Sequence record: SRR20825006_1157
Direction: 5' to 3' (one strand)
Length of the DNA: 64,000 bases
Made by a program: the position numbers and the translations under genes
Notes under the pieces: model-generated
Told to the model about the DNA's origin: nothing
What the model saw: the letters and a program-made list of their open reading frames with translations, nothing else
The model's database searches: none
Shown here: positions 1 through 64,000 of the stretch, in pieces
Position numbering within the stretch: position 1 is the stretch's first letter
Layout: every line of letters starts with the position of its first letter

Positions 1-780
1 GACACCACCATCGGCTGGCGCTTCGTCAACAAGCTGATGAAGGCGCAATATGGCGTGGATTCCATGCCGGAAACTGGCGAAAATGTTGCTGAGGACTTCA
101 ACATTTCCCGCGAAGATCAGGACAAATTTGCCCTGCGCTCACAGGAAAAAGCCGCCAATGCGATCGCCTCTGGCCGTTTGGCGCAGGAAATTGTGGCGGT
201 GGAAATCCCACAACGCAAAAAAGACCCGATTGTCTTTGATACAGACGAGCATCCGCGCCAAAGCACATTGGAAAAATTGGCCAGCCTGCCCACGCCGTTC
301 CGCGAGGGCGGTTCTGTCACTGCGGGCAACGCGTCCGGCGTGAATGATGGCGCGGCTGCCATGATCATTGCCTCAAAAGCGGCGGTTGAAAAATATGGGC
401 TGACGCCAAAGGCGCGGATCACAGGCCTTGCGACAGCAGGCGTTGAGCCGCGCATTATGGGCATTGGCCCCGCGCCAGCATCGGAAAAGCTGCTGGATCG
501 CTTGGGGCTTAAAATCACCGATGTGGATTTGATCGAGTTGAACGAAGCCTTCGCTTCGCAGGGCATTGCCGTTTTGCGCCAATTGGGCGTCGCGGAAGAT
601 GCGGATTTCGTCAATCCAAATGGCGGGGCGATTGCCCTTGGTCACCCGTTGGGGATGAGCGGCGCGCGCCTGGCGCTGACCGCAGGTGTTGAGATGATGA
701 ACACAGGTGCCAATCGCGCTTTGTGCACCATGTGCATCGGTGTCGGTCAAGGCATTGCCTTGATGTTGGAGCGCCCATAG
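1..780 (+). CDS. pcaF: 3-oxoadipyl-CoA / beta-ketoacyl-CoA thiolase (PcaF/PaaJ type), 5' truncated by the window edge
   Basis: Thiolase motifs [36 protein letters not shown]. The frame is open from base 1 ([10 protein letters not shown]). Lies directly upstream of paaK. Confidence 0.88.
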
Positions 781-800
781 GCGTTGATGGGGGGAGAGAG

Positions 801-2111
801 ATGAAAGATTTATCGCCAAAGAAAGACGATCTGGAACCGATTGAAATTGCCTCGCGTGATGAAATCAGCGCACTGCAATTGGAGCGGATGAAAAAAACGC
901 TCGCCCATGCTTATGAGAATGTGCCGTTCTATAAAGCCAAATTCGACAAAGCGGGCGTGCACCCCAGCGACCTGAAAAGCCTCAGCGACCTGTCAAAATT
1001 CCCGTTTACGGTGAAAACCGACCTGCGCGACAATTATCCTTTCGGCATGTTTGCCGTGCCGCGCGAAGAGGTGGTGCGCATCCACGCTTCGTCTGGCACC
1101 ACGGGTAAGCCAACCGTTGTCGGCTACACCAAAAACGATATCGACGTGTGGTCTGACGTGGTGGCGCGGTCTTTGCGGGCAGCGGGCGTGCGCAAAGGTG
1201 ATATTTTGCACAATGCCTATGGCTATGGCCTGTTCACTGGCGGTTTGGGCGCCCATTATGGCGCGGAGCGCTTGGGCTGTTCCGTTGTGCCTGTGTCTGG
1301 CGGCATGACCGCACGCCAAGTGCAACTGATCGAAGATTTCAAGCCAAGCGCCATCACGGTGACACCGTCTTACATGCTGGCGATTTTGGACGAGTTTAAA
1401 AAGCAGGGCATCGACCCGCGCGCCAGCTCGCTGCAAGTCGGCATATTCGGCGCTGAGCCATGGACAAACGCCACCCGCAAGGAAGTGGAAGACGCGTTCG
1501 ATATGCATGCGGTGGATATTTACGGCCTGTCCGAAGTGATGGGGCCGGGCGTCGCCAATGAATGTGTGGAAACCAAAGATGGGCTGCATATTTGGGAAGA
1601 TCATTTCTACCCTGAAATCATCAATCCGGAAACTGGCGAACTGGTGGAAGAAGGCGAAGAGGGTGAGCTGGTGTTCACTTCGTTGACCAAAGAAGCGCTG
1701 CCGATCATCCGCTATCGCACCCGAGATTTGACGCGGTTGTTGCCGGGCACCGCCCGCTCCATGCGGCGGATGGAAAAGATCACAGGCCGCTCCGACGATA
1801 TGATCATTTTGCGCGGCGTGAATGTGTTCCCGACGCAAGTTGAAGTGCAGGTTTTGGCCGTTGCTGGCCTTGCCCCACACTTCCAGATCGAGCTGACCCA
1901 TCAGGGTCGTATGGACGAAATGACCATCCATGTGGAAGCCACAGTCGATGCGGCGACAGAAGAAAATCGCGCGCTATTGAGCAAAGCGTTGAGCAAAAAA
2001 ATCAAAGACAATATTGGCGTTTCTGCCCGCGTTGTGGCCAATGAGCCAGGCGGCGTGCCACGCTCGCAAGGCAAGGCTGTGCGGGTGATCGACAATAGAG
2101 ATAAGGGATAA
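801..2111 (+). CDS. paaK: Phenylacetate-CoA ligase
   Basis: HASSGTTGKPT, AYGYGLFTGGLG, YGLSEVMGPGV, RGVNVFP motifs. ATG 801 follows GGGAGAGAG; the ORF-track start at 723 overlaps the thiolase. Confidence 0.95.
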   Translation: MKDLSPKKDDLEPIEIASRDEISALQLERMKKTLAHAYENVPFYKAKFDKAGVHPSDLKSLSDLSKFPFTVKTDLRDNYPFGMFAVPREEVVRIHASSGTTGKPTVVGYTKNDIDVWSDVVARSLRAAGVRKGDILHNAYGYGLFTGGLGAHYGAERLGCSVVPVSGGMTARQVQLIEDFKPSAITVTPSYMLAILDEFKKQGIDPRASSLQVGIFGAEPWTNATRKEVEDAFDMHAVDIYGLSEVMGPGVANECVETKDGLHIWEDHFYPEIINPETGELVEEGEEGELVFTSLTKEALPIIRYRTRDLTRLLPGTARSMRRMEKITGRSDDMIILRGVNVFPTQVEVQVLAVAGLAPHFQIELTHQGRMDEMTIHVEATVDAATEENRALLSKALSKKIKDNIGVSARVVANEPGGVPRSQGKAVRVIDNRDKG

Positions 2112-2116
2112 GCCAA

Positions 2117-2719
2117 GTGGTTAGGACCATTGCCAAAGATCATGGCGAAAAACGCGATGCGATTTTAAAAACCGCTGCAAAATTCTTTGCAGAAAACGGC
2201 TTTGATCGCGCGTCGATGAGCCAATTGGCAAGCGAATGCGGCATCTCCAAAGCGCTGATCTATCACTATTATGCCAGCAAGGAAGTTTTGCTGTATGATA
2301 TCATCCACACCCACTTGAAAGATCTTGTGGAAGCAGTGGAAGCGGTGGAGCCAGTGGATGATCCCAAAACCCATTTGCGCAATTTGGTTCATGCCATTTT
2401 GACCCAGTATCGCGACGCAGACGCCGAGCATAAATTGCAGCTGGAAGCGACGAAAGTACTACCAAAGGTTGATCAAGATCAGCTTGCCGATTTACAAAGG
2501 CAGTTGGTAGTTACATTTTCAACTGTCATAAAATCAGTGTCACCTGACTATTTTGAGAATCGTCAGGAAACGCTTCGGCCGGTCGCCATGTCTTTGTTTG
2601 GCATGCTCAACTGGTTTTACATGTGGTATCGGCGCGGTAAGGGGATGACGCGTCCGCAATATGCCGATCTCGCAACGGATTTATTATTGGGCGGCATCAA
2701 GGGCTTGGAGGAGCAATAA
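2117..2719 (+). CDS. TetR/AcrR-family regulator, probable PaaR-type repressor of the paa cluster
   Basis: N-terminal TetR HTH (GFDRASMSQLASECGISKALIYHYY). Starts 5 nt after paaK. Confidence 0.85.
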   Translation: MVRTIAKDHGEKRDAILKTAAKFFAENGFDRASMSQLASECGISKALIYHYYASKEVLLYDIIHTHLKDLVEAVEAVEPVDDPKTHLRNLVHAILTQYRDADAEHKLQLEATKVLPKVDQDQLADLQRQLVVTFSTVIKSVSPDYFENRQETLRPVAMSLFGMLNWFYMWYRRGKGMTRPQYADLATDLLLGGIKGLEEQ

Positions 2720-2789
2720 CCTTGATGCGCTATAGGAGTTCTCGGCCATCCGGTCGAGTGTGGAGGAAGGTTCATTTAGGGAGGAAGAA

Positions 2790-3806
2790 ATGAACAAGTT
2801 TTTTAAACTCGCTGCAGCTGCAGCCATCGCCGTAACAACCAGCACAAGTGCATGGGCGGCAGACTATAACCTCACCATCTCAAGCTGGACCGGGCCAAAC
2901 CACGGCATCAATGCGCTTATGTGGCCGGGCCTGATCAAGATGATTGAAGAAGCCACAGACGGTAAAGTGACCGCTGAGGTGAAGTTGGGCATTGCCCCAC
3001 CACCAGCTCAAATGGATTTGGTGATGGACGGCGCTGCCGACATGACCATCATTTTCCACGGCTATCAGCCTGGCCGCTTTGTGGCACCAAAGCTGATTGA
3101 ATTGCCCGGTTATGAGGGCAATGCAGAAGCGGCTTCTGTTGCCTATTGGCGTGTGTTTGAAAAGCACTTGGCAGCGCTTGATGAGCACCGCGGTGTGATT
3201 GTGATGGGTCTTTCAACCCACGGTCCGGGTCAAATCCACTCCAACAAAGAAGTGAAAACACTTGCTGATCTGGATGGGTTGAAAACGCGTCTCCCTGGTG
3301 GTGTGGCTAGCGACATTGGTCGCGAATTGGGCATGATCGGCATTCAAGTGCCAGCACCAAAAGTGTATGAAACTTTGGCATCTGACGCTGCGGATGCGGT
3401 GGCCATGCCTTATGAGGGCCGTGAAGGCTTCAAGCTGACCGAAGTGGCCAAGAATGTTTATGAAATGCCTGGCGGTTTCTACCGTGGGTCATTCGCATTC
3501 TTGATGAGCCAAGAAACATTCGACAGCTTGCCTGCGGAACTGCAAACAGCCTTGCAAGAAAAAGTGTTTGGCGAACCAGCCAGCCGCATGTTGGGCCAAG
3601 CTTGGGACGAAATCGACCGCATTGGTCGTGAAGTGACCGAAGCTGCTGAAGACAACACTGTCACTGTTGCTTCTGAGCAAGATCAACAGCTTTACAGCCA
3701 ATATGCTGATCTGATCACCAAGCAAGTTTTGGCAGAATTGACCGAAGCTGGCATCGACGCGCAAGCCGCATATGACATGGTGAAAGCCGAAATGGCGGCG
3801 CAATAG
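2790..3806 (+). CDS. dctP: TRAP transporter substrate-binding protein (DctP family)
   Basis: Signal peptide ending AWA and DLDGLKTR motif. ATG 2790 follows GGGAGGA. Followed by small and large TRAP permeases. Confidence 0.9.
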   Translation: MNKFFKLAAAAAIAVTTSTSAWAADYNLTISSWTGPNHGINALMWPGLIKMIEEATDGKVTAEVKLGIAPPPAQMDLVMDGAADMTIIFHGYQPGRFVAPKLIELPGYEGNAEAASVAYWRVFEKHLAALDEHRGVIVMGLSTHGPGQIHSNKEVKTLADLDGLKTRLPGGVASDIGRELGMIGIQVPAPKVYETLASDAADAVAMPYEGREGFKLTEVAKNVYEMPGGFYRGSFAFLMSQETFDSLPAELQTALQEKVFGEPASRMLGQAWDEIDRIGREVTEAAEDNTVTVASEQDQQLYSQYADLITKQVLAELTEAGIDAQAAYDMVKAEMAAQ

Positions 3807-3824
3807 CGTCACCCTAAGTCGAAT

Positions 3825-3850
3825 TGGAGCGGGGCCTTTGCCTCGCTCCA
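3825..3850 (+). other. GC-rich stem-loop after dctP (probable mRNA stability/processing hairpin)
   Basis: TGGAGCGGGGC-CTTT-GCCTCGCTCCA inverted repeat with no U-tract. Confidence 0.55.
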
Positions 3851-3875
3851 CCCCACAAGGTGCTTAGGAAAACAT

Positions 3876-4382
3876 ATGAATTCTGCCCTAAAACTTATTC
3901 GACAGCTCTCCAAGCTACCCATCATCATGGCCTCTATAGCGCTTTTTGCCTTGATGGTGATGATTTTTGCAGACGTGATGTTGCGCTCTGCTTTCAACGC
4001 GCCCATTGAAGCTGCCACTGAGCTTACCCGCTGGTTTATGGCCATCATCGTGTTTTTGATGTTGCCCATTATCTCCGGCACGCAAGAACATATTGTGGTG
4101 GATTTGACTGACGCATTCTTCACCAACAAATGGGCTGTCCGCATCCGCGATGGTCTCATCAATTTGGCATGTGGTGTCATGCTTATTTGGCCTGCGCAAC
4201 AAGTGGTGGTGCTGGCGGAGCGTGCCCGGTCTTACGGTGACGTAACCGAATATCTTGCCTTGCCTCAATTTTATATCGAGTGGTTTATCGCGATCATGAC
4301 CTTTGTCACCGCCGCTGTGTTGGTGGTGCGTGGTTTGATCACCCTGATTGCCCCGCAACTTTTGGAGCCGTCAAATGATTGA
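3876..4382 (+). CDS. dctQ: TRAP small permease (DctQ)
   Basis: 168 aa with four hydrophobic segments, ADVMLR and EHIVVDL motifs. Sits between dctP and dctM. Confidence 0.9.
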   Translation: MNSALKLIRQLSKLPIIMASIALFALMVMIFADVMLRSAFNAPIEAATELTRWFMAIIVFLMLPIISGTQEHIVVDLTDAFFTNKWAVRIRDGLINLACGVMLIWPAQQVVVLAERARSYGDVTEYLALPQFYIEWFIAIMTFVTAAVLVVRGLITLIAPQLLEPSND

Positions 4383-5688
4383 AGCCGCTATTGGATTTGC
4401 CATTGTATTGGTGCTGGTTTTACTGCGCATGCCCATCGCCTTTGCCATGGGCTTGGTTGGCATGGTCGGCTATATGTACGAAACAAGCTTCCGTGGCGCT
4501 TTGTCCATGGTCTCCCGCTTGATTATCGACACTTCACAAGATTACGGCCTGTCCGTTATCCCACTTTTCATTTTGATGGGCCTTTTCGTCAATAAGGGCG
4601 GCATTTCGCGAGAGCTTTACCGTGTCTCATTTGCATTCTTAGGGCATTTGCGCGGCGGTTTGGCTATGGCCACCATCGTTGCCTGTGGTGGTTTTGCCGC
4701 CATTTGCGGCTCGTCATTGGCCACTGCTGCCACCATGTCGAAAGTGGCAATGCCCGAAATGCGCAAATATGGCTATGCAGATAGCCTTTCCACCGCATCC
4801 ATTGCGGCTGGGGGTACGTTGGGTATTTTGATCCCGCCATCCGTGATTTTGGTGATCTATGGCTTGTTGACCGAAACTTCTATCGGCAAGTTGTTTATCG
4901 CGGGCATCATTCCCGGCATTTTGGGGATCGTATTTTACATTTTCGCCGTAGGTTACACGGTCGGCCGCAATCCTGATGCTGGCCCGGCAGGCGAGCGGAC
5001 AGATTGGAAAGGTCGCTTTGCTGCATTGCGCGGCGTGTGGGCCGTTTTGTTGCTCTTCTTCTTGGTCATTGGTGGTCTTTATGGTGTGCTCAATGTTTGG
5101 CCCATCTATTTGACGTTCTCACCAACCGAAGCGGCTGGCATGGGTGCTGCGGGCGCGTTTTTGATCGCGCTATTCCGGGGTAACCTCAACTTTAAAGCCG
5201 TCAGCGAAGTGCTCAAAGAAACGGCAATCACAACCGCGTCCTTGTTCAGCGTTTTGATCGGCGCTTGGATCTTTTCCAACTTCGTCAATATTGCAGGTCT
5301 CACCGAAGGCCTTCGCGATATGATCGCCGCGCTTAATTTGGCGCCATGGATGGTGATGGCGATCATTTTGATGATCTACATCCTGTTGGGCATGATCTTT
5401 GAAAGCCTATCCATGCTGTTGCTGACCGTGCCGATCTTCTTCCCGCTGGTTATTGGCCTTGGGTTTGATCCGGTATGGTTCGGTGTTGTTGTCGTGGTGG
5501 TGACGGAGATCAGTTTGATCACCCCGCCGGTGGGCCTCAATGTATTCATATTGAAAAATGTGGTCGGCGATGTCACCACAGGCACCATCTTTAAAGGGGT
5601 AACCCCATTCTGGGTGGCAGACATTATCCGCCTTGCCCTTTTGGTTGGCATTCCAGCTTTGTCGCTGTTCCTACCCAGCCAAATGTAG
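4375..5688 (+). CDS. dctM: TRAP large permease (DctM)
   Basis: IPLFILMG, GSSLATAA, GILIPPS, ITPPVGLN motifs. ATG 4375 overlaps the end of dctQ. Confidence 0.93.
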   Translation: MIEAAIGFAIVLVLVLLRMPIAFAMGLVGMVGYMYETSFRGALSMVSRLIIDTSQDYGLSVIPLFILMGLFVNKGGISRELYRVSFAFLGHLRGGLAMATIVACGGFAAICGSSLATAATMSKVAMPEMRKYGYADSLSTASIAAGGTLGILIPPSVILVIYGLLTETSIGKLFIAGIIPGILGIVFYIFAVGYTVGRNPDAGPAGERTDWKGRFAALRGVWAVLLLFFLVIGGLYGVLNVWPIYLTFSPTEAAGMGAAGAFLIALFRGNLNFKAVSEVLKETAITTASLFSVLIGAWIFSNFVNIAGLTEGLRDMIAALNLAPWMVMAIILMIYILLGMIFESLSMLLLTVPIFFPLVIGLGFDPVWFGVVVVVVTEISLITPPVGLNVFILKNVVGDVTTGTIFKGVTPFWVADIIRLALLVGIPALSLFLPSQM

Positions 5689-5692
5689 CATC

Positions 5693-5719
5693 AAAGGGTC
5701 GCCAATTGGCGGCCCTTTT
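5693..5719. terminator. Probable bidirectional intrinsic terminator
   Basis: AAAGGGTCGCC-AATT-GGCGGCCCTTTT between convergent dctM and HAD genes. Confidence 0.65.
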
Positions 5720-6452
5720 ACTTTTGCGCAGCAGGCGCGAAAAAGTGATCCAACTCAATTTTGAAATGCAATAGTGATGGCATGATTGCCGCACAGCGCT
5801 GGGCAATCTCATCAATTGGCTGCAAAATATCCGGCACCATAATGGTCGCCATGCCTGCACCATGCGCCGCCCGCACCCCATTGTGAGAATCTTCGAACGC
5901 TATGCAGTTTTCGGGCGCAAGGCCAAGCCTTTTGGCGGCGGTCAAAAACGGCTCTGGGTTGGGCTTGCCATTGCTCACATCATTGCGGGTCACAATATGA
6001 TCGAAGTGCGGTTTCAGCCCGGCTTGATCCAAAAACCGATGCGCCATATCGCGCCCAGTTGAGGTGGCCACGGCGATGGGCACATCGCGCAGGCTCAATT
6101 GCTCCACCAGCAATTTTGCGCCAGGCTTTAACGGCACAGCTTCTTCGCAGGCAAGCGTGATCCGCTCAAAGCACAAAGCGTTAAACGCATCTACATCGAA
6201 AGCATCGCCATAATGATGACGATAAATCTTTGCGCTTTCATTTGAGGGGATGCCCACCAATGAGATGAATATCTCATCGCTCATATGCAGTTCCCACTCA
6301 GTACAAATCTCAATCATCACCTGTTTGTACAAACGCTCAGTGTCCAGCAGCAGCCCATCCATATCAAACACCACGCCTTTAATTGGGTGTGGCCAATCAG
6401 CCAGATGGGGCGTTTGAATGATCGTGTCGATTTCGGATGCAGTCTGTGACAT
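5718..6452 (-). CDS. HAD-superfamily phosphatase (beta-PGM/CbbY-like)
   Basis: FDMDGLLLDTE, ATST, KPNPE, FEDSHNG motifs. Confidence 0.9.
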   Translation of the reverse strand: MSQTASEIDTIIQTPHLADWPHPIKGVVFDMDGLLLDTERLYKQVMIEICTEWELHMSDEIFISLVGIPSNESAKIYRHHYGDAFDVDAFNALCFERITLACEEAVPLKPGAKLLVEQLSLRDVPIAVATSTGRDMAHRFLDQAGLKPHFDHIVTRNDVSNGKPNPEPFLTAAKRLGLAPENCIAFEDSHNGVRAAHGAGMATIMVPDILQPIDEIAQRCAAIMPSLLHFKIELDHFFAPAAQK

Positions 6453-6483
6453 AAATGGCTTTCTGAAGAGACGAGGCGGGTAG

Positions 6484-7020
6484 ATGATTTATATTGCTTT
6501 ATTTCGTGGCTTAAATGTGGGCGGCAATCACAAAGTGAAGATGGCCGATTTAGTGGCCTTTCTCAACCACCAAGGCGGAGAAAAGACAAAACACTACATT
6601 CAGTCTGGCAATTTGGTGTTTCATCATGATGAACAAGCGGCCCCGCTTGCTGAAAAATTAGAAACCGCATTTACGCAAAAATTTGGCATTGAAAGCCAGA
6701 TTATTTTGCGCTCATTGCCCGATCTCCAAGACGTGCAAAAAGCCTATCCGTTTGAGCAGGATGATCGCGAACAAAAGTTCATGATGACAGGATTTGCCCG
6801 CAAAACCCCAAATGCAGATGCGCTAGATGTGCTGAAACAATTGGCGACTGACGATGAACTTGTCGCCCAACAAGGTGACGCATTCTTCTTTTACTTTGGC
6901 GGTGGATCAGCTCGATCTAAAATGGCAAACCTTAATTATGAGAAGAAATTGGGCACAGCGCTCACCGTGCGCAATCGGCGCACCATCGATAAACTGATCG
7001 ACATCGCCCAAGACCTTTGA
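6484..7020 (+). CDS. DUF1697-family protein
   Basis: YIALFRGLNVGG...KMADL, YIQSGN and C-terminal TVRNRRT signature. Confidence 0.85.
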   Translation: MIYIALFRGLNVGGNHKVKMADLVAFLNHQGGEKTKHYIQSGNLVFHHDEQAAPLAEKLETAFTQKFGIESQIILRSLPDLQDVQKAYPFEQDDREQKFMMTGFARKTPNADALDVLKQLATDDELVAQQGDAFFFYFGGGSARSKMANLNYEKKLGTALTVRNRRTIDKLIDIAQDL

Positions 7021-7046
7021 GCCTCTTGATCTTCACAACATTAAAT

Positions 7047-7063
7047 GCTCTAGTCTTTAGAGC
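7047..7063. promoter_or_regulatory. MerR-family (CadR/PbrR/ZntR-like) operator palindrome
   Basis: GCTCTA-GTCTT-TAGAGC, about 35 nt upstream of a metal-sensing MerR gene. Confidence 0.55.
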
Positions 7064-7098
7064 TTTTTGCATTGAGTGGTACGACAGGAAAATCTCAA

Positions 7099-7521
7099 AT
7101 GGTGAAGGAATATTCGATCGGGCAATTGTCCAAACTGTGTGACGTGAAGGTGCCCACCATCCGCTATTATGAAGAGATTGAGTTGCTCGACCCGCCTGGG
7201 CGCACCGCTGGCGGACAGCGCCGCTATCCACAAGCCGCGCGAGATCGCTTGTCCATGATTGCGCATGCGCGCGATTTGGGCTTTTCAATTGATTCAATTC
7301 GCGAATTTATCCGTATGGCCGACCACCCGTCAGCCCCTTGCGAAGATTTGGATTTGATTGCCGAAAAACATCTAAGCGATGTGCGCAAACGCATAAAACA
7401 ATTGCAAGCGTTGGAAACCGAATTGACCGCCATGCTGAAATCTTGTGATCATGGCAGCGTTGCAGAATGCCGAATCCTAACCGTGCTATCTGACCATGAT
7501 CAGTGCAAAACCCAGCACTAA
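7099..7521 (+). CDS. MerR-family metal-responsive regulator
   Basis: YSIGQLS...TIRYYEEIELL...GGQRRY HTH. Cys in PCEDLD and SCDHGSVAEC gives the three-Cys divalent-metal pattern. Confidence 0.9.
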   Translation: MVKEYSIGQLSKLCDVKVPTIRYYEEIELLDPPGRTAGGQRRYPQAARDRLSMIAHARDLGFSIDSIREFIRMADHPSAPCEDLDLIAEKHLSDVRKRIKQLQALETELTAMLKSCDHGSVAECRILTVLSDHDQCKTQH

Positions 7522-7543
7522 GATTAAATTTTAGGGGGCCTAT

Positions 7544-8071
7544 ATGACCGCGCTTGTTTCCATTTCCGATATTCACAATGGCCCGGATATGGATCATTGC
7601 CTCGCAGGCTTTCTCGCCGCGAAATATAATCTTTCCCACAAGCGGTTTTCACTGCCTGAGTTGGCAGGCAATCCAGATCTATCTGCCGAGGAGTTGCACC
7701 AAACCCTGTTTGAAGGCGGTGCGGCAATTGATGCGGCGGAGCGGTTGATTGCGCAGGTCGACGTGCCGTCTCTATTGATTGGCTATAGTGCTGGGGGCAC
7801 CGTGGGCGCCATGGCCAACAGTGTTGTGCAAATATTTGAAGCGCAGCTCTTCGTGTCATCCACGCGGTTGCGGCATTTGACCGCGAGCCATTTTAAAGTG
7901 CCGTCGCTGTGTTTGTTCGGCGAGCTGGATGAACATCAGCCCAAGCCAGACTGGCATAAGGAAGCAGGCGTTGAACGCTATGAAGTGGCCGAACATGGCC
8001 ATGACTTCTATCAGCAGTTACAAGCTGAAAGCTGGGCGCCCTTGGCGGAACAATTTTTCGAGCTGACCTAA
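7544..8071 (+). CDS. Small alpha/beta-hydrolase-fold protein
   Basis: GYSAGG nucleophile elbow, then GELD (Asp) and GHDF (His) in triad order. Confidence 0.7.
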   Translation: MTALVSISDIHNGPDMDHCLAGFLAAKYNLSHKRFSLPELAGNPDLSAEELHQTLFEGGAAIDAAERLIAQVDVPSLLIGYSAGGTVGAMANSVVQIFEAQLFVSSTRLRHLTASHFKVPSLCLFGELDEHQPKPDWHKEAGVERYEVAEHGHDFYQQLQAESWAPLAEQFFELT

Positions 8072-8072
8072 G

Positions 8073-8840
8073 CTAAGCCGCCACGCAATTTCGCCCGCGA
8101 CTTTTGGCGATATAGAGATTTTTGTCGGCGGTTTTCATAAAGTGTGATGGCTTTTCGCCTGCTTCATGCGTTGCCACACCAATGGAAACAGTAAGCGTAA
8201 ATCGCTTCTTTTTATTGTCGAATGTCAGCAGCGTTACATCTTGGCGAATATTCTCAGAAACATCTTCAGCCAGTTTCTGGTTGCCGCCTTCCAGATAAAC
8301 ACCAAATTCCTCACCACCTAAACGACCTGCAAGATCGCTACGTCGCATATTTTGATTGATCACCTTGCCAATAAACTCAATGGCCTCATCGCCTGCCGCA
8401 TGGCCAAACTCATCATTGAGCTGTTTGAAGTGATCGGCATCAATATAAAGGAATGCGCCGCGGCCTTCCGGATTGGTTGGATGCGAAATACGATCACGCA
8501 TGGCTTGAATAAAGCTGGTGCGATTCAACAAGCCAGACATTTGATCAACGCTGGCCATGCGTGCCAACTGCACGCTCAAACTGTTCAGTTTTAGCCGCTG
8601 CACTGACAGATAAACTGCGATGGGAAACGCCACCACCACGGTGATTATGCCCGTCAATAAGAGGTTGACCAAAACATAGTCCCAAGTGGATTTGGCGATA
8701 TATTGATAATAAACGAAGGTCAGAATTTCAGCGCCAAGCAAAGCCAAAAGGGTGATGCTTACCGCCTTGCGAAATGCGGGTTGAACAAAATTGCGGTCAG
8801 CAAGATCAATGCCTGTCAGTGATTTAATTTGTCGCAACAT
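8073..8840 (-). CDS. Membrane-anchored GGDEF diguanylate cyclase
   Basis: Two N-terminal TM segments; DQMSGLLNR, DADHFKQLND, GGEEF active site; RxxD I-site (RRSD) five residues upstream. Confidence 0.92.
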   Translation of the reverse strand: MLRQIKSLTGIDLADRNFVQPAFRKAVSITLLALLGAEILTFVYYQYIAKSTWDYVLVNLLLTGIITVVVAFPIAVYLSVQRLKLNSLSVQLARMASVDQMSGLLNRTSFIQAMRDRISHPTNPEGRGAFLYIDADHFKQLNDEFGHAAGDEAIEFIGKVINQNMRRSDLAGRLGGEEFGVYLEGGNQKLAEDVSENIRQDVTLLTFDNKKKRFTLTVSIGVATHEAGEKPSHFMKTADKNLYIAKSRGRNCVAA

Positions 8841-8952
8841 TTCTACTTACCCCGTACTCAACATAACCCTCGCCCCGCATCCAATATGCGGCAACCCGTT
8901 TAAATATTATGAGCGGAACTAGATAAAATTTTATCTATCTCGAATGGCCGTG

Positions 8953-8981
8953 TTGACGGTTTAAAACGCAACCCCTAAGAC
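8953..8981 (+). promoter_or_regulatory. Putative sigma70 promoter of the cob operon
   Basis: TTGACG (8953-8958), 17-nt spacer, TAAGAC (8976-8981), immediately before the structured leader. Confidence 0.55.
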
Positions 8982-8990
8982 TATCGCCCT

Positions 8991-9124
8991 GCGCAGCGTT
9001 CCAATGAAGGAACTGAAAGCGATTCTGGTGAGGCTGACCCAAACAGGGAGCCAAGCCCGGAGCTGCTCGACGTTGATTTTTTGCGAACTCTGCCTCTCCC
9101 GATTTTAAAAACCGAAGAGGTAGA
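8991..9124 (+). ncRNA. Structured 5' leader resembling a truncated/variant cobalamin riboswitch
   Basis: GTTCC/GGAAC hairpin, then TGAAAGCGATTCTGGTGAG...AAGCCCGGAGCTGC, resembling the 5' half of B12 elements. Anti-SD TCTGCCTCT (9089-9097) can pair with AGAGGTAGA (9116-9124). Upstream of cob genes. Confidence 0.55.
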
Positions 9125-9127
9125 ATA

Positions 9128-9316
9128 ATGAAATATTTCCTAGCATCCATTTTTGCCCTGTTGCCCAGCTTTGCGTTGGCACATCCTGGCCACACTGAAG
9201 AAGTGGCGGGCCACACCCACACTTTGATGGATTTGGCAGCTTATGGCGCCATCCCAGCAGCGCTCTTTGTGGCTGCCGTTTTCGGCTATGCCATTTACCG
9301 TCGCGGCGATAAATAA
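9128..9316 (+). CDS. Small His-containing membrane protein (DUF6732-like), possible cobalt-uptake accessory
   Basis: Signal peptide, AHPGH...AGHTH, one TM helix. TAATG overlap with cbiX. Confidence 0.75.
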   Translation: MKYFLASIFALLPSFALAHPGHTEEVAGHTHTLMDLAAYGAIPAALFVAAVFGYAIYRRGDK

Positions 9317-10446
9317 TGAATTTCACATTGGATACAGACACAGCGGTGATGCTGTGTGGCCATGGCAGCCGCAACAAGTTGGCCGTGGATGAATTCGCGC
9401 ACCTCAAAGATCGTTTGAAAGAACGTTTGGGCGATGTGCCAGTTGAATATGGCTATTTGGAATTTGCCGATCCGGTGATCCATCACGGCCTCAATCAGCT
9501 CAAAGAGCAGGGCGTGAAAAAAGTGATCGCCGTGCCGGGCATGCTGTTCGCCGCTGGCCATGCGAAAAACGATATTCCATCGGTACTGAACACCTATCAG
9601 GCGCAAAACCCTGACATGGAAGTGATCTATGGCCGTGAGCTGGGTGTGGATTTGAAAATGATCCGCGCCGCGGGTGCCCGCATTGAAGAGGCGTTGGAAC
9701 AAGCAGGCGGCGATGTGCCACGCGAGGAAACCTTGCTTGTGGTCGTGGGCCGGGGGGCTTCTGACCCCGATGCCAATTCCAACGTGGCAAAAGTGATGCG
9801 CATGTTGTGGGAAGGCATGGGCTTTGGCTGGGCCGAAGTGGCCTATTCCGGCGTCACATTCCCGCTCACCGCCCCGGCGCTGCAACATGCAGCAAAGCTT
9901 GGTTATAAACGGATCGTTGTGTTTCCTTATTTCCTCTTCACCGGCGTGCTGGTGAAGCGGATTTATAAATATACCGATGAAGTGGCCGCCGAACATCCCG
10001 ATATTGAGTTTATCAAAGCGGGCTATTTGAACGACCATGACATGGTGGTGGAAACCTTTATCGACCGTATCCGCGAAGTGGTGGACGGCGAAAATAATAT
10101 GAACTGCCAGATGTGTAAATATCGCGAGCAGGTTCTAGGGTTTGAAGCCGAAGTGGGGCTGGCGCAAGAAAGCCATCACCATCATGTGGAAGGCATTGGC
10201 GGCGGCATGGAAGATTGCCCCTGCAATGGCGATTGCGATGCATCCTGCCGTGATGAGGAGTTCTGCAAAAAGCACGGACTGCCTTTCACCCCGGTGCATA
10301 AGCATGACCACGATCATCATCATGATCACGGCCATTCGCATGACCATGGCGATGGGCACCACCATCATCATGATCACCATCACCACCCTTATCCGTTTAA
10401 GGACCATCCATTGGGTCCGAAAACCATGGAGAAAAAGGGGCCCTGA
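9316..10446 (+). CDS. cbiX: Long-form CbiX sirohydrochlorin cobaltochelatase with Cys- and His-rich C-terminus
   Basis: GHGSR, GYLEFADP, AAGHAKNDIP, GRGASDPDAN, PYFLFTG, MNCQMCKYR. Confidence 0.9.
   Translation: MNFTLDTDTAVMLCGHGSRNKLAVDEFAHLKDRLKERLGDVPVEYGYLEFADPVIHHGLNQLKEQGVKKVIAVPGMLFAAGHAKNDIPSVLNTYQAQNPDMEVIYGRELGVDLKMIRAAGARIEEALEQAGGDVPREETLLVVVGRGASDPDANSNVAKVMRMLWEGMGFGWAEVAYSGVTFPLTAPALQHAAKLGYKRIVVFPYFLFTGVLVKRIYKYTDEVAAEHPDIEFIKAGYLNDHDMVVETFIDRIREVVDGENNMNCQMCKYREQVLGFEAEVGLAQESHHHHVEGIGGGMEDCPCNGDCDASCRDEEFCKKHGLPFTPVHKHDHDHHHDHGHSHDHGDGHHHHHDHHHHPYPFKDHPLGPKTMEKKGP
10297..10386 (+). repeat. Low-complexity CAY/GAY tract encoding the CbiX His-rich tail
   Basis: HKHDHDHHHDHGHSHDHGDGHHHHHDHHHH: 19 His in 30 codons. 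Confidence 0.85.
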
Positions 10447-11075
10447 TGGACTATTTGCGTGACCCTAAAGCCATTTACGAAATGAGCTTTAAGATCATCG
10501 AAAAGGAGGCGGCGCTGGATCAGTACCCGCCTTCTTTGCGGCCCGTTGTGGTGCGCATGATCCATGCGTGCGGCATGGTGGATTTGACCGAAGATATCGC
10601 CTTTCGCGGCGATGTGATGACAGCCGGGCAGGCGGCGCTTGCCGCAGATAAACCCATCCTATGCGATTGCGAAATGGTCCGCTCCGGCATCACCAAACGG
10701 TTTTTGCCTGATGTGGAACAGGCGCAGTGCCACCTCAATGATGAGCGCACGCCCGCACTTGCAAAAGAATTGGAAACGACCCGATCTGCGGCACAGGTTG
10801 AGTTGTGGGGCGAGGCGGCCAATGGCGCGATCATCGTGGTCGGCAACGCGCCAACCACCTTGTTTAAGGTGATTGAGATGGTTGAGGCCGGGCACATGCA
10901 TCCCGCTGCCATCATCGCAACACCCGTTGGCTTTGTGGGCGCGGCAGAATCGAAAGATGCACTCACCCAAACCCGTGCTAGTGTGCCCTATATCACTGTA
11001 ACGGGCAGACGCGGCGGCTCGGCCATGGCCAGCGCCGCGATGAACGCGATTGCATTGGGAGGGCAGCAACAATGA
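10446..11075 (+). CDS. cobH: Precorrin-8X methylmutase
   Basis: RMIHACG, TRSAA, VGNAPT, PVGFVGAAESK, GRRGGSAMA. Confidence 0.95.
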   Translation: MDYLRDPKAIYEMSFKIIEKEAALDQYPPSLRPVVVRMIHACGMVDLTEDIAFRGDVMTAGQAALAADKPILCDCEMVRSGITKRFLPDVEQAQCHLNDERTPALAKELETTRSAAQVELWGEAANGAIIVVGNAPTTLFKVIEMVEAGHMHPAAIIATPVGFVGAAESKDALTQTRASVPYITVTGRRGGSAMASAAMNAIALGGQQQ

Positions 11076-12289
11076 GCAAATGGTTAGATGTGGTGGGCGT
11101 CACCGCCAAAGGATTAGCGTCGCTCAACAGCGAACAGCAACAAATGGTCGACGAGGCCGAAGTTGTGGTCGGCCCACCACGCAGCCTGCCAAAATTGCGC
11201 GGCGATGACCCGCGCTATGTGGAATGGCAGGCCCCGCTCGACAATATGATCGAGCAAATCTTGTCGTTTAGTGGCAAAAAGACCGTGATCTTGGCCACGG
11301 GCGACCCCACCTGGTACGGCATTGGCGCCACGCTCACCCGCTATATCCCCTTGGATGAGTTTGAAATCCACCCGGCGCCTTCGGCCTTCTCTCTGGCCGC
11401 TGCGCGGATGAAATGGCCGCTGCAAAACACCGCCTGCGTCTCGGTGCATGGCCGCCCCGTTGACTTGTTGAATTCGCATATCGTGCCGGGTAACCGGATT
11501 TTGGCGCTCACAAGCGATGCGACGACCATTGAGGCGATTGCTAAATTGCTTGTGCAGCGTAAGTTCGGTCAGAGCCATTTGACGGTGTTAAACGCCATGG
11601 GGGGCGATACCGAAAGCAAGGTAGAGTTCACCGCCAACACCTATGAAAGCCACGGTATCGGCAACCTCAACACGGTAGCCATTGATTGCGTGGCTGATGA
11701 AGATGCGGCCCTGTTGCCGCCGCTGCCGGGCTTGCCGGATAGTGCTTTTGTGTCAGACGGGCAGTTGACCAAACGCGAAGTCCGCGCCGCCACCCTAGCC
11801 AAGCTGGTGCCACTGATGGGCCAGCATTTGTGGGATATTGGTGCTGGTTCCGGCTCCGTCGGCATTGAATGGATGCGCGCCGCTCCCCGCGCGACGGCGA
11901 CGGCGTTTGAAAAAAGCACCGCCCGCATCGAAATGATCAAAAAGAACAGGGATGTGTTGGGCACGCCGGGCCTCAAAATCGTCGAAGGCGAGGCGCTGGC
12001 GCATTTGAATGAAGCGCCGCCCATGCCAGATGCGATTTTTATGGGCGGCGATGTGGGCAACACTGAATTGTTTGACGCCCTTTGGGCCGCCCTAAAACCC
12101 GGTGGCCGCTTCGTCGCCAATGCAGTGACACTGGATGGCGAAGCCGCGCTAATGCAGCGCCTAGAGCAAAAAGGCGGTGACTTGGCCCGCATTGATGTCT
12201 CCCACCTCGACCATGTGGGCGCCCACAAAGTGCTGCGCCCGAAAATGACCGTGACCCAATGGTCCATCGTGAAAAAGGCAGATGAATGA
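11072..12289 (+). CDS. cobL: Precorrin-6Y C5,15-methyltransferase (decarboxylating), CbiE/CbiT fusion
   Basis: LATGDPTWYGIG N-domain; GQLTKREVR and WDIGAGSGSVGIEW C-domain. Confidence 0.93.
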   Translation: MSKWLDVVGVTAKGLASLNSEQQQMVDEAEVVVGPPRSLPKLRGDDPRYVEWQAPLDNMIEQILSFSGKKTVILATGDPTWYGIGATLTRYIPLDEFEIHPAPSAFSLAAARMKWPLQNTACVSVHGRPVDLLNSHIVPGNRILALTSDATTIEAIAKLLVQRKFGQSHLTVLNAMGGDTESKVEFTANTYESHGIGNLNTVAIDCVADEDAALLPPLPGLPDSAFVSDGQLTKREVRAATLAKLVPLMGQHLWDIGAGSGSVGIEWMRAAPRATATAFEKSTARIEMIKKNRDVLGTPGLKIVEGEALAHLNEAPPMPDAIFMGGDVGNTELFDALWAALKPGGRFVANAVTLDGEAALMQRLEQKGGDLARIDVSHLDHVGAHKVLRPKMTVTQWSIVKKADE

Positions 12290-12990
12290 GCGGCACGCTT
12301 TATTTGATCGGCACCGGGCCGGGCGATCCTGAATTATTGACCCTGAAAGCCGCGCGTGTGCTGAGTGCGCTGGATGGCGTGGCCTATCCGCAAAAGCCGG
12401 GCACCACTTCGCAAAGCCTCACCATTGCAGAAACGCATTTGAGCGAGAGCGTCGAGCATTTCGCGTTTGATGTGCCCATGGCGGTGGACCGAGGCCCGGC
12501 GCAAGCGGCCTACGATCAAATGGCCGAGCACCTCGCACCCAAATTGGCTGACGGGCAGAATATTGGCTATCTGTGTGAAGGCGATCCGCTCTTTTACGGC
12601 TCGGCCATGTATTTGCTGCACCGCTTGCCGGATGCGCAGATTGAAATCATCCCCGGCATCACCTCATTGACCGCTGCCGCCGCCGAAATCAAACGGCCGC
12701 TGGCCGCGCGTAATGAGCGGTTGAAAGTTCTACCCGCACCTCTGGAAAGCGCTGCGCTGGAAGCCGAGCTTGCGGCCAGCGAAGCCGTGGCGCTGATCAA
12801 GATTGGTCGCCATTTCGACCGGGTGCGCGATGCGCTCAACAAAACCGGGCACGGCGACAGCGCGATGGTGGTGGAATATGCCACTCGCGACACGCAAAAA
12901 ATCACCAAACTGGCCGACTACCCGCAGGGGGAACGGCCCTACTTTTCGATCATCCTCAGCTATAAAGGCGACGAAGCATGGGGCACCTAA
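12286..12990 (+). CDS. cobI: Precorrin-2 C20-methyltransferase
   Basis: GTGPGDPELLTLKA, LCEGDPLFYGS, IPGITS, PYFS. Confidence 0.93.
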   Translation: MSGTLYLIGTGPGDPELLTLKAARVLSALDGVAYPQKPGTTSQSLTIAETHLSESVEHFAFDVPMAVDRGPAQAAYDQMAEHLAPKLADGQNIGYLCEGDPLFYGSAMYLLHRLPDAQIEIIPGITSLTAAAAEIKRPLAARNERLKVLPAPLESAALEAELAASEAVALIKIGRHFDRVRDALNKTGHGDSAMVVEYATRDTQKITKLADYPQGERPYFSIILSYKGDEAWGT

Positions 12991-14774
12991 ACCAAAACCC
13001 GCCATTGGTGATTTCTTTTTCGGAAAGCGGCAATGAAGTCGCTGAGAAAATCGCGACCGCGCTTTCAGTCGAAGCACAGCCTTATAAAAAAGGCGAGATG
13101 GACCCGGCCCGCGCCGCTGTCGAACGGGGCTTTCAACAGGGCCGCCCCATCATCGGCATTTGCGCGGCGGCGATCCTGATCCGTTTTCTCGCACCATTTT
13201 TGGCCGACAAAAAAACCGATCCACCGGTGTTGGCGGTGTCAAGCGATGGCAAAAGCATTGTGCCGCTTTTGGGCGGGCACCATGGGGCCAATCAACTCGC
13301 CAATGATCTCGCGCAGGATTTGAACGCCCATGCGGCGATCACTACGGCCAGTGAAAACATCTTTGGCGCGGGGCTGGATGAGGTGCCGTTCGGGTGGACC
13401 TTGGTTAATCCCAAATCCGCCAAGCGGGCCATGGCGTCATTGCTGGCAGGGGCAAAATTTCATATCAAGGGTGAGGCCGACTGGTTGGCCAAACACCCGG
13501 CCTATGATCCTGACGGCGAAGTGCAATTGCTCGCCCATATCCACCATCGGGAAGAGCAAGACGCGCCGCATTATGTGCCACAAAAGCTGGTGGTTGGCGT
13601 CGGCTGCGAGCGCCATTGTCCAGCGGACAAGATCATCGAATTGATCAAATCCACCATCAAAGCCAACAAGCTGCATCCCCAGGCCATCGCGGCGCTGGCC
13701 AGCATTGACTTGAAAGCCGACGAGCAAGGCTTACAGCAAGCCGCCGCCCATTTCGGTGTGCCTTTGCGCGTCTTCACCGCTGAGGAATTGGCGGCAGAAC
13801 GCGAGCGCGTGCCGAACCCTTCCGCCATTGTGGAGCAGGAAGTGGGCACGCCTTCAGTAGCCGAAGCCGCTGCCTTGAAGGCGGGGGCGTTGCTGGTGGA
13901 AAAGCAAAAGAACAAGCAAGCCACCTGCGCCATTGGCATCTCAGACGAGGTGATCGATCCGCAGCTTTTGGGCCGTGCTTTGGGCACAGTTTATCTTGTG
14001 GGGTTGGGGCCAGGCACCGCCACTTTGCGCACGCCAGAGGCAGACCGCGCCTTGCGGGTGGCAAGCGATTGGGTCGGCTATGGGCTCTATCTGGATTTGG
14101 CGGCAGATGCCAAAACCTACCAAACCGAACATCGGTTTGATTTGGGCGAGGAAGAATTGCGCGTGCGTCACGCACTGGAGCTGGCGGGCACGGGCCGGAA
14201 TGTGGCGTTGATCTGCTCTGGCGATGCGAACATCTTTGCCATGGGCGCGCTGATCTATGAACTTCTGGTGGCCGAAGGCGACCGCGCCCTTTCCGATGCG
14301 GCGAAGCGCGTGGCGATTGAAACCTGCCCCGGCATTTCCGCGTTCCAAGCAGCGGCGGCCAAGTCTGGCGCGTTGATCGGCCATGATTTCTGCTGCATTT
14401 CTCTGTCTGATTTGTTGACCCCGCGCGACGATATTTTGAAACGGCTGGACGCGGCAGCGACTGGCGATTTTGTCACCGCCTTTTACAATCCACGCTCAAT
14501 GCGCCGGACCGATCTGATCGAAATCGCGAAGGAAAAATTCCTCGCTGAACGGCCAGACAACACCCCCGTGATCATCGCCTCCAACCTTGGTCGCCCGGCG
14601 GAAAAAGTGCGGGTGGTCACATTGGCCGAGTTCAATCCGGAAGAAATCGATATGCTCACTATCGTGCTGTTCGGGTCTTCCCAATCCAAAAGCTTTGTGC
14701 GCGGTTCCAGCGAACGGGTCGCCTATACCCCGCGCGGATACGCCAAAAAAGCAGCAAAAGAGGCGGCACAATGA
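12978..14774 (+). CDS. cobJ: CbiG-CobJ(CbiH) fusion: CbiG domain plus precorrin-3B C17-methyltransferase
   Basis: CbiG motifs DPPVLAV, LLGGHHGAN, ITTAS, GVGCER, VAEAAAL; C-terminal VGLGPG, ISLSDLLTP, FYNPRS, YTPRGY. Confidence 0.92.
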   Translation: MGHLNQNPPLVISFSESGNEVAEKIATALSVEAQPYKKGEMDPARAAVERGFQQGRPIIGICAAAILIRFLAPFLADKKTDPPVLAVSSDGKSIVPLLGGHHGANQLANDLAQDLNAHAAITTASENIFGAGLDEVPFGWTLVNPKSAKRAMASLLAGAKFHIKGEADWLAKHPAYDPDGEVQLLAHIHHREEQDAPHYVPQKLVVGVGCERHCPADKIIELIKSTIKANKLHPQAIAALASIDLKADEQGLQQAAAHFGVPLRVFTAEELAAERERVPNPSAIVEQEVGTPSVAEAAALKAGALLVEKQKNKQATCAIGISDEVIDPQLLGRALGTVYLVGLGPGTATLRTPEADRALRVASDWVGYGLYLDLAADAKTYQTEHRFDLGEEELRVRHALELAGTGRNVALICSGDANIFAMGALIYELLVAEGDRALSDAAKRVAIETCPGISAFQAAAAKSGALIGHDFCCISLSDLLTPRDDILKRLDAAATGDFVTAFYNPRSMRRTDLIEIAKEKFLAERPDNTPVIIASNLGRPAEKVRVVTLAEFNPEEIDMLTIVLFGSSQSKSFVRGSSERVAYTPRGYAKKAAKEAAQ

Positions 14775-15577
14775 CTGTTTATTTTATCGGCGCAGGCCCC
14801 GGCGCACCTGATTTGATCACCGTGCGCGGCCTGAAATTGATCGAAAACTGCAAAGTCTGTCTGTTTGCGGGCTCATTGGTGCCCACTGAGATTGTAGAAG
14901 CCGCGCCGCGCGATGCCTTGGTAATGGATACAGCGCCCATGCATCTGGATCAGATCATTGAAGAAATCCAAAAGGCGGATGCCGATGGGTTGGATGTGGC
15001 GCGGGTGCATTCGGGTGACCCTTCGCTTTATGGCGCGATTGCCGAACAGATGCGGCGGCTGGATGAAATGGGCATTGATTATGAAGTCGTGCCGGGCGTA
15101 CCCGCTTTCGCCGGGGCGGCGGCGCGGTTGAAAACCGAGCTGACCTTGCCCGAAATTGCGCAGACCGTGATCGTTACCCGCACCAGCGGCAAAGCCTCGT
15201 CCATGCCCGAGCATGAAACGCTGGAGATTTTGGGCCAATCGCGGGCGACCCTGGCGATCCATCTTTCGATCCGCAATCTCAAATATATCGAAGAAACGCT
15301 CTCGCCGTATTATGGCGAAGATTGCCCCGTGGTGGTGATCTACCGCGCCACATGGCCGGACGAGCAAATCATCCAAACCACGCTAAAAGACATGCGCGCC
15401 GATGTGCGGGCCGCGAAAATCACCCGCACGGCGTTGATCTTTGTGGGTCGTGTGTTCGATGCCAAAGGCTTTAAAGATAGCGAGCTTTATTCTGCCGATT
15501 TTGCCCATGTGCTGCGGAACAAGGGCAAAAAGAAGGACCGCACCAAGACCAAAAGTCAGGCGGCAGTGGCGGAATGA
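14771..15577 (+). CDS. cobM: Precorrin-4 C11-methyltransferase
   Basis: MTVYFIGAGPGAPDLITVRG, AGSLV, RVHSGDPSLYGA, ELTLPEIAQTV, SELY. Confidence 0.95.
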   Translation: MTVYFIGAGPGAPDLITVRGLKLIENCKVCLFAGSLVPTEIVEAAPRDALVMDTAPMHLDQIIEEIQKADADGLDVARVHSGDPSLYGAIAEQMRRLDEMGIDYEVVPGVPAFAGAAARLKTELTLPEIAQTVIVTRTSGKASSMPEHETLEILGQSRATLAIHLSIRNLKYIEETLSPYYGEDCPVVVIYRATWPDEQIIQTTLKDMRADVRAAKITRTALIFVGRVFDAKGFKDSELYSADFAHVLRNKGKKKDRTKTKSQAAVAE

Positions 15578-16296
15578 TCGGCCACAAACTTCAACGCGCC
15601 TTCAACCGAAAACACTTCCGGTGCCGTGGGCAGGGAGGGGCGCTCGATCATGATCACGTCGACGCCCAATTGCCGCGCGGCTTCAAGTTTGGCCACCGTC
15701 TGATCGCCGCCCGCATTTTTGGTCACCAAATGGGTGATCTTATGCTGCCGCATCAACGCCATTTCGCCCTCAAGGCTGAAGGGCGGACGCTCCAGCATCA
15801 CGGTTACGCGCGGCGGCAGTACCATTTCGGGATGCTCAATGGCGCGCAGCACGATAGTGCAATCATCGCGCAACACAAACGGCTCTACATGCTGGCGGCC
15901 AATGGTCACCAAGGCGTTGGCACCTTCGGGCAATCGCTCCGCCGCTTGCGCCAAGTCTTCCACATGCTGCCAGTTATCCTCCGTACCCGCACGCCAAGGT
16001 TGGCGCATCAGGCGCAGATGGCTTTTATTCAGCTTTTCGCATGCTTCAACAATGTGGTGAGACATGGTGGCAGCGAAGGCATGGGTCGCATCAATCATCA
16101 ATTGAAAATCATTGCGGCCAATATAATCCTTCAGCCCGTCCACGCCGCCAAAACCGCCACGATGCACATGCCCGTTGGGCAGACGCGGCTTGCGGGTGAC
16201 CCCGGCGAGGGAGGTGGTGACTTCATGCCCTTGGCGCACCAGCGCATTGGCCAAATCAATCGCTTCGCCTGTGCCGCCAAAAATCAAAATGCGCAT
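15556..16296 (-). CDS. cobK: Precorrin-6A / cobalt-precorrin-6A reductase
   Basis: ILIFGGTGEA, GGFGG, IDATHAFA, LVTKNAGG, KLEAARQLG, IERP. Confidence 0.93.
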   Translation of the reverse strand: MRILIFGGTGEAIDLANALVRQGHEVTTSLAGVTRKPRLPNGHVHRGGFGGVDGLKDYIGRNDFQLMIDATHAFAATMSHHIVEACEKLNKSHLRLMRQPWRAGTEDNWQHVEDLAQAAERLPEGANALVTIGRQHVEPFVLRDDCTIVLRAIEHPEMVLPPRVTVMLERPPFSLEGEMALMRQHKITHLVTKNAGGDQTVAKLEAARQLGVDVIMIERPSLPTAPEVFSVEGALKFVADHSATAA

Positions 16297-16317
16297 AAAC
16301 CTGCCTCCCGTTTGGTG

Positions 16318-17421
16318 TTAGCTTTCGGCGATTATAACGCCTTTTCGGTCTGTCACCAAAACGCTGACATGGATGTCATTGTTCCGCAACTTTCCCTGCG
16401 CAACTTGTGCCGCAAGTTCCGCGATTTTTTCCGCAATTGGAATTTGCGCATCAGTACACAATTCCAGCACCTGCTTCGCCGTATTTGCCGCACGAATGTT
16501 TCTGCACAGGGCTTCTTCCGCACCAAGGCTTTGGGCCTGTTCGGCCAACCAATCAAAGCCAACTTGGGAGCGGCCTGAATGCAAATCCAGATGCCCTTCC
16601 GCGAGCTTGGTGATTTTGGCAAACCCGCCGCAAATGGTGAGGTTGGGCACGGGATTGGCTTTCAGATATTTCAGCAGGCCACCCGCGAAATCGCCCATAT
16701 CCAAATAGGCTTCCAGCGGCAGGCCAAGGCGTTTCTGCGCCGCTTTTTCCGAGGCATCGCCGGTAGAACCAACAACATGGGTCAGCCCCTCGGCCCGCGC
16801 CACATCAATGCCGCGATGGATCGAGTGAATCCACGCTGCGCAAGAAAAGGGCACAACAATGCCCGTGGTGCCCAAGATGGAGAGGCCACCGACAATGCCC
16901 AAGCGCGGGTTCCAAGTTTGCTGCGCCAACGCTTCGCCATTATCCACGCTGATCGTGATTTCAATGTCCGCACGTGCGCCCAGTTCTGCGCAGATCTTTT
17001 CGCAATGCTCAGTCATCATTTTGCGTGGCACCGGGTTGATCGCAGGCTCACCGGGCGGAATGGGCAGGCCGGGCTTGGTTATCATGCCAACGCCTTTGCC
17101 CGCCTTAAACTGAACGCCATTGCCCTCGGGCAATTGCCGCACCATCGCACGCACCATCGCACCGTGGGTCACATCCGGGTCATCCCCCGCATCTTTCACA
17201 ATGCCACACATGGCAAAATCATCACCGCGTTCTTCTGCCGCGAGGGCGAAGTCAGGCGTTTGGCCGCCGGGCAGAGTGATTTGAATGGGGTCTTTAAACG
17301 CGTCGGAAAACAGGCCATAAAGCGCCGCGCTGGTGGCCGCCGTGGCGCACGCGCCAGTTGTCCAGCCGCGTTTCAGGACTGTACCTTTTTCATTGACGCT
17401 ATCTTGTGTGGACGCAACCAT
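16318..17421 (-). CDS. cbiD: Cobalt-precorrin-5B C1-methyltransferase
   Basis: LKRGWTTGACATAA, KDAGDDPDVTHG, AINPVPR, TWNPRLGIVGGLSILGTTG. ATG 17421 preferred over GTG 17439. Confidence 0.93.
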   Translation of the reverse strand: MVASTQDSVNEKGTVLKRGWTTGACATAATSAALYGLFSDAFKDPIQITLPGGQTPDFALAAEERGDDFAMCGIVKDAGDDPDVTHGAMVRAMVRQLPEGNGVQFKAGKGVGMITKPGLPIPPGEPAINPVPRKMMTEHCEKICAELGARADIEITISVDNGEALAQQTWNPRLGIVGGLSILGTTGIVVPFSCAAWIHSIHRGIDVARAEGLTHVVGSTGDASEKAAQKRLGLPLEAYLDMGDFAGGLLKYLKANPVPNLTICGGFAKITKLAEGHLDLHSGRSQVGFDWLAEQAQSLGAEEALCRNIRAANTAKQVLELCTDAQIPIAEKIAELAAQVAQGKLRNNDIHVSVLVTDRKGVIIAES

Positions 17422-17467
17422 ATATTCTCTATAGGTCACGCACCTTTAAAGGCAAAGGGCTAATTAA

Positions 17468-18298
17468 ATGCGGAATTGGTTTAAGCACCTCTTTGGCAAA
17501 AAACAGGATCATTTTGCGCGGCTCGATGCGCGCGCTTTTCCAAGCTTTGCGCCCGGCAGTGTGTGGCTGGTGGGCGCAGGACCAGGCGATCCGGGCTTAA
17601 TGTCGCTGCACGCCTTTTATGCCCTCGGCCAGGCCGATGTGATCGTTTATGACGCGCTGGTAGGCGAAGAAATTCTCACCTACGCCAATCCAAAGGCCGA
17701 ATTGCATTATGCAGGCAAGCGGGGCGGCAAACCTTCACCGAAGCAAAATGACATTTCGCTCAAGCTGATCGAGTGGGCCAAGCAAAACAAACGCGTGCTG
17801 CGCCTTAAGGGTGGCGACCCGTTTATGTTTGGGCGCGGCGGCGAGGAAAGCGAAACGCTGCATAAGGCGGGCGTGAAATTCCGCATCGTACCGGGCATAA
17901 CGGCAGGCATTGGCGGGCTGGCCTATGCGGGCATTCCCGCCACCCACCGCGACACCAATCAAGCGGTAATTTTCCTCACCGGGCATGACGAAACAGGCAA
18001 TGTGCCGCAAGCCGTTGATTGGCATGCGGTGGCCACAGCGGCCCCGGTGATCGTGATGTATATGGCGGTCAAGCATCTGCCATCGATCGCGCAAAAGCTT
18101 GTGGAAGGGGGGCGTGACCCACACGATAAGGTGGGCATAGTTTCCAACGCCACATTGCCGCATCAAAGCCTAATGGTCACCCAACTTGGTGAAGCAGGCG
18201 AATTTGTCCAGCAAAATGAAGTGCCCACCCCCGCCATCGTCGTGGTGGGCCCCGTGGTTGATTACGCAAAAATTCTGAACTGGCAGGACAAGGACTAA
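17468..18298 (+). CDS. cobA: Uroporphyrinogen-III C-methyltransferase (SUMT)
   Basis: VWLVGAGPGDPGL, YDALV, RLKGGDPFMFGRGGEE, GIPATHR. Confidence 0.95.
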   Translation: MRNWFKHLFGKKQDHFARLDARAFPSFAPGSVWLVGAGPGDPGLMSLHAFYALGQADVIVYDALVGEEILTYANPKAELHYAGKRGGKPSPKQNDISLKLIEWAKQNKRVLRLKGGDPFMFGRGGEESETLHKAGVKFRIVPGITAGIGGLAYAGIPATHRDTNQAVIFLTGHDETGNVPQAVDWHAVATAAPVIVMYMAVKHLPSIAQKLVEGGRDPHDKVGIVSNATLPHQSLMVTQLGEAGEFVQQNEVPTPAIVVVGPVVDYAKILNWQDKD

Positions 18299-19587
18299 TG
18301 GCCAAGGGATTGATCATCGCCGCGACCCAATCCGGCTCTGGCAAAACCTTGCTTACCACCGCGCTTTTGGGCGCACTGAAAGAGCAGGGCATGAAGGTCG
18401 CCTCGGCCAAAACCGGACCGGACTATATTGATGGGCAGGTGCATGGCCTCGCCACTGGCCAAGGCGCCATTAATCTCGACCCGTGGGCGATGAGCCAATC
18501 GCGCCAACGCAGCCTGTTGAGTCAGCAAGCCAGTGGCCATGATCTGGTGCTGGTCGAAGGGGTGATGGGCCTGTTTGATGGGTCCGCCAGCGGTAAAGGC
18601 TCCACTGCCGATTTGGCGAAAAATCTGCAATTGCCTGTAGTGCTGGTGGTGGATTGCGGCTCGATGACCCAATCAATCGCCGCGCTTGTTTATGGCTTTC
18701 AAAATCTGCGCACGGACATTGATGTGGCGGGAGTGATCCTCAACCGTGTCGCCAGCGACAAGCATGAGAAAATGCTCAAATCAGCGCTCGCCAAGCTGGA
18801 CATCGAAGTGCTGGGCGCCCTGCGCCGCAACGCAGAACTGGACATTCCTTCACGTCATCTGGGCTTAACACTGCCAGAAGACTTTGCCAAAAGCCGCACC
18901 GTGGCGGCGCTCGCCATCAGCGAAGTGAAAAAGCGGTTGGATTTGGATGGATTACTGCATTTGGCTAAACCCATCTTGGCCGCACAAGCCAACCCCAAAC
19001 TTGCCCCGCTGGGCCAAAATATCGCCATCGCCAAAGATGCAGCTTTCGCCTTTGTCTATCCTCATCTACTGGCCGATTGGCAAGCGCAGGGCGCGCAATT
19101 GCACTTTTTCTCGCCGCTCGCCGATGAAGCCCCCGCTGATGATGCAGACGCCGTTTTTCTGCCTGGCGGCTATCCGGAACTGCACGGCGCGCAATTGGCG
19201 AATGCCGGGAATTTTAGAAAGGGCATGCGTGGGGCCGCCGACCGCGATGCGATGATCTATGGCGAGTGCGGCGGCTATATGGTGTTGGGTGAAAGTCTGA
19301 CCGATAAATCGGGCAACAGTTTCGAGATGACGGGTCTTTTGCCGCTGCAAACCGCAATCAACCGTCCTCGTCGCCAATTGGGCTATCGCCGTTTGAGCCA
19401 TAAAAGCATTTTGCCTTGGCCCAGCGATTTGCTTGGCCATGAATTTCACTATTCAACCGAGCTGAAACGCGAAGGTGATGCACTGTTCCGCGCCAGCGAT
19501 GCGGAAGCCAATGCAGTGGGGCAAATGGGCTTGCACCGCAACCGCATTTTGGGCTCCTATGCCCACATTATCGATGTGCGGGAGTAG
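18298..19587 (+). CDS. cobB: Cobyrinate / hydrogenobyrinate a,c-diamide synthase
   Basis: SGSGKT, GPDYID, EGVMGLFDG, SRHLGL, GGYPELH, GECGGYM, HEFHYS. Confidence 0.95.
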   Translation: MAKGLIIAATQSGSGKTLLTTALLGALKEQGMKVASAKTGPDYIDGQVHGLATGQGAINLDPWAMSQSRQRSLLSQQASGHDLVLVEGVMGLFDGSASGKGSTADLAKNLQLPVVLVVDCGSMTQSIAALVYGFQNLRTDIDVAGVILNRVASDKHEKMLKSALAKLDIEVLGALRRNAELDIPSRHLGLTLPEDFAKSRTVAALAISEVKKRLDLDGLLHLAKPILAAQANPKLAPLGQNIAIAKDAAFAFVYPHLLADWQAQGAQLHFFSPLADEAPADDADAVFLPGGYPELHGAQLANAGNFRKGMRGAADRDAMIYGECGGYMVLGESLTDKSGNSFEMTGLLPLQTAINRPRRQLGYRRLSHKSILPWPSDLLGHEFHYSTELKREGDALFRASDAEANAVGQMGLHRNRILGSYAHIIDVRE

Positions 19588-19593
19588 CGGCGC

Positions 19594-21075
19594 GTGACGG
19601 CTAAAAGCATGATGTTTATGGGCACCGGGTCCGACGTGGGCAAAAGCCTCGTGGTCGCTGGGCTGTGCCGCCTGTTGCACAATCGAGGCTTTTCCGTGGC
19701 GCCATTCAAGCCGCAAAATATGTCCAACAATGCTGCTGTGACCGCCGATGGTGGCGAGATTGGTCGCGCGCAAGCCCTACAAGCCCGCGCCGCCAAGATT
19801 GCCCCGACAACTGCCATGAATCCCGTGTTGCTCAAGCCAGAACATGAAACGGGCGCGCAAGTGGTGGTGCGCGGCCAGCGCGTTGCGTCCATGAGCGCGC
19901 GGGAATATTTCAAGCGCCGCATTGAATATCTGCCCGAAGCCATCAAAGCCTTTCAGGAATTGAGCGCAGCCTATGATTTTGTGCTGGTGGAAGGCGCAGG
20001 TAGCGCCTCCGAGGTGAATTTGCGTGATAGTGACATCGCCAATTTCGGTTTCGCCCAAGCGCTTAACTTGCCTGTCACACTGATCGGTGACATTCACCGC
20101 GGCGGCGTGATCGCGTCAATCGTTGGAACGTTCGCCGTGGCCCAGCCGGAAGATGCCGCCCTGATCAAGGCAAGCCTGATCAACAAATTCCACGGTGACC
20201 CATCGCTCTTTGACGAGGGCAAAGCCTTTATCGAATCGCACACCAAGCACCCCTGTTTTGGCCCGCTGCCATTCTATGCCGACGCGCAATTGCTGCCGCC
20301 CGAAGATGCGTTGGCATTGGATGGTACCGAGTTGGTCGAGCGTGATGGGTTGAAGATTGTCGTGCCACGCTTGCCACGCATTTCTAATTTCGATGATCTA
20401 GATCCGCTGCGGCAGGAAACCAATGTGAGTGTTGAGATCATACAGCCCGGCAATCCGCTGCCCCGCGACGCTGACCTGATTTTGCTGCCCGGCTCCAAAG
20501 CCACCATTGCCGACTTCGAAGCATTAAAAGCTCAAGGCTGGGATATCGATATTCTCGCCCATGCCCGCGCGGGCGGCGCCGTGTTAGGTCTGTGCGGTGG
20601 CTATCAAATGTTGGGCAAAAAAATTCACGACCCTGAGGGTGTGGAGGGCACACCGCGCTCAATCGATGGGCTTGGTCTGCTGGATATCGAAACCACCATG
20701 GCCAGCCAAAAGCAGTTGCGTGACGAAGAGGCTGTCCACCTGGCGACCCAGCAAACCATGCGCGGCTATCATATGCATATGGGGGAAACGCAGGGGGCAG
20801 ATCGGACGCGGCCTTTCAGCCAAATCGGTGAAGAAACAGACGGGGCCATGTCCGCCAGCGGCAAGATCATGGGTACTTACTTGCACGGCCTATTTGCCAG
20901 CGACCAGTTCCGCCGCGCCTTTTTGCAAAATTTAGGGGCCGTGCTGCAAACAGACCTTGAATATGAAGCCCGCATTGACCAGATTTTAGACGGATTTGCC
21001 GATCATATTGAGCGCCACATTGATGGCGACAAACTGATCAGCCTGTTCGCCACCCCGCGTGATCTGACTTTTTAG
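19594..21075 (+). CDS. cobQ: Cobyric acid synthase
   Basis: GTGSDVGKS, PFKPQNMSNN, EGAGS, ISNFDDLDPL, GLCGGYQMLG, GTYLHG. Confidence 0.95.
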   Translation: MTAKSMMFMGTGSDVGKSLVVAGLCRLLHNRGFSVAPFKPQNMSNNAAVTADGGEIGRAQALQARAAKIAPTTAMNPVLLKPEHETGAQVVVRGQRVASMSAREYFKRRIEYLPEAIKAFQELSAAYDFVLVEGAGSASEVNLRDSDIANFGFAQALNLPVTLIGDIHRGGVIASIVGTFAVAQPEDAALIKASLINKFHGDPSLFDEGKAFIESHTKHPCFGPLPFYADAQLLPPEDALALDGTELVERDGLKIVVPRLPRISNFDDLDPLRQETNVSVEIIQPGNPLPRDADLILLPGSKATIADFEALKAQGWDIDILAHARAGGAVLGLCGGYQMLGKKIHDPEGVEGTPRSIDGLGLLDIETTMASQKQLRDEEAVHLATQQTMRGYHMHMGETQGADRTRPFSQIGEETDGAMSASGKIMGTYLHGLFASDQFRRAFLQNLGAVLQTDLEYEARIDQILDGFADHIERHIDGDKLISLFATPRDLTF

Positions 21076-21085
21076 GAAATAGACC

Positions 21086-22042
21086 ATGAGCTTTGCCATC
21101 GCCTTTCTCGCCATGCTGTTGGAACGAGTGGTGGGCTATCCCCGGCAAGTGCTAGACGCCATCGGACATCCGGTCATGTGGATGGGCAAACTCATCACCA
21201 TTTTGGAAGAACGCGGCAATCACTCCGATTTGCCAGATCATCGGCGGCGGCAGAATGGATATGCCATGATCGGTTTGGCATTGGCGGCAACATTGCTGAT
21301 TAGCCTGATCATCATGTCCATCACCCGCAGCGCGCCCTTTGGCTGGGTGTTCGAAATCATTTTCGCAAGCACCTTGATCGCGCAAAAGGAATTGGGCCGC
21401 GCCGTGAAAGCGGTGGGTGAGGGGCTGCGTAGTTCACTAGATGAAGGTCGCGAGGCTGTGTCCCACATTGTGGGGCGCGACCCAGAACATTTAGATGAAG
21501 ATGGGGTGGCTCGTGGCGCCGTGGAATCGCTTGCGGAAAACGCCTCCGATGGCATCGTCGCCCCCATCTTTTATCTCATGCTGTTCGGCTTGCCCGGCAT
21601 CGCGCTTTACAAAATGATCAACACGGCTGACTCGATGGTGGGTCACAAAAATGAACGCTTTAAAGATTTCGGTTATGCCAGTGCCAAGCTGGATGATTGG
21701 GCAAATTATGTGCCTGCGCGGATTACCGCTGTGTTCTTCACCATCGCGGCCAAGTTCAAAGCTGGCTTTGATGCCAAAGCGGCATGGCGGTCAGCACAAC
21801 GCGATGCGAAATGGCATAAATCACCCAATGCAGGCTGGCCAGAAGCGGCCATGGCAGGCGCCATCGGCGTAAAGCTTGGCGGCCCGCGCGATTATGATGG
21901 GAAAACGGTGGAACTGGCCTATATGGGCGAGGGCAAAGAGCAGGTGGATCCGGATGATATTGACCGTGCCCTGTCACTCTATTGGTTTGCCCTCACATTG
22001 ATGCTCGGCACATTGTTGGTGCTGGCGGCGTTTTTCAACTAG
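21086..22042 (+). CDS. cbiB: Adenosylcobinamide-phosphate synthase (CbiB/CobD)
   Basis: HPVMWMG, IVGRD, ESLAENASDG, YKMINTADSMVG, SPNAGWPEAAMAGA. Confidence 0.95.
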   Translation: MSFAIAFLAMLLERVVGYPRQVLDAIGHPVMWMGKLITILEERGNHSDLPDHRRRQNGYAMIGLALAATLLISLIIMSITRSAPFGWVFEIIFASTLIAQKELGRAVKAVGEGLRSSLDEGREAVSHIVGRDPEHLDEDGVARGAVESLAENASDGIVAPIFYLMLFGLPGIALYKMINTADSMVGHKNERFKDFGYASAKLDDWANYVPARITAVFFTIAAKFKAGFDAKAAWRSAQRDAKWHKSPNAGWPEAAMAGAIGVKLGGPRDYDGKTVELAYMGEGKEQVDPDDIDRALSLYWFALTLMLGTLLVLAAFFN

Positions 22043-22043
22043 T

Positions 22044-22433
22044 TCAACGCGCCAACTTTTTGGGAAACAGATAAAGCAATGTGATGGCTGTTGGAAACAT
22101 AAAGCCACGCAGATAGGAAAAGACCGACCGCCCTTCAGTGAAGGCGGCATCGTAGAAGCCGAAATGCGCGCCATATTGTGTCAGGACAAGAGCTATTATG
22201 CTCACCCACATGCTGACCAAACCAAACTTTTTGCCGAGGATGACCAGCAGCAAACTGATGATGATCGCTACTGAAAGCAGCGACTGAATATTGGCATAAA
22301 TATCAGCGCTGATTAGATCTCCGCTCTGAAATGCATCCCAAAGTCCGGCGACATGCAGCAGGATCAAAAATCCACTTAGGAGTGTGACCAAAATCTTCCG
22401 ACTGTTGGCAAATCGTCCGTCCATGTCGCGCAT
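22044..22433 (-). CDS. Hypothetical small integral membrane protein
   Basis: 129 aa with about four hydrophobic segments. Fills the gap and converges on cbiB. Confidence 0.65.
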   Translation of the reverse strand: MRDMDGRFANSRKILVTLLSGFLILLHVAGLWDAFQSGDLISADIYANIQSLLSVAIIISLLLVILGKKFGLVSMWVSIIALVLTQYGAHFGFYDAAFTEGRSVFSYLRGFMFPTAITLLYLFPKKLAR

Positions 22434-22573
22434 CCTCTTTCCCTCGCGGCGTCAACAAGTCTGTTGCATTTGGCGCGCTTGGTCGGAAATTCAATGCATA
22501 CAGCAAACAAAAGGGCGCAGCCAATCTGGTGCGCCCCCAAAATATATTTATTCTGCAAAGAAGCTGGACGTGG

Positions 22574-23098
22574 CTACGCCAAATCGCCCTTAAGGTTTTG
22601 CGCGATACCTGAAGTGACAAACACCACATTTTGACAAATGCGGGCCAGCTCCTGATGGGCGATGCCGGCATGGTCCACAAATTCGCGGGCCATCTTATTG
22701 TCCGGGATAACGCCTTGGCCGACTTCATTTGAAACCAGAACCACCATCAAATCGTCATTGGTGCTCAGCCAGTGGGCGAGGGCTTCAACGCTTTCATCCA
22801 CATCATAGTCTGCCATCATCAAATTGGTGATCCACAGCGTTAGGCAATCCACCAGCACGCGATCATATTTGCCCCGAGCGCGCTCAAGGGCGGAGATGAG
22901 GTTAATAGGCTGTTCAACTGTGTCGAAATGGTCGCCCCGCGCTTGTTGGTGGGCAGAAATGCGCAACTTCATTTCTTCGTCATAGGCGCGGCCAGTAGCC
23001 ACATAAAGGGGCTTCTTGTTGCCGCGAAGAGCAACGCCTTCGGCAAATCCAGTTTTGCCTGATTTCGCGCCGCCAAGAATAAGGGAGTGATTGATCAT
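22574..23098 (-). CDS. cobU: Bifunctional adenosylcobinamide kinase / cobinamide-phosphate guanylyltransferase (CobU/CobP)
   Basis: LGGAKSGKT, YVATG, RISAHQQAR, VDCLTLW, VSNEVGQG. ATG 23098 lies 1 nt after the DUF1636 stop. Confidence 0.93.
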   Translation of the reverse strand: MINHSLILGGAKSGKTGFAEGVALRGNKKPLYVATGRAYDEEMKLRISAHQQARGDHFDTVEQPINLISALERARGKYDRVLVDCLTLWITNLMMADYDVDESVEALAHWLSTNDDLMVVLVSNEVGQGVIPDNKMAREFVDHAGIAHQELARICQNVVFVTSGIAQNLKGDLA

Positions 23099-23099
23099 T

Positions 23100-23480
23100 T
23101 TATTTTTCTTTCTTAATCGCAGGAAGGCGCGCAATAAAATGCCCTTTCATGGCATCCGGCCATTCTGCAAATGGCACTTCGCCATTTGATGTGCGTTGAT
23201 GCGCTGCCGCCCAATCTATAATGGCCGATGCTGTGGGTTGGTCGGGAGTGAACCCACCAGCATGATAGCCCGTCCTATTTTCATCCTGTAATTGAATGGC
23301 ACAAGATTGCTTGCAGCTCCAAAGGCAGGCATGGCGCACAATTGTGAGTTCCATTTGCCGTTTGTCGCGTTCTGCTTCCACCATATTGGCCAGCAATTCC
23401 CCTCCGGTTTCGCCCTTTTCATTAAAGGCGCTCACCGAGCTGAATTTGCAGGTCGAACATATGATTAGAGTTTGTGCCAA
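23100..23480 (-). CDS. DUF1636-family Cys-rich putative metal-binding protein
   Basis: ICSTC, CLWSCKQSC, GEVPFAEWP..MKGHFIARLP. TTG start; cob context. Confidence 0.85.
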   Translation of the reverse strand: MAQTLIICSTCKFSSVSAFNEKGETGGELLANMVEAERDKRQMELTIVRHACLWSCKQSCAIQLQDENRTGYHAGGFTPDQPTASAIIDWAAAHQRTSNGEVPFAEWPDAMKGHFIARLPAIKKEK

Positions 23481-23659
23481 TTCATCACCATTTCAAACGA
23501 ACGCCTTGCTTAAATCAAGCCCGTTCCCTTGCCAATGGCCCACAAATGCATTTTTGCCAAAAAACGGGCGAATTTGCGCGGATTAATACTTTCGTATAAG
23601 AGCAATTGTGTTTATGGTCCGGCCAAATTTCAATGTTTTGAGCAAAAAGGATAGGCTGC

Positions 23660-24526
23660 GTGCAAAATCTGTTTCTCGGAATCGATGGCGGCGGCACCAA
23701 TTGCAGAGCACGTTTGACCGATGCGGATTTGAATGTGTTGGCGCAGGTGCGCGGCGGCCCGGCAAACACCACAATTGGCGATGGCTCGCAAGCCTATAAT
23801 TCGATCATTGAAGTGAGCCACAAAGCGTTCGAAGAAGCAGGCTTGGGCAAAGCAGATATGGCCCGCACCATTGCGTGCTTGGGCTTAGCTGGCGCCCATT
23901 TGGAAAGCTCTAGACGCGATTTCGCCGCGCGCGATTATCCCTTTGCCAAAACCTTGGTGCATAATGATGTGGAAACCGCTCGTGAGGGCGCGCATCTTGG
24001 AGAAGATGGCGCGGTGTTGATTGTGGGCACAGGCTCCGCTGGCCTTGCCAAAGTTAATGGCGAATATTTCCCTGTTGGCGGGTGGGGCTACCATATCTCA
24101 GACACTGCGTCCGGCGCGATTTTGGGTCGGTCATTGGCACGGCGGTCAATTGAAGTGTTGGATGGATTGAGCGAAGGCTCCAAGCTGACCAGCGCCGTGA
24201 TTGAGCATTTGGGCGGAAGCCAAAACAGCCTGATGGCGTGGTCGTTCAAAGCATGGCCAAAAGATTTTGCCAGCCTTGCGCCATTTGTGGTCGAATATTT
24301 TGAAAAAAATGACCCCATTGCACTTGAGTTGATGCAGTTTGAATTTGATCAGATTGAGCAATTTATCAACTGGTTCAAAGCCCGTGGGGCGCAAAAACTG
24401 GCCATTGTTGGCGGTTTGGGCGAACGCTTGATTCCCATTCTGGCGGAGCGGTTTGGCGATTATGTACAAGCCGCAAAGTCTGACGCCCAAAATGGGGCAT
24501 TATTAATGGCAAAAAAGGCGGCATAG
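23660..24526 (+). CDS. BadF/BadG/BcrA/BcrD-family sugar kinase (N-acetylglucosamine kinase-like)
   Basis: LGIDGGGT, GPAN, GLAGA, VHND, IVGTGS, GGWGY..SD..SG. Confidence 0.88.
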   Translation: MQNLFLGIDGGGTNCRARLTDADLNVLAQVRGGPANTTIGDGSQAYNSIIEVSHKAFEEAGLGKADMARTIACLGLAGAHLESSRRDFAARDYPFAKTLVHNDVETAREGAHLGEDGAVLIVGTGSAGLAKVNGEYFPVGGWGYHISDTASGAILGRSLARRSIEVLDGLSEGSKLTSAVIEHLGGSQNSLMAWSFKAWPKDFASLAPFVVEYFEKNDPIALELMQFEFDQIEQFINWFKARGAQKLAIVGGLGERLIPILAERFGDYVQAAKSDAQNGALLMAKKAA

Positions 24527-24576
24527 GCCCGCACTTGTCAGAGCACCAAATGGTGTGAAACACGAAAGGAAACTCT

Positions 24577-26070
24577 ATGTCCGCCCGTATTATTCCGGTC
24601 GATCCTTTTGACTATGTGGTGTTTGGCGCCACTGGCGATCTTTCTCAGCGCAAGCTGATCCCTGCGCTTTATTACCGCTTTTATGACGGACAGTTCGACA
24701 CCAATTCGCGCATCATTGGTGTGTCGCGAACGGAGATGAGCGACGAAGAGTTTCAAAGATTCGCCCGCGATGCGGTGACCGAATTTGTCGATGCGGACCA
24801 TATCGAACCACAAATGCTGGATGATTTCATCGGTTGCTTCTCCTACATCGCCAACGATGTGACAGACCGTGAAGGCTGGGCCGAACTCAGCGATTCCTTG
24901 CGCAACGATCCTGAAGTGGTTCGCGCTTTCTATCTCGCCGTTGCCCCATTCCTGTTTGCACCCATTTGCGATTATCTGTCGAGCCAGAATTATTGGACAC
25001 CAGATGCCCGCGTGGTGCTGGAAAAACCATTGGGCCGCGATCTTCAGTCTTCCATCGAAATTAACGACACTGTGGCAGAAGTGTTCCGCGAAGATCAGGT
25101 TTACCGGATCGACCATTATTTGGGCAAAGAGACCGTGCAAAACCTATTGGCTTTGCGCTTTGCCAATGCCTTGTTTGAGCCAATTTGGAACTCAGCCCAT
25201 ATTGATCATATTCAAATCACCGCCGCAGAATCTGTGGGCGCGGGTGGTCGTTCCTATTATGAAAAGTCGGGTGCCTTGCGCGATATGGTGCAAAACCATT
25301 TGCTTCAGCTTTTGTGCTTGGTGGCCATGGAGCCGCCTGCCTCCGATGAAGCCAATGCGTTGCGCGACGAAAAACTGAAAGTTTTGCGCGCCCTAAAACG
25401 CATTGAGGGCGACGATGTGCACAAGAACACCGTGCGCGGCCAATATCGCGGCGTGAGCTCTGAAGACACAAAAGTGCCGGGCTATTTGGAAGAATTGGGC
25501 GAAGGCGCAACCTCCAACACAGAAACCTTTGTGGCCATCAAAGCAGAAGTGGAAAATTGGCGCTGGAATGGCGTGCCGTTCTATATGCGCACGGGCAAGC
25601 GCATGGCGCGCCGGGCATCAGAAATTGTCATCCAGTTCCGCGAAATTCCACACTCCATCTTTTCCCGCACCCAGGGTGCGCCAACGCCAAACCAGTTGGT
25701 GATCCGTTTGCAGCCTGATGAAGGCGTGAAGCTGTTCTTGATGATCAAGGATCCCGGCCCCGGTGGCATGCGTTTGCGCCAAGTGCCATTGAACCTTAGC
25801 TTTGCTGACACGTTTACCCAGCGGACCCCAGAAGCTTATGAGCGGTTGCTCATGGATGTGGTGCGCGGCAATCAAACTCTGTTTATGCGTCGTGATGAAT
25901 TGGAAGCCGCATGGGCTTGGATCGATCCGATCCGCGAAGCGTGGGACAATGATGCAACGCCTTTGCATGGCTACACCGCAGGCACTTGGGGGCCAACCAG
26001 CTCTGTTGCGCTGATCGAGCGCGATGGCCGCACATGGCATGAAGAGTTGGACGACCCAAAAGCATTATAG
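24577..26070 (+). CDS. zwf: Glucose-6-phosphate 1-dehydrogenase
   Basis: GATGDL, EKPLG, RIDHYLGKE, DMVQNH, RWNGVPFYMRTGKR. Confidence 0.97.
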   Translation: MSARIIPVDPFDYVVFGATGDLSQRKLIPALYYRFYDGQFDTNSRIIGVSRTEMSDEEFQRFARDAVTEFVDADHIEPQMLDDFIGCFSYIANDVTDREGWAELSDSLRNDPEVVRAFYLAVAPFLFAPICDYLSSQNYWTPDARVVLEKPLGRDLQSSIEINDTVAEVFREDQVYRIDHYLGKETVQNLLALRFANALFEPIWNSAHIDHIQITAAESVGAGGRSYYEKSGALRDMVQNHLLQLLCLVAMEPPASDEANALRDEKLKVLRALKRIEGDDVHKNTVRGQYRGVSSEDTKVPGYLEELGEGATSNTETFVAIKAEVENWRWNGVPFYMRTGKRMARRASEIVIQFREIPHSIFSRTQGAPTPNQLVIRLQPDEGVKLFLMIKDPGPGGMRLRQVPLNLSFADTFTQRTPEAYERLLMDVVRGNQTLFMRRDELEAAWAWIDPIREAWDNDATPLHGYTAGTWGPTSSVALIERDGRTWHEELDDPKAL

Positions 26071-26078
26071 GTGACAGA

Positions 26079-26780
26079 ATGGCAGATTTAATCGACCATA
26101 ATTTTGACAGCAAAGACCAACTGGCGCGCGCTTTGGCCTTTCGCGTGGCCACAGAGTTAAAGCGCGATATTGAAGCCAGCGGCAAAGCCAGCATGCTGGT
26201 TTCTGGCGGCTCAACGCCAAAAGCGTTTTTTGCTGCGTTGAGCGAAGAAGAATTGGATTGGACCCGGGTGACCATTTCTTTGGTCGATGAGCGCTGGGTG
26301 CCGCCAAGTTCTGATCGTTCAAACGCGAAACTGGTGGGCGAATATCTGCTGCAAAACAAAGCCAATGGCGCGGCCTTTATGCCGCTTTATGTGGATGGCC
26401 AATCTGCGCAAGAAGGCGCAAAATCTTTGGGTGAGCAGTTTGCTGCCATGCATAAGCCTTACACGGTTGTGATTTTGGGCATGGGCACAGATGGGCACAC
26501 AGCATCCTTCTTTCCAGAAGGTGACCAGCTGGCCGAAGCCATTGATTTGAAAAATCAAAACACATTCACGGCAATTGAAGCTCCCGGCGCAGGCGAGCCG
26601 CGCATCACCTTCACATTGCCGCAATTGTTGCAGTCTAGCTTTTTGGCACTGCATATTGAAGGCGATGAGAAACAGGACGTGTTGAAAACTGCGATGGGTG
26701 AGGGCGATGTCGCCGAAATGCCCATCCGCGCCGTACTGCGCCAAACATTGAAAGAACTGAACATCTTCTGGTGTCCCTAA
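26079..26780 (+). CDS. pgl: 6-phosphogluconolactonase
   Basis: SGGSTP, DERWVP, LGMGTDGHTASFFP, RITFT. Confidence 0.95.
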   Translation: MADLIDHNFDSKDQLARALAFRVATELKRDIEASGKASMLVSGGSTPKAFFAALSEEELDWTRVTISLVDERWVPPSSDRSNAKLVGEYLLQNKANGAAFMPLYVDGQSAQEGAKSLGEQFAAMHKPYTVVILGMGTDGHTASFFPEGDQLAEAIDLKNQNTFTAIEAPGAGEPRITFTLPQLLQSSFLALHIEGDEKQDVLKTAMGEGDVAEMPIRAVLRQTLKELNIFWCP

Positions 26781-26828
26781 TATCCTTTGCCCACAGGTCG
26801 CACGGATAAATCCAAAGGAGAAGAACCC

Positions 26829-28655
26829 ATGAGCGTCAATCAAACGATCCGCGAAGTTACTGAGCGTATCACCAAACGCAGCGAGAGAACCCGACGGATT
26901 TATCTGGACCGTATGGATGCGGCAGCTAAGCAAGGCGTGCACCGTACGGCCTTGTCTTGCGGTAACTTGGCGCATGGCTTTGCCGCTTGTGGTGTTGGCG
27001 ACAAAGCAAAGCTAAGCGATGATGTAACGCCCAATATCGGCATCATCACTGCCTATAACGACATGCTGTCCGCTCACGCACCGTATAAGGATTACCCCGA
27101 TCAGATCAAAGCAGCCGCAGAAGAAGCGGGCGCCGTGGCCCAAGTCGCCAGCGGCGTGCCTGCCATGTGTGACGGGGTGACCCAAGGCCAAGCCGGCATG
27201 GATTTGTCGCTGTTCTCGCGCGATGTAATTGCGCTGGCCGCAGGCGTTGGCCTCAGTCACAATATGTTTGATGCAGCCATGTTCTTGGGAATTTGCGACA
27301 AAATCGTCCCCGGCTTGGTGATCGCTGCGCTGACATTTGGGCATATTCCAGCGGTGTTTGTGCCAGCTGGCCCCATGCCGTCTGGCTTGCCAAATGACGA
27401 AAAAGCGCGCATCCGCCAACTCTATGCCGAAGGCAAGGTGGGGCGCGATGAGCTGCTGAAAGCTGAGAGCGAGAGTTATCACTCGCCGGGCACATGCACA
27501 TTCTATGGCACTGCAAACACCAACCAGATGTTGATGGAGATTATGGGGCTGCAATTGCCAGGTTCAAGCTTCGTCAATCCGGGCACACCAATGCGGGATG
27601 CGCTGACCAAGGAAGCGACCCGCCGTGCTTTGGCGATCACGGCGTTGGGCAATGAATTTACCCCTGCCAGCCGCGTGGTGGACGAAAAAGCCATCGTGAA
27701 TGGCATGATCGGCCTGCACGCCACAGGTGGCTCCACAAACCACACCATCCATTTGATCGCCATGGCGGCTGCCGCGGGCATTCAAATCACATGGCAAGAC
27801 ATGTCTGACCTGTCAGACGTGGTTCCATTGCTGACCCGCGTTTATCCAAATGGCATGGCTGATGTGAACCATTTCCACGCCGCAGGAGGCATGGGCTTTT
27901 TGATCGATCAGTTGCTGAACAGTGGTTTGGCCCATGATGATGTGAAAACAATTTGGGGCTCAGGTCTGCATGTTTATGCGCAAGAGCCAAAATTGATTGA
28001 CGACCGCATCAAAATGGAACCCGCCGCCAAAGAATCCGGCAATGAAAATGTGCTGACCCCATGCAACAAGCCTTTTGCCAAAAATGGTGGGTTGAAATTG
28101 CTCAAAGGCAATCTGGGACAGTCGGTGATCAAAATTTCAGCGGTGAAGCCGGAACATCGTGTGGTGGAAGCGCCAGCAAAAGTGTTCCACTCGCAAGATG
28201 AGTTGAACGATGCCTTTAAAGCGGGCGAGTTGAATGAAGATGTGATTGCCGTGGTACGGTTCTCAGGACCAAAAGCCATCGGCATGCCAGAGCTTCATAA
28301 GCTGACCCCACCATTGTCCGTGCTTCAAAATCGCGGCATCAAGGTTGCGTTGGTCACAGATGGCCGCATGTCAGGTGCTTCTGGCAAGGTGCCAGCTGCA
28401 ATTCATATGACCCCTGAGGCTGTGGATGGCGGGCCGATCGCCAAGATCAAAGATGGCGACGTGATCCGTCTTGACGCAGAAGCAGGCGTGTTGGAAATCT
28501 TGGTGGATCAAGATGAATTTGATGCCCGCCCCGTTGCAACACAAGATTTGAGTGCATCGCACCACGGCTTGGGCCGAGAACTTTTCGCAGGTATGCGGCA
28601 GCTTGTCGGTGCTGCCGATCAAGGCGCAAGCGCACTTGGCGAATTAATCAAATAA
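26829..28655 (+). CDS. edd: Phosphogluconate dehydratase
   Basis: [48 protein letters not shown] 26829 follows AAGGAG. Confidence 0.96.
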
Positions 28656-28681
28656 GACTTGAATTTTTTAAAATAAAAACT

Positions 28682-28716
28682 AAATACTCTCTCATTGAAA
28701 GATGAGAGGGTATTTT
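28682..28716 (+). terminator. Hairpin after edd (possible terminator) overlapping the next RBS
   Basis: AAATACTCTCTCAT-TGAAAG-ATGAGAGGGTATTT(T). Confidence 0.5.
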
Positions 28717-28717
28717 C

Positions 28718-29299
28718 ATGTTTAAATCTGCCCGGTTGGCGGTTTTGCTGTTGGCACCATTTGCGCTCAGCGCTTGTGTTTCGCTCAGCACCATTGGCAC
28801 CATTCAAACCATGTCGAAACTTGATGTGGTCAATGATCCTATTGAAGATATGGTGTTTGCGGTGGAAGCTGACAGCAGCCTGAAGCCGGTGACGGAAAAG
28901 ACATTTTTCGTGTTTTCACTAACGCCAGAAGGCGGCAAAACACAAAAAACATATGTGGGATTACGGAAAGCGGAAGCAGGAGAAATCCCCGGCGCAAACA
29001 TGAACGTGCCAGCGGAGCAAAACCTGCATGTATTTGTGTTCCCAGACGTGGAAAAATCAAAATTAAAAACCATTCAGGCCGAAGTGCGCAGGCTTAAATC
29101 TGAGAAAATTCAAGGCAGCTTAGCCATTGGTGTCGAACCAGAATTTTGCCGCACCACCCCGCAAATTGCGTCCAACTCAAAGTTCAGCATCTATGTCGCC
29201 CGCAACCAAACGGAAACATTGATGCCGCTACTCGCCGATATGAAGGTGAAGGAGCTGGAAGCAAAAGGTGGCCCAAACTTCTTGGCGCCGTGTAAATAG
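28718..29299 (+). CDS. Hypothetical lipoprotein
   Basis: Signal peptide with lipobox LSAC; no recognisable domain. Confidence 0.75.
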   Translation: MFKSARLAVLLLAPFALSACVSLSTIGTIQTMSKLDVVNDPIEDMVFAVEADSSLKPVTEKTFFVFSLTPEGGKTQKTYVGLRKAEAGEIPGANMNVPAEQNLHVFVFPDVEKSKLKTIQAEVRRLKSEKIQGSLAIGVEPEFCRTTPQIASNSKFSIYVARNQTETLMPLLADMKVKELEAKGGPNFLAPCK

Positions 29300-29300
29300 A

Positions 29301-30068
29301 CTAAAGCCGTGTCGCGCTGACCGCCTCGGTTACATAGGGGAAAGAGATTTGCTCTTTCCCTTTCAGTGCTTCATGTGTCGCCGCCAGTTCCCGCAGCTGT
29401 TCAGCGATCTCAGCTTGAACCTCTTCAGGCTGCGCTGCAATGAAGCTGACAGATAAGAAGCGATTAACGATCACTTCCTCGGCTGGGCCGTCATGGCTTT
29501 GCATAAAACTTTGCTTTTCCAGCGGTGAAAAGTGAGGCGAGGGGAGCGGCTTTTGCCAATCCCCTTTATAATAACGCGGCGCGTCCCCCTCATAGGGTGT
29601 GATCAGTTTGGTGATTGCCGCCACCCAATCTACATTTTCGTCGCGTACATTCCAAATCAAACCCAGTTTGCCGCCGGGGCGAAGCACGCGGGCCATTTCA
29701 TTCACCGCAAGATCACTGGCAAACCAGTGGAAGGATTGTGCGCAGATTAATGCATCGACACTTTGATCCGGCAAAGGAATGTCCAACGCGTTACCCTCAA
29801 GCGTTTCAACTTGCGGCAGGTTGGCCTGGAGCGTCTCGCGCATGGCGGCCACAGGCTCCACGGCGATCACATGGTCTGACACTTCGCAAATCCGTTTGGT
29901 GAACTTGCCTGTGCCCGCGCCCAAATCTACAACTTTGCTGTTTTTGCCCACAGCCAGTGTGTCTCGCATCCAATCCAAACTCGCCGCCGCATAATCTGGT
30001 CGCCCAGATTGATATTTATCGGCATTTTTCTGATAGCCGGTGCTGGCGCTTTGGTGGATGCTGGTCAT
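29301..30068 (-). CDS. Class I SAM-dependent methyltransferase
   Basis: YQSGRPDY, VDLGAGTGKFT, AVEP, AQSFHWF, RVLRPGG. Confidence 0.92.
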   Translation of the reverse strand: MTSIHQSASTGYQKNADKYQSGRPDYAAASLDWMRDTLAVGKNSKVVDLGAGTGKFTKRICEVSDHVIAVEPVAAMRETLQANLPQVETLEGNALDIPLPDQSVDALICAQSFHWFASDLAVNEMARVLRPGGKLGLIWNVRDENVDWVAAITKLITPYEGDAPRYYKGDWQKPLPSPHFSPLEKQSFMQSHDGPAEEVIVNRFLSVSFIAAQPEEVQAEIAEQLRELAATHEALKGKEQISFPYVTEAVSATRL

Positions 30069-30071
30069 AAA

Positions 30072-31547
30072 CTAGAACTTGCCACCTGTTTTAAAGCCGC
30101 CGTGATCGCGCTTGCCTTTTGAGCCGCGCGGCGTGCTGCGTGGGCGGGAAAACTCGGATGAGCTAGACCCGAACGTGCCGTAATCTTTCGATTTACGGCG
30201 TTTCTTTGAGCTATAGGATTTGCTGCCCCATGGATTACTATATTGATCCTTGGAGCGGCTGCGTTTTGGACCGCGATATTTTTGTGCCTTTTGCCATTGG
30301 CCCCAATAATTGGAAGCGCTGATGGCACCCTTCAAAAACTCGCCCAAAAGGTCTTCCACCAGATCATCATCAAAATCAAATGATGGGCGGTCATAGCGCT
30401 TTTGTTTGAATTCCCATTCAATATCTTCCAGCTCGCGCCGCCGAACTGCAAGTGTTTTCAGTCGATCTTTGCTGGCATTGATCTCGGTTTCCAACGCAAC
30501 GATTTCGGTGCGCACCGCATCGATCTTGCGCACAATCTGATCATCTTCGCGGGTGGAGGTTTGCCGGGCAGCCGCATAAAGATCTTCCAACCCTTCGCGC
30601 TGCAGGCCAGAGGCAAGCAAATCTACAGCTTCACGATAGGCTGGATTTTTGCCTTCAGAGAATTTCCGCTGCCGATGCACCAACTCGTCCCGTTGGTCCT
30701 CAAGCTCAACCAGCCGCGCATCAATAGCAGCAATAATCTCTTCTGAACGATCTGCGGTTTCGCGGGCCGCTTTGCCGCCATGGGCATCAAACGCTGCATC
30801 CTCAAGCGCATCCAGCTTTTGCCGCTCCGCATCAATTTCATCTTGCAGATGATCAGCGTGTTCGCGCAAGCGCATGGGAATTTCGTTCAGAATAACAAAA
30901 TTAGGCTTGGCATCGTGATAGCGCACCATGCGCGCCACCCAACCATCCAACATGCGGGTGATGTTGCTCGCTTTATAGGCATTGGTGTTATAGCCACGCT
31001 CAAAAAGATACATAAACAGCGGATCGTTGCGATAAGGCGCGCCTTTTTCTTCGCGATCCTTTTCCGCAACGCCTGCTTTTTCGTCGGCGTGGTTAAAGGT
31101 GGCCACCGCATCATCAACTGCTTGTTTCTGCGCTTGATATTTGGCGTCCTTATCAAGGTCGGCAAAAACTTCAGCGCTCAATTGGTCTAGCTTTTTCTGC
31201 GCGGCCTCATAATCGGCCATGGCCGCATCGCGCTTGTCGCGTGTGGCTTCAATGTCTTTATCCACATCCGCCAAAAGCCCAGAAAGCTCGTCCAGCTTGC
31301 TGGCATGGCGCTGCAATATCTCATTGGCTTCTTTTTCCGCGCGCGAAATATAGTCGGTGACTTCTGTGCGCTTTTGCGGGTCAAGCCGCACCTTCGCAAG
31401 CGCGGAAAATTGTTCGCTTTCCACTTCGCGCAGCCGCGCAATCTTGGCCGATGCATCGGCGGAAGATCGGGTAAGCGAACGCTCTTCATCGCGAATGTCG
31501 CGCATTGAGCGATCGAGCCGACGCAGTGCTTCTGGACCTGATACCAT
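30072..31547 (-). CDS. Uncharacterised long coiled-coil protein with basic low-complexity tail
   Basis: 491 aa, charged and helical; central YRNDPLFMYLFERGY segment; ends GGFKTGGKF. Confidence 0.85.
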   Translation of the reverse strand: MVSGPEALRRLDRSMRDIRDEERSLTRSSADASAKIARLREVESEQFSALAKVRLDPQKRTEVTDYISRAEKEANEILQRHASKLDELSGLLADVDKDIEATRDKRDAAMADYEAAQKKLDQLSAEVFADLDKDAKYQAQKQAVDDAVATFNHADEKAGVAEKDREEKGAPYRNDPLFMYLFERGYNTNAYKASNITRMLDGWVARMVRYHDAKPNFVILNEIPMRLREHADHLQDEIDAERQKLDALEDAAFDAHGGKAARETADRSEEIIAAIDARLVELEDQRDELVHRQRKFSEGKNPAYREAVDLLASGLQREGLEDLYAAARQTSTREDDQIVRKIDAVRTEIVALETEINASKDRLKTLAVRRRELEDIEWEFKQKRYDRPSFDFDDDLVEDLLGEFLKGAISASNYWGQWQKAQKYRGPKRSRSKDQYSNPWGSKSYSSKKRRKSKDYGTFGSSSSEFSRPRSTPRGSKGKRDHGGFKTGGKF

Positions 31548-31556
31548 GCTAATGCC

Positions 31557-32486
31557 CTACCACTTTGTTATCGCGCCGCCCAAAACTGGCTGCGTGTAAT
31601 CCACATTGAGATAGCCAAATTCTTTCAGGCCCATAATGTTGTTTTGAATGATTCCATCATCCAGCTTGTCGTCGCGAATGGCTTCAAACTGCACTTCGCT
31701 CACGCGCACCCCCCATTGCTCAACCGTTTCAGCAAGGCCAGATTCTTCGTTGGTGATGCTCTGGGGTAAAATATTGCCGTCAGGCCCAATGGCCTCAACA
31801 ATGATGTAATAATTGCGCGCGTCTTGGTTCACGTCTGGATAAGTCCAAACGCCAGTGTCTGCGCCTTCGCGGTTCACCACTTGCACGCGATATTCGCTTT
31901 GCAATGTGGAAAGCAATCCGTTGAGGTCGCTAAGAAACTTCTCTGCCGCAACTTGATCGCCAGCGCTTGCGGCCAACTTGCCGCGGTCGGCCAGCTCTGC
32001 CGCTTGCGTGTTCGCTGCGTCAACCTTTGCGGTCGCTTCAATCTGCGTCACAAGTTGATCAAACTGGGCAGGCAATTCGGTGCTCAAATAGGTTTGAGTT
32101 GCTGCCACTTGCCCTGCTTGCATGGGCTGATAAACCAGAAAATAGCCTGAAAGGCCAATACCAAGCGCCAGGCCGATGCCAAGCACCCATTTGCCCCAGC
32201 GCCCGCGTGACACATAGGCACGCGCAAGCATATATCCAAACCCGCCCGTGGGCGGGTTGTAAGTGAAACGAGATTCTTTGAGTGCGTTCACGCCCTCTTG
32301 CAAAATGTGATCGGGCACATCAATGCCCTGCTGGTGATAGATTTCGCGCAAGCGATCCACCAATGTGGAGGCCCGGTTCTCTTCATTCAGTTCCCGCGCC
32401 ACCAGATCATTGCGATGGCGCAGTGTGTCCACCACGTCCATCGCCATCATCACATCGTCAAGCGGTAAAGACTTGTCTTTGTTCAA
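31557..32486 (-). CDS. Single-pass membrane protein, DUF6384-like
   Basis: LDDVMMAMDVVDTLRH N-domain, TM segment WVLGIGLALGIGLSGYFLVY, beta-rich C-domain ending GGAITKW. TTG start after GGGA. Confidence 0.8.
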   Translation of the reverse strand: MNKDKSLPLDDVMMAMDVVDTLRHRNDLVARELNEENRASTLVDRLREIYHQQGIDVPDHILQEGVNALKESRFTYNPPTGGFGYMLARAYVSRGRWGKWVLGIGLALGIGLSGYFLVYQPMQAGQVAATQTYLSTELPAQFDQLVTQIEATAKVDAANTQAAELADRGKLAASAGDQVAAEKFLSDLNGLLSTLQSEYRVQVVNREGADTGVWTYPDVNQDARNYYIIVEAIGPDGNILPQSITNEESGLAETVEQWGVRVSEVQFEAIRDDKLDDGIIQNNIMGLKEFGYLNVDYTQPVLGGAITKW

Positions 32487-32520
32487 AACGCTTATCCCGT
32501 TTCGTCTCTATGCCGTTTGC

Positions 32521-33708
32521 TTAGCTTTGCTTTTGTTCAACCAAAAGCGTGTTGCCTTCGGCAGCCAACTTCGCCAAACGTTGCTTGCCATCTTCAACAG
32601 CATCGCGGATTTCGGCTGAGTTTTTGGTGGATTGCTCACGCATCTCATTGATGATTGTGCGAGACTTCTCTTGGAAGTTCACAACACTATCCACCAGCTT
32701 TTTCACTGCATCAGCGCGAATGGTTGGGCCATAACCAGCTTTAAGTGCTTCTTCTTGCACGCTGTCGCCAATCTCCGCCAATGTTTCAAGGCTTTTAGAC
32801 ATGCCTTCCTTCATCGCGTTCAAGGTTTCAGTGCTTTCATGCAAGCCAAACAGGCCGGTGAAAGACGCGCTCAATGCGGTCAACACAGTCTCGTTGGTTG
32901 AGAAGAAGGAGATGGATTGCTGATAAACCCGCTCTTTGGCGTTGGTGGTTTGCATCAAGCGCGCCATGATCACTTCTGACGTGTTGTAAGAAATCGTCAA
33001 ATTGTCAGAAAGGTCTTTCGCAATCTGATAGCGACGCTCTTCTTGCTGCATTTCGCGCAACCGTTCGTCGCGTGCCATTTCCAACCGAGCACGGTCAGCC
33101 GGCGTGCCATCAGCAAAGTTTTCCAACTCTTTTGTGGCATTGCTCAAATGCTCTTTGCGCTCATTCAGTTTGGCTTCGGCTTTTTCAAGCACTTCAAGCG
33201 CCATCACTTCAGATTGCTTCAGCGCACCGCGGAAATCGCGATAGGCTTCCAAAATTGTATGTTCGCGATCAACTTGATCTTTCGTGTCTTTGGTCACTTC
33301 AAGATAAGTGGTGCGGATTTTGTCGAAGCGGGTTGGAATGTCGCCGCGTGTCACTTTCATCCAAACGTTGGATGCACGCTCCAGCAGGTCCAACTTGCCA
33401 TCTTCAAGCTGGTCCACCATGCCTTTGGCGTCGTCGCGGATGCTATCAAAGCCATTGGTGATGTCTTCATAGCGCTGGCCAATATTCATGGCCGCAATTT
33501 GTTCGCGCACAACTTCGTTGAAAATACTCGCTTGGTTCAACGTCCGGCCAATCAAAATGACGCGGGTTTCGTCCAAATCGGTGATTTCTTGCAGAAGTCC
33601 GGTAATCGGCGCCTCTTCAACAGTTTCTGGCCAAAGGCCCATTTCGCGGATCGCGCCCACTGCCTTGTCTAGATATTGCAATGGTTTTTCAGCGAGTTCA
33701 TTAGCCAT
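32521..33708 (-). CDS. All-helical protein with distant TelA (toxic anion resistance)-like pattern
   Basis: 395 aa from ATG 33708 (after GGGGAA). No signal peptide or clear TM; long amphipathic helices. Confidence 0.75.
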   Translation of the reverse strand: MANELAEKPLQYLDKAVGAIREMGLWPETVEEAPITGLLQEITDLDETRVILIGRTLNQASIFNEVVREQIAAMNIGQRYEDITNGFDSIRDDAKGMVDQLEDGKLDLLERASNVWMKVTRGDIPTRFDKIRTTYLEVTKDTKDQVDREHTILEAYRDFRGALKQSEVMALEVLEKAEAKLNERKEHLSNATKELENFADGTPADRARLEMARDERLREMQQEERRYQIAKDLSDNLTISYNTSEVIMARLMQTTNAKERVYQQSISFFSTNETVLTALSASFTGLFGLHESTETLNAMKEGMSKSLETLAEIGDSVQEEALKAGYGPTIRADAVKKLVDSVVNFQEKSRTIINEMREQSTKNSAEIRDAVEDGKQRLAKLAAEGNTLLVEQKQS

Positions 33709-33840
33709 AATTGTTTCCCCATTCAGCCTTGGAACCAAAAGTGTTAGATAATTCTTTTATCTTCATCAATTGACACAGTGCAAGCATGTTACCATGTGTT
33801 GAAGATATTGGAATTGTTTCGCTTGAGGTAAAGGCCTTTT

Positions 33841-34335
33841 ATGAAATTTGTTGGACATTACCGCATCACAGCCCCAAGATTGTCGGTCTGGGAAGCGCTA
33901 AATGATACAGACGTGCTCAAGGCCTGCATCCCCGGTTGCGACCGGATTGAGTGGGTGGATAGCGAAAATCTGGAAGCCTCAATCACCGTAAATTTGGGCC
34001 TGATGAAACCGACATTTGTGGGTGATCTTAGTCTGTCGAATGTGGAGCCTGCTCGGGCTTACACGCTTTCAGGCGGCGGTCGTGGCGGGCTTTTGGGCCT
34101 TGCGCGCGGCGCGGCAGATATTGAATTGCAAGATTGGGGTTTGGCCAACGAGGCCTGCATTTTAAAGTTTGAAGCCCATGGTGAAGTTTCCGGTTCTATC
34201 GAAAAACTCGGCTCAAAAATCGTAGGTAAAAGTGCCCAAGGGGTGATTGATCGGTTCTTCAGCCGCTTCGCTGCGCAAATTGACGCAGAAGCCATCCCGG
34301 TGGAAACGGAAGAGCCCGCCGCATCGGATCAATAA
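33841..34335 (+). CDS. CoxG-like SRPBCC-fold protein
   Basis: VWEALND.DVLKACIPGC, F.G...LS, KLGSKIV...A....DRFF. No cox genes nearby. Confidence 0.85.
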   Translation: MKFVGHYRITAPRLSVWEALNDTDVLKACIPGCDRIEWVDSENLEASITVNLGLMKPTFVGDLSLSNVEPARAYTLSGGGRGGLLGLARGAADIELQDWGLANEACILKFEAHGEVSGSIEKLGSKIVGKSAQGVIDRFFSRFAAQIDAEAIPVETEEPAASDQ

Positions 34336-34467
34336 AAAGATCAAGAATATTCTCACACTTATGTGAGCAAGAGTTGTTGCCCTAAGGGGCTGTACTTCTC
34401 GCGCCAATCGCGTATCAAATATCTGCAATTGTTCGATCAATAAGCACTCACGTGCGAAGGATATTTT

Positions 34468-35721
34468 ATGCGTAAAAATCGGTTTTTCCGTTCCCCCGCC
34501 GCAAAGCAATTGGCCCTTGCATCAATTATTGCCTTGGGTGCGCCTGCCCACGCTTTGGCGCAGGATCAAGCGCCAGACCCCGCAAATTGGGAAAGCGTTT
34601 TGGAGCAGGCGCAGGGCCAAACCGTTTATTTTAACGCGTGGGGCGGCGCGCCAAATATCAATAATTATATTGCTTGGGTGGGCGACAAGTTGAAAGCCGA
34701 ATATGGCGTCACCCTCGAACATGTAAAACTTGAAGACACTGCAACCGCGGTCAGCCGTGTGATCACGGAAAAAGCTGCGGGCCGCAATTCTGGCGGTTCG
34801 GTCGATCTTATTTGGATCAATGGCGAAAACTTCGCCGCCATGAAAGAACAAGGTCTGCTGATTGATGACAATTGGGCTGAACAACTACCCAATTATCAAT
34901 ATGCCGACATTGAGGGTAAGCCGACCCTAACCTACGATTTTACCGTGCCAGTTGAAGGGCAAGAAAGCCCATGGGGCATGGCGCAATTGACCTTCTATTA
35001 TGACAGCGAGATTTTGCCGGAGCCGCCAACCTCACTTGAAGGCCTTGCAGCCTGGGCCGAAGAAAATCCCGGGCGCTTTACTTATGCTGCCCCACCAAAC
35101 TTTATCGGTACAACATTCTTGAAACAGGTGTTGTATGGTGTGGTAGATGACCCGTCCATCCTGCGCGAGCCAGCCACCAAAGAAGTGTTTGACGAGGCAA
35201 CAGCGCCGCTTTGGACCTATCTGGAAGAGATCAAGCCACATCTTTGGCGCGATGGCGCAATTTACGCCAAGGACACAACCCAGTTGAAAAATCTGCTGGC
35301 TGATGGCGAAATCGATATCGCGATGACCTTTAATCCCGGCGAAGCATCATCCGCCATCAATGCTGGTGAATTGCCGCCAAGCGTGCGGTCCTTCGTTATG
35401 GACTATGGCTCAATGGGCAACTCTCATTTCGTGACCATTCCTTACAATGCCAACGCAAAAGCAGGGGCAATGGTAGTAGCAAACTTCCTGCTCTCCGCTG
35501 AAGCACAGGCACGCAAGGCTGACGAAAATGTGTGGGGCGACCCATCTGTTCTGGCCATCAATGCCTTGCCTGCGGAACAAAAAGCCTATTTTGACGCATT
35601 AGAGCTGGGCGCGGCCACTTTGCAAGGCGAAGAGTTTGGCAAAACCTTGCTCGAGCCTCATGCAAGCTGGGCGACCATGCTTGAGGAAGAATGGTCAAAA
35701 CGCTTCATGCGCGATATGTAA
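34468..35721 (+). CDS. ABC transporter substrate-binding protein, YnjB-like
   Basis: GQTVYFNAWGG, GSVDLIWINGENF, ESPWGMAQ, GRFTY, WGDP; signal peptide. Confidence 0.88.
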   Translation: MRKNRFFRSPAAKQLALASIIALGAPAHALAQDQAPDPANWESVLEQAQGQTVYFNAWGGAPNINNYIAWVGDKLKAEYGVTLEHVKLEDTATAVSRVITEKAAGRNSGGSVDLIWINGENFAAMKEQGLLIDDNWAEQLPNYQYADIEGKPTLTYDFTVPVEGQESPWGMAQLTFYYDSEILPEPPTSLEGLAAWAEENPGRFTYAAPPNFIGTTFLKQVLYGVVDDPSILREPATKEVFDEATAPLWTYLEEIKPHLWRDGAIYAKDTTQLKNLLADGEIDIAMTFNPGEASSAINAGELPPSVRSFVMDYGSMGNSHFVTIPYNANAKAGAMVVANFLLSAEAQARKADENVWGDPSVLAINALPAEQKAYFDALELGAATLQGEEFGKTLLEPHASWATMLEEEWSKRFMRDM

Positions 35722-37439
35722 TGCACATGACCAATCGGGCGCTGAACATCTTATTTTGGGCAGCGCCCTTTCTTGTGATCCTGTTGCTCACCGCGCCACT
35801 TTTGGCGGGGCTGTTGGGTGTTGCAGCACCAGCTTTGGGCTATTTCCCAACATTGGGTGGACTGGAACTTACTTGGGATCATTTGCACAAAGCCATGCAT
35901 GTGCCTGGCTTTTGGCATTCCGTGCATCTGTCCATATGGATCGGTTTGGCCACCACGCTTATTTCCTTTGTGATCGTGGTTGGCTTTTTCGCGGCCTTTT
36001 GGGATGCGCCGATATTCGGCAAAATCACGCGTTTTATCTCCCCGCTTATGTCGGTGCCACATGCCGCAGCCGCATTTGGCTTTGCGTTCCTGTTCGCGCC
36101 CTCTGGCTGGCTGATCCGGATTTTGTCGCCTTGGGCCACAGGCTTTGACCGCCCGCCTGATTGGCTGATCATCAATGACCCGCTGGGTTATGCTTTGTTG
36201 GCAGGGTTGGTGCTGAAAGAAGTGCCCTTTCTGTTTCTCATGTGCCTCACCGCTGCGTCCCAAATCAATGTGGATCAACGGCTGAAGCTGGCCCGCACGC
36301 TGGGCTATGGCCGCATTTGGGCGTGGCTCACCGTGGTTATGCCCGCGCTCTATCGGCAAATCCGCTTGCCGATTTTTGCGGTGATTGCTTTTTCCAGCTC
36401 GGTGGTGGATGTTGCCCTGATCCTTGGTCCAAACTTGCCGCCAAGTTTGCCCGTGCAGATTTTGCGCTGGATGAACGATCCTGACATTGAAATGCGCTTT
36501 GTCGCCGCTGCGGGTGCCGTGTTCCAGCTTGCTGCGACACTGGTCGCCTTGCTCATTTGGTGGCTGCTCGAAATGCTATGCAGCTATTTGATGCGGCAAA
36601 TGCAAACCAAAGGCATGCGTCACCAAAATGATCAGATTTTGCGCGGCCTGTTCAGCGGCACCATGCTCACGCTCGTGCTGATTTCCATGGCCAGCCTGAT
36701 CATTCTCGGCATTTGGTCTTTGGCGGGGTATTGGCGTTTTCCAGAAGCCTTGCCACGCAGCATGAATTTTAGCCGTTGGATGGAAAATGCACCCTATTTC
36801 TGGGGGGCAACATTTAACGCCATTCAGATCGGCATTGTGGCCACATTGATTTCTGTCGGCCAGACGCTGATCTGCCTTGAAAATGAATGCCGCCACAATA
36901 TCCGGCTGACCCAAAAAGCGTTGCGGCTGATCTATCTGCCGCTGATTGTGCCGCAAATTGCCTTTATCTCGGGCATTTCCATTTTGTTGGTGCGGTACGG
37001 GTTAGATGGCAGCTTTTGGCCCGTTGCACTGATGCATGTGGTGTTTGTGTTTCCCTATACCTATCTGGCGCTGGAAGCGAGTTTTCATGATCTGGACCCG
37101 CGCTATATGCAAACAGCCGCCGCGCTTGGCAAATCGCAAAACCGCATTTTCTTTCAAATCAAATTGCCCATGTTGCTGCGGCCGATTTTAACGGCGCTGG
37201 CGCTAGGCTTTGCCATTTCTGTCGCGCAATATCTCCCAACCTTGTTGATCGGGGCAGGGCGTGTGCCCACCATCACCACAGAGGCGGTGGCCTTGGCTTC
37301 CGGCGGGGATCGGCGTTTGATCGGCATTTATGCGTTGGTGCAAACCTTGCTGCCAGCAATCGGGTTTGCGCTGGCATTGGCCTTGCCTAAACTGCTTTAT
37401 CCCAACAAAATTTACTTCGCCAAACAGCGGGAGGCCTAG
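35721..37439 (+). CDS. ABC transporter permease with two fused TM domains, YnjC-like
   Basis: SVPHAAAA, KEVPFL, LGPNLP, WRFP, AQYLPTL, TEAVAL. TAATG overlap with the SBP gene. Confidence 0.88.
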   Translation: MHMTNRALNILFWAAPFLVILLLTAPLLAGLLGVAAPALGYFPTLGGLELTWDHLHKAMHVPGFWHSVHLSIWIGLATTLISFVIVVGFFAAFWDAPIFGKITRFISPLMSVPHAAAAFGFAFLFAPSGWLIRILSPWATGFDRPPDWLIINDPLGYALLAGLVLKEVPFLFLMCLTAASQINVDQRLKLARTLGYGRIWAWLTVVMPALYRQIRLPIFAVIAFSSSVVDVALILGPNLPPSLPVQILRWMNDPDIEMRFVAAAGAVFQLAATLVALLIWWLLEMLCSYLMRQMQTKGMRHQNDQILRGLFSGTMLTLVLISMASLIILGIWSLAGYWRFPEALPRSMNFSRWMENAPYFWGATFNAIQIGIVATLISVGQTLICLENECRHNIRLTQKALRLIYLPLIVPQIAFISGISILLVRYGLDGSFWPVALMHVVFVFPYTYLALEASFHDLDPRYMQTAAALGKSQNRIFFQIKLPMLLRPILTALALGFAISVAQYLPTLLIGAGRVPTITTEAVALASGGDRRLIGIYALVQTLLPAIGFALALALPKLLYPNKIYFAKQREA

Positions 37440-38084
37440 ATGGTCGAACATAGTCTGCACCTGAAAGATTTGCGCATCTCGCTGGGCGATGAATTGCTGT
37501 TCCATCTGGACGCTGAAATCAAAGCTGGGGACGTGTTGAGCGTTATGGGGCCATCGGGTTCGGGCAAGTCGACTTTGCTCAACGCCATTTCAGGCTTCCT
37601 CTCACCACGTTTTACGTGCGAAGGGAAAATCCTTCTTGATGGGCAAGATGTAACCCATCAAGACCCAAGCTTGCGCAAAATCGGACTGATGTTTCAGGAC
37701 CCGCTTCTTTTCCCTCATATGAGTGTTGAGGACAATCTGCTTTTTGCTTTGCCCCGTGGCGGCAGCAAGCATGAGCGGTGCGAAAAAGTGCGTGAAAAAT
37801 TGCGGGCGGTAAATTTGGAAGAGCTGGGCCCACGCGATCCGCTCACCCTTTCTGGCGGCCAACAATCGCGCATTGCGCTGATGCGTTTGCTGTTGTCTAA
37901 CCCACGCGCTTTATTGTTGGATGAGCCCTTTTCTTCGCTCGATGTAGAGCTGCGGGCGCGGGTTCGGCAGTTTGTTTTTGCACAGGCGCGCGAGAATCGA
38001 CTGCCGGTTTTAATAGTTACCCACGATCGGGCGGATGCAGAGGCCGCTGGCGGGCCAATTATTAACCTCTTGAATCATAAATAA
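37440..38084 (+). CDS. ABC transporter ATP-binding protein, YnjD-like
   Basis: GPSGSGKST, FQDPLLFPH, LSGGQ, LLLDEPF, VTHD. Confidence 0.9.
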   Translation: MVEHSLHLKDLRISLGDELLFHLDAEIKAGDVLSVMGPSGSGKSTLLNAISGFLSPRFTCEGKILLDGQDVTHQDPSLRKIGLMFQDPLLFPHMSVEDNLLFALPRGGSKHERCEKVREKLRAVNLEELGPRDPLTLSGGQQSRIALMRLLLSNPRALLLDEPFSSLDVELRARVRQFVFAQARENRLPVLIVTHDRADAEAAGGPIINLLNHK

Positions 38085-38116
38085 AAATTTCTTCCGTTCG
38101 GTCAAAAATGCAATTA

Positions 38117-38136
38117 TTTTTACCAACTGGTTAAAA
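38117..38136. promoter_or_regulatory. RutR-like operator
   Basis: TTTTTACCA-AC-TGGTTAAAA resembles TTGACCAnnTGGTCAA; upstream of a nucleoside catabolic operon. Confidence 0.6.
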
Positions 38137-38141
38137 AAATC

Positions 38142-38170
38142 TTGAACTTTTTGTAGGGGATAGGTAACGA
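38142..38170 (+). promoter_or_regulatory. Putative sigma70 promoter of the nucleoside operon
   Basis: TTGAAC, 17-nt spacer, TAACGA. Confidence 0.45.
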
Positions 38171-38294
38171 TTGCGTGGGGATTTAGGCGTTTTTACTTGC
38201 GGAGGGACCAAGAAAACGCTTGAATTAAAAACACCACATTTAGACCCTAGGGTTGGTCTTGTTACGTGTGGATAAGTTGACAAGGGAGATATTC

Positions 38295-39311
38295 ATGTCA
38301 GTCCAGAAGAAGAAGTTCACCGGCGCGAAAGCCGTTCTCGGTACAGCCGTATTCGCTGCATTGATGACAGGCACCGCATTGGCAGAACCTGCATTGATTT
38401 ATGATGCTGCCGGCAAAAACGATAAGTCATTCAACGAAATGGCTTGGAACGGTGCCGAAGCATACGCAAAAGAAACTGGCGAATCTTATCGCGATTTTGA
38501 AATTCAAACTGATGCCCAGCGCGAGCAGGCTTTGCGTCGTTTCGCACAGCAGGGTTCTAGCCCAATCGTTGTGCCAGGCTTCACATGGGCCGAGCCTTTG
38601 ACAGTTGTGGCGCAAGAATTCCCAGATACACACTTTGCAATCATCGACTCTGTTGTTGATCTGCCAAACGTGCGTTCTGTGTTGTTTAAAGAGCAAGAAG
38701 GTTCATACCTTGTTGGCGCTTTGGCAGCCATGAAGTCTGAATCAGGCACAATCGGCTACGTAACAGCATTTGACTTCCCATTGTTGCAAGCATTTGGTTG
38801 CGGCTATGTGCAAGGCGCAAAAGCTGTAAACCCAGACATCGAAGTGCTTCAAAACTTCATCGGTACAGACTTTGGTGCGTTTAACGACATCAACACCGCT
38901 GGCGAAGTTGGCCGTTCACAGCTTGAGCGTGGTGCGGACGTGATTTACGCCGCTGCTGGTGCTGCTGGTGAAGGTGCGTTGCAAGCTGCAGTTGATGCTG
39001 GCAAATACGGCATCGGTGTTGACAGCAACCAGAACTATTTGTTCCCAGGCAACATGCTCACTTCAATGGTGAAGCGCGTTGACGTTGCGGTTCAAAATGC
39101 ATTCAACGACGAATTGAATGGCAACTGGTCTTCAGGCGTTCAAACACTTGGCCTTGCTGAAGGCGGTGTTGGCGCAGCTATGGACGAGTACAACGCAGAA
39201 CTTGTGACTGACGAAATGATGGCGAAGATCGAAGAATTGTCTGCAAAGATCAATTCTGGCGAAATTCAAGTTCATGATTACCGGTCAGACAATTCCTGCC
39301 CAGTTTCTTAA
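38295..39311 (+). CDS. BMP/PnrA-family nucleoside ABC substrate-binding protein
   Basis: DKSFNE, FKEQEGSYLVG, GADVIYAAAG, IGVDSNQ, SMVKRVD. ATG 38295 follows AAGGGAG. Confidence 0.92.
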   Translation: MSVQKKKFTGAKAVLGTAVFAALMTGTALAEPALIYDAAGKNDKSFNEMAWNGAEAYAKETGESYRDFEIQTDAQREQALRRFAQQGSSPIVVPGFTWAEPLTVVAQEFPDTHFAIIDSVVDLPNVRSVLFKEQEGSYLVGALAAMKSESGTIGYVTAFDFPLLQAFGCGYVQGAKAVNPDIEVLQNFIGTDFGAFNDINTAGEVGRSQLERGADVIYAAAGAAGEGALQAAVDAGKYGIGVDSNQNYLFPGNMLTSMVKRVDVAVQNAFNDELNGNWSSGVQTLGLAEGGVGAAMDEYNAELVTDEMMAKIEELSAKINSGEIQVHDYRSDNSCPVS

Positions 39312-39341
39312 GTCGAACTAAGAACGGAATGGTAACTCGAC

Positions 39342-40919
39342 ATGGTTGAGAACCAAACGAGCTCTGCCCAGCAGCCTGCAAAGGCTGCTGGGTCAGCACA
39401 TGCGATTGACTTGAAAAAAGTGTCCAAAGCATTTGGGCCCGTTCAAGCCAACAAAGACATTGATTTGACCGTTAAGCGCAATTCAATCCACGGCATTGTG
39501 GGGGAAAATGGCGCGGGTAAATCCACCCTCATGTCCATCCTTTATGGGTTCTATACCGCTGATAGCGGGGAGATTTGGGTCAATGGTCAATTGGTGAAAA
39601 TCAAAGATTCCAGCCACGCATTGGAATTGGGCATCGGCATGGTGCACCAACATTTTATGCTGGTGGAAAATTTCACCGTTTTAGAAAACATTATTCTTGG
39701 GGCAGAAGGCGAATTTCTGCTCGATTCCAGCAAAGCCAAGGCGCGTGATGAACTAACGCGACTGGCCAAAGATTATGGGCTGGATGTAGACCCAGATGCG
39801 CTGATTGAAGATCTGTCTGTGGGGCAAGAACAGCGCGTGGAAATTCTTAAGGCACTTTATCGCGGCGCCGACGTGTTGATTTTGGACGAGCCGACTGGCG
39901 TGCTAACGCCAACCGAAGCCGATCAATTGTTCCGCATTTTGGAGCAGCTGCGCGATGAAGGCAAAACCATCATCTTGATCACCCACAAATTGCGGGAAAT
40001 CATGGCGGTAACGGACACAGTTTCTGTGATGCGCCAAGGTGAAATGGTGGGTACCATCGCCACAGCAGACACATCACCTGAGCAACTAGCTGAGATGATG
40101 GTTGGCCGTCGCGTTTTGCTGCGTGTTGATAAAACGCCAGCCAAACCTGGCGATGTTGTGCTGGAAGTCAAAAATCTTTCTGTGACGGACGAAATTGGCG
40201 TGCCGCGAGTTAAAGATGTCAGCTTTAATGTAAAAGCTGGCGAAATTGTCGGCATTGCGGGCGTGGCTGGTAATGGCCAATCGCAACTGCTGCGCGCGAT
40301 TTCCGGCATGGAAGCGCCGCTTCTTGGCGAAGTGCGCATCAATGGCGAATTGGTCCGTTTTGAAGGCGACGATAGCGCTGCAAAAGTGCGCGAAATGGGC
40401 CTCGCCCACGTGCCAGAAGATCGGTTGAAAATGGGATTGGTGACCCAATTCCAAGAGTGGGAAAACTCACTGCTCGGCTATCACGATTCCGAAAAATATG
40501 GGTCAGGTCCATTCCTGTCCGTAAAGGATGCCATCGCAGACGCTGAAAAGCGGATCGAAATGTTTGACATTCGTCCGCGTAATCCACGGTTGAAAACCGC
40601 CAACTTCTCCGGCGGCAACCAGCAAAAAGTGGTGTTGGCGCGCGAGATGGATCGTGAACTGGATGTTCTGGTTGTTGGCCAACCAACGCGCGGCGTTGAT
40701 ATTGGCGCGATCGAATTTATCCATAAGCAAATTATTGAACTCAGAGACCAAGGCAAAGCTGTGCTGCTTGTGTCTGTAGAGTTGGATGAAATCCGCGCCC
40801 TATCAGATCGGGTGTTGGTGATGTTTGATGGAGAAATAGTCACAGAGTTGGCGCCAGACGCCACAGAACGTGACTTTGGTCTTTCTATGGCCGGGGTTGA
40901 TCCCAAAGAGGGGGCTTAA
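39342..40919 (+). CDS. Nucleoside ABC transporter ATP-binding protein (two NBDs)
   Basis: GENGAGKST, GMVHQHFML, GVAGNGQ, FSGGNQQK, QPTRGVD. Confidence 0.93.
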   Translation: MVENQTSSAQQPAKAAGSAHAIDLKKVSKAFGPVQANKDIDLTVKRNSIHGIVGENGAGKSTLMSILYGFYTADSGEIWVNGQLVKIKDSSHALELGIGMVHQHFMLVENFTVLENIILGAEGEFLLDSSKAKARDELTRLAKDYGLDVDPDALIEDLSVGQEQRVEILKALYRGADVLILDEPTGVLTPTEADQLFRILEQLRDEGKTIILITHKLREIMAVTDTVSVMRQGEMVGTIATADTSPEQLAEMMVGRRVLLRVDKTPAKPGDVVLEVKNLSVTDEIGVPRVKDVSFNVKAGEIVGIAGVAGNGQSQLLRAISGMEAPLLGEVRINGELVRFEGDDSAAKVREMGLAHVPEDRLKMGLVTQFQEWENSLLGYHDSEKYGSGPFLSVKDAIADAEKRIEMFDIRPRNPRLKTANFSGGNQQKVVLAREMDRELDVLVVGQPTRGVDIGAIEFIHKQIIELRDQGKAVLLVSVELDEIRALSDRVLVMFDGEIVTELAPDATERDFGLSMAGVDPKEGA

Positions 40920-40942
40920 CAAATGTCCGGAGTTTGTAAGAA

Positions 40943-42061
40943 ATGAGTGCGCGTCAGCCATTGCCCAACTGGGTAACAATTGTGTTGATGCCAGCGCTAA
41001 ATGTGTTGTTGGCATTTATTATCGGCGGCTTGGCCGTGGCCATGATCGGGGAAAATCCGCTCGATGCAATGTGGGCGCTGTTCTATGGCGCATTTGGCAC
41101 AGGCATGGGCTGGGGCTTCACGCTGCATTACGCCACAAACTTTATCTTTACCGGCCTTGCGGTTGCGGTGGCTTATCATGCGGGCATGTTCAACATTGGT
41201 GGCGAAGGCCAAGCCTATGTGGCGGGCCTTGGCGCGATTGTGGTGGCGCTGTGGCTTGATCAAACCCACTGGACCTTGGTGCTGCTCGGTTCAACTGCTG
41301 CGGCCATGGTGATGGGTGCCCTCTGGGCCATCATTCCAGGCTGGTTGCAAGCCAAGCGCGGCAGCCATGTGGTGATCACCACCATCATGTTTAACTTCAT
41401 CGCATCTGCCTTTATGGGCTATATGCTGGTGCAAGTAATCACCGCGCCGGGTGCGAATGCGGAAACCCGCACCATTGCAGAACCGGGCCGTTTGCCCTTG
41501 ATGTCTGACTGGTTTGACGCGTTCCAATATTCACCGCTGAACATCACGTTCTTCTTCGGTATTTTGGCGTTGATCTTCACCTATGTGCTGATCTGGCGCA
41601 CGAAGCTTGGTTATAAAATCCGTACTTTGGGCGCAAACCCGGAAGCCGCGCGCTATGCAGGCATTTCTGCCGTCGCTGTGATCATCATTGCGATGGCCAT
41701 CTCTGGCGCATTGGCAGGTTTGATGGCGGTGAACGAAGCAGTTGGCGTGCAAAAGCGCCTTGTGGTTGGCTATGTGGCAGGCGTTGGCTTTGTGGGCATC
41801 GCCGTGGCCTTTATGGGCCGCTCACACCCTGTGGGCATTGCGCTGGCGGCGTTGCTGTTCGGTGCGCTTTATCAGGGCGGGCAGGAGCTGGCATTTGAAT
41901 TGCCGGCTGTGCCATCAGAACTTGTTTTGATCATTCAGGCTCTGGTGATCTTGTTCACCGGTGCCATGGGCGAAATGTTCCACCCTGTATTGGAACGCAT
42001 ATTTGCTAAAAAGGTTGAAGCCGCGCCTGAAGAGGCGACAACCTCAACCGGGGAGGCATAA
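40943..42061 (+). CDS. Nucleoside ABC transporter permease
   Basis: FNIGGEGQ, VITTIMFNFIA, GANPEAARYAGI, GIAVAFMG. Confidence 0.92.
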   Translation: MSARQPLPNWVTIVLMPALNVLLAFIIGGLAVAMIGENPLDAMWALFYGAFGTGMGWGFTLHYATNFIFTGLAVAVAYHAGMFNIGGEGQAYVAGLGAIVVALWLDQTHWTLVLLGSTAAAMVMGALWAIIPGWLQAKRGSHVVITTIMFNFIASAFMGYMLVQVITAPGANAETRTIAEPGRLPLMSDWFDAFQYSPLNITFFFGILALIFTYVLIWRTKLGYKIRTLGANPEAARYAGISAVAVIIIAMAISGALAGLMAVNEAVGVQKRLVVGYVAGVGFVGIAVAFMGRSHPVGIALAALLFGALYQGGQELAFELPAVPSELVLIIQALVILFTGAMGEMFHPVLERIFAKKVEAAPEEATTSTGEA

Positions 42062-42063
42062 TC

Positions 42064-43032
42064 ATGGACGCAACAGATATCATTCTATTGCTCGATTCCA
42101 GTGTACGTCTTGCCGTACCCTTGTTGCTGGCTTGTTTGGCTGGGCTATATTCTGAACGTTCGGGCATTGTAGATATTGGCCTTGAAGGCAAAATGCTTGG
42201 TGCGGCTTTTGCGGCAGCCGCCACAGCAGCAGTCACAGGCAATGTGTGGTTGGGCCTTTTGGCGGCAATGGCCGTGTCGACATTCATGTCCATGATCCAC
42301 GCCTTGGCTTCCATCAATTTCCGCGGCAACCAGATCATTTCGGGTGTTGCCCTCAACTTCTTGGCAGCTGGCTTCACCGTATTTTTGGGCCATGCCTGGT
42401 TCCGCCGTGGCGGCACCACACCAAACTTGCGGCCTGATGAACGCTTTTCGACAATTGATTTGCCGTTCGCGCAAGAATTTGGTCAAGTCCCGATCATTGG
42501 TGAGATTTACGAGCAATTGCTCTCCGGCCATTCAATCATTGTGTATTTCGCCTTCTTGGCGGTGCCGGTTACAGCCTTTGTGCTGTTCCGCACACGGTTC
42601 GGCTTGCGCTTGCGGGCTGTGGGTGAGAACCCAAAAGCTTTGGACACAGCAGGCATGTCCGTGTCGCTGTTGCGCTATCAAGCGTTGATCATCACAGGCC
42701 TATTGTGCGGCGTTGCGGGGGCTTATTTGTCTACTGCGCAAGGCGCCAATTTTTCTGAAAACATGACCTCTGGTCGTGGCTTTATTGCGCTGGCGGCGTT
42801 GATTTTCGCCAAGTGGCGTCCATGGCAAGCCATGTGGACTTGCTTGTTGTTTGGTGTGCTCAGTGCGTCGCAAATTCGCTTGCAGGGTGTTGAATTCCCA
42901 ATGATCGGCGAGGTGCCTGTGCAGTTTATCCAAGCGCTGCCTTACATTTTGACCGTTGTGCTGTTGGCTGGCTTTATCGGCCGCGCCAAAGCACCAAAGG
43001 CCATCGGCCAGCCTTATGTGAAGGAACGCTAA
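42064..43032 (+). CDS. Nucleoside ABC transporter permease
   Basis: SERSGIVDIGLEG, GLRLRAVGENP, GRGFIALAALIF, LPYILT. Confidence 0.92.
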   Translation: MDATDIILLLDSSVRLAVPLLLACLAGLYSERSGIVDIGLEGKMLGAAFAAAATAAVTGNVWLGLLAAMAVSTFMSMIHALASINFRGNQIISGVALNFLAAGFTVFLGHAWFRRGGTTPNLRPDERFSTIDLPFAQEFGQVPIIGEIYEQLLSGHSIIVYFAFLAVPVTAFVLFRTRFGLRLRAVGENPKALDTAGMSVSLLRYQALIITGLLCGVAGAYLSTAQGANFSENMTSGRGFIALAALIFAKWRPWQAMWTCLLFGVLSASQIRLQGVEFPMIGEVPVQFIQALPYILTVVLLAGFIGRAKAPKAIGQPYVKER

Positions 43033-43033
43033 C

Positions 43034-43435
43034 ATGGATGCGGTAAACCAAGCCCTTTACGATGCAGCTCAAGCCGTGCGCAAACATGCGCACGTGCCCT
43101 ATTCAAACTTTCCGGTTGGTGCCGCCATTTTGGCGGATGATGGGCAAATCTATGCGGGTTGCAACATTGAAAACGCGGCTTACCCGCAAGGTAATTGCGC
43201 TGAAACCGCGGCTATTTCTGCAATGATTGGTGCAGGCGCGAAGAAAATCCACCGCATCTTTGTTATCGGCAAGGGCGTTGATCCAGTCACCCCATGTGGT
43301 GGCTGCCGCCAACGCATTCGCGAATTCGCGACACCTGATACGCAGATCACCTGCACAGGTGAAGATGGTGATGCCAAAAGCTACACCATGGATGAGATTT
43401 TGCCGGATTCCTTTGGCCCGGAATTTCTGGAGTAG
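43034..43435 (+). CDS. cdd: Cytidine deaminase (tetrameric type)
   Basis: PYSNFPVGAA, GCNIENAAY, CAE, PCGGCRQ. Confidence 0.95.
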   Translation: MDAVNQALYDAAQAVRKHAHVPYSNFPVGAAILADDGQIYAGCNIENAAYPQGNCAETAAISAMIGAGAKKIHRIFVIGKGVDPVTPCGGCRQRIREFATPDTQITCTGEDGDAKSYTMDEILPDSFGPEFLE

Positions 43436-43441
43436 GGACCA

Positions 43442-44242
43442 ATGACCGCAAAATTTAACATGCGTTTGATTCAAGAACGCGCGGGTGATGAACCTATTGC
43501 TGCTGCGCTTGTTCTTGGATCAGGCTTCGCTGCGCTTGGCGAAATGCTGAAAGATCCTGTGACCATCAACTATGATGCGCTGCAGGGCTTTCCCGGCGGC
43601 GGCGTAACGGGCCATGGCAAAAATTTGCTGATTGGCGAGTTGGAAGGCAAGCGCGTGGCCTTGCTCACGGGTCGCGCGCATTATTATGAACATGGCAATG
43701 CAGCCGCCATGAAAATGGCAATTCAGACGCTGGCAGGTTTGGGCATCGATACATTAATGCTCACCAACGCCGCCGGGTCTATTGTCAATGATATTCGTCC
43801 CGGTGATCTGATGCTGATCAATGATCACATCAACTTCTCCGGCCTCAACCCATTGATTGGGTTGGCGGGCGATAAGCGCTTCGTCAATATGGTGGACGCT
43901 TACGACCCGGCCCTGCGCCAAAAGGCCCTAGATATCGCCGAGCGCGATTTTTTGGACCTTAAACAAGGCGTTTATACATGGTATTCTGGCCCCTCATTTG
44001 AAACGCCCGCTGAGATCAAAATGATCCAAGGCTTTGGGGCTCAAGCGGTGGGTATGTCCACCGTGCCAGAATGTATTTTGGGCCGTTACTACGATATGCG
44101 CGTTTGGGGATGTTCATTCATCACCAATATGGGAGCGGGCATGTCGGATGAACATCTCTCTCACGACCATACGCAAACCATGGTCGCATCTGGCGGAGAG
44201 CGCATGCAAAGTTTGCTTACAAAAATGATTGCAGAACTATGA
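43442..44242 (+). CDS. Purine-nucleoside phosphorylase (trimeric PunA/XapA type)
   Basis: VLGSG, GRAHYYE, TNAAG, DHIN, GPSFETPAE, VGMSTVPE, ITN. Confidence 0.92.
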   Translation: MTAKFNMRLIQERAGDEPIAAALVLGSGFAALGEMLKDPVTINYDALQGFPGGGVTGHGKNLLIGELEGKRVALLTGRAHYYEHGNAAAMKMAIQTLAGLGIDTLMLTNAAGSIVNDIRPGDLMLINDHINFSGLNPLIGLAGDKRFVNMVDAYDPALRQKALDIAERDFLDLKQGVYTWYSGPSFETPAEIKMIQGFGAQAVGMSTVPECILGRYYDMRVWGCSFITNMGAGMSDEHLSHDHTQTMVASGGERMQSLLTKMIAEL

Positions 44243-45228
44243 GTTTAAAAGCAGTTGAAATGCCGCACGCGGCAGAAGAGCATAAACGCAATCCCGGTTT
44301 CGATTTGGATTTGGGCTGGTTGCGTCATGTGCGGATGAACCGCTCAGCATTGGAACGTCGGGCCGCCACCATCGGCACCCGCCGTTCAGTGAAGAAGCAA
44401 TGGCAAGCCGCATGGCTGCTCCACGCCATCACCAATATCGATTTGACCACCTTGAATGGTGACGACAGCAAGGGCCGCGTTGAACGCTTATGCGCCAAAG
44501 CGCGCCAGCCTGTGCGCACCGATATTTTGAAGGCGCTGGGCGTTGAAGATTTGGGCATCACCCCAGGCGCAGTGTGTGTTTATCACAATTTTGTCGCCGA
44601 TGCGGTGGCCGCGCTTGAAGGCACCAACATCCCGGTGGCTGCCGTTTCAACTGGTTTCCCCGCAGGCCTAACACCTTTGGAAACCCGCATCGCTGAAATT
44701 GAAGCCTCGGTCAAAGCTGGTGCGAAAGAAATCGACATCGTGATCGAACGGCATCAAGTGCTGACGCAAGATTGGCAGGGCCTTTATGATCAGGTCAAAG
44801 CCTTTCGTGCGGCATGTGGTGAAGCGCATTTGAAAACCATTTTGGGCACAGGCGAATTGGCCACCCAAACCAATGTCGCTAAAGCCTCTTTGGTGTGCAT
44901 GATGGCAGGGGCTGATTTCATCAAAACCTCAACTGGCAAGGAAAAGGTCAACGCAGATTTGGTGACCTCCCTGTCCATGATCCGCATGATCCGTTGGTTC
45001 CATGAAGAAACGGGCATTGAGATTGGCTACAAGCCTGCGGGCGGTATTTCCAAAGCCAAAGATGCAATCACATATCTTGCGATGATGAAGGATGAGCTGG
45101 GCAATAAATGGCTCTCGCCACACCTGTTCCGCTTCGGCGCATCCAGCCTTTTGAACGACATTGAGCGGCAGCTCGAACATAATGTCACCGGGCGCTATGC
45201 GGCCGATTATCGTCAGCCTCTGGTTTAG
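44239..45228 (+). CDS. deoC: Deoxyribose-phosphate aldolase (long, DERA-like form)
   Basis: IDLTTL, AVCVY, EIDIVI, GADFIKTSTGK, KPAGGI, FRFGASSLL. Confidence 0.95.
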   Translation: MSLKAVEMPHAAEEHKRNPGFDLDLGWLRHVRMNRSALERRAATIGTRRSVKKQWQAAWLLHAITNIDLTTLNGDDSKGRVERLCAKARQPVRTDILKALGVEDLGITPGAVCVYHNFVADAVAALEGTNIPVAAVSTGFPAGLTPLETRIAEIEASVKAGAKEIDIVIERHQVLTQDWQGLYDQVKAFRAACGEAHLKTILGTGELATQTNVAKASLVCMMAGADFIKTSTGKEKVNADLVTSLSMIRMIRWFHEETGIEIGYKPAGGISKAKDAITYLAMMKDELGNKWLSPHLFRFGASSLLNDIERQLEHNVTGRYAADYRQPLV

Positions 45229-45237
45229 GTGGGCAAC

Positions 45238-47607
45238 ATGAACGTTAAAGAGATTTTTGAAACCATGGAATATGGTCCTGCGCCGGAAGGCAGCGCCGAA
45301 GCACATGAATGGCTAGATGGCCATGGCCGCAAATTTGGTCACTTCATCAATGGCGAGTTCACCAAACCGGGCAAAACTTTTGCCTCCACCAACCCTGCTA
45401 ACGGCGAAGAATTGGCGCAAATCAGCCAAGCGAAAAAAGGCGATATTGATTTAGCCGTTTCTGCCGCACGCAAAGCCCAAGCAGATTGGGAAGCTTTGTC
45501 TGGCTATGAGCGGGCCAAATATCTTTATGCCATCGCGCGGCAAGTGCAAAAGCATTCGCGTTTGTTTGCGGTGCTCGAGACCCTCGACAATGGCAAGCCA
45601 ATCCGCGAAAGCCGCGATTTGGATATCCCATTGGTTGCGCGTCATTTCTATCACCATGCCGGGTGGGCGCAGCAACGTGATCGCTTGTTCCCGAACCAAT
45701 CAGCTTATGGCGTTTGTGGGCAAATCATCCCGTGGAACTTCCCGCTTTTGATGTTGTCGTGGAAAATTGCACCAGCCTTGGCGGCAGGCAACACAGTTGT
45801 GCTGAAACCGGCCGAATTCACGTCACTGACCGCGCTGTTGTTTGCCGAAATCTGTCAGGAAATCGGCTTGCCGAAAGGTGTCGTGAACATTGTCACAGGT
45901 GACGGCGACGCAGGTGAGGCCATCGTCAACCATGCAGGCATCGATAAAATCGCCTTCACGGGCTCCACAGGCGTGGGCAAGGCCATCCGCAACGCCACGG
46001 CGGGCACAGGCAAAGGCCTCTCGCTTGAGCTGGGCGGCAAGTCACCGTTTATCGTTTTTGAAGATGCAGATTTAGATAGCGCTGTTGAAGGCGTTGTAGA
46101 CGCGATTTGGTTCAATCAGGGCCAAGTGTGTTGCGCCGGATCGCGCCTGTTGGTGCAAGAAGCGGTTGAAGAGCGTTTCATCAAAAAGCTGAAAGCCCGC
46201 ATGGCAACATTGCGCGTGGGTGACCCACTCGACAAAGCCATTGATATTGGCGCCTTGGTGGCGCCAGTGCAGGTGGCGCGGGTGCAGGATTTGATGAAAA
46301 AGGGCGAGGAGCAGGGCGCTGTTCGTTATCAGCCGGATGGCACAATCCCTTCCAATGGCTGCTTCGTTAAACCAACGCTTTACACCAATGTGCAACCGGC
46401 CAACATCATCGCGGAAGAAGAAATCTTTGGTCCCGTTCTGGTCGCCATGAGCTTCCGCACGCCTGACGAAGCTGTAACCTTGGCCAACAATTCAAAATAT
46501 GGATTGTCCGCCAGCATCTGGACCGAAAACATCAATCTCGCTTTGGACATTGCACCACGGGTGCAAGCCGGTGTTGTGTGGATCAACTCCACCAACAATT
46601 TCGATGCGGCGGTCGGCTTTGGTGGCTACAAAGAAAGCGGCTTTGGTCGTGAAGGTGGCAAAGAAGGTATGCGTGCCTATCTGCGTCCGGAATGGGAGCT
46701 TAAGCTGAAATCTTTGGGTAAAGCCCCAGCGCTAGCAAAACCAAAATTGTTTGCAACCGACGGCATTGACCGCACCGCCAAACTTTATGTGGGTGGTAAG
46801 CAAGCCCGGCCAGATGGCGGCTACGCCCGTTCAGTGGTGAACGCTGATGGCAAACTGGTTGGCGAAGTCGGCGAAGGCAATCGCAAAGACATCCGCAACG
46901 CAGTGGAAGCCGCGCGTGGCGCATTGGGATGGGGCAGCAAAACGGCCCATCTGCGCGCGCAAATTCTCTACTATATGGGTGAAAATCTCGACTATCGCCG
47001 CAATGAATTTGCCGATCGACTACGCGAGATGATCGGTTCATCTGCAGGGGCCGCAAAGAAAGAAGTTGAGCTTTCCATTGAACGCTTGTTCGCCTTCGCA
47101 GGCTGGGCCGATAAATATGACGGGGCGGTGCACAACCCGCCTGTGCGCCAAATGGCGGTTGCCATGGTGGAGCCGATCGGCGTGATTGGCATCGCCGCAC
47201 CAAATGAAAACCCGCTGCTCGGTGCCATCTCTTTGCTCGCGCCGTCTATGGCCATGGGCAACACCAGCGTGTTGATCCCCTCAGAAACCGCGCCATTGGC
47301 CATGACTGATTTTTATCAGATTTTGGACACAAGCGACGTGCCTGCTGGCGTTGTAAATATCGTCACCGGGGCCAAAGACGAGCTGACCAAAACCTTGGCC
47401 GAGCATGATGGCGTTGACGCCATGTTCTATTGCGGCGATGCTGAGGGCGGCAAGAAAGTTGAGCAATATTCGGTGCACAATCTCAAACAGACCTGGACCA
47501 ATAAGGGCAAAGCCATGGATTGGACCGATCGCGAGATTTGCGAAGGCGAATATTTCTTGGAGCGGAGCACTCAGGTCAAAAATGTTTGGGTGCCCTACGG
47601 CGCATAG
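45238..47607 (+). CDS. Two-domain aldehyde dehydrogenase (ALDH16-like)
   Basis: [34 protein letters not shown], followed by a second partial ALDH domain. Start is ATG 45238 or GTG 45229. Confidence 0.9.
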
Positions 47608-47618
47608 GAGCCTGACCC

Positions 47619-47912
47619 ATGAGCGACAAGGTTGAAGTTGAAAACGTAAACACACCGGGCAAAATCACCCGCGTTGACGCGGCGAAATATAACGCCATGT
47701 ACAATGCGATGATGCAGGTTTTGCCTCATGAGGCACCGGGCATGGTCGTCAAAGATGTGATTGCCGAAGCCAAAAAACATCTGCCGGATGATCTGTTCCC
47801 CGGGGGCAGCACCGCAGGCTGGTGGGTGAAATGCGTGCAACTTGATCTTGAAGCGAAAAAGAAAATCGCGCGGGCGGAAAAACCGCCTGTGCGGCTTTAT
47901 CGCCTAGACTAA
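47619..47912 (+). CDS. Small conserved hypothetical protein (DUF6958-like)
   Basis: AGGAG RBS; KY, LFPGG..AGWW.K.VQLDLEAK..I.R pattern. Confidence 0.75.
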   Translation: MSDKVEVENVNTPGKITRVDAAKYNAMYNAMMQVLPHEAPGMVVKDVIAEAKKHLPDDLFPGGSTAGWWVKCVQLDLEAKKKIARAEKPPVRLYRLD

Positions 47913-47934
47913 AAGCCATCGAGGAAATTCGAAC

Positions 47935-49251
47935 ATGTTCTTGCCGGCAGAAATCATCGCCAAAAAACGCGATGGTGAAACCCTTACCCCTGCTGAAATC
48001 AGCGCCTTCATTGAAGGCGTGGTCAGCGGTGCAGTAAAGCCGGAACAAGCCGCCGCCTTCGCCATGGCAGTCTACTTTCAGAATATGGATATGAACGAGC
48101 GCGTGGCGCTCACCTTGGCCATGCGCGACAGTGGTGAAGTGCTCAATTGGGACGAACTGGACGGCCCCGTCATAGACAAACATTCTACCGGCGGTGTGGG
48201 CGACAATGTCTCCTTGATGCTGGCCCCCATCTGGGCCGCTTGTGGCGCTTATGTGCCCATGATTTCTGGCCGCGGCCTCGGGCATACGGGCGGCACACTT
48301 GATAAATTTGATGCCATCCCCGGCTATCAAACCAGCGTCGACAATGCCTTGTTCCGTAAGGTTGTCGCCGAAGCAGGTTGCGCTATTGTGGGGCAAACCA
48401 GCAATCTCGCACCCGCCGACAAAATCCTTTACGCCATCCGCGATGTCACCGCGACTGTGGATAATATTTCTTTGATCACAGGCTCCATTCTGTCCAAAAA
48501 ACTGGCTGCCGGGTTGGATGCGTTGGTGCTTGATGTGAAGGTCGGCTCAGGTGCCTTTATGAAGTCAGCGGACGAGGCTAAAGCCTTGGCACAAAGCCTT
48601 GTCCAAGTCGCCAATGGCGCAGGCGTGCGCACCAGCGCTTTGATCAGCGACATGAACCAGCCCCTTGCCAGCGCCGCGGGCAATGCACTTGAGGTGCAGA
48701 ACGCCGTGCAGTTCCTCACAGGCGAACACCGCGGTGCCAATCTCGAGCAAGTGGTGCTGGAGCTCGCGGCCCATGGCTTGATGCATGGCGGCCTGTCAGC
48801 CGATCTGGATGCAGCCCGGCAAAAGGCGCAAGACGCGTTGGATAATGGCAGGGCGGCAGAACGATTTGGCAAAATGATCAGCGGCCTTGGTGGACCAAGC
48901 GATTTTATGTTGCGAGCAGAACATTATTTGCCCAAGGCCAAAATCATTCGTGACGTGACGATCGGCCAGTCTGGCTATGTCACCGAAATCAACGCTAAGC
49001 AGGTGGGCATGGGTGTGGTGATCTTGGGCGGAGGCCGCAAAGCGCCGGGTGATCCGCTGGATTATGCGGTTGGCTTCGATCAGCTTGCTTCACTTGGGCA
49101 AATGATTGAACAAGATACCCCCATCGCGCGTTTACACGCCAATGATGAAGCCTTGGCCGATGAAGCGGAAGAGCGATTGAAAGCGGCGTATAGCCTTGGC
49201 GATGCGCCGCAAACCCCGCCATTATTTTATGGCGTGATAGAGCAGAATTAG
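47935..49251 (+). CDS. deoA: Thymidine phosphorylase
   Basis: [48 protein letters not shown]. Confidence 0.96.
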
Positions 49252-49259
49252 GAGGCCTT

Positions 49260-50477
49260 ATGCCCCGAGCAATATTATGTGTGTTGGATAGTTTTGGTAT
49301 TGGCGGCGCGCCGGATGCAGCAGATTTTGGCGACAAGGGCGCCAACACGCTCGGCCATATCGCCGACAAATGCGCCGCAGGTGAAGCCGACAAAGAAGGC
49401 TTGCGCCAAGGCCCGCTCTTCTTGCCCAATATGGATATGCTAGGACTTGGCCTTGCAGCCAAAGCCGCGGCAGGCACCTTGCCGCCGGGGCTCAGCGAAG
49501 AGCACAAAGCAGGCGTCTGGGCACATGCCAAAGAAGTGTCGAAAGGTAAAGACACCCCGTCTGGCCATTGGGAAATTGCGGGCGTGCCAGTGTCATTTGA
49601 TTGGGGCTATTTCCCCGAAACAGAACCTTGCTTTCCGCCAGACCTGATCGAAAAATTTATTGAAGAGGCCAAACTGTCCGGCATTTTGGGCAACAAACAT
49701 GCGTCTGGCACCACCATCATCGCGGAGTTGGGCGAAGAGCATATCAAAACTGGCAAACCGATCTGTTACACCAGTGCCGATAGCGTGTTTCAAATCGCTG
49801 CCCATGAGCAGCATTTTGGCTTAGATCGTCTTTATGAGATTTGCGAGATCGCTCGCAAATTGCTTGATCCCCTCAATATTGGCCGCGTGATTGCACGGCC
49901 ATTTAACGGTGAAAATGCTGGGGACTTTAAACGCACGGGCAATCGTCGCGACTTCTCTGTTTTACCACCAGAACCAACCCTTCTGGATCGCGCCAAGGAA
50001 GCAGGCCGCAAGGTACTGGCTGTGGGAAAAATCTCGGATATTTACGCAGCGCAGGGCGTGACCCACAAGATCAAAGCCAGCGGCAATATAGCGCTTTTTG
50101 ATGCGACATTGGATGCGATGGATATGGCGGAAGATGGTGACTTGATCTTCACCAATTTTGTCGATTTCGACATGGAATATGGCCATCGTCGCGATGTGCC
50201 GGGTTATGCTGCAGCACTAGAAAAATTTGATCGCCGTTTGCCTGAGCTGGTCGCCAAAATGCGTCAGGATGATGTGCTGATCCTCACCGCAGATCATGGC
50301 TGCGATCCCACCTGGCGTGGCACGGATCATACGCGCGAGCAGGTGCCCGTTTTATGTTTTTCCCCAATTTTGCACAAAGCCAGTGCAGGCGGGCGAGAAA
50401 CATTTGCAGATATAGGTGAAAGCGTGGCAAGTTGGCTAAAACTGCCAGCCGGACCCTATGGTAAGAGCTTTTTGTAA
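49260..50477 (+). CDS. deoB: Phosphopentomutase
   Basis: [50 protein letters not shown]. Confidence 0.96.
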
Positions 50478-50487
50478 GAGGTAGAAT

Positions 50488-51117
50488 ATGGAAAACGTCA
50501 CCGTTGTCGAACACCCGTTGGTGCAACATAAATTGACCATTATGCGGGATAAAGAAACATCAACGGCGAGTTTCCGTCGGCTCTTGCAGGAAATTGCGCA
50601 CTTGCTTTGCTATGAGGTAACCCGCGATCTCGAAACCGAGCTGATCGAAATTGAAACCCCAATCCAGAAAATGCAAAGCCCTGCCCTAAAAGGCAAAAAG
50701 CTTGTGTTCGCGTCTATCCTGCGGGCGGGCAATGGCTTGCTGGAAGGCATGTTGGATTTGGTGCCAAGCGCGCGCGTTTCCCATATCGGCCTTTATCGCG
50801 ATCCAGAAACATTGGAAGCGATTGAATATTATTTCAAAGCTCCATCTGACATTGCAGACCGTTTGGTGGTTGTGGTTGACCCCATGTTGGCGACAGCCAA
50901 TTCAGCCGTCACCGCCGTAGATCGTATCAAACGCCGCGGCGCCAACAATCTGCGCTTCTTGTGCTTGTTGGCTGCGCCAGAGGGCATCAAACGCTTCCAA
51001 GAAGCGCATCCAGATGTGCCGATCTACACCGCTGCGATTGACGAAAAACTCAATGAAAAAGGCTATATTGTGCCGGGCTTGGGCGATGCGGGGGACCGCA
51101 TGTATGGCACGCGCTAA
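50488..51117 (+). CDS. upp: Uracil phosphoribosyltransferase
   Basis: [32 protein letters not shown]. Confidence 0.96.
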
Positions 51118-51536
51118 TGCAGCCTAAAGATTTGATGGGCGAGTGGCGGCTTTTGTCCGCCACTTTAACGGTGGCCGGTGAGGACAATTCGATCCTTGAC
51201 CCCAATCGTCATTTTATCAAGCTGTTCACCGCCAACCACTTCGCCTTCTTTTCCCGTTTGCCAGAACGGCCACGCTACACGCTGCCACCCAGCGATAGCG
51301 AGTTGATTGCTGGTGGTAAATCTTTTGATGCTGGTGGCGGTCGGTACGATCTTGAAGGCGACAATTATATTGAGCATATCGATTATTGCTCGTTCCCCAA
51401 TTATGAGGGCATTTCCATCGCCTTCAAACTGTCGTTCGAAAACGGTGTGCTCACCCAGCAAGGCACCTATCCTTTGGTGAAATTGGGGCTGGGTGAGGTC
51501 GATGGCTATCTCGTCGAAACCTACGAGAAAATCTAA
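51117..51536 (+). CDS. Lipocalin-like domain protein
   Basis: LMGEWRLLS lipocalin-type start and GGRY; beta-rich; TAATG overlap with upp. Confidence 0.7.
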   Translation: MQPKDLMGEWRLLSATLTVAGEDNSILDPNRHFIKLFTANHFAFFSRLPERPRYTLPPSDSELIAGGKSFDAGGGRYDLEGDNYIEHIDYCSFPNYEGISIAFKLSFENGVLTQQGTYPLVKLGLGEVDGYLVETYEKI

Positions 51537-52150
51537 GCCTTTAGCGGCAAACCCAAGGCGATCAAATCTTCACGCAATTGCTCAGGGCTTTCAAAATGAA
51601 TGGCCTTCATGCCGATATATTCCGCAGCCACCACATTGGGATAGCTATCATCAATGAACACGCAGCTAGAGGCATCAAGGCTATAACGCTCCAAAAAGCG
51701 GTGATAAATCCGATAGTCTGGCTTCACCAGTTTTTCTTGGCCCGAAACCAAAATGCCATCAAACTTTTGCAAGAACTTATAGTTTTCCAGCGTCAGCTGA
51801 AATTTCTCTTTTGAGTAGTTGGTGATGGCAAAAGTTGGAATGTCTTCAGCAATCAGCTCTTCGTGGATTGCAACCGTACCCTCAAACAATCCTGCAATTG
51901 TTTCCAACCAGCGCTTATCATAAGCCACAATCTGGTCTGTATAGGCGGGGAAACGAGCACACAGCTCAGCAATGCCTTCGGCATAAAGCTTGCCTGCATC
52001 AAACTCTAAATTCCACAAGCCGGAATAAACATTTTCGACAAACCAAATTGCTTCTTCTTCGGTGTCAAACACATTGCGATAAAGATTAAGCGGGTGCCAA
52101 TCGATAAAAACACCGCCCAGATCAAACACGGGGATCAAATAATCAGACAT
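51533..52150 (-). CDS. HAD-superfamily hydrolase
   Basis: FDLGGVFIDW, ITN, KPDYRIY, FIDDS. ATG 52150 preferred. Confidence 0.9.
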   Translation of the reverse strand: MSDYLIPVFDLGGVFIDWHPLNLYRNVFDTEEEAIWFVENVYSGLWNLEFDAGKLYAEGIAELCARFPAYTDQIVAYDKRWLETIAGLFEGTVAIHEELIAEDIPTFAITNYSKEKFQLTLENYKFLQKFDGILVSGQEKLVKPDYRIYHRFLERYSLDASSCVFIDDSYPNVVAAEYIGMKAIHFESPEQLREDLIALGLPLKA

Positions 52151-52185
52151 GATTTTCCTGAAGATGGGGACCAGATGAGGCAACC

Positions 52186-52743
52186 CTAGATCAGTTGGAT
52201 GATTCCATCAAACCGAGATCTGAAGAAGTACCGCTCTTTAAAGCTCAGGGTGGAGTTGAACACATAGCCCACCACTGGCGACATGGAATTCCAAGCTTCA
52301 CCCATCACCATATAACGGTTCTTATTGGCAGCAGCCACTTCAGGCGGCATGTCAACAAACTGGCTGCCAACCGACAAAATTGAACCGCCATTATAGGTGC
52401 GAGACCAAATCACCCAAGCTTTGCCATCACCGTCGATGCGTAAGCTGGTCACGCGCTGCACCAAATTTGCCGACTTGTAAGGTTTGATGGTGAATTCAGC
52501 CGCCTTGAAATAATCGTCCACGGTGGCGATGGCGATTTTGTCTTCCGCTCGGGCAACCAAATCAGCCACAGAACCGGCAACAACAGAAACTTTGCGATCA
52601 ACAATGATGTAGGTGCTAAGGTCAATTGTACCCAAATAAAGCGTCAGCATTACGGGCAGAATAAGCGCGAATTCAACAGCAGAAACGCCGCGCTCATTTG
52701 TGCGGAGCCTCTTTAGTTTTTGGATTAAGTTGCGCAACATCAA
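52186..52743 (-). CDS. TadE/TadG-like pseudopilin
   Basis: NERG|VSAVEFALILP prepilin motif followed by a hydrophobic helix. Confidence 0.88.
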   Translation of the reverse strand: MMLRNLIQKLKRLRTNERGVSAVEFALILPVMLTLYLGTIDLSTYIIVDRKVSVVAGSVADLVARAEDKIAIATVDDYFKAAEFTIKPYKSANLVQRVTSLRIDGDGKAWVIWSRTYNGGSILSVGSQFVDMPPEVAAANKNRYMVMGEAWNSMSPVVGYVFNSTLSFKERYFFRSRFDGIIQLI

Positions 52744-52750
52744 TCCACTC

Positions 52751-53302
52751 CTAAAATGGCTCGTTCATGAACACACGCGATGCGCCCATCAACATGGCAC
52801 TATCGCCATCTAAATGACCGAGCTTGAACCCTAAAATGTTCAAGAAGGTTGGCCATTTATAATAAGTTTCCACCAGCACAACTTGGTTGCGGCCGCCAGG
52901 TTTAAAACTGCTTGAAATCACCCATTTGCCGTCAGCATCAACAGGGTTAGTGGTTTTAGCGTTAGCAAAGCTATCAACAACTTGAACACGGATGCGAAGC
53001 TTGTTGCAGTCAAACAAACCATACGTCTTGTCGCAAACTTTGGCCCGGAATTCTGGCATGTTATAGCCGCTGCGTTGCGCCTCTCCCGTGCGGACAACGC
53101 GCGTGGCATCACCAACAGCGGTATCTAATATCTGCGAAGCGAGCAGCACCAACCCGGTTTCAAGAATTGCGCCAATGATGGCGAAGAAGGGCAGGGCAAG
53201 TAGGCTAAACTCAACAACAGTTACCCCACGCTCATCCGAGGCGAAGCGTTTAGCCTTCAACTGCTTGTAAGCTTTTCGACATGTTCTGGCGACTGACATC
53301 AC
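52751..53302 (-). CDS. TadE-like pseudopilin
   Basis: DERG|VTVVEFSLLALPF, R.VRTG, ends F.NEPF. Confidence 0.88.
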   Translation of the reverse strand: MMSVARTCRKAYKQLKAKRFASDERGVTVVEFSLLALPFFAIIGAILETGLVLLASQILDTAVGDATRVVRTGEAQRSGYNMPEFRAKVCDKTYGLFDCNKLRIRVQVVDSFANAKTTNPVDADGKWVISSSFKPGGRNQVVLVETYYKWPTFLNILGFKLGHLDGDSAMLMGASRVFMNEPF

Positions 53303-53390
53303 TTGACCCTTGCTCTAAGTGAAGCAAGCATAGCGCTGTAAAATTACTGAATTCTTTCGATAATTCTTTGTAAGTGAAAGTAACAATCTC

Positions 53391-53870
53391 TTAGCGTGAA
53401 GCGGCTTCCACGATAGACTTAGAACCAGCAACTTCACCAAGATAATTTGTATCGTCACCCATCATCAATGCGGGGCCACAATCTGGCGTGCATGAAACAG
53501 TGTTGCGTTCTTCACCATTATAAACCAGCACCAAATTATCTTCTTGCGACACCACTTCAACCTTCAAATCGGCGATTGGATTGCCCACAGCATCTAGCGC
53601 GATCAAATTGGTGTGCCCAAATGTTTTGCCTGTTAAAACAATGGTTTCAGGGTCTTGGATGGTTGCATCCGCAATGCCTGGATTGCCGATCACGATGGTT
53701 GAGGCTGCAGAAGGCAACCGCAAAATGCGCGCCATATTAACCTGCACATCGACGCTACCTTTTGGGTCGGCGGCGAAGCCCGCGCCAGTTGATGAAACCA
53801 ACAGCCCTGCAACAACGGCTCCCGCGGCGGTCCAGGAACGGAGCACTTTATTGAGACGTATGCCAAGCAT
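53391..53870 (-). CDS. Pilus assembly protein with secretin N-terminal-like domain
   Basis: Signal peptide; ARILRL, IVIGNPGIADA, GKTFGHTNLIALD, CTPDC. Confidence 0.85.
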   Translation of the reverse strand: MLGIRLNKVLRSWTAAGAVVAGLLVSSTGAGFAADPKGSVDVQVNMARILRLPSAASTIVIGNPGIADATIQDPETIVLTGKTFGHTNLIALDAVGNPIADLKVEVVSQEDNLVLVYNGEERNTVSCTPDCGPALMMGDDTNYLGEVAGSKSIVEAASR

Positions 53871-54097
53871 GACTTTAACCCTTTATTCAGCAAAAACTTT
53901 TCTGCATCATGGGGCAGAATGGTGAATAAAGTGCAAATGTGTTTTGCCCTTCGCATTGCGCAACGCTGAACGAACACATTATCTATATATATAGAACAAT
54001 AAGGGCCGCTATTTGCCCCATTGATCGACGTGTCTGCTGGGGTGGGTAATATGCTGCAAATGGCTAACTATCCAAATTAGTTGCAAATATTTCTGCT

Positions 54098-54112
54098 TTA
54101 ACCACTTGATAA
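54098..54112 (+). promoter_or_regulatory. CtrA-like box upstream of the pilin gene
   Basis: TTAA-CCACTTG-ATAA (one mismatch to TTAA-N7-TTAA). Confidence 0.55.
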
Positions 54113-54157
54113 TCATAAATATAGCAAGTCCGGTTATTATGCGTTGCTGCGTTTCGA

Positions 54158-54172
54158 TTAACACAATTTCAA
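54158..54172 (+). promoter_or_regulatory. CtrA-like box upstream of the pilin gene
   Basis: TTAA-CACAATT-TCAA, directly followed by a GACTC (GANTC) site. Confidence 0.55.
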
Positions 54173-54265
54173 GACTCCGCGCCTAACGTTGAGCCTGAGT
54201 TCGATGGTGAGGATCGGACAATGTTTTGTCACGTTAGGGCGTGACGACGAGCAAGGAGCAACGAA

Positions 54266-54436
54266 ATGAAATTGGTAAAACGTTTTTTGGCTGATGAGTC
54301 AGGCGCGACCGCAATTGAGTATGGCTTGATTGCCGCACTTATCGCTGTGGCCATCATCAGTGCTGCAGGCCTTTTGGGTACAAAACTTGATGATTTGTTC
54401 TCAGGTATCGCAGGCAAGTTGGTAGCACCTGCATAA
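54266..54436 (+). CDS. pilA: Flp-family type IVb/IVc major pilin, 56 aa, absent from the ORF track
   Basis: Hand translation MKLVKRFLADESG|ATAIEYGLIAALIAVAIISAAGLLGTKLDDLFSGIAGKLVAPA; AAGGAG RBS. Confidence 0.96.
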   Translation: MKLVKRFLADESGATAIEYGLIAALIAVAIISAAGLLGTKLDDLFSGIAGKLVAPA

Positions 54437-54456
54437 GCCTCGGCTTACATGTTATC

Positions 54457-54491
54457 AAAAAGCGGGGAGCTGCAAAGCTCCCCTCTTTTTT
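54457..54491 (+). terminator. Intrinsic terminator after the pilin gene
   Basis: GGGGAGCT-GCAA-AGCTCCCC followed by TCTTTTTT. Confidence 0.85.
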
Positions 54492-54507
54492 GTCCTATCG
54501 CCGGTTT

Positions 54508-54533
54508 TTAACTTTTGACTAACCATAAATTAG
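54508..54533 (+). promoter_or_regulatory. Overlapping CtrA-like boxes upstream of cpaA
   Basis: TTAA-CTTTTGA-CTAA-CCATAAA-TTAG. Confidence 0.5.
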
Positions 54534-54563
54534 CAGACTGCAGCAACGTCTTTTAAAACAGGT

Positions 54564-55076
54564 ATGACCCCAATGAATGCGATCGTTCTTGCCATTTTTC
54601 CCATCATGATGGCTTTTTGTGCAGCTTATGATCTTCTCACCATGCGCATACCAAATTGGCTTTCGGCTGTTTTGATTGCGGGTTTTCTTGTTGCTGCATT
54701 GCTGGCTGGCTTTTCTTGGGAAACTATCGGCATGCACTTCGTCGCCTTTTTAATTGCACTTGTGGTCTGCTTTATTCTGTTCATCCCTGGCTGGATTGGC
54801 GGCGGCGATGCAAAATTCGCGGCCAGCACTGTGTTGTGGATGGGCATGAACCATGCCTTATCTTACTTCTTTTATGCCGCGATAGCGGGCGGCGTGTTCA
54901 CATTGTTGATCTTAGTTTTCCGAAAATTTGTGAACGCAACACAATTGCCCAAATGGGATTGGCTGGTAAAATTGCATGACCCGAAAGTGGGCGTACCTTA
55001 TGGCGTGGCTTTGGCCATCGCCGCTCTATTGGTCTTCCCAAGCACCAATATTTTCTCGGCGCTTGCGCTAAGCTAA
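54564..55076 (+). CDS. cpaA: A24-family prepilin peptidase
   Basis: YDLLTMRIPN, GGGDAK, VPYGVA; multiple TM segments. Confidence 0.92.
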   Translation: MTPMNAIVLAIFPIMMAFCAAYDLLTMRIPNWLSAVLIAGFLVAALLAGFSWETIGMHFVAFLIALVVCFILFIPGWIGGGDAKFAASTVLWMGMNHALSYFFYAAIAGGVFTLLILVFRKFVNATQLPKWDWLVKLHDPKVGVPYGVALAIAALLVFPSTNIFSALALS

Positions 55077-55125
55077 GCACTTATAATCGTGCAACTTTTC
55101 GTTAACGCTATTTGACAAGGCTCCA

Positions 55126-55141
55126 TTAACCAAACCTTGAC
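55126..55141 (+). promoter_or_regulatory. CtrA-like box upstream of cpaB
   Basis: TTAA-CCAAACC-TTGAC. Confidence 0.55.
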
Positions 55142-55217
55142 GCTTTAGGTCGATACTACCCCGGAATATCTGTGCGTATTGGGTGCAGAAGCATTGAGTT
55201 TAACCGGGGAAATAGAA

Positions 55218-56153
55218 ATGAAGCCGGCGCGTTTGATTCTCGTTTTAGTTGCTTTGATAGCAGGTGGCTTGGCAGCTTTTTTTGCCTTGAATTCAGGCGG
55301 GAGCTCAGATCCTTCGCCACAAGTTGCTGAGGTCGAGTCCGTTCAAAAGGTCAAAGTTTTGATCGCCAGCCGCACCATTGGCATTGGCGAGCGGTTGGAC
55401 CCAACAACAGTGATGTGGCAAGATTGGCCAGAAGAGGCCATTCGCCCAGAATTCATCACAGATGAACGCTTGCCGGACGCACCGCAGCAAATGCAGGGCA
55501 CCATTTCCCGCTTTGAAATTTTTGAGGGCGAGCCCATTCGCGAAGCGAAATTGGTGCGCACCGGACAGGGCTATTTGTCCGCAGTGATCGGCAAAGGCAT
55601 GCGCGGCGTTTCAATTGAAGTGTCAGCAGAAAGCGGCGCAGGCGGCTTTATCGTGCCAAATGACCGCGTAGATGTTGTGCTCACACAACGCAACCGCACT
55701 GGCGACACGTCACAGACCATTTTGAACAATGCCCGTGTGCTGGCCATCGGCAAAAAGCTTGGCGAAGTCGGCCCAAATGGCGGCGGCGGAAATGGCGAGC
55801 AGGCCAGCCCAGAAGCATTTGAAAACAACACAATTGCGACCTTGGAATTAACGCCACGCCAAGCAGAAGCCATCATCAACGCGTCTCAAGTTGGCCAACT
55901 TTCATTGGTGTTGCGTTCAATCATTGACTTTGTAGATGGTCCGGCAACGGCAGGCACAGGCGATAATGCAAGTGTAAAACTGATCCGCGCTGGCCAGCAA
56001 ACGAGCGCCTTGGCGGTTTCAGCTGAAAACCCAGCGCAAAACGAAACATCCGAAACAGAACAAAGTACCGGTGGTCCCGTATTTTCTGCGGTTCCAGCCC
56101 CGGTGGCACAACAGCCGCAACCAAATAGTGCACCAGCCGTGGTGAAGGAGTAA
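55218..56153 (+). CDS. cpaB: Flp pilus assembly protein CpaB/RcpC
   Basis: N-terminal TM, SAF-like region, GMRGVSI, GGFIVPNDRVDV, TLELTP. ATG 55218. Confidence 0.92.
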   Translation: MKPARLILVLVALIAGGLAAFFALNSGGSSDPSPQVAEVESVQKVKVLIASRTIGIGERLDPTTVMWQDWPEEAIRPEFITDERLPDAPQQMQGTISRFEIFEGEPIREAKLVRTGQGYLSAVIGKGMRGVSIEVSAESGAGGFIVPNDRVDVVLTQRNRTGDTSQTILNNARVLAIGKKLGEVGPNGGGGNGEQASPEAFENNTIATLELTPRQAEAIINASQVGQLSLVLRSIIDFVDGPATAGTGDNASVKLIRAGQQTSALAVSAENPAQNETSETEQSTGGPVFSAVPAPVAQQPQPNSAPAVVKE

Positions 56154-57511
56154 TGGTGATGTCGAAAAATTCACAAGCCATTTTGAAATTCAAGGCATCA
56201 AAAGCATTCAGCAAAATGCTAGCGAAAAGCCTTTTGCTGCTCACCATGTTGTTGGCACCTCAAATGCTTGTGCCGCAAGCAGCTATGGCCAACGCTACCA
56301 TGCGGGTGTCCGCCAATCAAATTGGGCAAACTTATGCCGTGGAATTGGGTGTAAACAAATCGCTCATTATTGATCTGCCTGTGTCTGCAAAAGAAGTGAT
56401 CGTGTCTGAGCCACGTATTGCGAATGCCATTGTGCGCACCCAGCGCCGCGCCATTGTGCAAGGCCGCATGGCAGGCGACACAAACATTATCTTCTTGGAT
56501 GTGAAGGGCAATCCAATCGCTGTGTTGGATGTGACCGTAGGGGCGCAATCTGACGGCGGTTTGGAAAACACATTGGCAAGATTGTTGCCAGGTTCATCCA
56601 TCCAGTCCACCATGGCTGAGGATCGTGTGGTGCTTTCCGGCACAGCGCGCAGCGACTCAGATGTACAAAACGCCATCGCCATTGCCAAGCAATTCACTAA
56701 CAATGAGGTTGTCTCGGTTGTTGAAGTGTCTGGCGCGCAACAAGTCATGTTGAAGGTGATCGTTGCTGAAGTGCAGCGTGAAACCATCAAACAATTGGGC
56801 ATTGATTTGAACGCCAGCCTTAATGTTGGCGGCGTCACCACCTCATTGCTCACCAGCCAGGGTCTTGGCGGTGTGTCCAACACAGTTTCGCCAAACAGCG
56901 GCAAGCTTGGGTTCTCTTTCGGCAATCTATCTGTAGATGCCACTGTAAAATCATTGGAACGTCGTGGTGCTTTGCGCACTTTGGCTGAACCGACCTTGAC
57001 GGCCTATTCTGGCAAAAGCGCAGAGTTCTTGGCCGGTGGTGAGTTCCCAATCCCGGTTGCTTTTGAAGATGGCAAAATCACTTATGAATTTAAGCAGTTT
57101 GGTGTGGAGCTGAAATTCACCCCATCAGTTCACTCAAATAACGACATCTCTATGGATGTTGATACCAAGGTGACCGAACTGAACGTTGAGGGTGGTTACA
57201 CAGCTGGCCCGGTCAATATTCCGGCCACCAAAGAGCGTAGCGCTAAAACTTCTGTGAAGCTGCCGACAGGTTCCACTTTGGCAATTGCTGGCCTGATTGA
57301 AGAGAAAACACGTCAGCAATTCAACGAAGTGCCGGGCGTCAGCAAAATCCCAATTTTGGGTGCCTTGTTCCGCTCTCGCGATTTTATTCGCTCTGAAACA
57401 GAATTGCTGATCTTGGTTACGCCATATCTGACCGCGCCAAGCCATGTGAACGACTACACATTGCCAACCGACAAACTGGAATTTGCAGGCGATGCGGAAG
57501 CGGTGTTCTAG
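56153..57511 (+). CDS. cpaC: Tad secretin CpaC/RcpA, ending at an apparently premature TAG; the frame continues to 57595
   Basis: QQVMLKV, LAEPTL, FLAGGEFPIP, FGVELKFTP, IPILGALFRS, ETELLILVTPY. Confidence 0.9.
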   Translation: MVMSKNSQAILKFKASKAFSKMLAKSLLLLTMLLAPQMLVPQAAMANATMRVSANQIGQTYAVELGVNKSLIIDLPVSAKEVIVSEPRIANAIVRTQRRAIVQGRMAGDTNIIFLDVKGNPIAVLDVTVGAQSDGGLENTLARLLPGSSIQSTMAEDRVVLSGTARSDSDVQNAIAIAKQFTNNEVVSVVEVSGAQQVMLKVIVAEVQRETIKQLGIDLNASLNVGGVTTSLLTSQGLGGVSNTVSPNSGKLGFSFGNLSVDATVKSLERRGALRTLAEPTLTAYSGKSAEFLAGGEFPIPVAFEDGKITYEFKQFGVELKFTPSVHSNNDISMDVDTKVTELNVEGGYTAGPVNIPATKERSAKTSVKLPTGSTLAIAGLIEEKTRQQFNEVPGVSKIPILGALFRSRDFIRSETELLILVTPYLTAPSHVNDYTLPTDKLEFAGDAEAVF

Positions 57512-57628
57512 GGCCATATGGAAAAACTGTATGGAGTGGGCAATGGCCCTAAAGGTCAAAGCCTTAAAGGTGGCGTTGGATTTGTTCTGGATTGATTGCA
57601 AGCACTAAACGAGTTGGAAGTATAAATT

Positions 57629-58888
57629 ATGTCAGATGATATTCGTCAGAATGTGAACGCCACATCGGATATTCCCTCTGGTGCGCGTTTGGTGCCACAT
57701 ATCACCATTCAGGCCTTTTGTGAGAATGCAATCACCGCCCAATCTGTGGAAAGCGCCATCAATGATCGGCGCATGCACAAGGTTGCTCTCACCACCCACA
57801 ATGGTGGCATTGAAGCAGCGGTTGAAACGTACAAAATCAACCCGACCCCAAACTTGATCATCATTGAATCAAATTTGGCGGGCAATGATTTGCTGTCAGC
57901 ACTCGATCGGTTGGCAGAAGTTTGCGACGCATCAACTCGTGTTGTTGTGATCGGCAATGTGAATGATGTTGAACTCTATCGCCGCCTCATTCGCTATGGC
58001 GTTTCCGAATATATGGTCACACCTGTGGAAACCCCTGCTTTGGTGGACACCATCACAGATTTGTTCGCCTCTGAGGGCGCAGAACCTATTGGCCGCACCA
58101 TCGCCTTTATTTCCGCAAAGGGCGGGGCAGGCTCATCCACAATTGCCCACAACACAGCATGGTCTTTGAGCCAGCAGGTACGGCGCGACGTGCTGATCAT
58201 GGATATGGATTTGCCATTTGGCACAGCGGGCCTCAATTTCAATCAGGAACCGCCACACGGCATCGCGGATGCAGTGTTCTCCAGCGATGATGTGGACGAT
58301 GTGGTGATTGAGCGCCTCATGTCCAAATGCGCCAACCACATAAATTTGTTGACCGCACCGGCCAATCTCAATCGCGATTATGATTTTCATGAGCAGGCGT
58401 TCGAAAACATCATCGAGATTTGTCAGAAAAACATGCCGCTTGTGGTGCTGGATTTGCCACATGTGTGGAATGGCTGGGTGCGCCACACGCTTTCGACAGT
58501 GGACGAAGTTGTGGTAGTGGCCGAGCCCGATTTGGCCAACTTGCGTAATGTGAAATTCATGATGGATACGCTTAAATCTTTGCGCATGTCAGAGGCGGAA
58601 CCAGTATTGTTGATGAACAAGGTTGGTGTGCCAAAACGGCCAGAATTGAGTACCTCTGAATTTGCAAACACCATTGAAGTCGACATTTTCGCTGAAGTTG
58701 CTTTTGAAGCTGGGCTTTTCGGCACGGCGGCCAACAATGGGCAAATGATCGCTGAAGTGAATGCCACGCATAAAATGAATGAGACATTCAATTCACTTGC
58801 GCGCCGGGTAAGCGGCAGAGACGCTTCAACCCACCAAGAGGCAAACGGCCTTTTGCCGGGCATTTTGAAAAAATTAAAGCTGGGATAA
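57629..58888 (+). CDS. cpaE: Pilus localisation protein CpaE/TadZ (receiver-like domain plus MinD-like ATPase)
   Basis: NDVELYR, GVSEY, AKGGAGSSTIAHN, DLPFGTA, FGTAANNG. Confidence 0.92.
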   Translation: MSDDIRQNVNATSDIPSGARLVPHITIQAFCENAITAQSVESAINDRRMHKVALTTHNGGIEAAVETYKINPTPNLIIIESNLAGNDLLSALDRLAEVCDASTRVVVIGNVNDVELYRRLIRYGVSEYMVTPVETPALVDTITDLFASEGAEPIGRTIAFISAKGGAGSSTIAHNTAWSLSQQVRRDVLIMDMDLPFGTAGLNFNQEPPHGIADAVFSSDDVDDVVIERLMSKCANHINLLTAPANLNRDYDFHEQAFENIIEICQKNMPLVVLDLPHVWNGWVRHTLSTVDEVVVVAEPDLANLRNVKFMMDTLKSLRMSEAEPVLLMNKVGVPKRPELSTSEFANTIEVDIFAEVAFEAGLFGTAANNGQMIAEVNATHKMNETFNSLARRVSGRDASTHQEANGLLPGILKKLKLG

Positions 58889-58918
58889 CCCACGATTTAG
58901 CGTGAAGTAAGGTTAGTC

Positions 58919-60436
58919 ATGTTTGGGAAACGCACAAGTTTTGGCGGAAATACAAATCAGCAACAGGCAAAGCCACAGGCTCAGCCAAAGCCTGCTCCTG
59001 CGCCAGCCTCCAAGCCGATGGCGGAAAAGCCAAAAGCGCCGTCGCAGGCTGCCGGCAAACCAAACCTGAAGCTGAACACGCCTAAAATTGGCAAGGAAGA
59101 AGTGGTCGATGTCGATAAGCCGGCAAAAGACCGGGGTGTCGATTCCGAATATTATAAAACCAAATCCTCCGTCTTCAACGCACTGATTGACTCGATCGAC
59201 TTGAGCCAATTGGCGACGATGGAGCAAGATTCCGCACGCGAAGAAATTCGCGACATTGTGTCGGAAATCATCACGTTGAAATCCATCGTGATGTCTATTT
59301 CTGAGCAGGAAGATCTGCTGGAAGACATCTGTAACGATGTGTTGGGTTATGGTCCGCTTGAGCCGCTTTTGGCGCGTGATGATATCGCGGATATCATGGT
59401 CAATGGCGCGGGCCGCACCTATATCGAGGTGGACGGCAAGGTGCGCCTCACCAATGTGCGCTTCCGTGATAATTCTCACTTGATGAATGTGTGCCAACGC
59501 ATTGTGAGCCAAGTTGGCCGTCGTGTTGATGAATCAAGCCCGATATGTGACGCCCGTTTGCCTGATGGTTCTCGTGTGAACGTTATCGCGCCACCACTGG
59601 CTATTGATGGCGCATCGCTCACCATTCGTAAGTTTAAAAAAGACAAGCTGACCCTCGACCAGTTGGTGAAGTTTGGCTCAATCTCGCCAGAAGGTGCTCG
59701 CGTGCTGCAAGTGCTTGGCCGTGTGCGTGCCAACATTTTGATTTCTGGCGGTACGGGTTCGGGTAAAACCACTTTGCTCAACTGTATGACGGGCTTTATC
59801 GAGCCAGACGAGCGGATCATCACCTGCGAAGATAGTGCGGAACTTCAGTTGCAACAGCCACACGTGGTGCGGTTGGAAACGCGTCCCCCCAACCTTGAAG
59901 GGGAAGGGGAGATCACCATGAGGGATTTGGTGAAAAACTGTTTGCGGATGCGTCCTGAGCGGATCATCGTGGGTGAGGTGCGTGGCCCTGAAGCATTTGA
60001 CTTGCTGCAGGCCATGAACACAGGTCACGATGGCTCAATGGGCACTTTGCACGCCAACTCGCCGCGTGAAGCCCTCAGCCGTTTGGAATCTATGATCACT
60101 ATGGGCGGTTATTCGCTGCCGTCGCGCACCATTCGCGAAATGATCGTGTCGTCAGTTGATGTGGTGGTGCAAGCCGCCCGTTTGCGCGACGGTTCGCGCC
60201 GCATCACTCACGTGTCTGAAGTGTTGGGCATGGAAGGTGACGTGATCGTAACGCAGGACGTGTTCCTCTATGACATTATCGGCGAAGATGCGAACAGCAA
60301 CCTGATTGGTCGTCACCGCTCAACAGGTATCACTAAGCCGAAATTTGCTGAACGTGCGCGTTATTACAATGAAGAGCTGAATCTGGTTGAAGCGCTTGAA
60401 GCCGCTGCGGTCAGCGATGATGAAATGAGAGGCTAG
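58919..60436 (+). CDS. cpaF: Tad pilus ATPase CpaF/TadA
   Basis: [49 protein letters not shown]. Confidence 0.96.
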
Positions 60437-60439
60437 CCT

Positions 60440-61432
60440 ATGTCACCGCTTCTTTTATTTTTGCTAACTGTGGTTGCCGTTGGGGCGTTGGGCTTTGCGC
60501 TCGTGCCGGGCATTGCTGGCGGCGGACGTGCTGGCAAGCGCATGAAGGCGCTCAAGCAATCTGATGGCCGCGTAAATGGGCGTCGCCAAAGCCGGGCTGA
60601 TGTCGATGGCCGCAAAAGCCGCGACAAGCGCCGCAAGTCTTTGCAAGAAGTGCTTGATGAGCAAAATGAAGCGAATAAGAAACGCAAAAAACGCTCGCTG
60701 AAAAAGCGTCTTATCCAAGCGGGTATGAAGGGTAATGTTGCCGCGTTTTATCGGAATTCAGCCATTCTTGGCGTCGCCATCTTCATCTTCACCTGGTTTA
60801 CGGGCGTGCCGCTTATGTTTGCCTTGGTGTTTGGCGCAGGTGGCTTTTATGTTTTGCCCCGTTGGTATGTGGCCCGCCGCACCAAAAAGTTCCGTTCGCA
60901 ATTTTTGGATGAGTTTCCAAACGCCATTGAAGCCATTGTGCGCGGTGTGAAAGCCGGTATGCCGATCAACGATTCCATGAAAGTGGTGGCATCTGAAGCC
61001 AAAGAGCCAGTGCGCACAGAGTTTTTGCGCGTTGTTGAGCAGCAATCTGTCGGTAAAAATATCGGCGAAGCCATCCTGATTATGTTTGATCGGTTGCCCA
61101 TCCCTGAAGTGAACTTCTTTGTGGTGGTGATCACAGTGCAACAGCAATCAGGTGGTAACTTGTCTGAAGCATTGGGCAACTTGTCCACTGTATTGCGGAA
61201 CCGCAAAAAGATGAAAGCCAAGGTGAAAGCCATGAGCTCTGAAGCCAAGGCGTCTGCAGGCATCATTGGCGCCTTGCCATTTGTGGTGGCAGGCCTTGTG
61301 TCTTTGGTTAGCCCCACCTATTTGGGCCCACTCTTTTCAACACCTATCGGCAACATCTGGCTGGGTGTGGCTGGCCTGATGATGGGCATGGGCATTTTTG
61401 TGATGAACCGCATGGTTCAATTCGAATATTAA
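60440..61432 (+). CDS. tadB: Tad inner-membrane platform protein TadB
   Basis: GspF-like domain: IVRGVKAGMP, QQQSGGNLSEAL, AMSSEAKASA. Confidence 0.92.
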   Translation: MSPLLLFLLTVVAVGALGFALVPGIAGGGRAGKRMKALKQSDGRVNGRRQSRADVDGRKSRDKRRKSLQEVLDEQNEANKKRKKRSLKKRLIQAGMKGNVAAFYRNSAILGVAIFIFTWFTGVPLMFALVFGAGGFYVLPRWYVARRTKKFRSQFLDEFPNAIEAIVRGVKAGMPINDSMKVVASEAKEPVRTEFLRVVEQQSVGKNIGEAILIMFDRLPIPEVNFFVVVITVQQQSGGNLSEALGNLSTVLRNRKKMKAKVKAMSSEAKASAGIIGALPFVVAGLVSLVSPTYLGPLFSTPIGNIWLGVAGLMMGMGIFVMNRMVQFEY

Positions 61433-61453
61433 GCGCAACGCGAAAGTACGAAT

Positions 61454-62437
61454 ATGGAAAGCTTGGTCGAAACACTTACAGATCGTCAGTTCTTGGTAGC
61501 TGTGCTTGCTGCCATTTCAGCGGCCGCGATTGTGTTCACCTTTGGCGCCCAGTTCGCTGATGGCAAGGATATGAAAAGCCGTATCCGTAAGGTTGCTAGC
61601 GAACGCGAGCGCTTGCGGACTGATGAGCTTGCGCGCTTGCGGGGTGAAGACAAAAAAGCGGGCACCAATGCGCGCCGTAAAGATTTGATCCAAAAGGTCG
61701 TTGATAAGTTTTCGCTGAAAAAGGCTTTCGCTGATGAGCAGACCGGGCTGAAATTGGCGCAAGCGGGCTATCGTGGCCCCAATGCGGTGATGACCTATGT
61801 GTTCTTGCGCTTTGTCATTCCTTTGGGCGTGTTCTTGTTTGCCCTGTTTTACATCAAGTTCATCTTCATGCCTGAAGGCATGTTGTTCTTGCAGATCGTA
61901 TACGCTTTTGGCGCGGGTATTTTGTCGTCATATCTACCAGTGATTTTGCTCACCAACCAGATTAAGAAGCGACAAGATTCCATCCGCCGCGCTTGGTCAG
62001 ATTGTTTGGATCTGATGTTGCTCTGCGTGGAAAGCGGCATGTCGATTGAAGCGGCATTTCAAAAAGTGTCCAATGAAATTGTCAGCCAAAGCCCGGAGTT
62101 GGGCGAGGAAATGACCCTCACCACCGCCGAGCTGAACTTCTTGGAAAGCCGCGCAAAGGCTTATGAGAATATGGCGAAACGGATTAATTTGGACGAAGTA
62201 AAGTCGGTGATGACCGCGCTGATCCAGTCTGAACGTTATGGTACATCCGTGGGCACCTCGCTGCGTGTGATGGCGGAGGAGGGCCGGAACATGCGCATGA
62301 TGGAAGCGGAGAAAAAGGCTGCTTCATTGCCGCCGAAGCTTACCGTGCCGCTTATTCTGTTTTTCTTGCCAGTTCTGTTTATCGTGATCATGTCACCTGC
62401 GATGATCACCGTTTTCTCAACACCTGGCCCCGCGTAA
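61454..62437 (+). CDS. tadC: Tad inner-membrane platform protein TadC
   Basis: LDLMLLCVESG, QSERYGT, AEKKAASLPPKLTVPLILFFLP. Confidence 0.92.
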   Translation: MESLVETLTDRQFLVAVLAAISAAAIVFTFGAQFADGKDMKSRIRKVASERERLRTDELARLRGEDKKAGTNARRKDLIQKVVDKFSLKKAFADEQTGLKLAQAGYRGPNAVMTYVFLRFVIPLGVFLFALFYIKFIFMPEGMLFLQIVYAFGAGILSSYLPVILLTNQIKKRQDSIRRAWSDCLDLMLLCVESGMSIEAAFQKVSNEIVSQSPELGEEMTLTTAELNFLESRAKAYENMAKRINLDEVKSVMTALIQSERYGTSVGTSLRVMAEEGRNMRMMEAEKKAASLPPKLTVPLILFFLPVLFIVIMSPAMITVFSTPGPA

Positions 62438-62460
62438 AACGGTACTCAGAAGTTTGAATA

Positions 62461-62499
62461 AAAAAACACCCAATCGGAAAGCTCCGGTTGGGTGTTTTT
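62461..62499. terminator. Bidirectional intrinsic terminator between tadC and tadD
   Basis: AAAAAACACCCAATCGGA-AAGC-TCCGGTTGGGTGTTTTT. Confidence 0.85.
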
Positions 62500-62524
62500 C
62501 GTTGATAGCGGTAAAAAGAAGCGC

Positions 62525-63313
62525 CTAGTTGGAGCTGCCTTTAATGCGGTCCCATTTGTTCTGCTGGGTCAGCAATGCGCGGATATAGGCCATATTGGCT
62601 TCAACATCTTCCGGCGGTAGTTCTCTGGCATAAATGCTACGTGCCTCATCAAACCGGCCCTGCAGCCCAATCACAAGGGCAAGGTTTAACCGCACCTTGC
62701 GTGAGGCTTTCGGGAAGGAGATAGCACGGCGAAGCGCTGCCTCTGCCTGATCCAACTGGTTGGACATGGCGAAAGACAAACCAAGATTGGCATAGAGTGA
62801 TGGCTCATTCGGCGCAATCACCAGCGCTTGATTGTAAAGCGTACGGGCTTCCGCATTGCGGCCCATCTGATCGAAAATCGCGCCTTTAACGCTCAAGGCG
62901 TTCCAATTGGGGCGTTCTGGCCGAATGGTCACATCAAGCACATTCAACGCGCGATCAAATCGTCCATCTGCAGCCAGCGCCTTTGCGTAGGCGAGGGCCA
63001 CGTCAAAATCGTTTTTATATTGCAGGCGCGCTTTTTCCAAAACGGAGACCGCTTGACCAGTTTGGCCAACGGCGCGCAAAGCAGCCGCAAAATAAATTGC
63101 AGATTGTTTGTTGGGGCTCTTTTGATATTTCGCCCCCAAATCTTGCACGGCAGCGTGTTTGGCCGCATTGGACATGCCAGAAAAATCTGGCGTCGCGGTG
63201 CCACCGCCGCCAGCACCGCGGGGTGAAGCACAAGCATTCAAGGCAATGGCGGCTACACCAGCAAGCGCCAATACTCTTAGTTTTTGCATTATGCTCTTTT
63301 GCCGATCCACCAT
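62525..63313 (-). CDS. tadD: TPR lipoprotein TadD/CpaO (pilotin-like)
   Basis: Lipobox LNAC, TPR repeats, NLALVIGLQGRFDEA. Start is 63313 or 63289 rather than 63367. Confidence 0.85.
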   Translation of the reverse strand: MVDRQKSIMQKLRVLALAGVAAIALNACASPRGAGGGGTATPDFSGMSNAAKHAAVQDLGAKYQKSPNKQSAIYFAAALRAVGQTGQAVSVLEKARLQYKNDFDVALAYAKALAADGRFDRALNVLDVTIRPERPNWNALSVKGAIFDQMGRNAEARTLYNQALVIAPNEPSLYANLGLSFAMSNQLDQAEAALRRAISFPKASRKVRLNLALVIGLQGRFDEARSIYARELPPEDVEANMAYIRALLTQQNKWDRIKGSSN

Positions 63314-63380
63314 GCTAACCTCTGCATAAATTGAGTGATGGGCACATTGCGCCATCCTCTTATGCAATAAATCATTAACC

Positions 63381-63395
63381 CTAATAGTCAGTTAA
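63381..63395 (-). promoter_or_regulatory. CtrA-like box upstream of tadD
   Basis: Minus strand TTAA-CTGACTA-TTAG, with an adjacent TTAA half-site at 63375. Confidence 0.5.
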
Positions 63396-63487
63396 AATGC
63401 CGTGCGAATTGCGATCAGGAACAGGTTTGCATTGGGCAACATATCGCGCTAAATCTTGGTCAAACCAATTCAATCGAAAGCGAAAAA

Positions 63488-64000
63488 ATGTCTGATTCAA
63501 AACCGATTATCGTCCATTGTCTTTGGCAGGATGAGGCGTTGCCAGATGGCTTGAATAAGCAGCAAAATGCTTGGGCCCAATCTCACAAATTTTCCGGCAA
63601 AAAAGGTGAATTGGTCGCGCTGCCACAAGTAGACGGCGCGGTTTCAGCATATCTGTTTGGCATGGGCGCACGTAAAGGCGCAGATCCTTTTGTCACCGGG
63701 TTGGCCGCTGCAGCGCTGCCTGAAGGTTCATATGAACTGAAAGGCGATTTCGATAATGCCACATTGGCCGCCACAGGTTTCCGTTTGGGCGCTTATGATT
63801 TTGATAATTTCCGCAAATCCGCCAAAACAGTTTCGCTCAGCGCGCTTGAAGGTGCTGACGAAGCTGAAACCGATCTGTTGGTTGAAGCCGCAACATTGGC
63901 ACGTGATTTGACCAATCGGCCTGCCAATGATTTGGGGCCGGAAACATATGAAAAAGAAATCCGCGCCTTCGCCGAAAGTCATGGCGCTAAAGTACGCTCA
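63488..64000 (+). CDS. M17 leucyl aminopeptidase family protein, 3' truncated by the window edge; absent from the ORF track
   Basis: Hand translation MSDSKPIIV...LGAYDFDNFRK...LARDLTNRPANDLGP; frame open to the window end. Confidence 0.85.
   Translation, partial: MSDSKPIIVHCLWQDEALPDGLNKQQNAWAQSHKFSGKKGELVALPQVDGAVSAYLFGMGARKGADPFVTGLAAAALPEGSYELKGDFDNATLAATGFRLGAYDFDNFRKSAKTVSLSALEGADEAETDLLVEAATLARDLTNRPANDLGPETYEKEIRAFAESHGAKVRS

Follow-up and report, generated by a model that had tools for sequence, protein, structure and literature searches.

What kind of RNA stands in front of the cob operon in the window, i.e. the whole stretch of 64,000 nucleotides that was analysed? The defining features of cobalamin riboswitches are a four-way-junction core and the B12 box. 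The leader of this operon shares features with them, and neither a B12 box nor the GCCCCCGCAACUGUAA segment was found within 8991-9130. The absence of the B12 box had been noticed in the preliminary description of this DNA, which considered the leader a remodelled descendant of a cobalamin riboswitch or, alternatively, a decayed B12 element.

Locus and fold of the leader

Behind cbiX, the list of open reading frames continues with cbiC/cobH, cobL, cobI, a cbiG-cobJ fusion, cobM and more cob genes, and the Pfam domains CbiC, TP_methylase, CbiG_N and CbiG_C were identified in this part of the operon. The protein encoded by the first gene displays a signal-peptide-like N-terminus and a His-rich motif (Table 1). 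A good promoter had been claimed directly upstream of the leader. This was supported in so far as the motif TTGAC(C/G)-17 nt-(C)TA.AA is kept in the relatives, but a simple promoter scanner made no call for a plus-strand promoter upstream of 8991. Because the distance between motif and element is unchanged in the relatives, the transcript probably starts a few bases 5' of 8991. In two RNA libraries (X1 and X2), contigs of a ~94%-identical relative covered the whole region plus the divergent gene only, and a third library (X3) contained a single 193-nt piece; transcript start, strand and level were not derivable from the matching contigs of these three libraries.

Table 1. Features of the leader and the adjacent genes, in window coordinates.
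Feature	Positions	Strand	Remarks
GGDEF gene	8073-8840	minus	divergent neighbour of the leader
Putative promoter	8953-8981	+	TTGACG 8953-8958, 17-nt spacer, TAAGAC 8976-8981
5' leader of the cob operon	8991-9124	+	between the divergent GGDEF gene and the DUF6732-cbiX-cob operon
P1, 5' strand GCAGC	8993-8997	+	RNAalifold on MAFFT alignment; compensatory changes
Hairpin P1a, GUUCC/GGAAC, loop AAUGAA	8998-9013	+	compensatory changes; alignments of the mini-element model and RF00174
Junction strand UGAAAGCGAU	9014-9023	+	counterpart of canonical UGAAAAGGGAA, GGG (P3 5' strand) changed
P2 arm (P4 of the cobalamin riboswitch)	9024-9061	+	UCUGG 9024-9028/CCGGA 9057-9061; covariation
P1, 3' strand GCUGC	9062-9066	+	RNAalifold, covariation, correspondence to RF00174
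Variable linker	9067-9084	+	stands where canonical P5, P6 and the first half of the B12 box would be
Platform segment GAACUCUGCCUCU	9085-9097	+	near-invariant in 58 type-A leaders
SD-sequestering hairpin, UCUGCCUCU 9089-9097/AGAGGUAGA 9116-9124	9089-9124	+	RNAalifold
DUF6732 gene	9128-9316	+	predicted first regulated gene; 62 aa; PF20506 (Pfam), E 1.1e-10
cbiX	9316-10446	+	long-form sirohydrochlorin cobaltochelatase, His-rich tail; Pfam CbiX 6.4e-53

A MAFFT alignment of 20 leaders was folded by RNAalifold, and the consensus contained the helix P1, the hairpin at 8998-9013, the arm with its inner hairpin at 9032-9052 and the Shine-Dalgarno (SD) hairpin at 9089-9124. Since P1 (GCAGC/GCUGC) closes the aptamer, the fold is a three-way junction of ~75 nt, in which P1 meets the hairpin P1a and an arm that resembles P4 and carries an inserted hairpin (hereafter the mini-element). 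The P2 arm encloses UGA, the inserted hairpin and AAG, and the inserted hairpin pairs GGCU (9032-9035) with AGCC (9049-9052) and CCC (9038-9040) with GGG (9046-9048). The parts listed in the preliminary description are found in the sequence at the positions given there: the hairpin GTTCC (8998-9002)/GGAAC (9009-9013), TGAAAGCGATT (9014-9024) in place of the AAGGGAA of B12 elements, the stem TTCTGG (9023-9028)/CCGGAG (9057-9062), the inserted helix GGCT/AGCC and GCTGCTCG (9062-9069). The closing helix P1, which competes with the platform segment, had been overlooked.

The helices covary, as the preliminary description had proposed to check on orthologous leaders. In a MAFFT alignment of the aptamer, which like that of the 20 leaders was not fitted to a covariance model, 98.6% of the cells were paired and compensatory changes occurred in 4 of the 22 pairs; in slid controls the paired cells dropped to 27-57%. 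Two further alignments came from a covariance model built from the mini-element alone (the mini-element model) and, being fitted to it, are biased towards its structure: the 71 RNA-found matches in the family (68 distinct) displayed compensatory changes in 15 of the 22 pairs with 97.5% of the cells paired, and the matches upstream of CbiX-orthologue genes (68 distinct) displayed them in 18 of the 22 pairs with 96.4% paired. These counts rest on alignment cells and not on event-based statistics, and for each of the three alignments none of 500 shuffles matched the covariation score. In P1, compensatory changes were seen in four of the five pairs in the family alignment and likewise in the CbiX alignment, for example GCAAC/GUUGC and GACGGC/GCUGUC, and one representative (L307) has a wholly different P1 sequence. 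In P1a they affected five of five and four of five pairs, respectively.

Most nucleotides that reach 90% conservation or more in the diverse set are unpaired, in the junction and the L4-like region, or flank helices. Among the 68 distinct sequences, CUG 9013-9015, A9018 and A9022 of the junction reach this level and 9019-9021 vary, and GGUG, GG, GACCCA and GGG of the P2 arm are nearly invariant. The linker at 9067-9084 varies in length and sequence and carries extra hairpins in some relatives. Other pairings were considered and discarded. A pseudoknot of 9019-9023 with the linker after P1 could form 3-4 pairs in some sequences and was inconsistent across the relatives. The alternative GCGA/UGCU of the minimum free energy (MFE) fold is not kept in relatives whose junction reads CACAG or CAGAG. 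The pairing of CAGCG with CGTTG, proposed earlier, was dropped as well; CGTTG is indeed present at 9071-9075, but it belongs to the non-conserved linker.

Relation to the cobalamin riboswitch

No match was obtained with Rfam 15 at the gathering score in the whole window. At E<=10, the region 8850-9200 yielded four noise matches and none to RF00174, RF01482 or RF01689 (clan CL00101), and the partial 5' cobalamin match that the preliminary description had expected is thus absent at both thresholds. Twenty low-scoring or match-less cbiX loci likewise gave no Rfam match, and eight diverse representatives of the mini-element gave no cobalamin-clan match at E<=1. The noise families hit by mini-elements (window and 35 related loci) were XIST_intron, EFASI, CRISPR-DR6, sR35 and MIR171_2. 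Canonical RF00174 riboswitches, of which two or three are present per relative genome, scored 88-148 bits.

The homology becomes visible in one direction only, with the model built from the mini-element. This model gave 10 matches of 24.7-51.7 bits against 12 loci with canonical RF00174 riboswitches, and in its alignment the hairpin, the junction, P4 with its insert and GCUGC correspond column by column to the canonical copies. The alignments with the mini-element model and with RF00174 identified P1a as the canonical arm that is flanked by the outer stem and the GGG strand, and UGAAAGCGAU as the canonical UGAAAAGGGAA, whose GGG pairs with the CCU of the B12 box. This P3 GGG strand reads GCG or is variable in the mini-element. 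The inserted hairpin of P4 is lineage-specific and nearly identical in the mini-element and in the canonical RF00174 riboswitches of the same genomes, and the GCUGC of P1 has the same letters that open the canonical GCUGCCCCCGCAACUGUAA segment. The view of the leader as a remodelled descendant is supported: the hairpin arm is retained, and so are P4 with the inserted helix, GCUGC and, in changed form, J3/4.

The likeness to the RF00174 riboswitches of the same genomes (Cbl-I type) therefore includes the position before cob or cobalt genes, control at the ribosome-binding site, a hairpin arm that follows the 5' strand, the UGAAA..A of the junction and the P4 insert GGUGCG..CGACCCAAA.AGGGG..CAAG.CC followed by GCUGC. 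The P4/L4 arm and the arm between outer stem and P3 are present. In contrast to RF00174, the mini-element lacks the P3 helix (GGG/CCU), the GCCCCCGCAACUGUAA segment together with the L5 loop, P6 and its extension, the B12 box and an outer stem that reaches a 3' partner, and the variable linker follows GCUGC instead. The canonical element is a four-way junction of ~200 nt, whereas the mini-element is a three-way junction of ~75 nt closed by a new P1 that reuses GCUGC. The resemblance of GAACUCUGCC to the end of the B12 box, GAGACCUGCC, with 7-8 of 10 letters alike, is indistinguishable from chance, and a relic at this place is speculation.

According to the part of PMC7367189 that was available, cobalamin riboswitches share the P3-P6 four-way junction and an L5 kissing loop; the ligand sits in the cleft that separates the P3/P6 stack from the P4/P5/P13 stack, L6 (or J6/7) docks into L4, and L5 kisses a loop of the expression platform. 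The consensus fold found here is a three-way junction instead of the P3-P6 junction, and without P5/L5 there is no L5 loop to kiss the platform. The mini-element model matches the 5' part of cobalamin riboswitches in the same genomes, which makes the mini-element their homologue; since the P3-P6 junction, the L5 kissing loop and the L6 docking cannot form, it is, as judged from the aligned sequences, a homologue of part of the family and not a member. Natural variants such as Cbl-II, the AdoCbl-variant RF01689 and the yvrC variant of B. subtilis also have reduced or altered peripheral elements. In the portion of PMC7367189 covered, however, these variants keep the P3-P6 junction and the L5 kissing loop and vary in the periphery, whereas in the mini-element the core itself is gone and no clan member scores.

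The position before a cob operon and the local likeness to RF00174 members would also be expected of an ordinary cobalamin riboswitch that the Rfam model scores too low. The lack of any clan match, in the window as in the eight representatives, stands against the 88-148 bits of the canonical copies. Moreover, in 20 of the 71 family copies the start codon follows within ~10 nt of P1, so that P5, P6 and the B12 box have no room. Ordinary RF00174 membership is ruled out by these data, and we regard it as extremely improbable.

Conservation and genes behind the element

The nearest relative (G001) served as the reference genome for the comparisons. A blastn search with 8900-9330 against 41 relatives matched 21, all of them among the 25 genomes of the family, and the core of ~110 nt was 71-100% identical in these 21, above the flanking coding sequence. 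In matches outside the genus only query positions ~92-200 remained, and these belong to the leader, not to the genes. The closest named record was a contig of Maritalea mediterranea, 99% identical over CbiX.

The mini-element model matched in 132 of 151 sampled family genomes, with one match of at least 55 bits in about 115 of the 151 as counted among the matches listed. A search starting from the protein located a match upstream on the coding strand at 76 of 80 CbiX-orthologue loci, which belonged to Devosiaceae, Rhizobiaceae, Phyllobacteriaceae and unclassified Hyphomicrobiales; at none of the 80 was the cbiX operon found behind a canonical riboswitch, an arrangement that would have spoken for a shared ligand. 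A second covariance model, built from the CbiX alignment, matched at E<=1e-6 in 51 of 151 genomes sampled across the order, and reached at least 67 bits in 30 of these 151, from 14 families. In a sample of the class that took roughly one genome from each family, matches were obtained in 8 of 151. The seven matches outside the reference genome comprised three canonical RF00174 riboswitches (L308, L309 and L310) and four mini-elements without Rfam match, the latter from other alphaproteobacterial orders. A loose IUPAC pattern scan of genome contigs returned, among the matches listed, mostly chance hits, with 6 real elements in 80 fetched loci (65-93 bits). In one genus (g40) the matches of the mini-element model were weak and of canonical type only, none being strong, and a CbiX search with one query found no match in five of five genomes.

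The first ORF of at least 130 aa behind the 71 family matches was classified in 68 cases, after exclusion of two rows with the same sequence as the window and of L189, a locus too short for such an ORF. CbiX was encoded by 49, CbiG_C (CobE-like) by 13 and CbiC by two; four had no family and are apparently wrong ORF choices, the opening residues of the cob gene being readable in the locus sequence for three of them. The association with one pathway expected of a riboswitch was thus consistent (64 of 68 ORFs CbiX, CbiG_C or CbiC). In the other orders, mini-elements precede genes for CbiX, a HupE/UreJ permease, a DUF6732 protein (L306) and a 62-aa protein without assignment. The mini-element is placed exclusively before cob or cobalt genes. 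Canonical RF00174 riboswitches coexist with it in the same genomes, on cobW, CbtA and TonB-receptor genes. Those of the reference genome precede cobW and a 271-aa protein without assignment, and L308 and L309 precede a TonB-receptor gene and CbtA, respectively.

More than half of the ancestral aptamer is gone, and this alone would fit a decayed, non-functional remnant. The preliminary description had taken an intact element in relatives, together with no covariation in the short form, as a sign of decay. Clearly the opposite was found: the short form is carried by the relatives at 76 of the 80 cbiX loci, no Rfam match was seen in the 20 loci tested, 18 of 22 pairs show compensatory changes and even the new closing helix covaries. 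The mini-element is under selection and not decaying. Decay is therefore excluded by the data, its probability being very small.

Expression platforms, signal and meaning

The platform type of the window (type A), present in 51 of the 71 family matches, has an anti-SD hairpin. A linker of 13-57 nt is followed by the near-invariant (G)CGAACUCUGCCUC, of which CUCUGCCUCU pairs with the SD region. In the window the SD is AGAGG (9116-9120), and the anti-SD/SD pair TCTGCCTCT (9089-9097)/AGAGGTAGA (9116-9124) of the preliminary description was reproduced base for base. The hairpin predicted by RNAalifold has seven pairs, two of them with double changes, and a loop of varying length. Platform positions 9085-9093 can also pair with 8993-9001, i.e. 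with the 5' strand of P1 plus 8998-9001 as the switching strand (ON helix), and 9089-9097 represent the anti-SD. This ON pair had been proposed as GCAGCGTTC/GAACTCTGC, and 8 of its 9 positions do pair, with one C.U mismatch. In effect GAACUCUGC repeats the 3' strands of P1a and P1 in one piece, and an unbroken helix between it and the 5' strand GCAGCGUUC is possible. P1 and P1a have in the platform segment a competitor for the 5' strand, and this competition replaces the L5 kissing.

For the window leader, the calculated energies were -42.8 kcal/mol with aptamer and SD hairpin (OFF), -41.0 kcal/mol with the alternative helix (ON) and -43.4 kcal/mol for the MFE fold. The two conformers are nearly isoenergetic. 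The mutually exclusive pairings around the SD that had been suggested were supported. In the equilibrium ensemble the SD was predicted to be paired without ligand. For the ON helix, the duplex energies of the 58 distinct type-A leaders all lay between -6.5 and -19.6 kcal/mol, and platform substitutions were mostly pairing-neutral (A to G opposite U). One of its nine pairs showed a double change, in four sequences of one genus (g13), where a G-C of P1 became A-U with a matching C to U in the platform. As this was the sole compensatory change, and as the count of covarying pairs was reached by 436 of 500 shuffles (83% of cells paired), support for the ON helix is thin and consists of conservation and one event, not of statistics.

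The other 20 of the 71 family matches (type B) have a purine-rich SD 0-4 nt after P1, followed by the nearby start codon, and P1 extended across the SD in two of seven MFE folds. A third platform design was found in Rhizobiaceae. The mini-element is therefore a conserved, structured 5'-leader aptamer with covarying helices, and the platforms joined to it are varied, contain structures that exclude each other and connect P1 with the SD, the covariation of the alternative helix being thin. Several platforms that share one aptamer and are modelled to link its P1 to the ribosome site are what is usually seen in riboswitches. From these models we infer that expression would be OFF when the aptamer is folded, in both platform types.

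We prefer the following explanation, which we consider to have an even chance of being right: the leader would be a translational OFF switch descended from a cobalamin riboswitch, in which ligand-stabilised folding represses the cob operon, with a corrinoid end product as the likeliest signal. In this view, an alphaproteobacterial cobalamin riboswitch lost its P3/P5/P6 core and B12 box, and what remained was re-closed by the new helix P1 into the three-way junction. Its signal would stabilise the folded junction and hold the 5' strand in P1 and P1a; the freed CUCUGCCUCU could then pair with the SD strand AGAGGUAGA, turning translation of DUF6732-cbiX-cob OFF. With the junction unstabilised, the 5' strand GCAGCGUUC would pair with GAACUCUGC, and this helix would remove more than half of the anti-SD and leave the ribosome site free (ON). 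The same polarity would result in short-platform relatives, whose SD lies at the 3' strand of P1 or inside its extension.

The SD being closed by default in thermodynamic folding and the alternative helix being backed mostly by conservation would also suit a leader that binds no small molecule, either as the target of a protein or RNA or as a constitutive element that sets the stability of the mRNA and damps translation through the SD hairpin. The descent from a metabolite aptamer argues against this, as do the invariant unpaired nucleotides in the junction, which recall ligand pockets, the coupling of P1 to the SD in each of at least three platform designs, and the restriction to cob or cobalt genes in several orders. 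We consider such a leader rather unlikely. That the three-way junction is a self-sufficient small-molecule aptamer and represents a new riboswitch class, derived from the cobalamin riboswitch by reduction to the P2-arm/P4 half and re-closure, and binding a corrinoid through an unrelated pocket or else Co2+ or a corrin precursor, appears slightly more probable than the contrary.

Within a translational OFF switch, a corrinoid end product is the likeliest signal because of the OFF polarity and of the regulated genes, which serve cobalt uptake, cobalt chelation and corrin ring synthesis. Its binding pocket would have to differ from the canonical one, since two features portrayed in the part of PMC7367189 covered, the four-way junction of P3-P6 and the kissing loop L5, are absent. 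With the same RNA, fold and switch, the signal might instead be Co2+ or a cobalt-free, early corrin or tetrapyrrole intermediate and not a complete corrinoid. This would be in line with the loss of the canonical B12 pocket elements and with the cobalt-centred adjacent genes (His-rich DUF6732, the CbiX chelatase and the HupE/UreJ permease), and it would explain why the mini-element is kept beside canonical RF00174 riboswitches on cobW, CbtA and TonB-receptor genes. However, the pathway consumes cobalt, and the OFF polarity fits end-product repression better. Cobalt transporters are also under canonical B12 riboswitches, here and in the accessible part of PMC2211319, so that the gene set cannot tell the signals apart. 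A signal of this kind has a minor share of the probability in our estimate. The canonical cobalamin riboswitches on other cob and cobalt genes are an observation that could argue for a signal different from a corrinoid.

Should the ligand be Co2+, its functional counterpart would be the NiCo (czcD) riboswitch, the known cobalt- and nickel-sensing RNA, which forms a four-way junction and controls efflux genes. Rfam gave no match to it in the window or in the eight representatives. Variants of the guanine class (PMC9295807) and the SAM-derived spermidine class (PMC10853860) are likewise derived from a parent aptamer and have a distinct conserved core, and as such are the model for a change to another ligand. 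By their descriptions, in the portions of both papers available, they are close variants of the parent, whereas the mini-element lost more than half of it and gained a new closing helix. Rfam 15 holds no model for the mini-element. It is not described in the covered passages of the full-text literature, including PMC8632094, PMC5737381 and PMC2211319; the early catalogues of B12 elements (Vitreschak et al., 2003) lie outside this coverage and may contain an earlier mention. On the modelled mechanism, the mini-element looks like an undescribed kind of gene switch, probably a new variant class of the cobalamin riboswitch that responds to corrinoids.

These results show that a whole bacterial order, together with some neighbouring orders, swapped the cobalamin core before its main corrin-synthesis operon for a fold that is far smaller, strongly conserved and missed by current family libraries. 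With ~75 nt it is short enough for direct biochemistry and structure work. If B12 is bound, this would be a second and much simpler natural way to recognise a very large cofactor, and through an unrelated pocket the mini-element would be the smallest natural B12 sensor. If cobalt or an intermediate is bound, it would represent a new ligand class in which the function of an aptamer was changed by domain loss, and with Co2+ or a precursor as signal the Hyphomicrobiales would have two separate RNA sensors for their B12 economy. Either way, the mini-element would add a so far unannotated regulatory feature to the B12 regulon maps of Rhizobiaceae, Devosiaceae, Phyllobacteriaceae and their marine relatives.

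The L4 insert of canonical cobalamin riboswitches and the Rhizobiaceae platform

The canonical cobalamin riboswitches (RF00174) of these alphaproteobacteria carry a hairpin of ~21 nt inserted in L4, the loop of P4 (L026 and the rest of L023-L034, and L308-L310). In cmscan this hairpin is inserted with respect to the Rfam consensus. The mini-element, the three-way-junction RNA of the cob leader, has a nearly identical inner hairpin. In the canonical fold, L4 normally receives L6 or J6/7, as stated in an excerpt of PMC7367189.

The mini-element copies of Rhizobiaceae (L041-type loci, e.g., L281, L277 and L262) share a different conserved platform, the segment coupling the closing helix P1 to the SD. 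It was arranged as GGCGCUUCGUACA..., then ...ACGAAGCAGGGAGGCC, ~60-100 nt past the aptamer. In these copies AAGGCC located immediately 3' of P1 can pair with GGCCUU at the SD.

Genes adjoining the mini-element and a close relative in seawater

Features in the window and at two further loci
Feature	Locus	Position	Strand	Match
GGDEF diguanylate cyclase, membrane-anchored	window	8073-8840	minus	Pfam, 5.7e-40
DUF6732 ORF, 62 aa	window	9128-9316		DUF6732, E 1.1e-10
cbiX, long form	window	9316-10446
CbiG_N + CbiG_C + tetrapyrrole methylase (CobJ/CbiH-like) fusion, one 598-aa ORF	window	12978-14774
HupE/UreJ-family permease behind mini-element	L305	1714-2331
Canonical RF00174 with L4 insert	L026	1501-1715

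Other genera of the family have a stand-alone CbiG_C (CobE-like) gene in first position after the mini-element. In L305, from one genome of another alphaproteobacterial order, the mini-element is located upstream of the permease gene and not of a biosynthesis gene. The GGDEF gene is the divergently oriented neighbor of the cob leader, and no link between the two was seen.

Contigs of a relative ~94% identical across window 8400-10000 (103 differences in 1601 nt) were detected in the seawater RNA libraries X1 and X2, which shows that close relatives were present in those samples; this indicates presence only, not transcription.

The DUF6732 protein and CbiX

The CbiX of the window is rich in Cys along one stretch (CQMC..., CPCNGDCDASC), and its long tail is His-rich (HDHDHHHDHGHSHDHGDGHHHHHDHHHH). 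The DUF6732 protein displays a signal-peptide-like N-terminus, the motif HPGHTEEVAGHTH and a hydrophobic stretch at the C-terminus. Comparable small His-rich ORFs are placed between the mini-element and cbiX in many relatives, and also in other orders (L306, perhaps L307). The DUF6732 protein may serve as a cobalt-handling partner of CbiX.

Follow-up and report, generated by a model that had tools for sequence, protein, structure and literature searches.

Three adjacent minus-strand genes (genes 1-3) in a 64,000-nucleotide stretch of DNA from sequence record SRR20825006_1157, referred to here as the window, form a real, self-contained cassette, which is kept together across bacterial orders and classes and is also carried by megaplasmids and a jumbo phage. 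No paper on this module was found in a literature search. Its products could quite possibly form a cytoplasmic scaffold, anchored in the inner membrane of the producer, by which this membrane is coated, stabilised or remodelled, a reading that we put forward tentatively.

The initial annotation had described four minus-strand genes separated by 34, 9 and 3 nt, and the ORF listing bore this out (Table 1). Translation of gene 1 from the ATG at 33708 gives a protein of 395 aa, and this start agrees with the aligned N-termini of 29 orthologues. Contigs from RNA libraries span the locus; contigs of this kind cannot demonstrate a transcript. Alignment of 59 Devosiaceae upstream regions with differing flanking genes revealed promoter-like columns (at least 70% conserved) ahead of gene 1, namely CTTTAC, 17 nt, CAATAT and, about 35 nt further on, CAATTG. 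Because a strict sigma-70 scan of positions 28600-34500 returned zero sites, this element is a putative promoter by its conservation only.

Table 1. Features of the cassette and its surroundings in the window
Feature	Position	Strand	Description or basis
Gene 4	29301..30068	(-)	255 aa, class I SAM-dependent methyltransferase
Gene 3	30072..31547	(-)	491 aa, long antiparallel helical stalk, family unnamed
Gene 3 disordered tail, residues 431-491	30075..30257	(-)	pLDDT, alignment
Gene 3 'tip' domain, residues 168-235	30843..31046	(-)	Conserved columns
Gene 2	31557..32486	(-)	309 aa, DUF6384 single-pass inner-membrane protein
Gene 2 transmembrane helix, residues 97-119	32130..32198	(-)	Kyte-Doolittle
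Gene 1	32521..33708	(-)	395 aa, soluble all-helical, family unnamed
Gene 1 ORF	32521-33738	(-)	405 aa if the start is TTG
Gene 1 residues 268-330	32719..32907	(-)	Most conserved and most hydrophobic stretch, poorly modelled
Promoter-like element, 5' of gene 1	33767..33833	(-)	Conservation

All three genes stood side by side, with the same gene order and strand, in 39 of 121 genomes sampled from the same taxonomic order, and this layout was kept in all 30 loci from other genera and in all 64 Devosiaceae loci. Because the trio recurs in these genomes of the order and in every locus from other genera, the arrangement is far beyond chance, and these counts uphold the initial proposal that genes 1-3 are one unit co-conserved in other genomes. 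Gene 3 was present in 40 of the 121 genomes of the order, adjoining genes 1 and 2 wherever contigs allow, and the gap between genes 2 and 3 was short (median 5 nt; at most 15 nt in 25 of 30 loci). When the ORFs of 60 loci assigned by name to several classes were clustered, gene 1 was recovered from all 60, gene 2 from 57 and gene 3 from 53, and no further gene cluster occurred in more than five of these loci. Overall, few genomes carried the module: it was present in 6 of 401 sampled across the phylum and in 2 of 201 sampled across the class, and it was missing from the large families f215 (0 of 15) and f2 (0 of 13) of the order. Thus, it is dispensable for most bacteria. Most copies were chromosomal, and the named holders were for the most part free-living bacteria from the sea or soil or methylotrophs.

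Mobile copies were found on very large replicons, namely plasmids ranging from 323 kb to 1.39 Mb and a 262-kb phage. The complete trio is present on a conjugative Pseudomonas aeruginosa megaplasmid, the megaplasmid of Methylorubrum extorquens AM1 is a carrier of the module, and the Yersinia jumbo phage phiR1-37 has genes 1 and 2 together with a third gene of 417 aa. In the available part of Table S2 of PMC4848604, the phage genes g190-g192 show transcription throughout all stages, with means of 13,922-41,993, compared with tens to low thousands for most rows. As far as that part of the table goes, the phage copy is among the strongly transcribed genes from the early stage on. The presence of the module on megaplasmids and in a jumbo phage would also be in line with a role in competition or exclusion.

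Gene 4 lies outside the conserved module. Its product matched Methyltransf_11 (E 1.9e-19) and Methyltransf_25 (E 1.7e-17) above the cut-off, with no NCBIfam equivalog at cut-off, and its methyltransferase domain matched the PADLOC model mad2 (2.9e-20). The gene adjoins the module in none of the 30 loci of other genera and in 7 of the 64 Devosiaceae loci, all seven from Maritalea, which supports the previous view of the methyltransferase as a passenger. Genes 1-3 had been said to lack a recognisable enzyme motif, and indeed no enzyme family was matched in Pfam, NCBIfam or PADLOC; searches of PADLOC-DB 2.0.0 (2023) returned for them coiled-coil noise alone (E at least 0.00095).

Gene 2 encodes a full-length member of DUF6384 (PF19911; 434.3 bits against a cut-off of 25 bits, E 3e-130, residues 4-309 aligned to profile positions 3-308 of 308), and the megaplasmid and phage copies also scored above the cut-off. 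DUF6384 is a family without known function, whose name was found in no paper in the literature search. Only at residues 97-119 did the Kyte-Doolittle mean over 19 residues exceed 1.0 (maximum 1.89), in agreement with the single-pass membrane protein initially described, and a transmembrane helix was found in gene 2 only among genes 1-3. The 95-residue N-terminal domain lacks a signal peptide and contains the conserved sequence L-D-x-x-M-x-A-M-D-V-V-D-T-L-R-H in an alignment of 29 sequences, and the helix is followed by a variable helical region and then by a conserved C-terminal domain ending in G-G-A-I-T-x-W. In the 15 residues on each side of the helix, Lys plus Arg averaged 3.2 before versus 2.2 after, with an excess before it in 22 of the 29 sequences, a modest bias. 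Considering the lack of a signal peptide and this modest positive-inside bias, gene 2 is likely to have an N-in/C-out topology.

More than 8000 homologues of gene 1 were found, the best 120 of which were 82-100% identical to it. Identity was 60-85% for 29 orthologues from other genera of the order, and one orthologue was 60-65% identical to records labelled Gammaproteobacteria. No Pfam family was matched above threshold by the window protein or by 30 orthologues, and the database auto-names for the family are 'cell surface protein' and 'merozoite surface protein 3b'. The AlphaFold2 model is an elongated bundle composed entirely of helices (pLDDT 75, pTM 0.66) and the protein has no hydrophobic segment, as expected from its initial description as all-helical and soluble; its highest 19-residue Kyte-Doolittle mean, at residues 274-292, was 0.87, versus 1.89 for the transmembrane helix of gene 2. 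By eye, neither gene 1 nor gene 3 has a signal-peptide-like start at its N-terminus. Over residues 221-340 of gene 1, 20-residue block averages of identity to the window protein were 0.79-0.93, and residues 283-329 were modelled with pLDDT below 50. This region includes a sub-threshold match to ApoLp-III (residues 276-324), a family likewise matched below threshold over the conserved segment in 22 of 30 orthologues. However, gene 1 differs from apolipophorin-III (PF07464) in that its best score was 20.8 bits versus a cut-off of 36.3 bits. Exchangeable apolipoproteins and perilipin-type lipid-surface binders act alone, without an anchor or stalk partner, whereas the module has both. We consider segment 268-330 a candidate lipid- or partner-binding 'head'.

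The model of gene 3 was confident (AlphaFold2 pLDDT 85.7, pTM 0.73) and consisted almost entirely of long helices up to residue 430 (residues 4-54, 57-131, 135-173, 210-255, 258-297 and 333-382), and no Pfam family was matched. Its tip domain reads P-Y-x-x-D-P-L-F-M-Y-L-W ... N-Y-x-x-L-x-E-I-P-x-R-L-x-E-H, with 13 of the 21 invariant columns within residues 168-227, and one genus (loci L121 and L131) has a 133-aa gene 3 that retains the tip domain alone. The tail, of which residues 433-491 had pLDDT below 50, is strongly basic and Ser-rich in the window protein and Gly-rich in most orthologues. The window protein ends in F-K-T-G-G-K-F; an ending of the form [FW]-x-T-x-x-x-F was shared with 26 of 27 full-length orthologues, and the final F was present in all 27. 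An assignment to PspA-type proteins was not supported. The PspA_IM30 and Snf7 family models gave no match to the proteins of genes 1-3, none of the listed fold matches of gene 1 was a PspA, Vipp1 or ESCRT-III chain, and the Shrub and Snf7 fold matches of gene 3 covered 82-102 of its 491 residues, a generic helical hairpin.

We propose that the three proteins of genes 1-3 would form a self-contained, non-enzymatic assembly at the cytoplasmic side of the inner membrane of the producer. Gene 2 would be the anchor, with its 95-residue N-terminal domain in the cytoplasm, one helix across the membrane and its C-terminal domain in the periplasm. Gene 1 would be an elongated amphipathic helical bundle, ClyA/XaxA-type and apolipoprotein-like in shape, whose extremely conserved and conformationally uncertain segment 268-330 may bind lipid or a partner. 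The stalk of gene 3 would tether the parts via its tip domain and its flexible tail with the terminal F-x-T-x-x-x-F peptide, and the assembly might be made constitutively from a housekeeping-type promoter. A more specific reading, which we regard as somewhat unlikely to hold as a whole, is that of a new horizontally mobile membrane machine. Here, the gene 1 bundle would be recruited to the inner membrane by gene 2 as a dedicated single-pass receptor and by a gene 3 stalk-tether and would toggle between soluble and lipid-bound forms, patching, coating or reshaping the membrane from inside, and chromosomes, megaplasmids and a jumbo phage would use the trio to keep the host envelope working.

A different interpretation, unlikely in our view, is that the trio acts as a pore-forming system of the ClyA (alpha-helical) type, in which gene 1, and perhaps the other two, would insert into a membrane, either that of another cell (a released toxin) or that of the producer (controlled lysis, abortive infection or exclusion of rival elements). 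The nearest solved natural shapes to the gene 1 model were ClyA-type, and Foldseek gave XaxA and AhlB a probability of 0.98. However, these scores (E 0.026-0.045) were within noise for unrelated helical bundles, nothing was found at E <= 0.001, and gene 1 showed no sequence similarity to solved ClyA-family chains at E <= 10. ClyA-type toxins are encoded by two or three adjacent genes, a layout that resembles the cassette, but genes 1 and 3 were not detectable paralogues (hhalign probability 1%). The conserved, poorly modelled segment of gene 1 lies mid-sequence, where such toxins carry the membrane-inserting head, but even the most hydrophobic stretch of the protein is far under transmembrane grade. 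Identity of 60-85% across families of an order is unusual for toxins, which also argues against this possibility. Compared with the ClyA superfamily (ClyA, XaxAB/YaxAB/PaxAB, AhlABC/SmhABC, Hbl/Nhe, MakABE and Cry6Aa), gene 1 shows neither sequence similarity nor, by hydropathy, a head of transmembrane grade and is far more conserved than toxins usually are, and one protein of the module is a genuine single-pass membrane protein that has an additional C-terminal domain. The presence of the module on a megaplasmid and in a phage would suit a system of this kind; on the other hand, its named holders are mostly free-living, no PADLOC defence model matched genes 1-3, and the strong early-stage transcription of the phage copy, as given in the available part of the published table, speaks against a lethal pore.

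It is still less probable, and we regard it as quite unlikely, that gene 1 is a very divergent TelA/KlaB protein and the cassette a counterpart of kilA-telA-telB (klaABC), or of TelA plus a membrane partner, that would confer tolerance to tellurite-like anions or to compounds acting on the envelope. The initial annotation had labelled gene 1 as TelA-like, and this label failed every sequence test run (PF05816, hhalign and reverse profile search). The window protein had no PF05816 match at E <= 10, PF05816 was absent from the 25 Pfam families that 30 gene 1 orthologues matched most often (E <= 10), and none of 21 distant representatives matched it (E <= 0.01). As a positive control, the same model (cut-off 30 bits) found TelA in 10 of 121 class genomes, nine of them above the cut-off, and in four control genomes. 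The TelA HMM gave noise on 155 representatives of the gene 1 family (best E 0.013, 7.7 bits), the gene 1 profile had no match at E <= 10 in any of five TelA-bearing genomes, and the nearest genome examined carries the module yet has no PF05816 match. Among solved structures, a TelA profile matched two chance rows alone at E <= 1.

In favor of kinship with TelA, one neighbour set accounted for 25 of 30 ESM Atlas feature hits of gene 1, and its example cluster (312 members, score 0.97) carried PF05816 on 52% of its members, the sole TelA hint there. Gene 1 also resembles TelA/KlaB in being helical, non-enzymatic and of similar length (395 versus 359-399 aa). Profile alignment by hhalign gave a probability of 0.35% against a true TelA alignment and 1.2% for a 121-sequence gene 1 alignment, with limited power throughout as the alignments were shallow (Neff 1.9-4.0); weak colinear matches were seen in the C-terminal 107 columns (E 0.043) and between gene 1 residues 30-100 and TelA residues 93-159 (E 0.17). 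Like klaA-telA-telB of IncP-1-type plasmids, the module can be a plasmid-borne three-gene cassette with a membrane protein. On plasmid pMNCG080, KlaA (E 5.1e-10) and KlaB both matched PF05816, and the gene 3 tip aligned weakly with KlaA (E 0.0059, probability 6%). However, gene 1 versus KlaB gave 0.33% and gene 2 versus KlaC 0.2%. The module differs from klaABC in gene order and composition; two of the three kla genes are TelA paralogues, whereas genes 1 and 3 have no detectable kinship, and gene 2 is unrelated to KlaC.

We consider it very unlikely that the cassette serves as a cytoskeleton-like element or as a tether for large DNA molecules or cell poles, with gene 3 as an SMC/Rad50-arm-like stalk held at the membrane by gene 2 and its basic tail on nucleic acid. 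The fold matches of gene 3 were mostly arms of SMC, Rad50 and MukB, chemoreceptor shafts and dynein stalks, but with TM-scores of 0.11-0.28 they represent generic long coiled coils, and family-model searches found no ATPase head, hinge or DNA-binding family in genes 1-3. Although the tail is strongly basic in the window protein and the mobile copies reside on very large replicons, most orthologues have a Gly-rich tail in place of a basic one and most copies are chromosomal.

Finally, that genes 1-3 are mere neighbours without a joint function is extremely improbable, as it is contradicted by the order and strand kept in every locus examined, from different orders and classes as well as a megaplasmid and a phage, despite differing flanks, and by the median gap of 5 nt between genes 2 and 3.

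The cassette thus comprises three proteins without a studied relative, one of which, gene 1, shows a degree of conservation similar to that of housekeeping proteins. Selection that strong on proteins lacking any enzyme motif points to a role in structure or membrane handling that has not been described in bacteria. Being small, self-contained and found in culturable non-pathogens, namely Devosia, Maritalea and Methylorubrum extorquens AM1, the module is directly testable. If the trio is the mobile membrane machine outlined above, it would represent an intracellular, protective use of a fold with which secreted pore-forming toxins attack. A kinship in shape between an intracellular gene 1 protein and ClyA-type toxins would, if real, also have a bearing on the origin of the toxin fold.

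The four minus-strand genes, numbered here in transcription order, were recovered by ORF listing with intergenic gaps of 34, 9 and 3 nt, just as the initial annotation had described them. An alternative TTG start at 33738 would lengthen the gene 1 product to 405 aa; the aligned N-termini of 29 orthologues favoured the ATG. Gene 2 matched DUF6384 (Pfam) over its full length (E 3e-130), and gene 4 encodes a class I SAM methyltransferase (Methyltransf_11, E 1.9e-19). The initial annotation had also seen no recognisable enzyme motif in the first three genes; in our Pfam, NCBIfam and PADLOC searches, genes 1 and 3 gave only coiled-coil noise (of SMC type in NCBIfam). Sequence comparison of these two proteins with solved structures, as single proteins and as profiles, yielded nothing meaningful, the best row being a helical HP0242 chimera (E 3.2e-4, 69 residues of gene 3). 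The closest named record was Maritalea mobilis CGMCC 1.7002, whose gene 1 product is 100% identical. The neighbouring plus-strand genes include a cluster of ordinary Entner-Doudoroff metabolism, an ORF with a lipoprotein-like N-terminus (a hydrophobic stretch followed by Cys) and a divergent CoxG/SRPBCC-family gene whose start is 8 nt away from the -35-like hexamer in the promoter-like element of the module.

Features of the locus in the window
Feature	Coordinates	Strand	Description
zwf-pgl-edd	24577-28655	+	glucose-6-phosphate dehydrogenase, 6-phosphogluconolactonase, 6-phosphogluconate dehydratase
ORF	28718-29299	+	193 aa; no Pfam family
Gene 4	29301-30068	-	255 aa
Gene 3	30072-31547	-	491 aa
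Gene 2	31557-32486	-	309 aa
Break of RNA-library contigs	32412-32467		codons for the invariant M-D-V-V-D-T-L-R motif of gene 2
Gene 1	32521-33708	-	395 aa from ATG
Promoter-like element	33833-33767	-	seen by conservation
CoxG/SRPBCC-family gene	33841-34335	+	E 4.9e-24

The occurrence of the genes was analysed in 121 genomes evenly drawn from the same order as the window. DUF6384 was detected in 40 of them (39 over the cut-off), and genes 1 and 3 in 40 each; all three were found in the same 39 genomes, on one contig and one strand in the order 1-2-3. The exceptions were a 560-contig assembly with gene 1 and gene 3 fragments at contig ends, and a single sub-threshold DUF6384 match. By tblastn, all 30 loci from other genera carried the trio (one of them cut by a contig end) and none the methyltransferase. 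When their flanking ORFs were clustered, no additional gene proved to be shared, and the largest remaining cluster covered 5 loci. All 64 Devosiaceae loci with sufficient downstream sequence contained the complete trio, and 7 of them, all of Maritalea, the methyltransferase. Thus, genes 1-3 form a co-conserved unit, and the suggestion that the methyltransferase might be a passenger was supported. The gap between genes 2 and 3 had a median of 5 nt and did not exceed 15 nt in 25 of the 30 loci.

A scan seeded with a distant gene 1 orthologue returned at least 584 relatives. Among those listed, the relatives at 60-65% identity included records assigned to Chromatiaceae, Thiotrichaceae, Sedimenticolaceae, Pseudomonadales, Rhodospirillales and others; some of these assignments are those of metagenome bins and may be wrong. 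ORF clustering of the 60 listed loci that reach 8 kb recovered gene 1 in all 60, gene 2 in 57 and gene 3 in 53. Antisense frames selected in GC-rich DNA probably account for the misses; every other ORF cluster was confined to at most 5 loci. The module is rare overall: the searches detected DUF6384 in 2 of 201 genomes sampled from the class and in 6 of 401 from the phylum, and several large families of the order lacked it among the genomes searched. One genome of the order (G300) has two complete module copies on separate contigs (C2 and C27), and two further genomes have in-frame stops, namely a TGA that splits gene 1 into two matches (G214) and a TAG within gene 3 (G243), either of which may be a pseudogene or an assembly error. 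An apparent gene 1 fusion (locus L175, 1064-aa frame) was rejected, as its 678-aa extension matches no family and was taken as an open frame in GC-rich DNA.

The module also occurs on mobile elements. Gene 1 relatives were identified on 11 plasmids, including seven Pseudomonas megaplasmids and the Methylorubrum extorquens AM1 megaplasmid. A counterpart of the trio is present on the conjugative plasmid of P. aeruginosa PA83, whose record types the replicon as IncP: a 377-aa 'merozoite surface protein 3b' that is 45% identical to gene 1, a 476-aa 'DUF6384 family protein' and a 447-aa hypothetical protein with 22% identity to gene 3. In jumbo phage phiR1-37, g190 shares 39% identity with gene 1 across 95% of its length and g191 is a DUF6384 protein (E 4.7e-26), followed by g192 (417 aa), which is a positional equivalent of gene 3 only, because the hhalign probability between them was just 15% (E 0.0017). 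A viral fold search with gene 3 placed third (E 1.4e-4) a viral protein, G4KKD1, that at 417 aa equals g192 in length. The phage record does not flag g190-g192 as structural proteins, and Table S2 of Leskinen et al. 2016 (PMC4848604) gives them no temporal class. Their early, middle and late mean values there (32,683, 39,000 and 41,993 for g190; 13,922, 14,582 and 16,006 for g191; 16,261, 20,881 and 24,416 for g192) are well above most rows in the supplement's part 1. A search of phage records recovered phiR1-37, unlike a scan of viral contigs with narrow gene 1 patterns, which gave 32 pattern matches and no confirmed relative.

When 59 loci from Devosiaceae whose neighbouring genes differ were aligned, the region upstream of gene 1 showed a conserved CTTTAC-17 nt-CAATAT followed by CAATTG, a putative housekeeping-type promoter. 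A strict promoter consensus scan around the module found no site, and a terminator-like scan found 10 sites against 9.0 expected. In most Devosia loci (L038-L102, alignment columns 165-262), a perfect inverted repeat, GTGCG-7 nt-CGCAC, lies between the -35-like and -10-like hexamers; it is absent from Maritalea and may be a genus-specific operator. Contigs from two RNA-library runs span the whole locus at ∼96% identity, which is no proof of a transcript; some reach 11-13 kb and span genes of both orientations, and for this reason may be DNA carry-over. Contigs of 1.1 and 1.5 kb in RNA-library run X2 bridge both gene junctions, again no proof of a transcript. Where contigs of two runs break within gene 2, their loose ends run into other sequence; these words are probably common to related organisms in the same samples.

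Gene 1 is extremely conserved at the sequence level (60-85% identity to the window protein among 29 orthologues; mean column identity 72%), and its family comprises 701 clusters at 50% identity (E ≤ 0.001). A cluster look-up of ten distant representatives returned no names. The AlphaFold2 model is all-helical (pLDDT 75, pTM 0.66), with helices of 73 and 103 residues. Residues 283-329 have pLDDT <50, yet they lie within the most conserved part of the protein, adjacent to the stretch of highest hydrophobicity (274-292). Of 30 orthologues, 22 give an ApoLp-III match to the conserved segment that stays below threshold. The high-probability Foldseek rows were XaxA, AhlB and SmhB, and no match to the PDB reached E ≤ 0.001. 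A ClyA-like pore or lysis system, the main rival explanation, appears unlikely.

The label 'TelA-like' given to gene 1 could not be upheld, as every sequence test of membership failed. PF05816 matched neither the window protein nor 30 orthologues nor 21 distant representatives, hhalign probabilities were 0.35-1.2% against TelA and 0.33% against KlaB, and a search of five TelA-bearing genomes with the gene 1 profile gave no match at E ≤ 10. No solved TelA structure was found, and an ESM Atlas neighbour cluster, 52% of whose members bear TelA, is a lead only. For comparison, a klaA-telA-klaC operon of an IncP-1-type plasmid was found with a TelA query. KlaA of plasmid pMNCG080 (L228:1620-2405) exceeds the cut-off of the TelA Pfam model (E 5.1e-10), and therefore klaA and telA/klaB are paralogues, whereas paralogy between genes 1 and 3 was not detectable. 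The gene 3 tip aligned weakly with KlaA (E 0.0059, probability 6%), and gene 2 and KlaC are unrelated. That the trio is a very divergent TelA-type tolerance module is improbable. A PspA-type or ESCRT-III assignment had no support beyond a generic hairpin match.

In gene 2, a strongly conserved N-terminal domain is followed by one transmembrane helix (97-119), then by a helical part that varies and by a C-terminal domain that is again conserved. The lack of a signal peptide and a modest excess of K+R before the helix (3.2 vs 2.2 after it; 22 of 29 sequences) suggest that the N-terminus is cytoplasmic. The gene 3 model is confident (pLDDT 85.7) and has long antiparallel helices to residue 430 and a disordered tail beyond; its fold matches are generic coiled coils, and conservation peaks in a central domain (168-235). 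Two loci of one genus (L121 and L131, from genomes G268 and G210) represent a natural minimal variant of the module, in which gene 3 is reduced to the tip domain (133 aa) and the match of the DUF6384 protein is much weaker (E about 2e-65). The window protein and 26 of 27 full-length gene 3 orthologues share the tail ending [FW]-x-T-x-x-x-F. In its layout, gene 3 may resemble tethering hubs such as SSB and FtsZ, in which a flexible linker joins the folded body to a conserved end peptide. A cytoskeleton- or DNA-tethering device is very improbable.

The three genes are inherited together, and it can hardly be credited that they are mere neighbours without joint function. Our literature searches found no paper on DUF6384 or on the trio, and those on TelA with ClyA, on TelA-like proteins and on 'merozoite surface protein 3b' with megaplasmid or Pseudomonas returned nothing on the module. 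The best-supported explanation, which we hold tentatively, is that the trio could form an assembly anchored in the membrane and facing the cytoplasm, which would coat, stabilise or remodel the inner membrane; for it we infer contacts, topology, membrane binding and phenotype alike. In such an assembly, gene 2 would serve as the anchor, gene 1 as a bundle that binds lipid or a partner, and gene 3 as stalk and tether.
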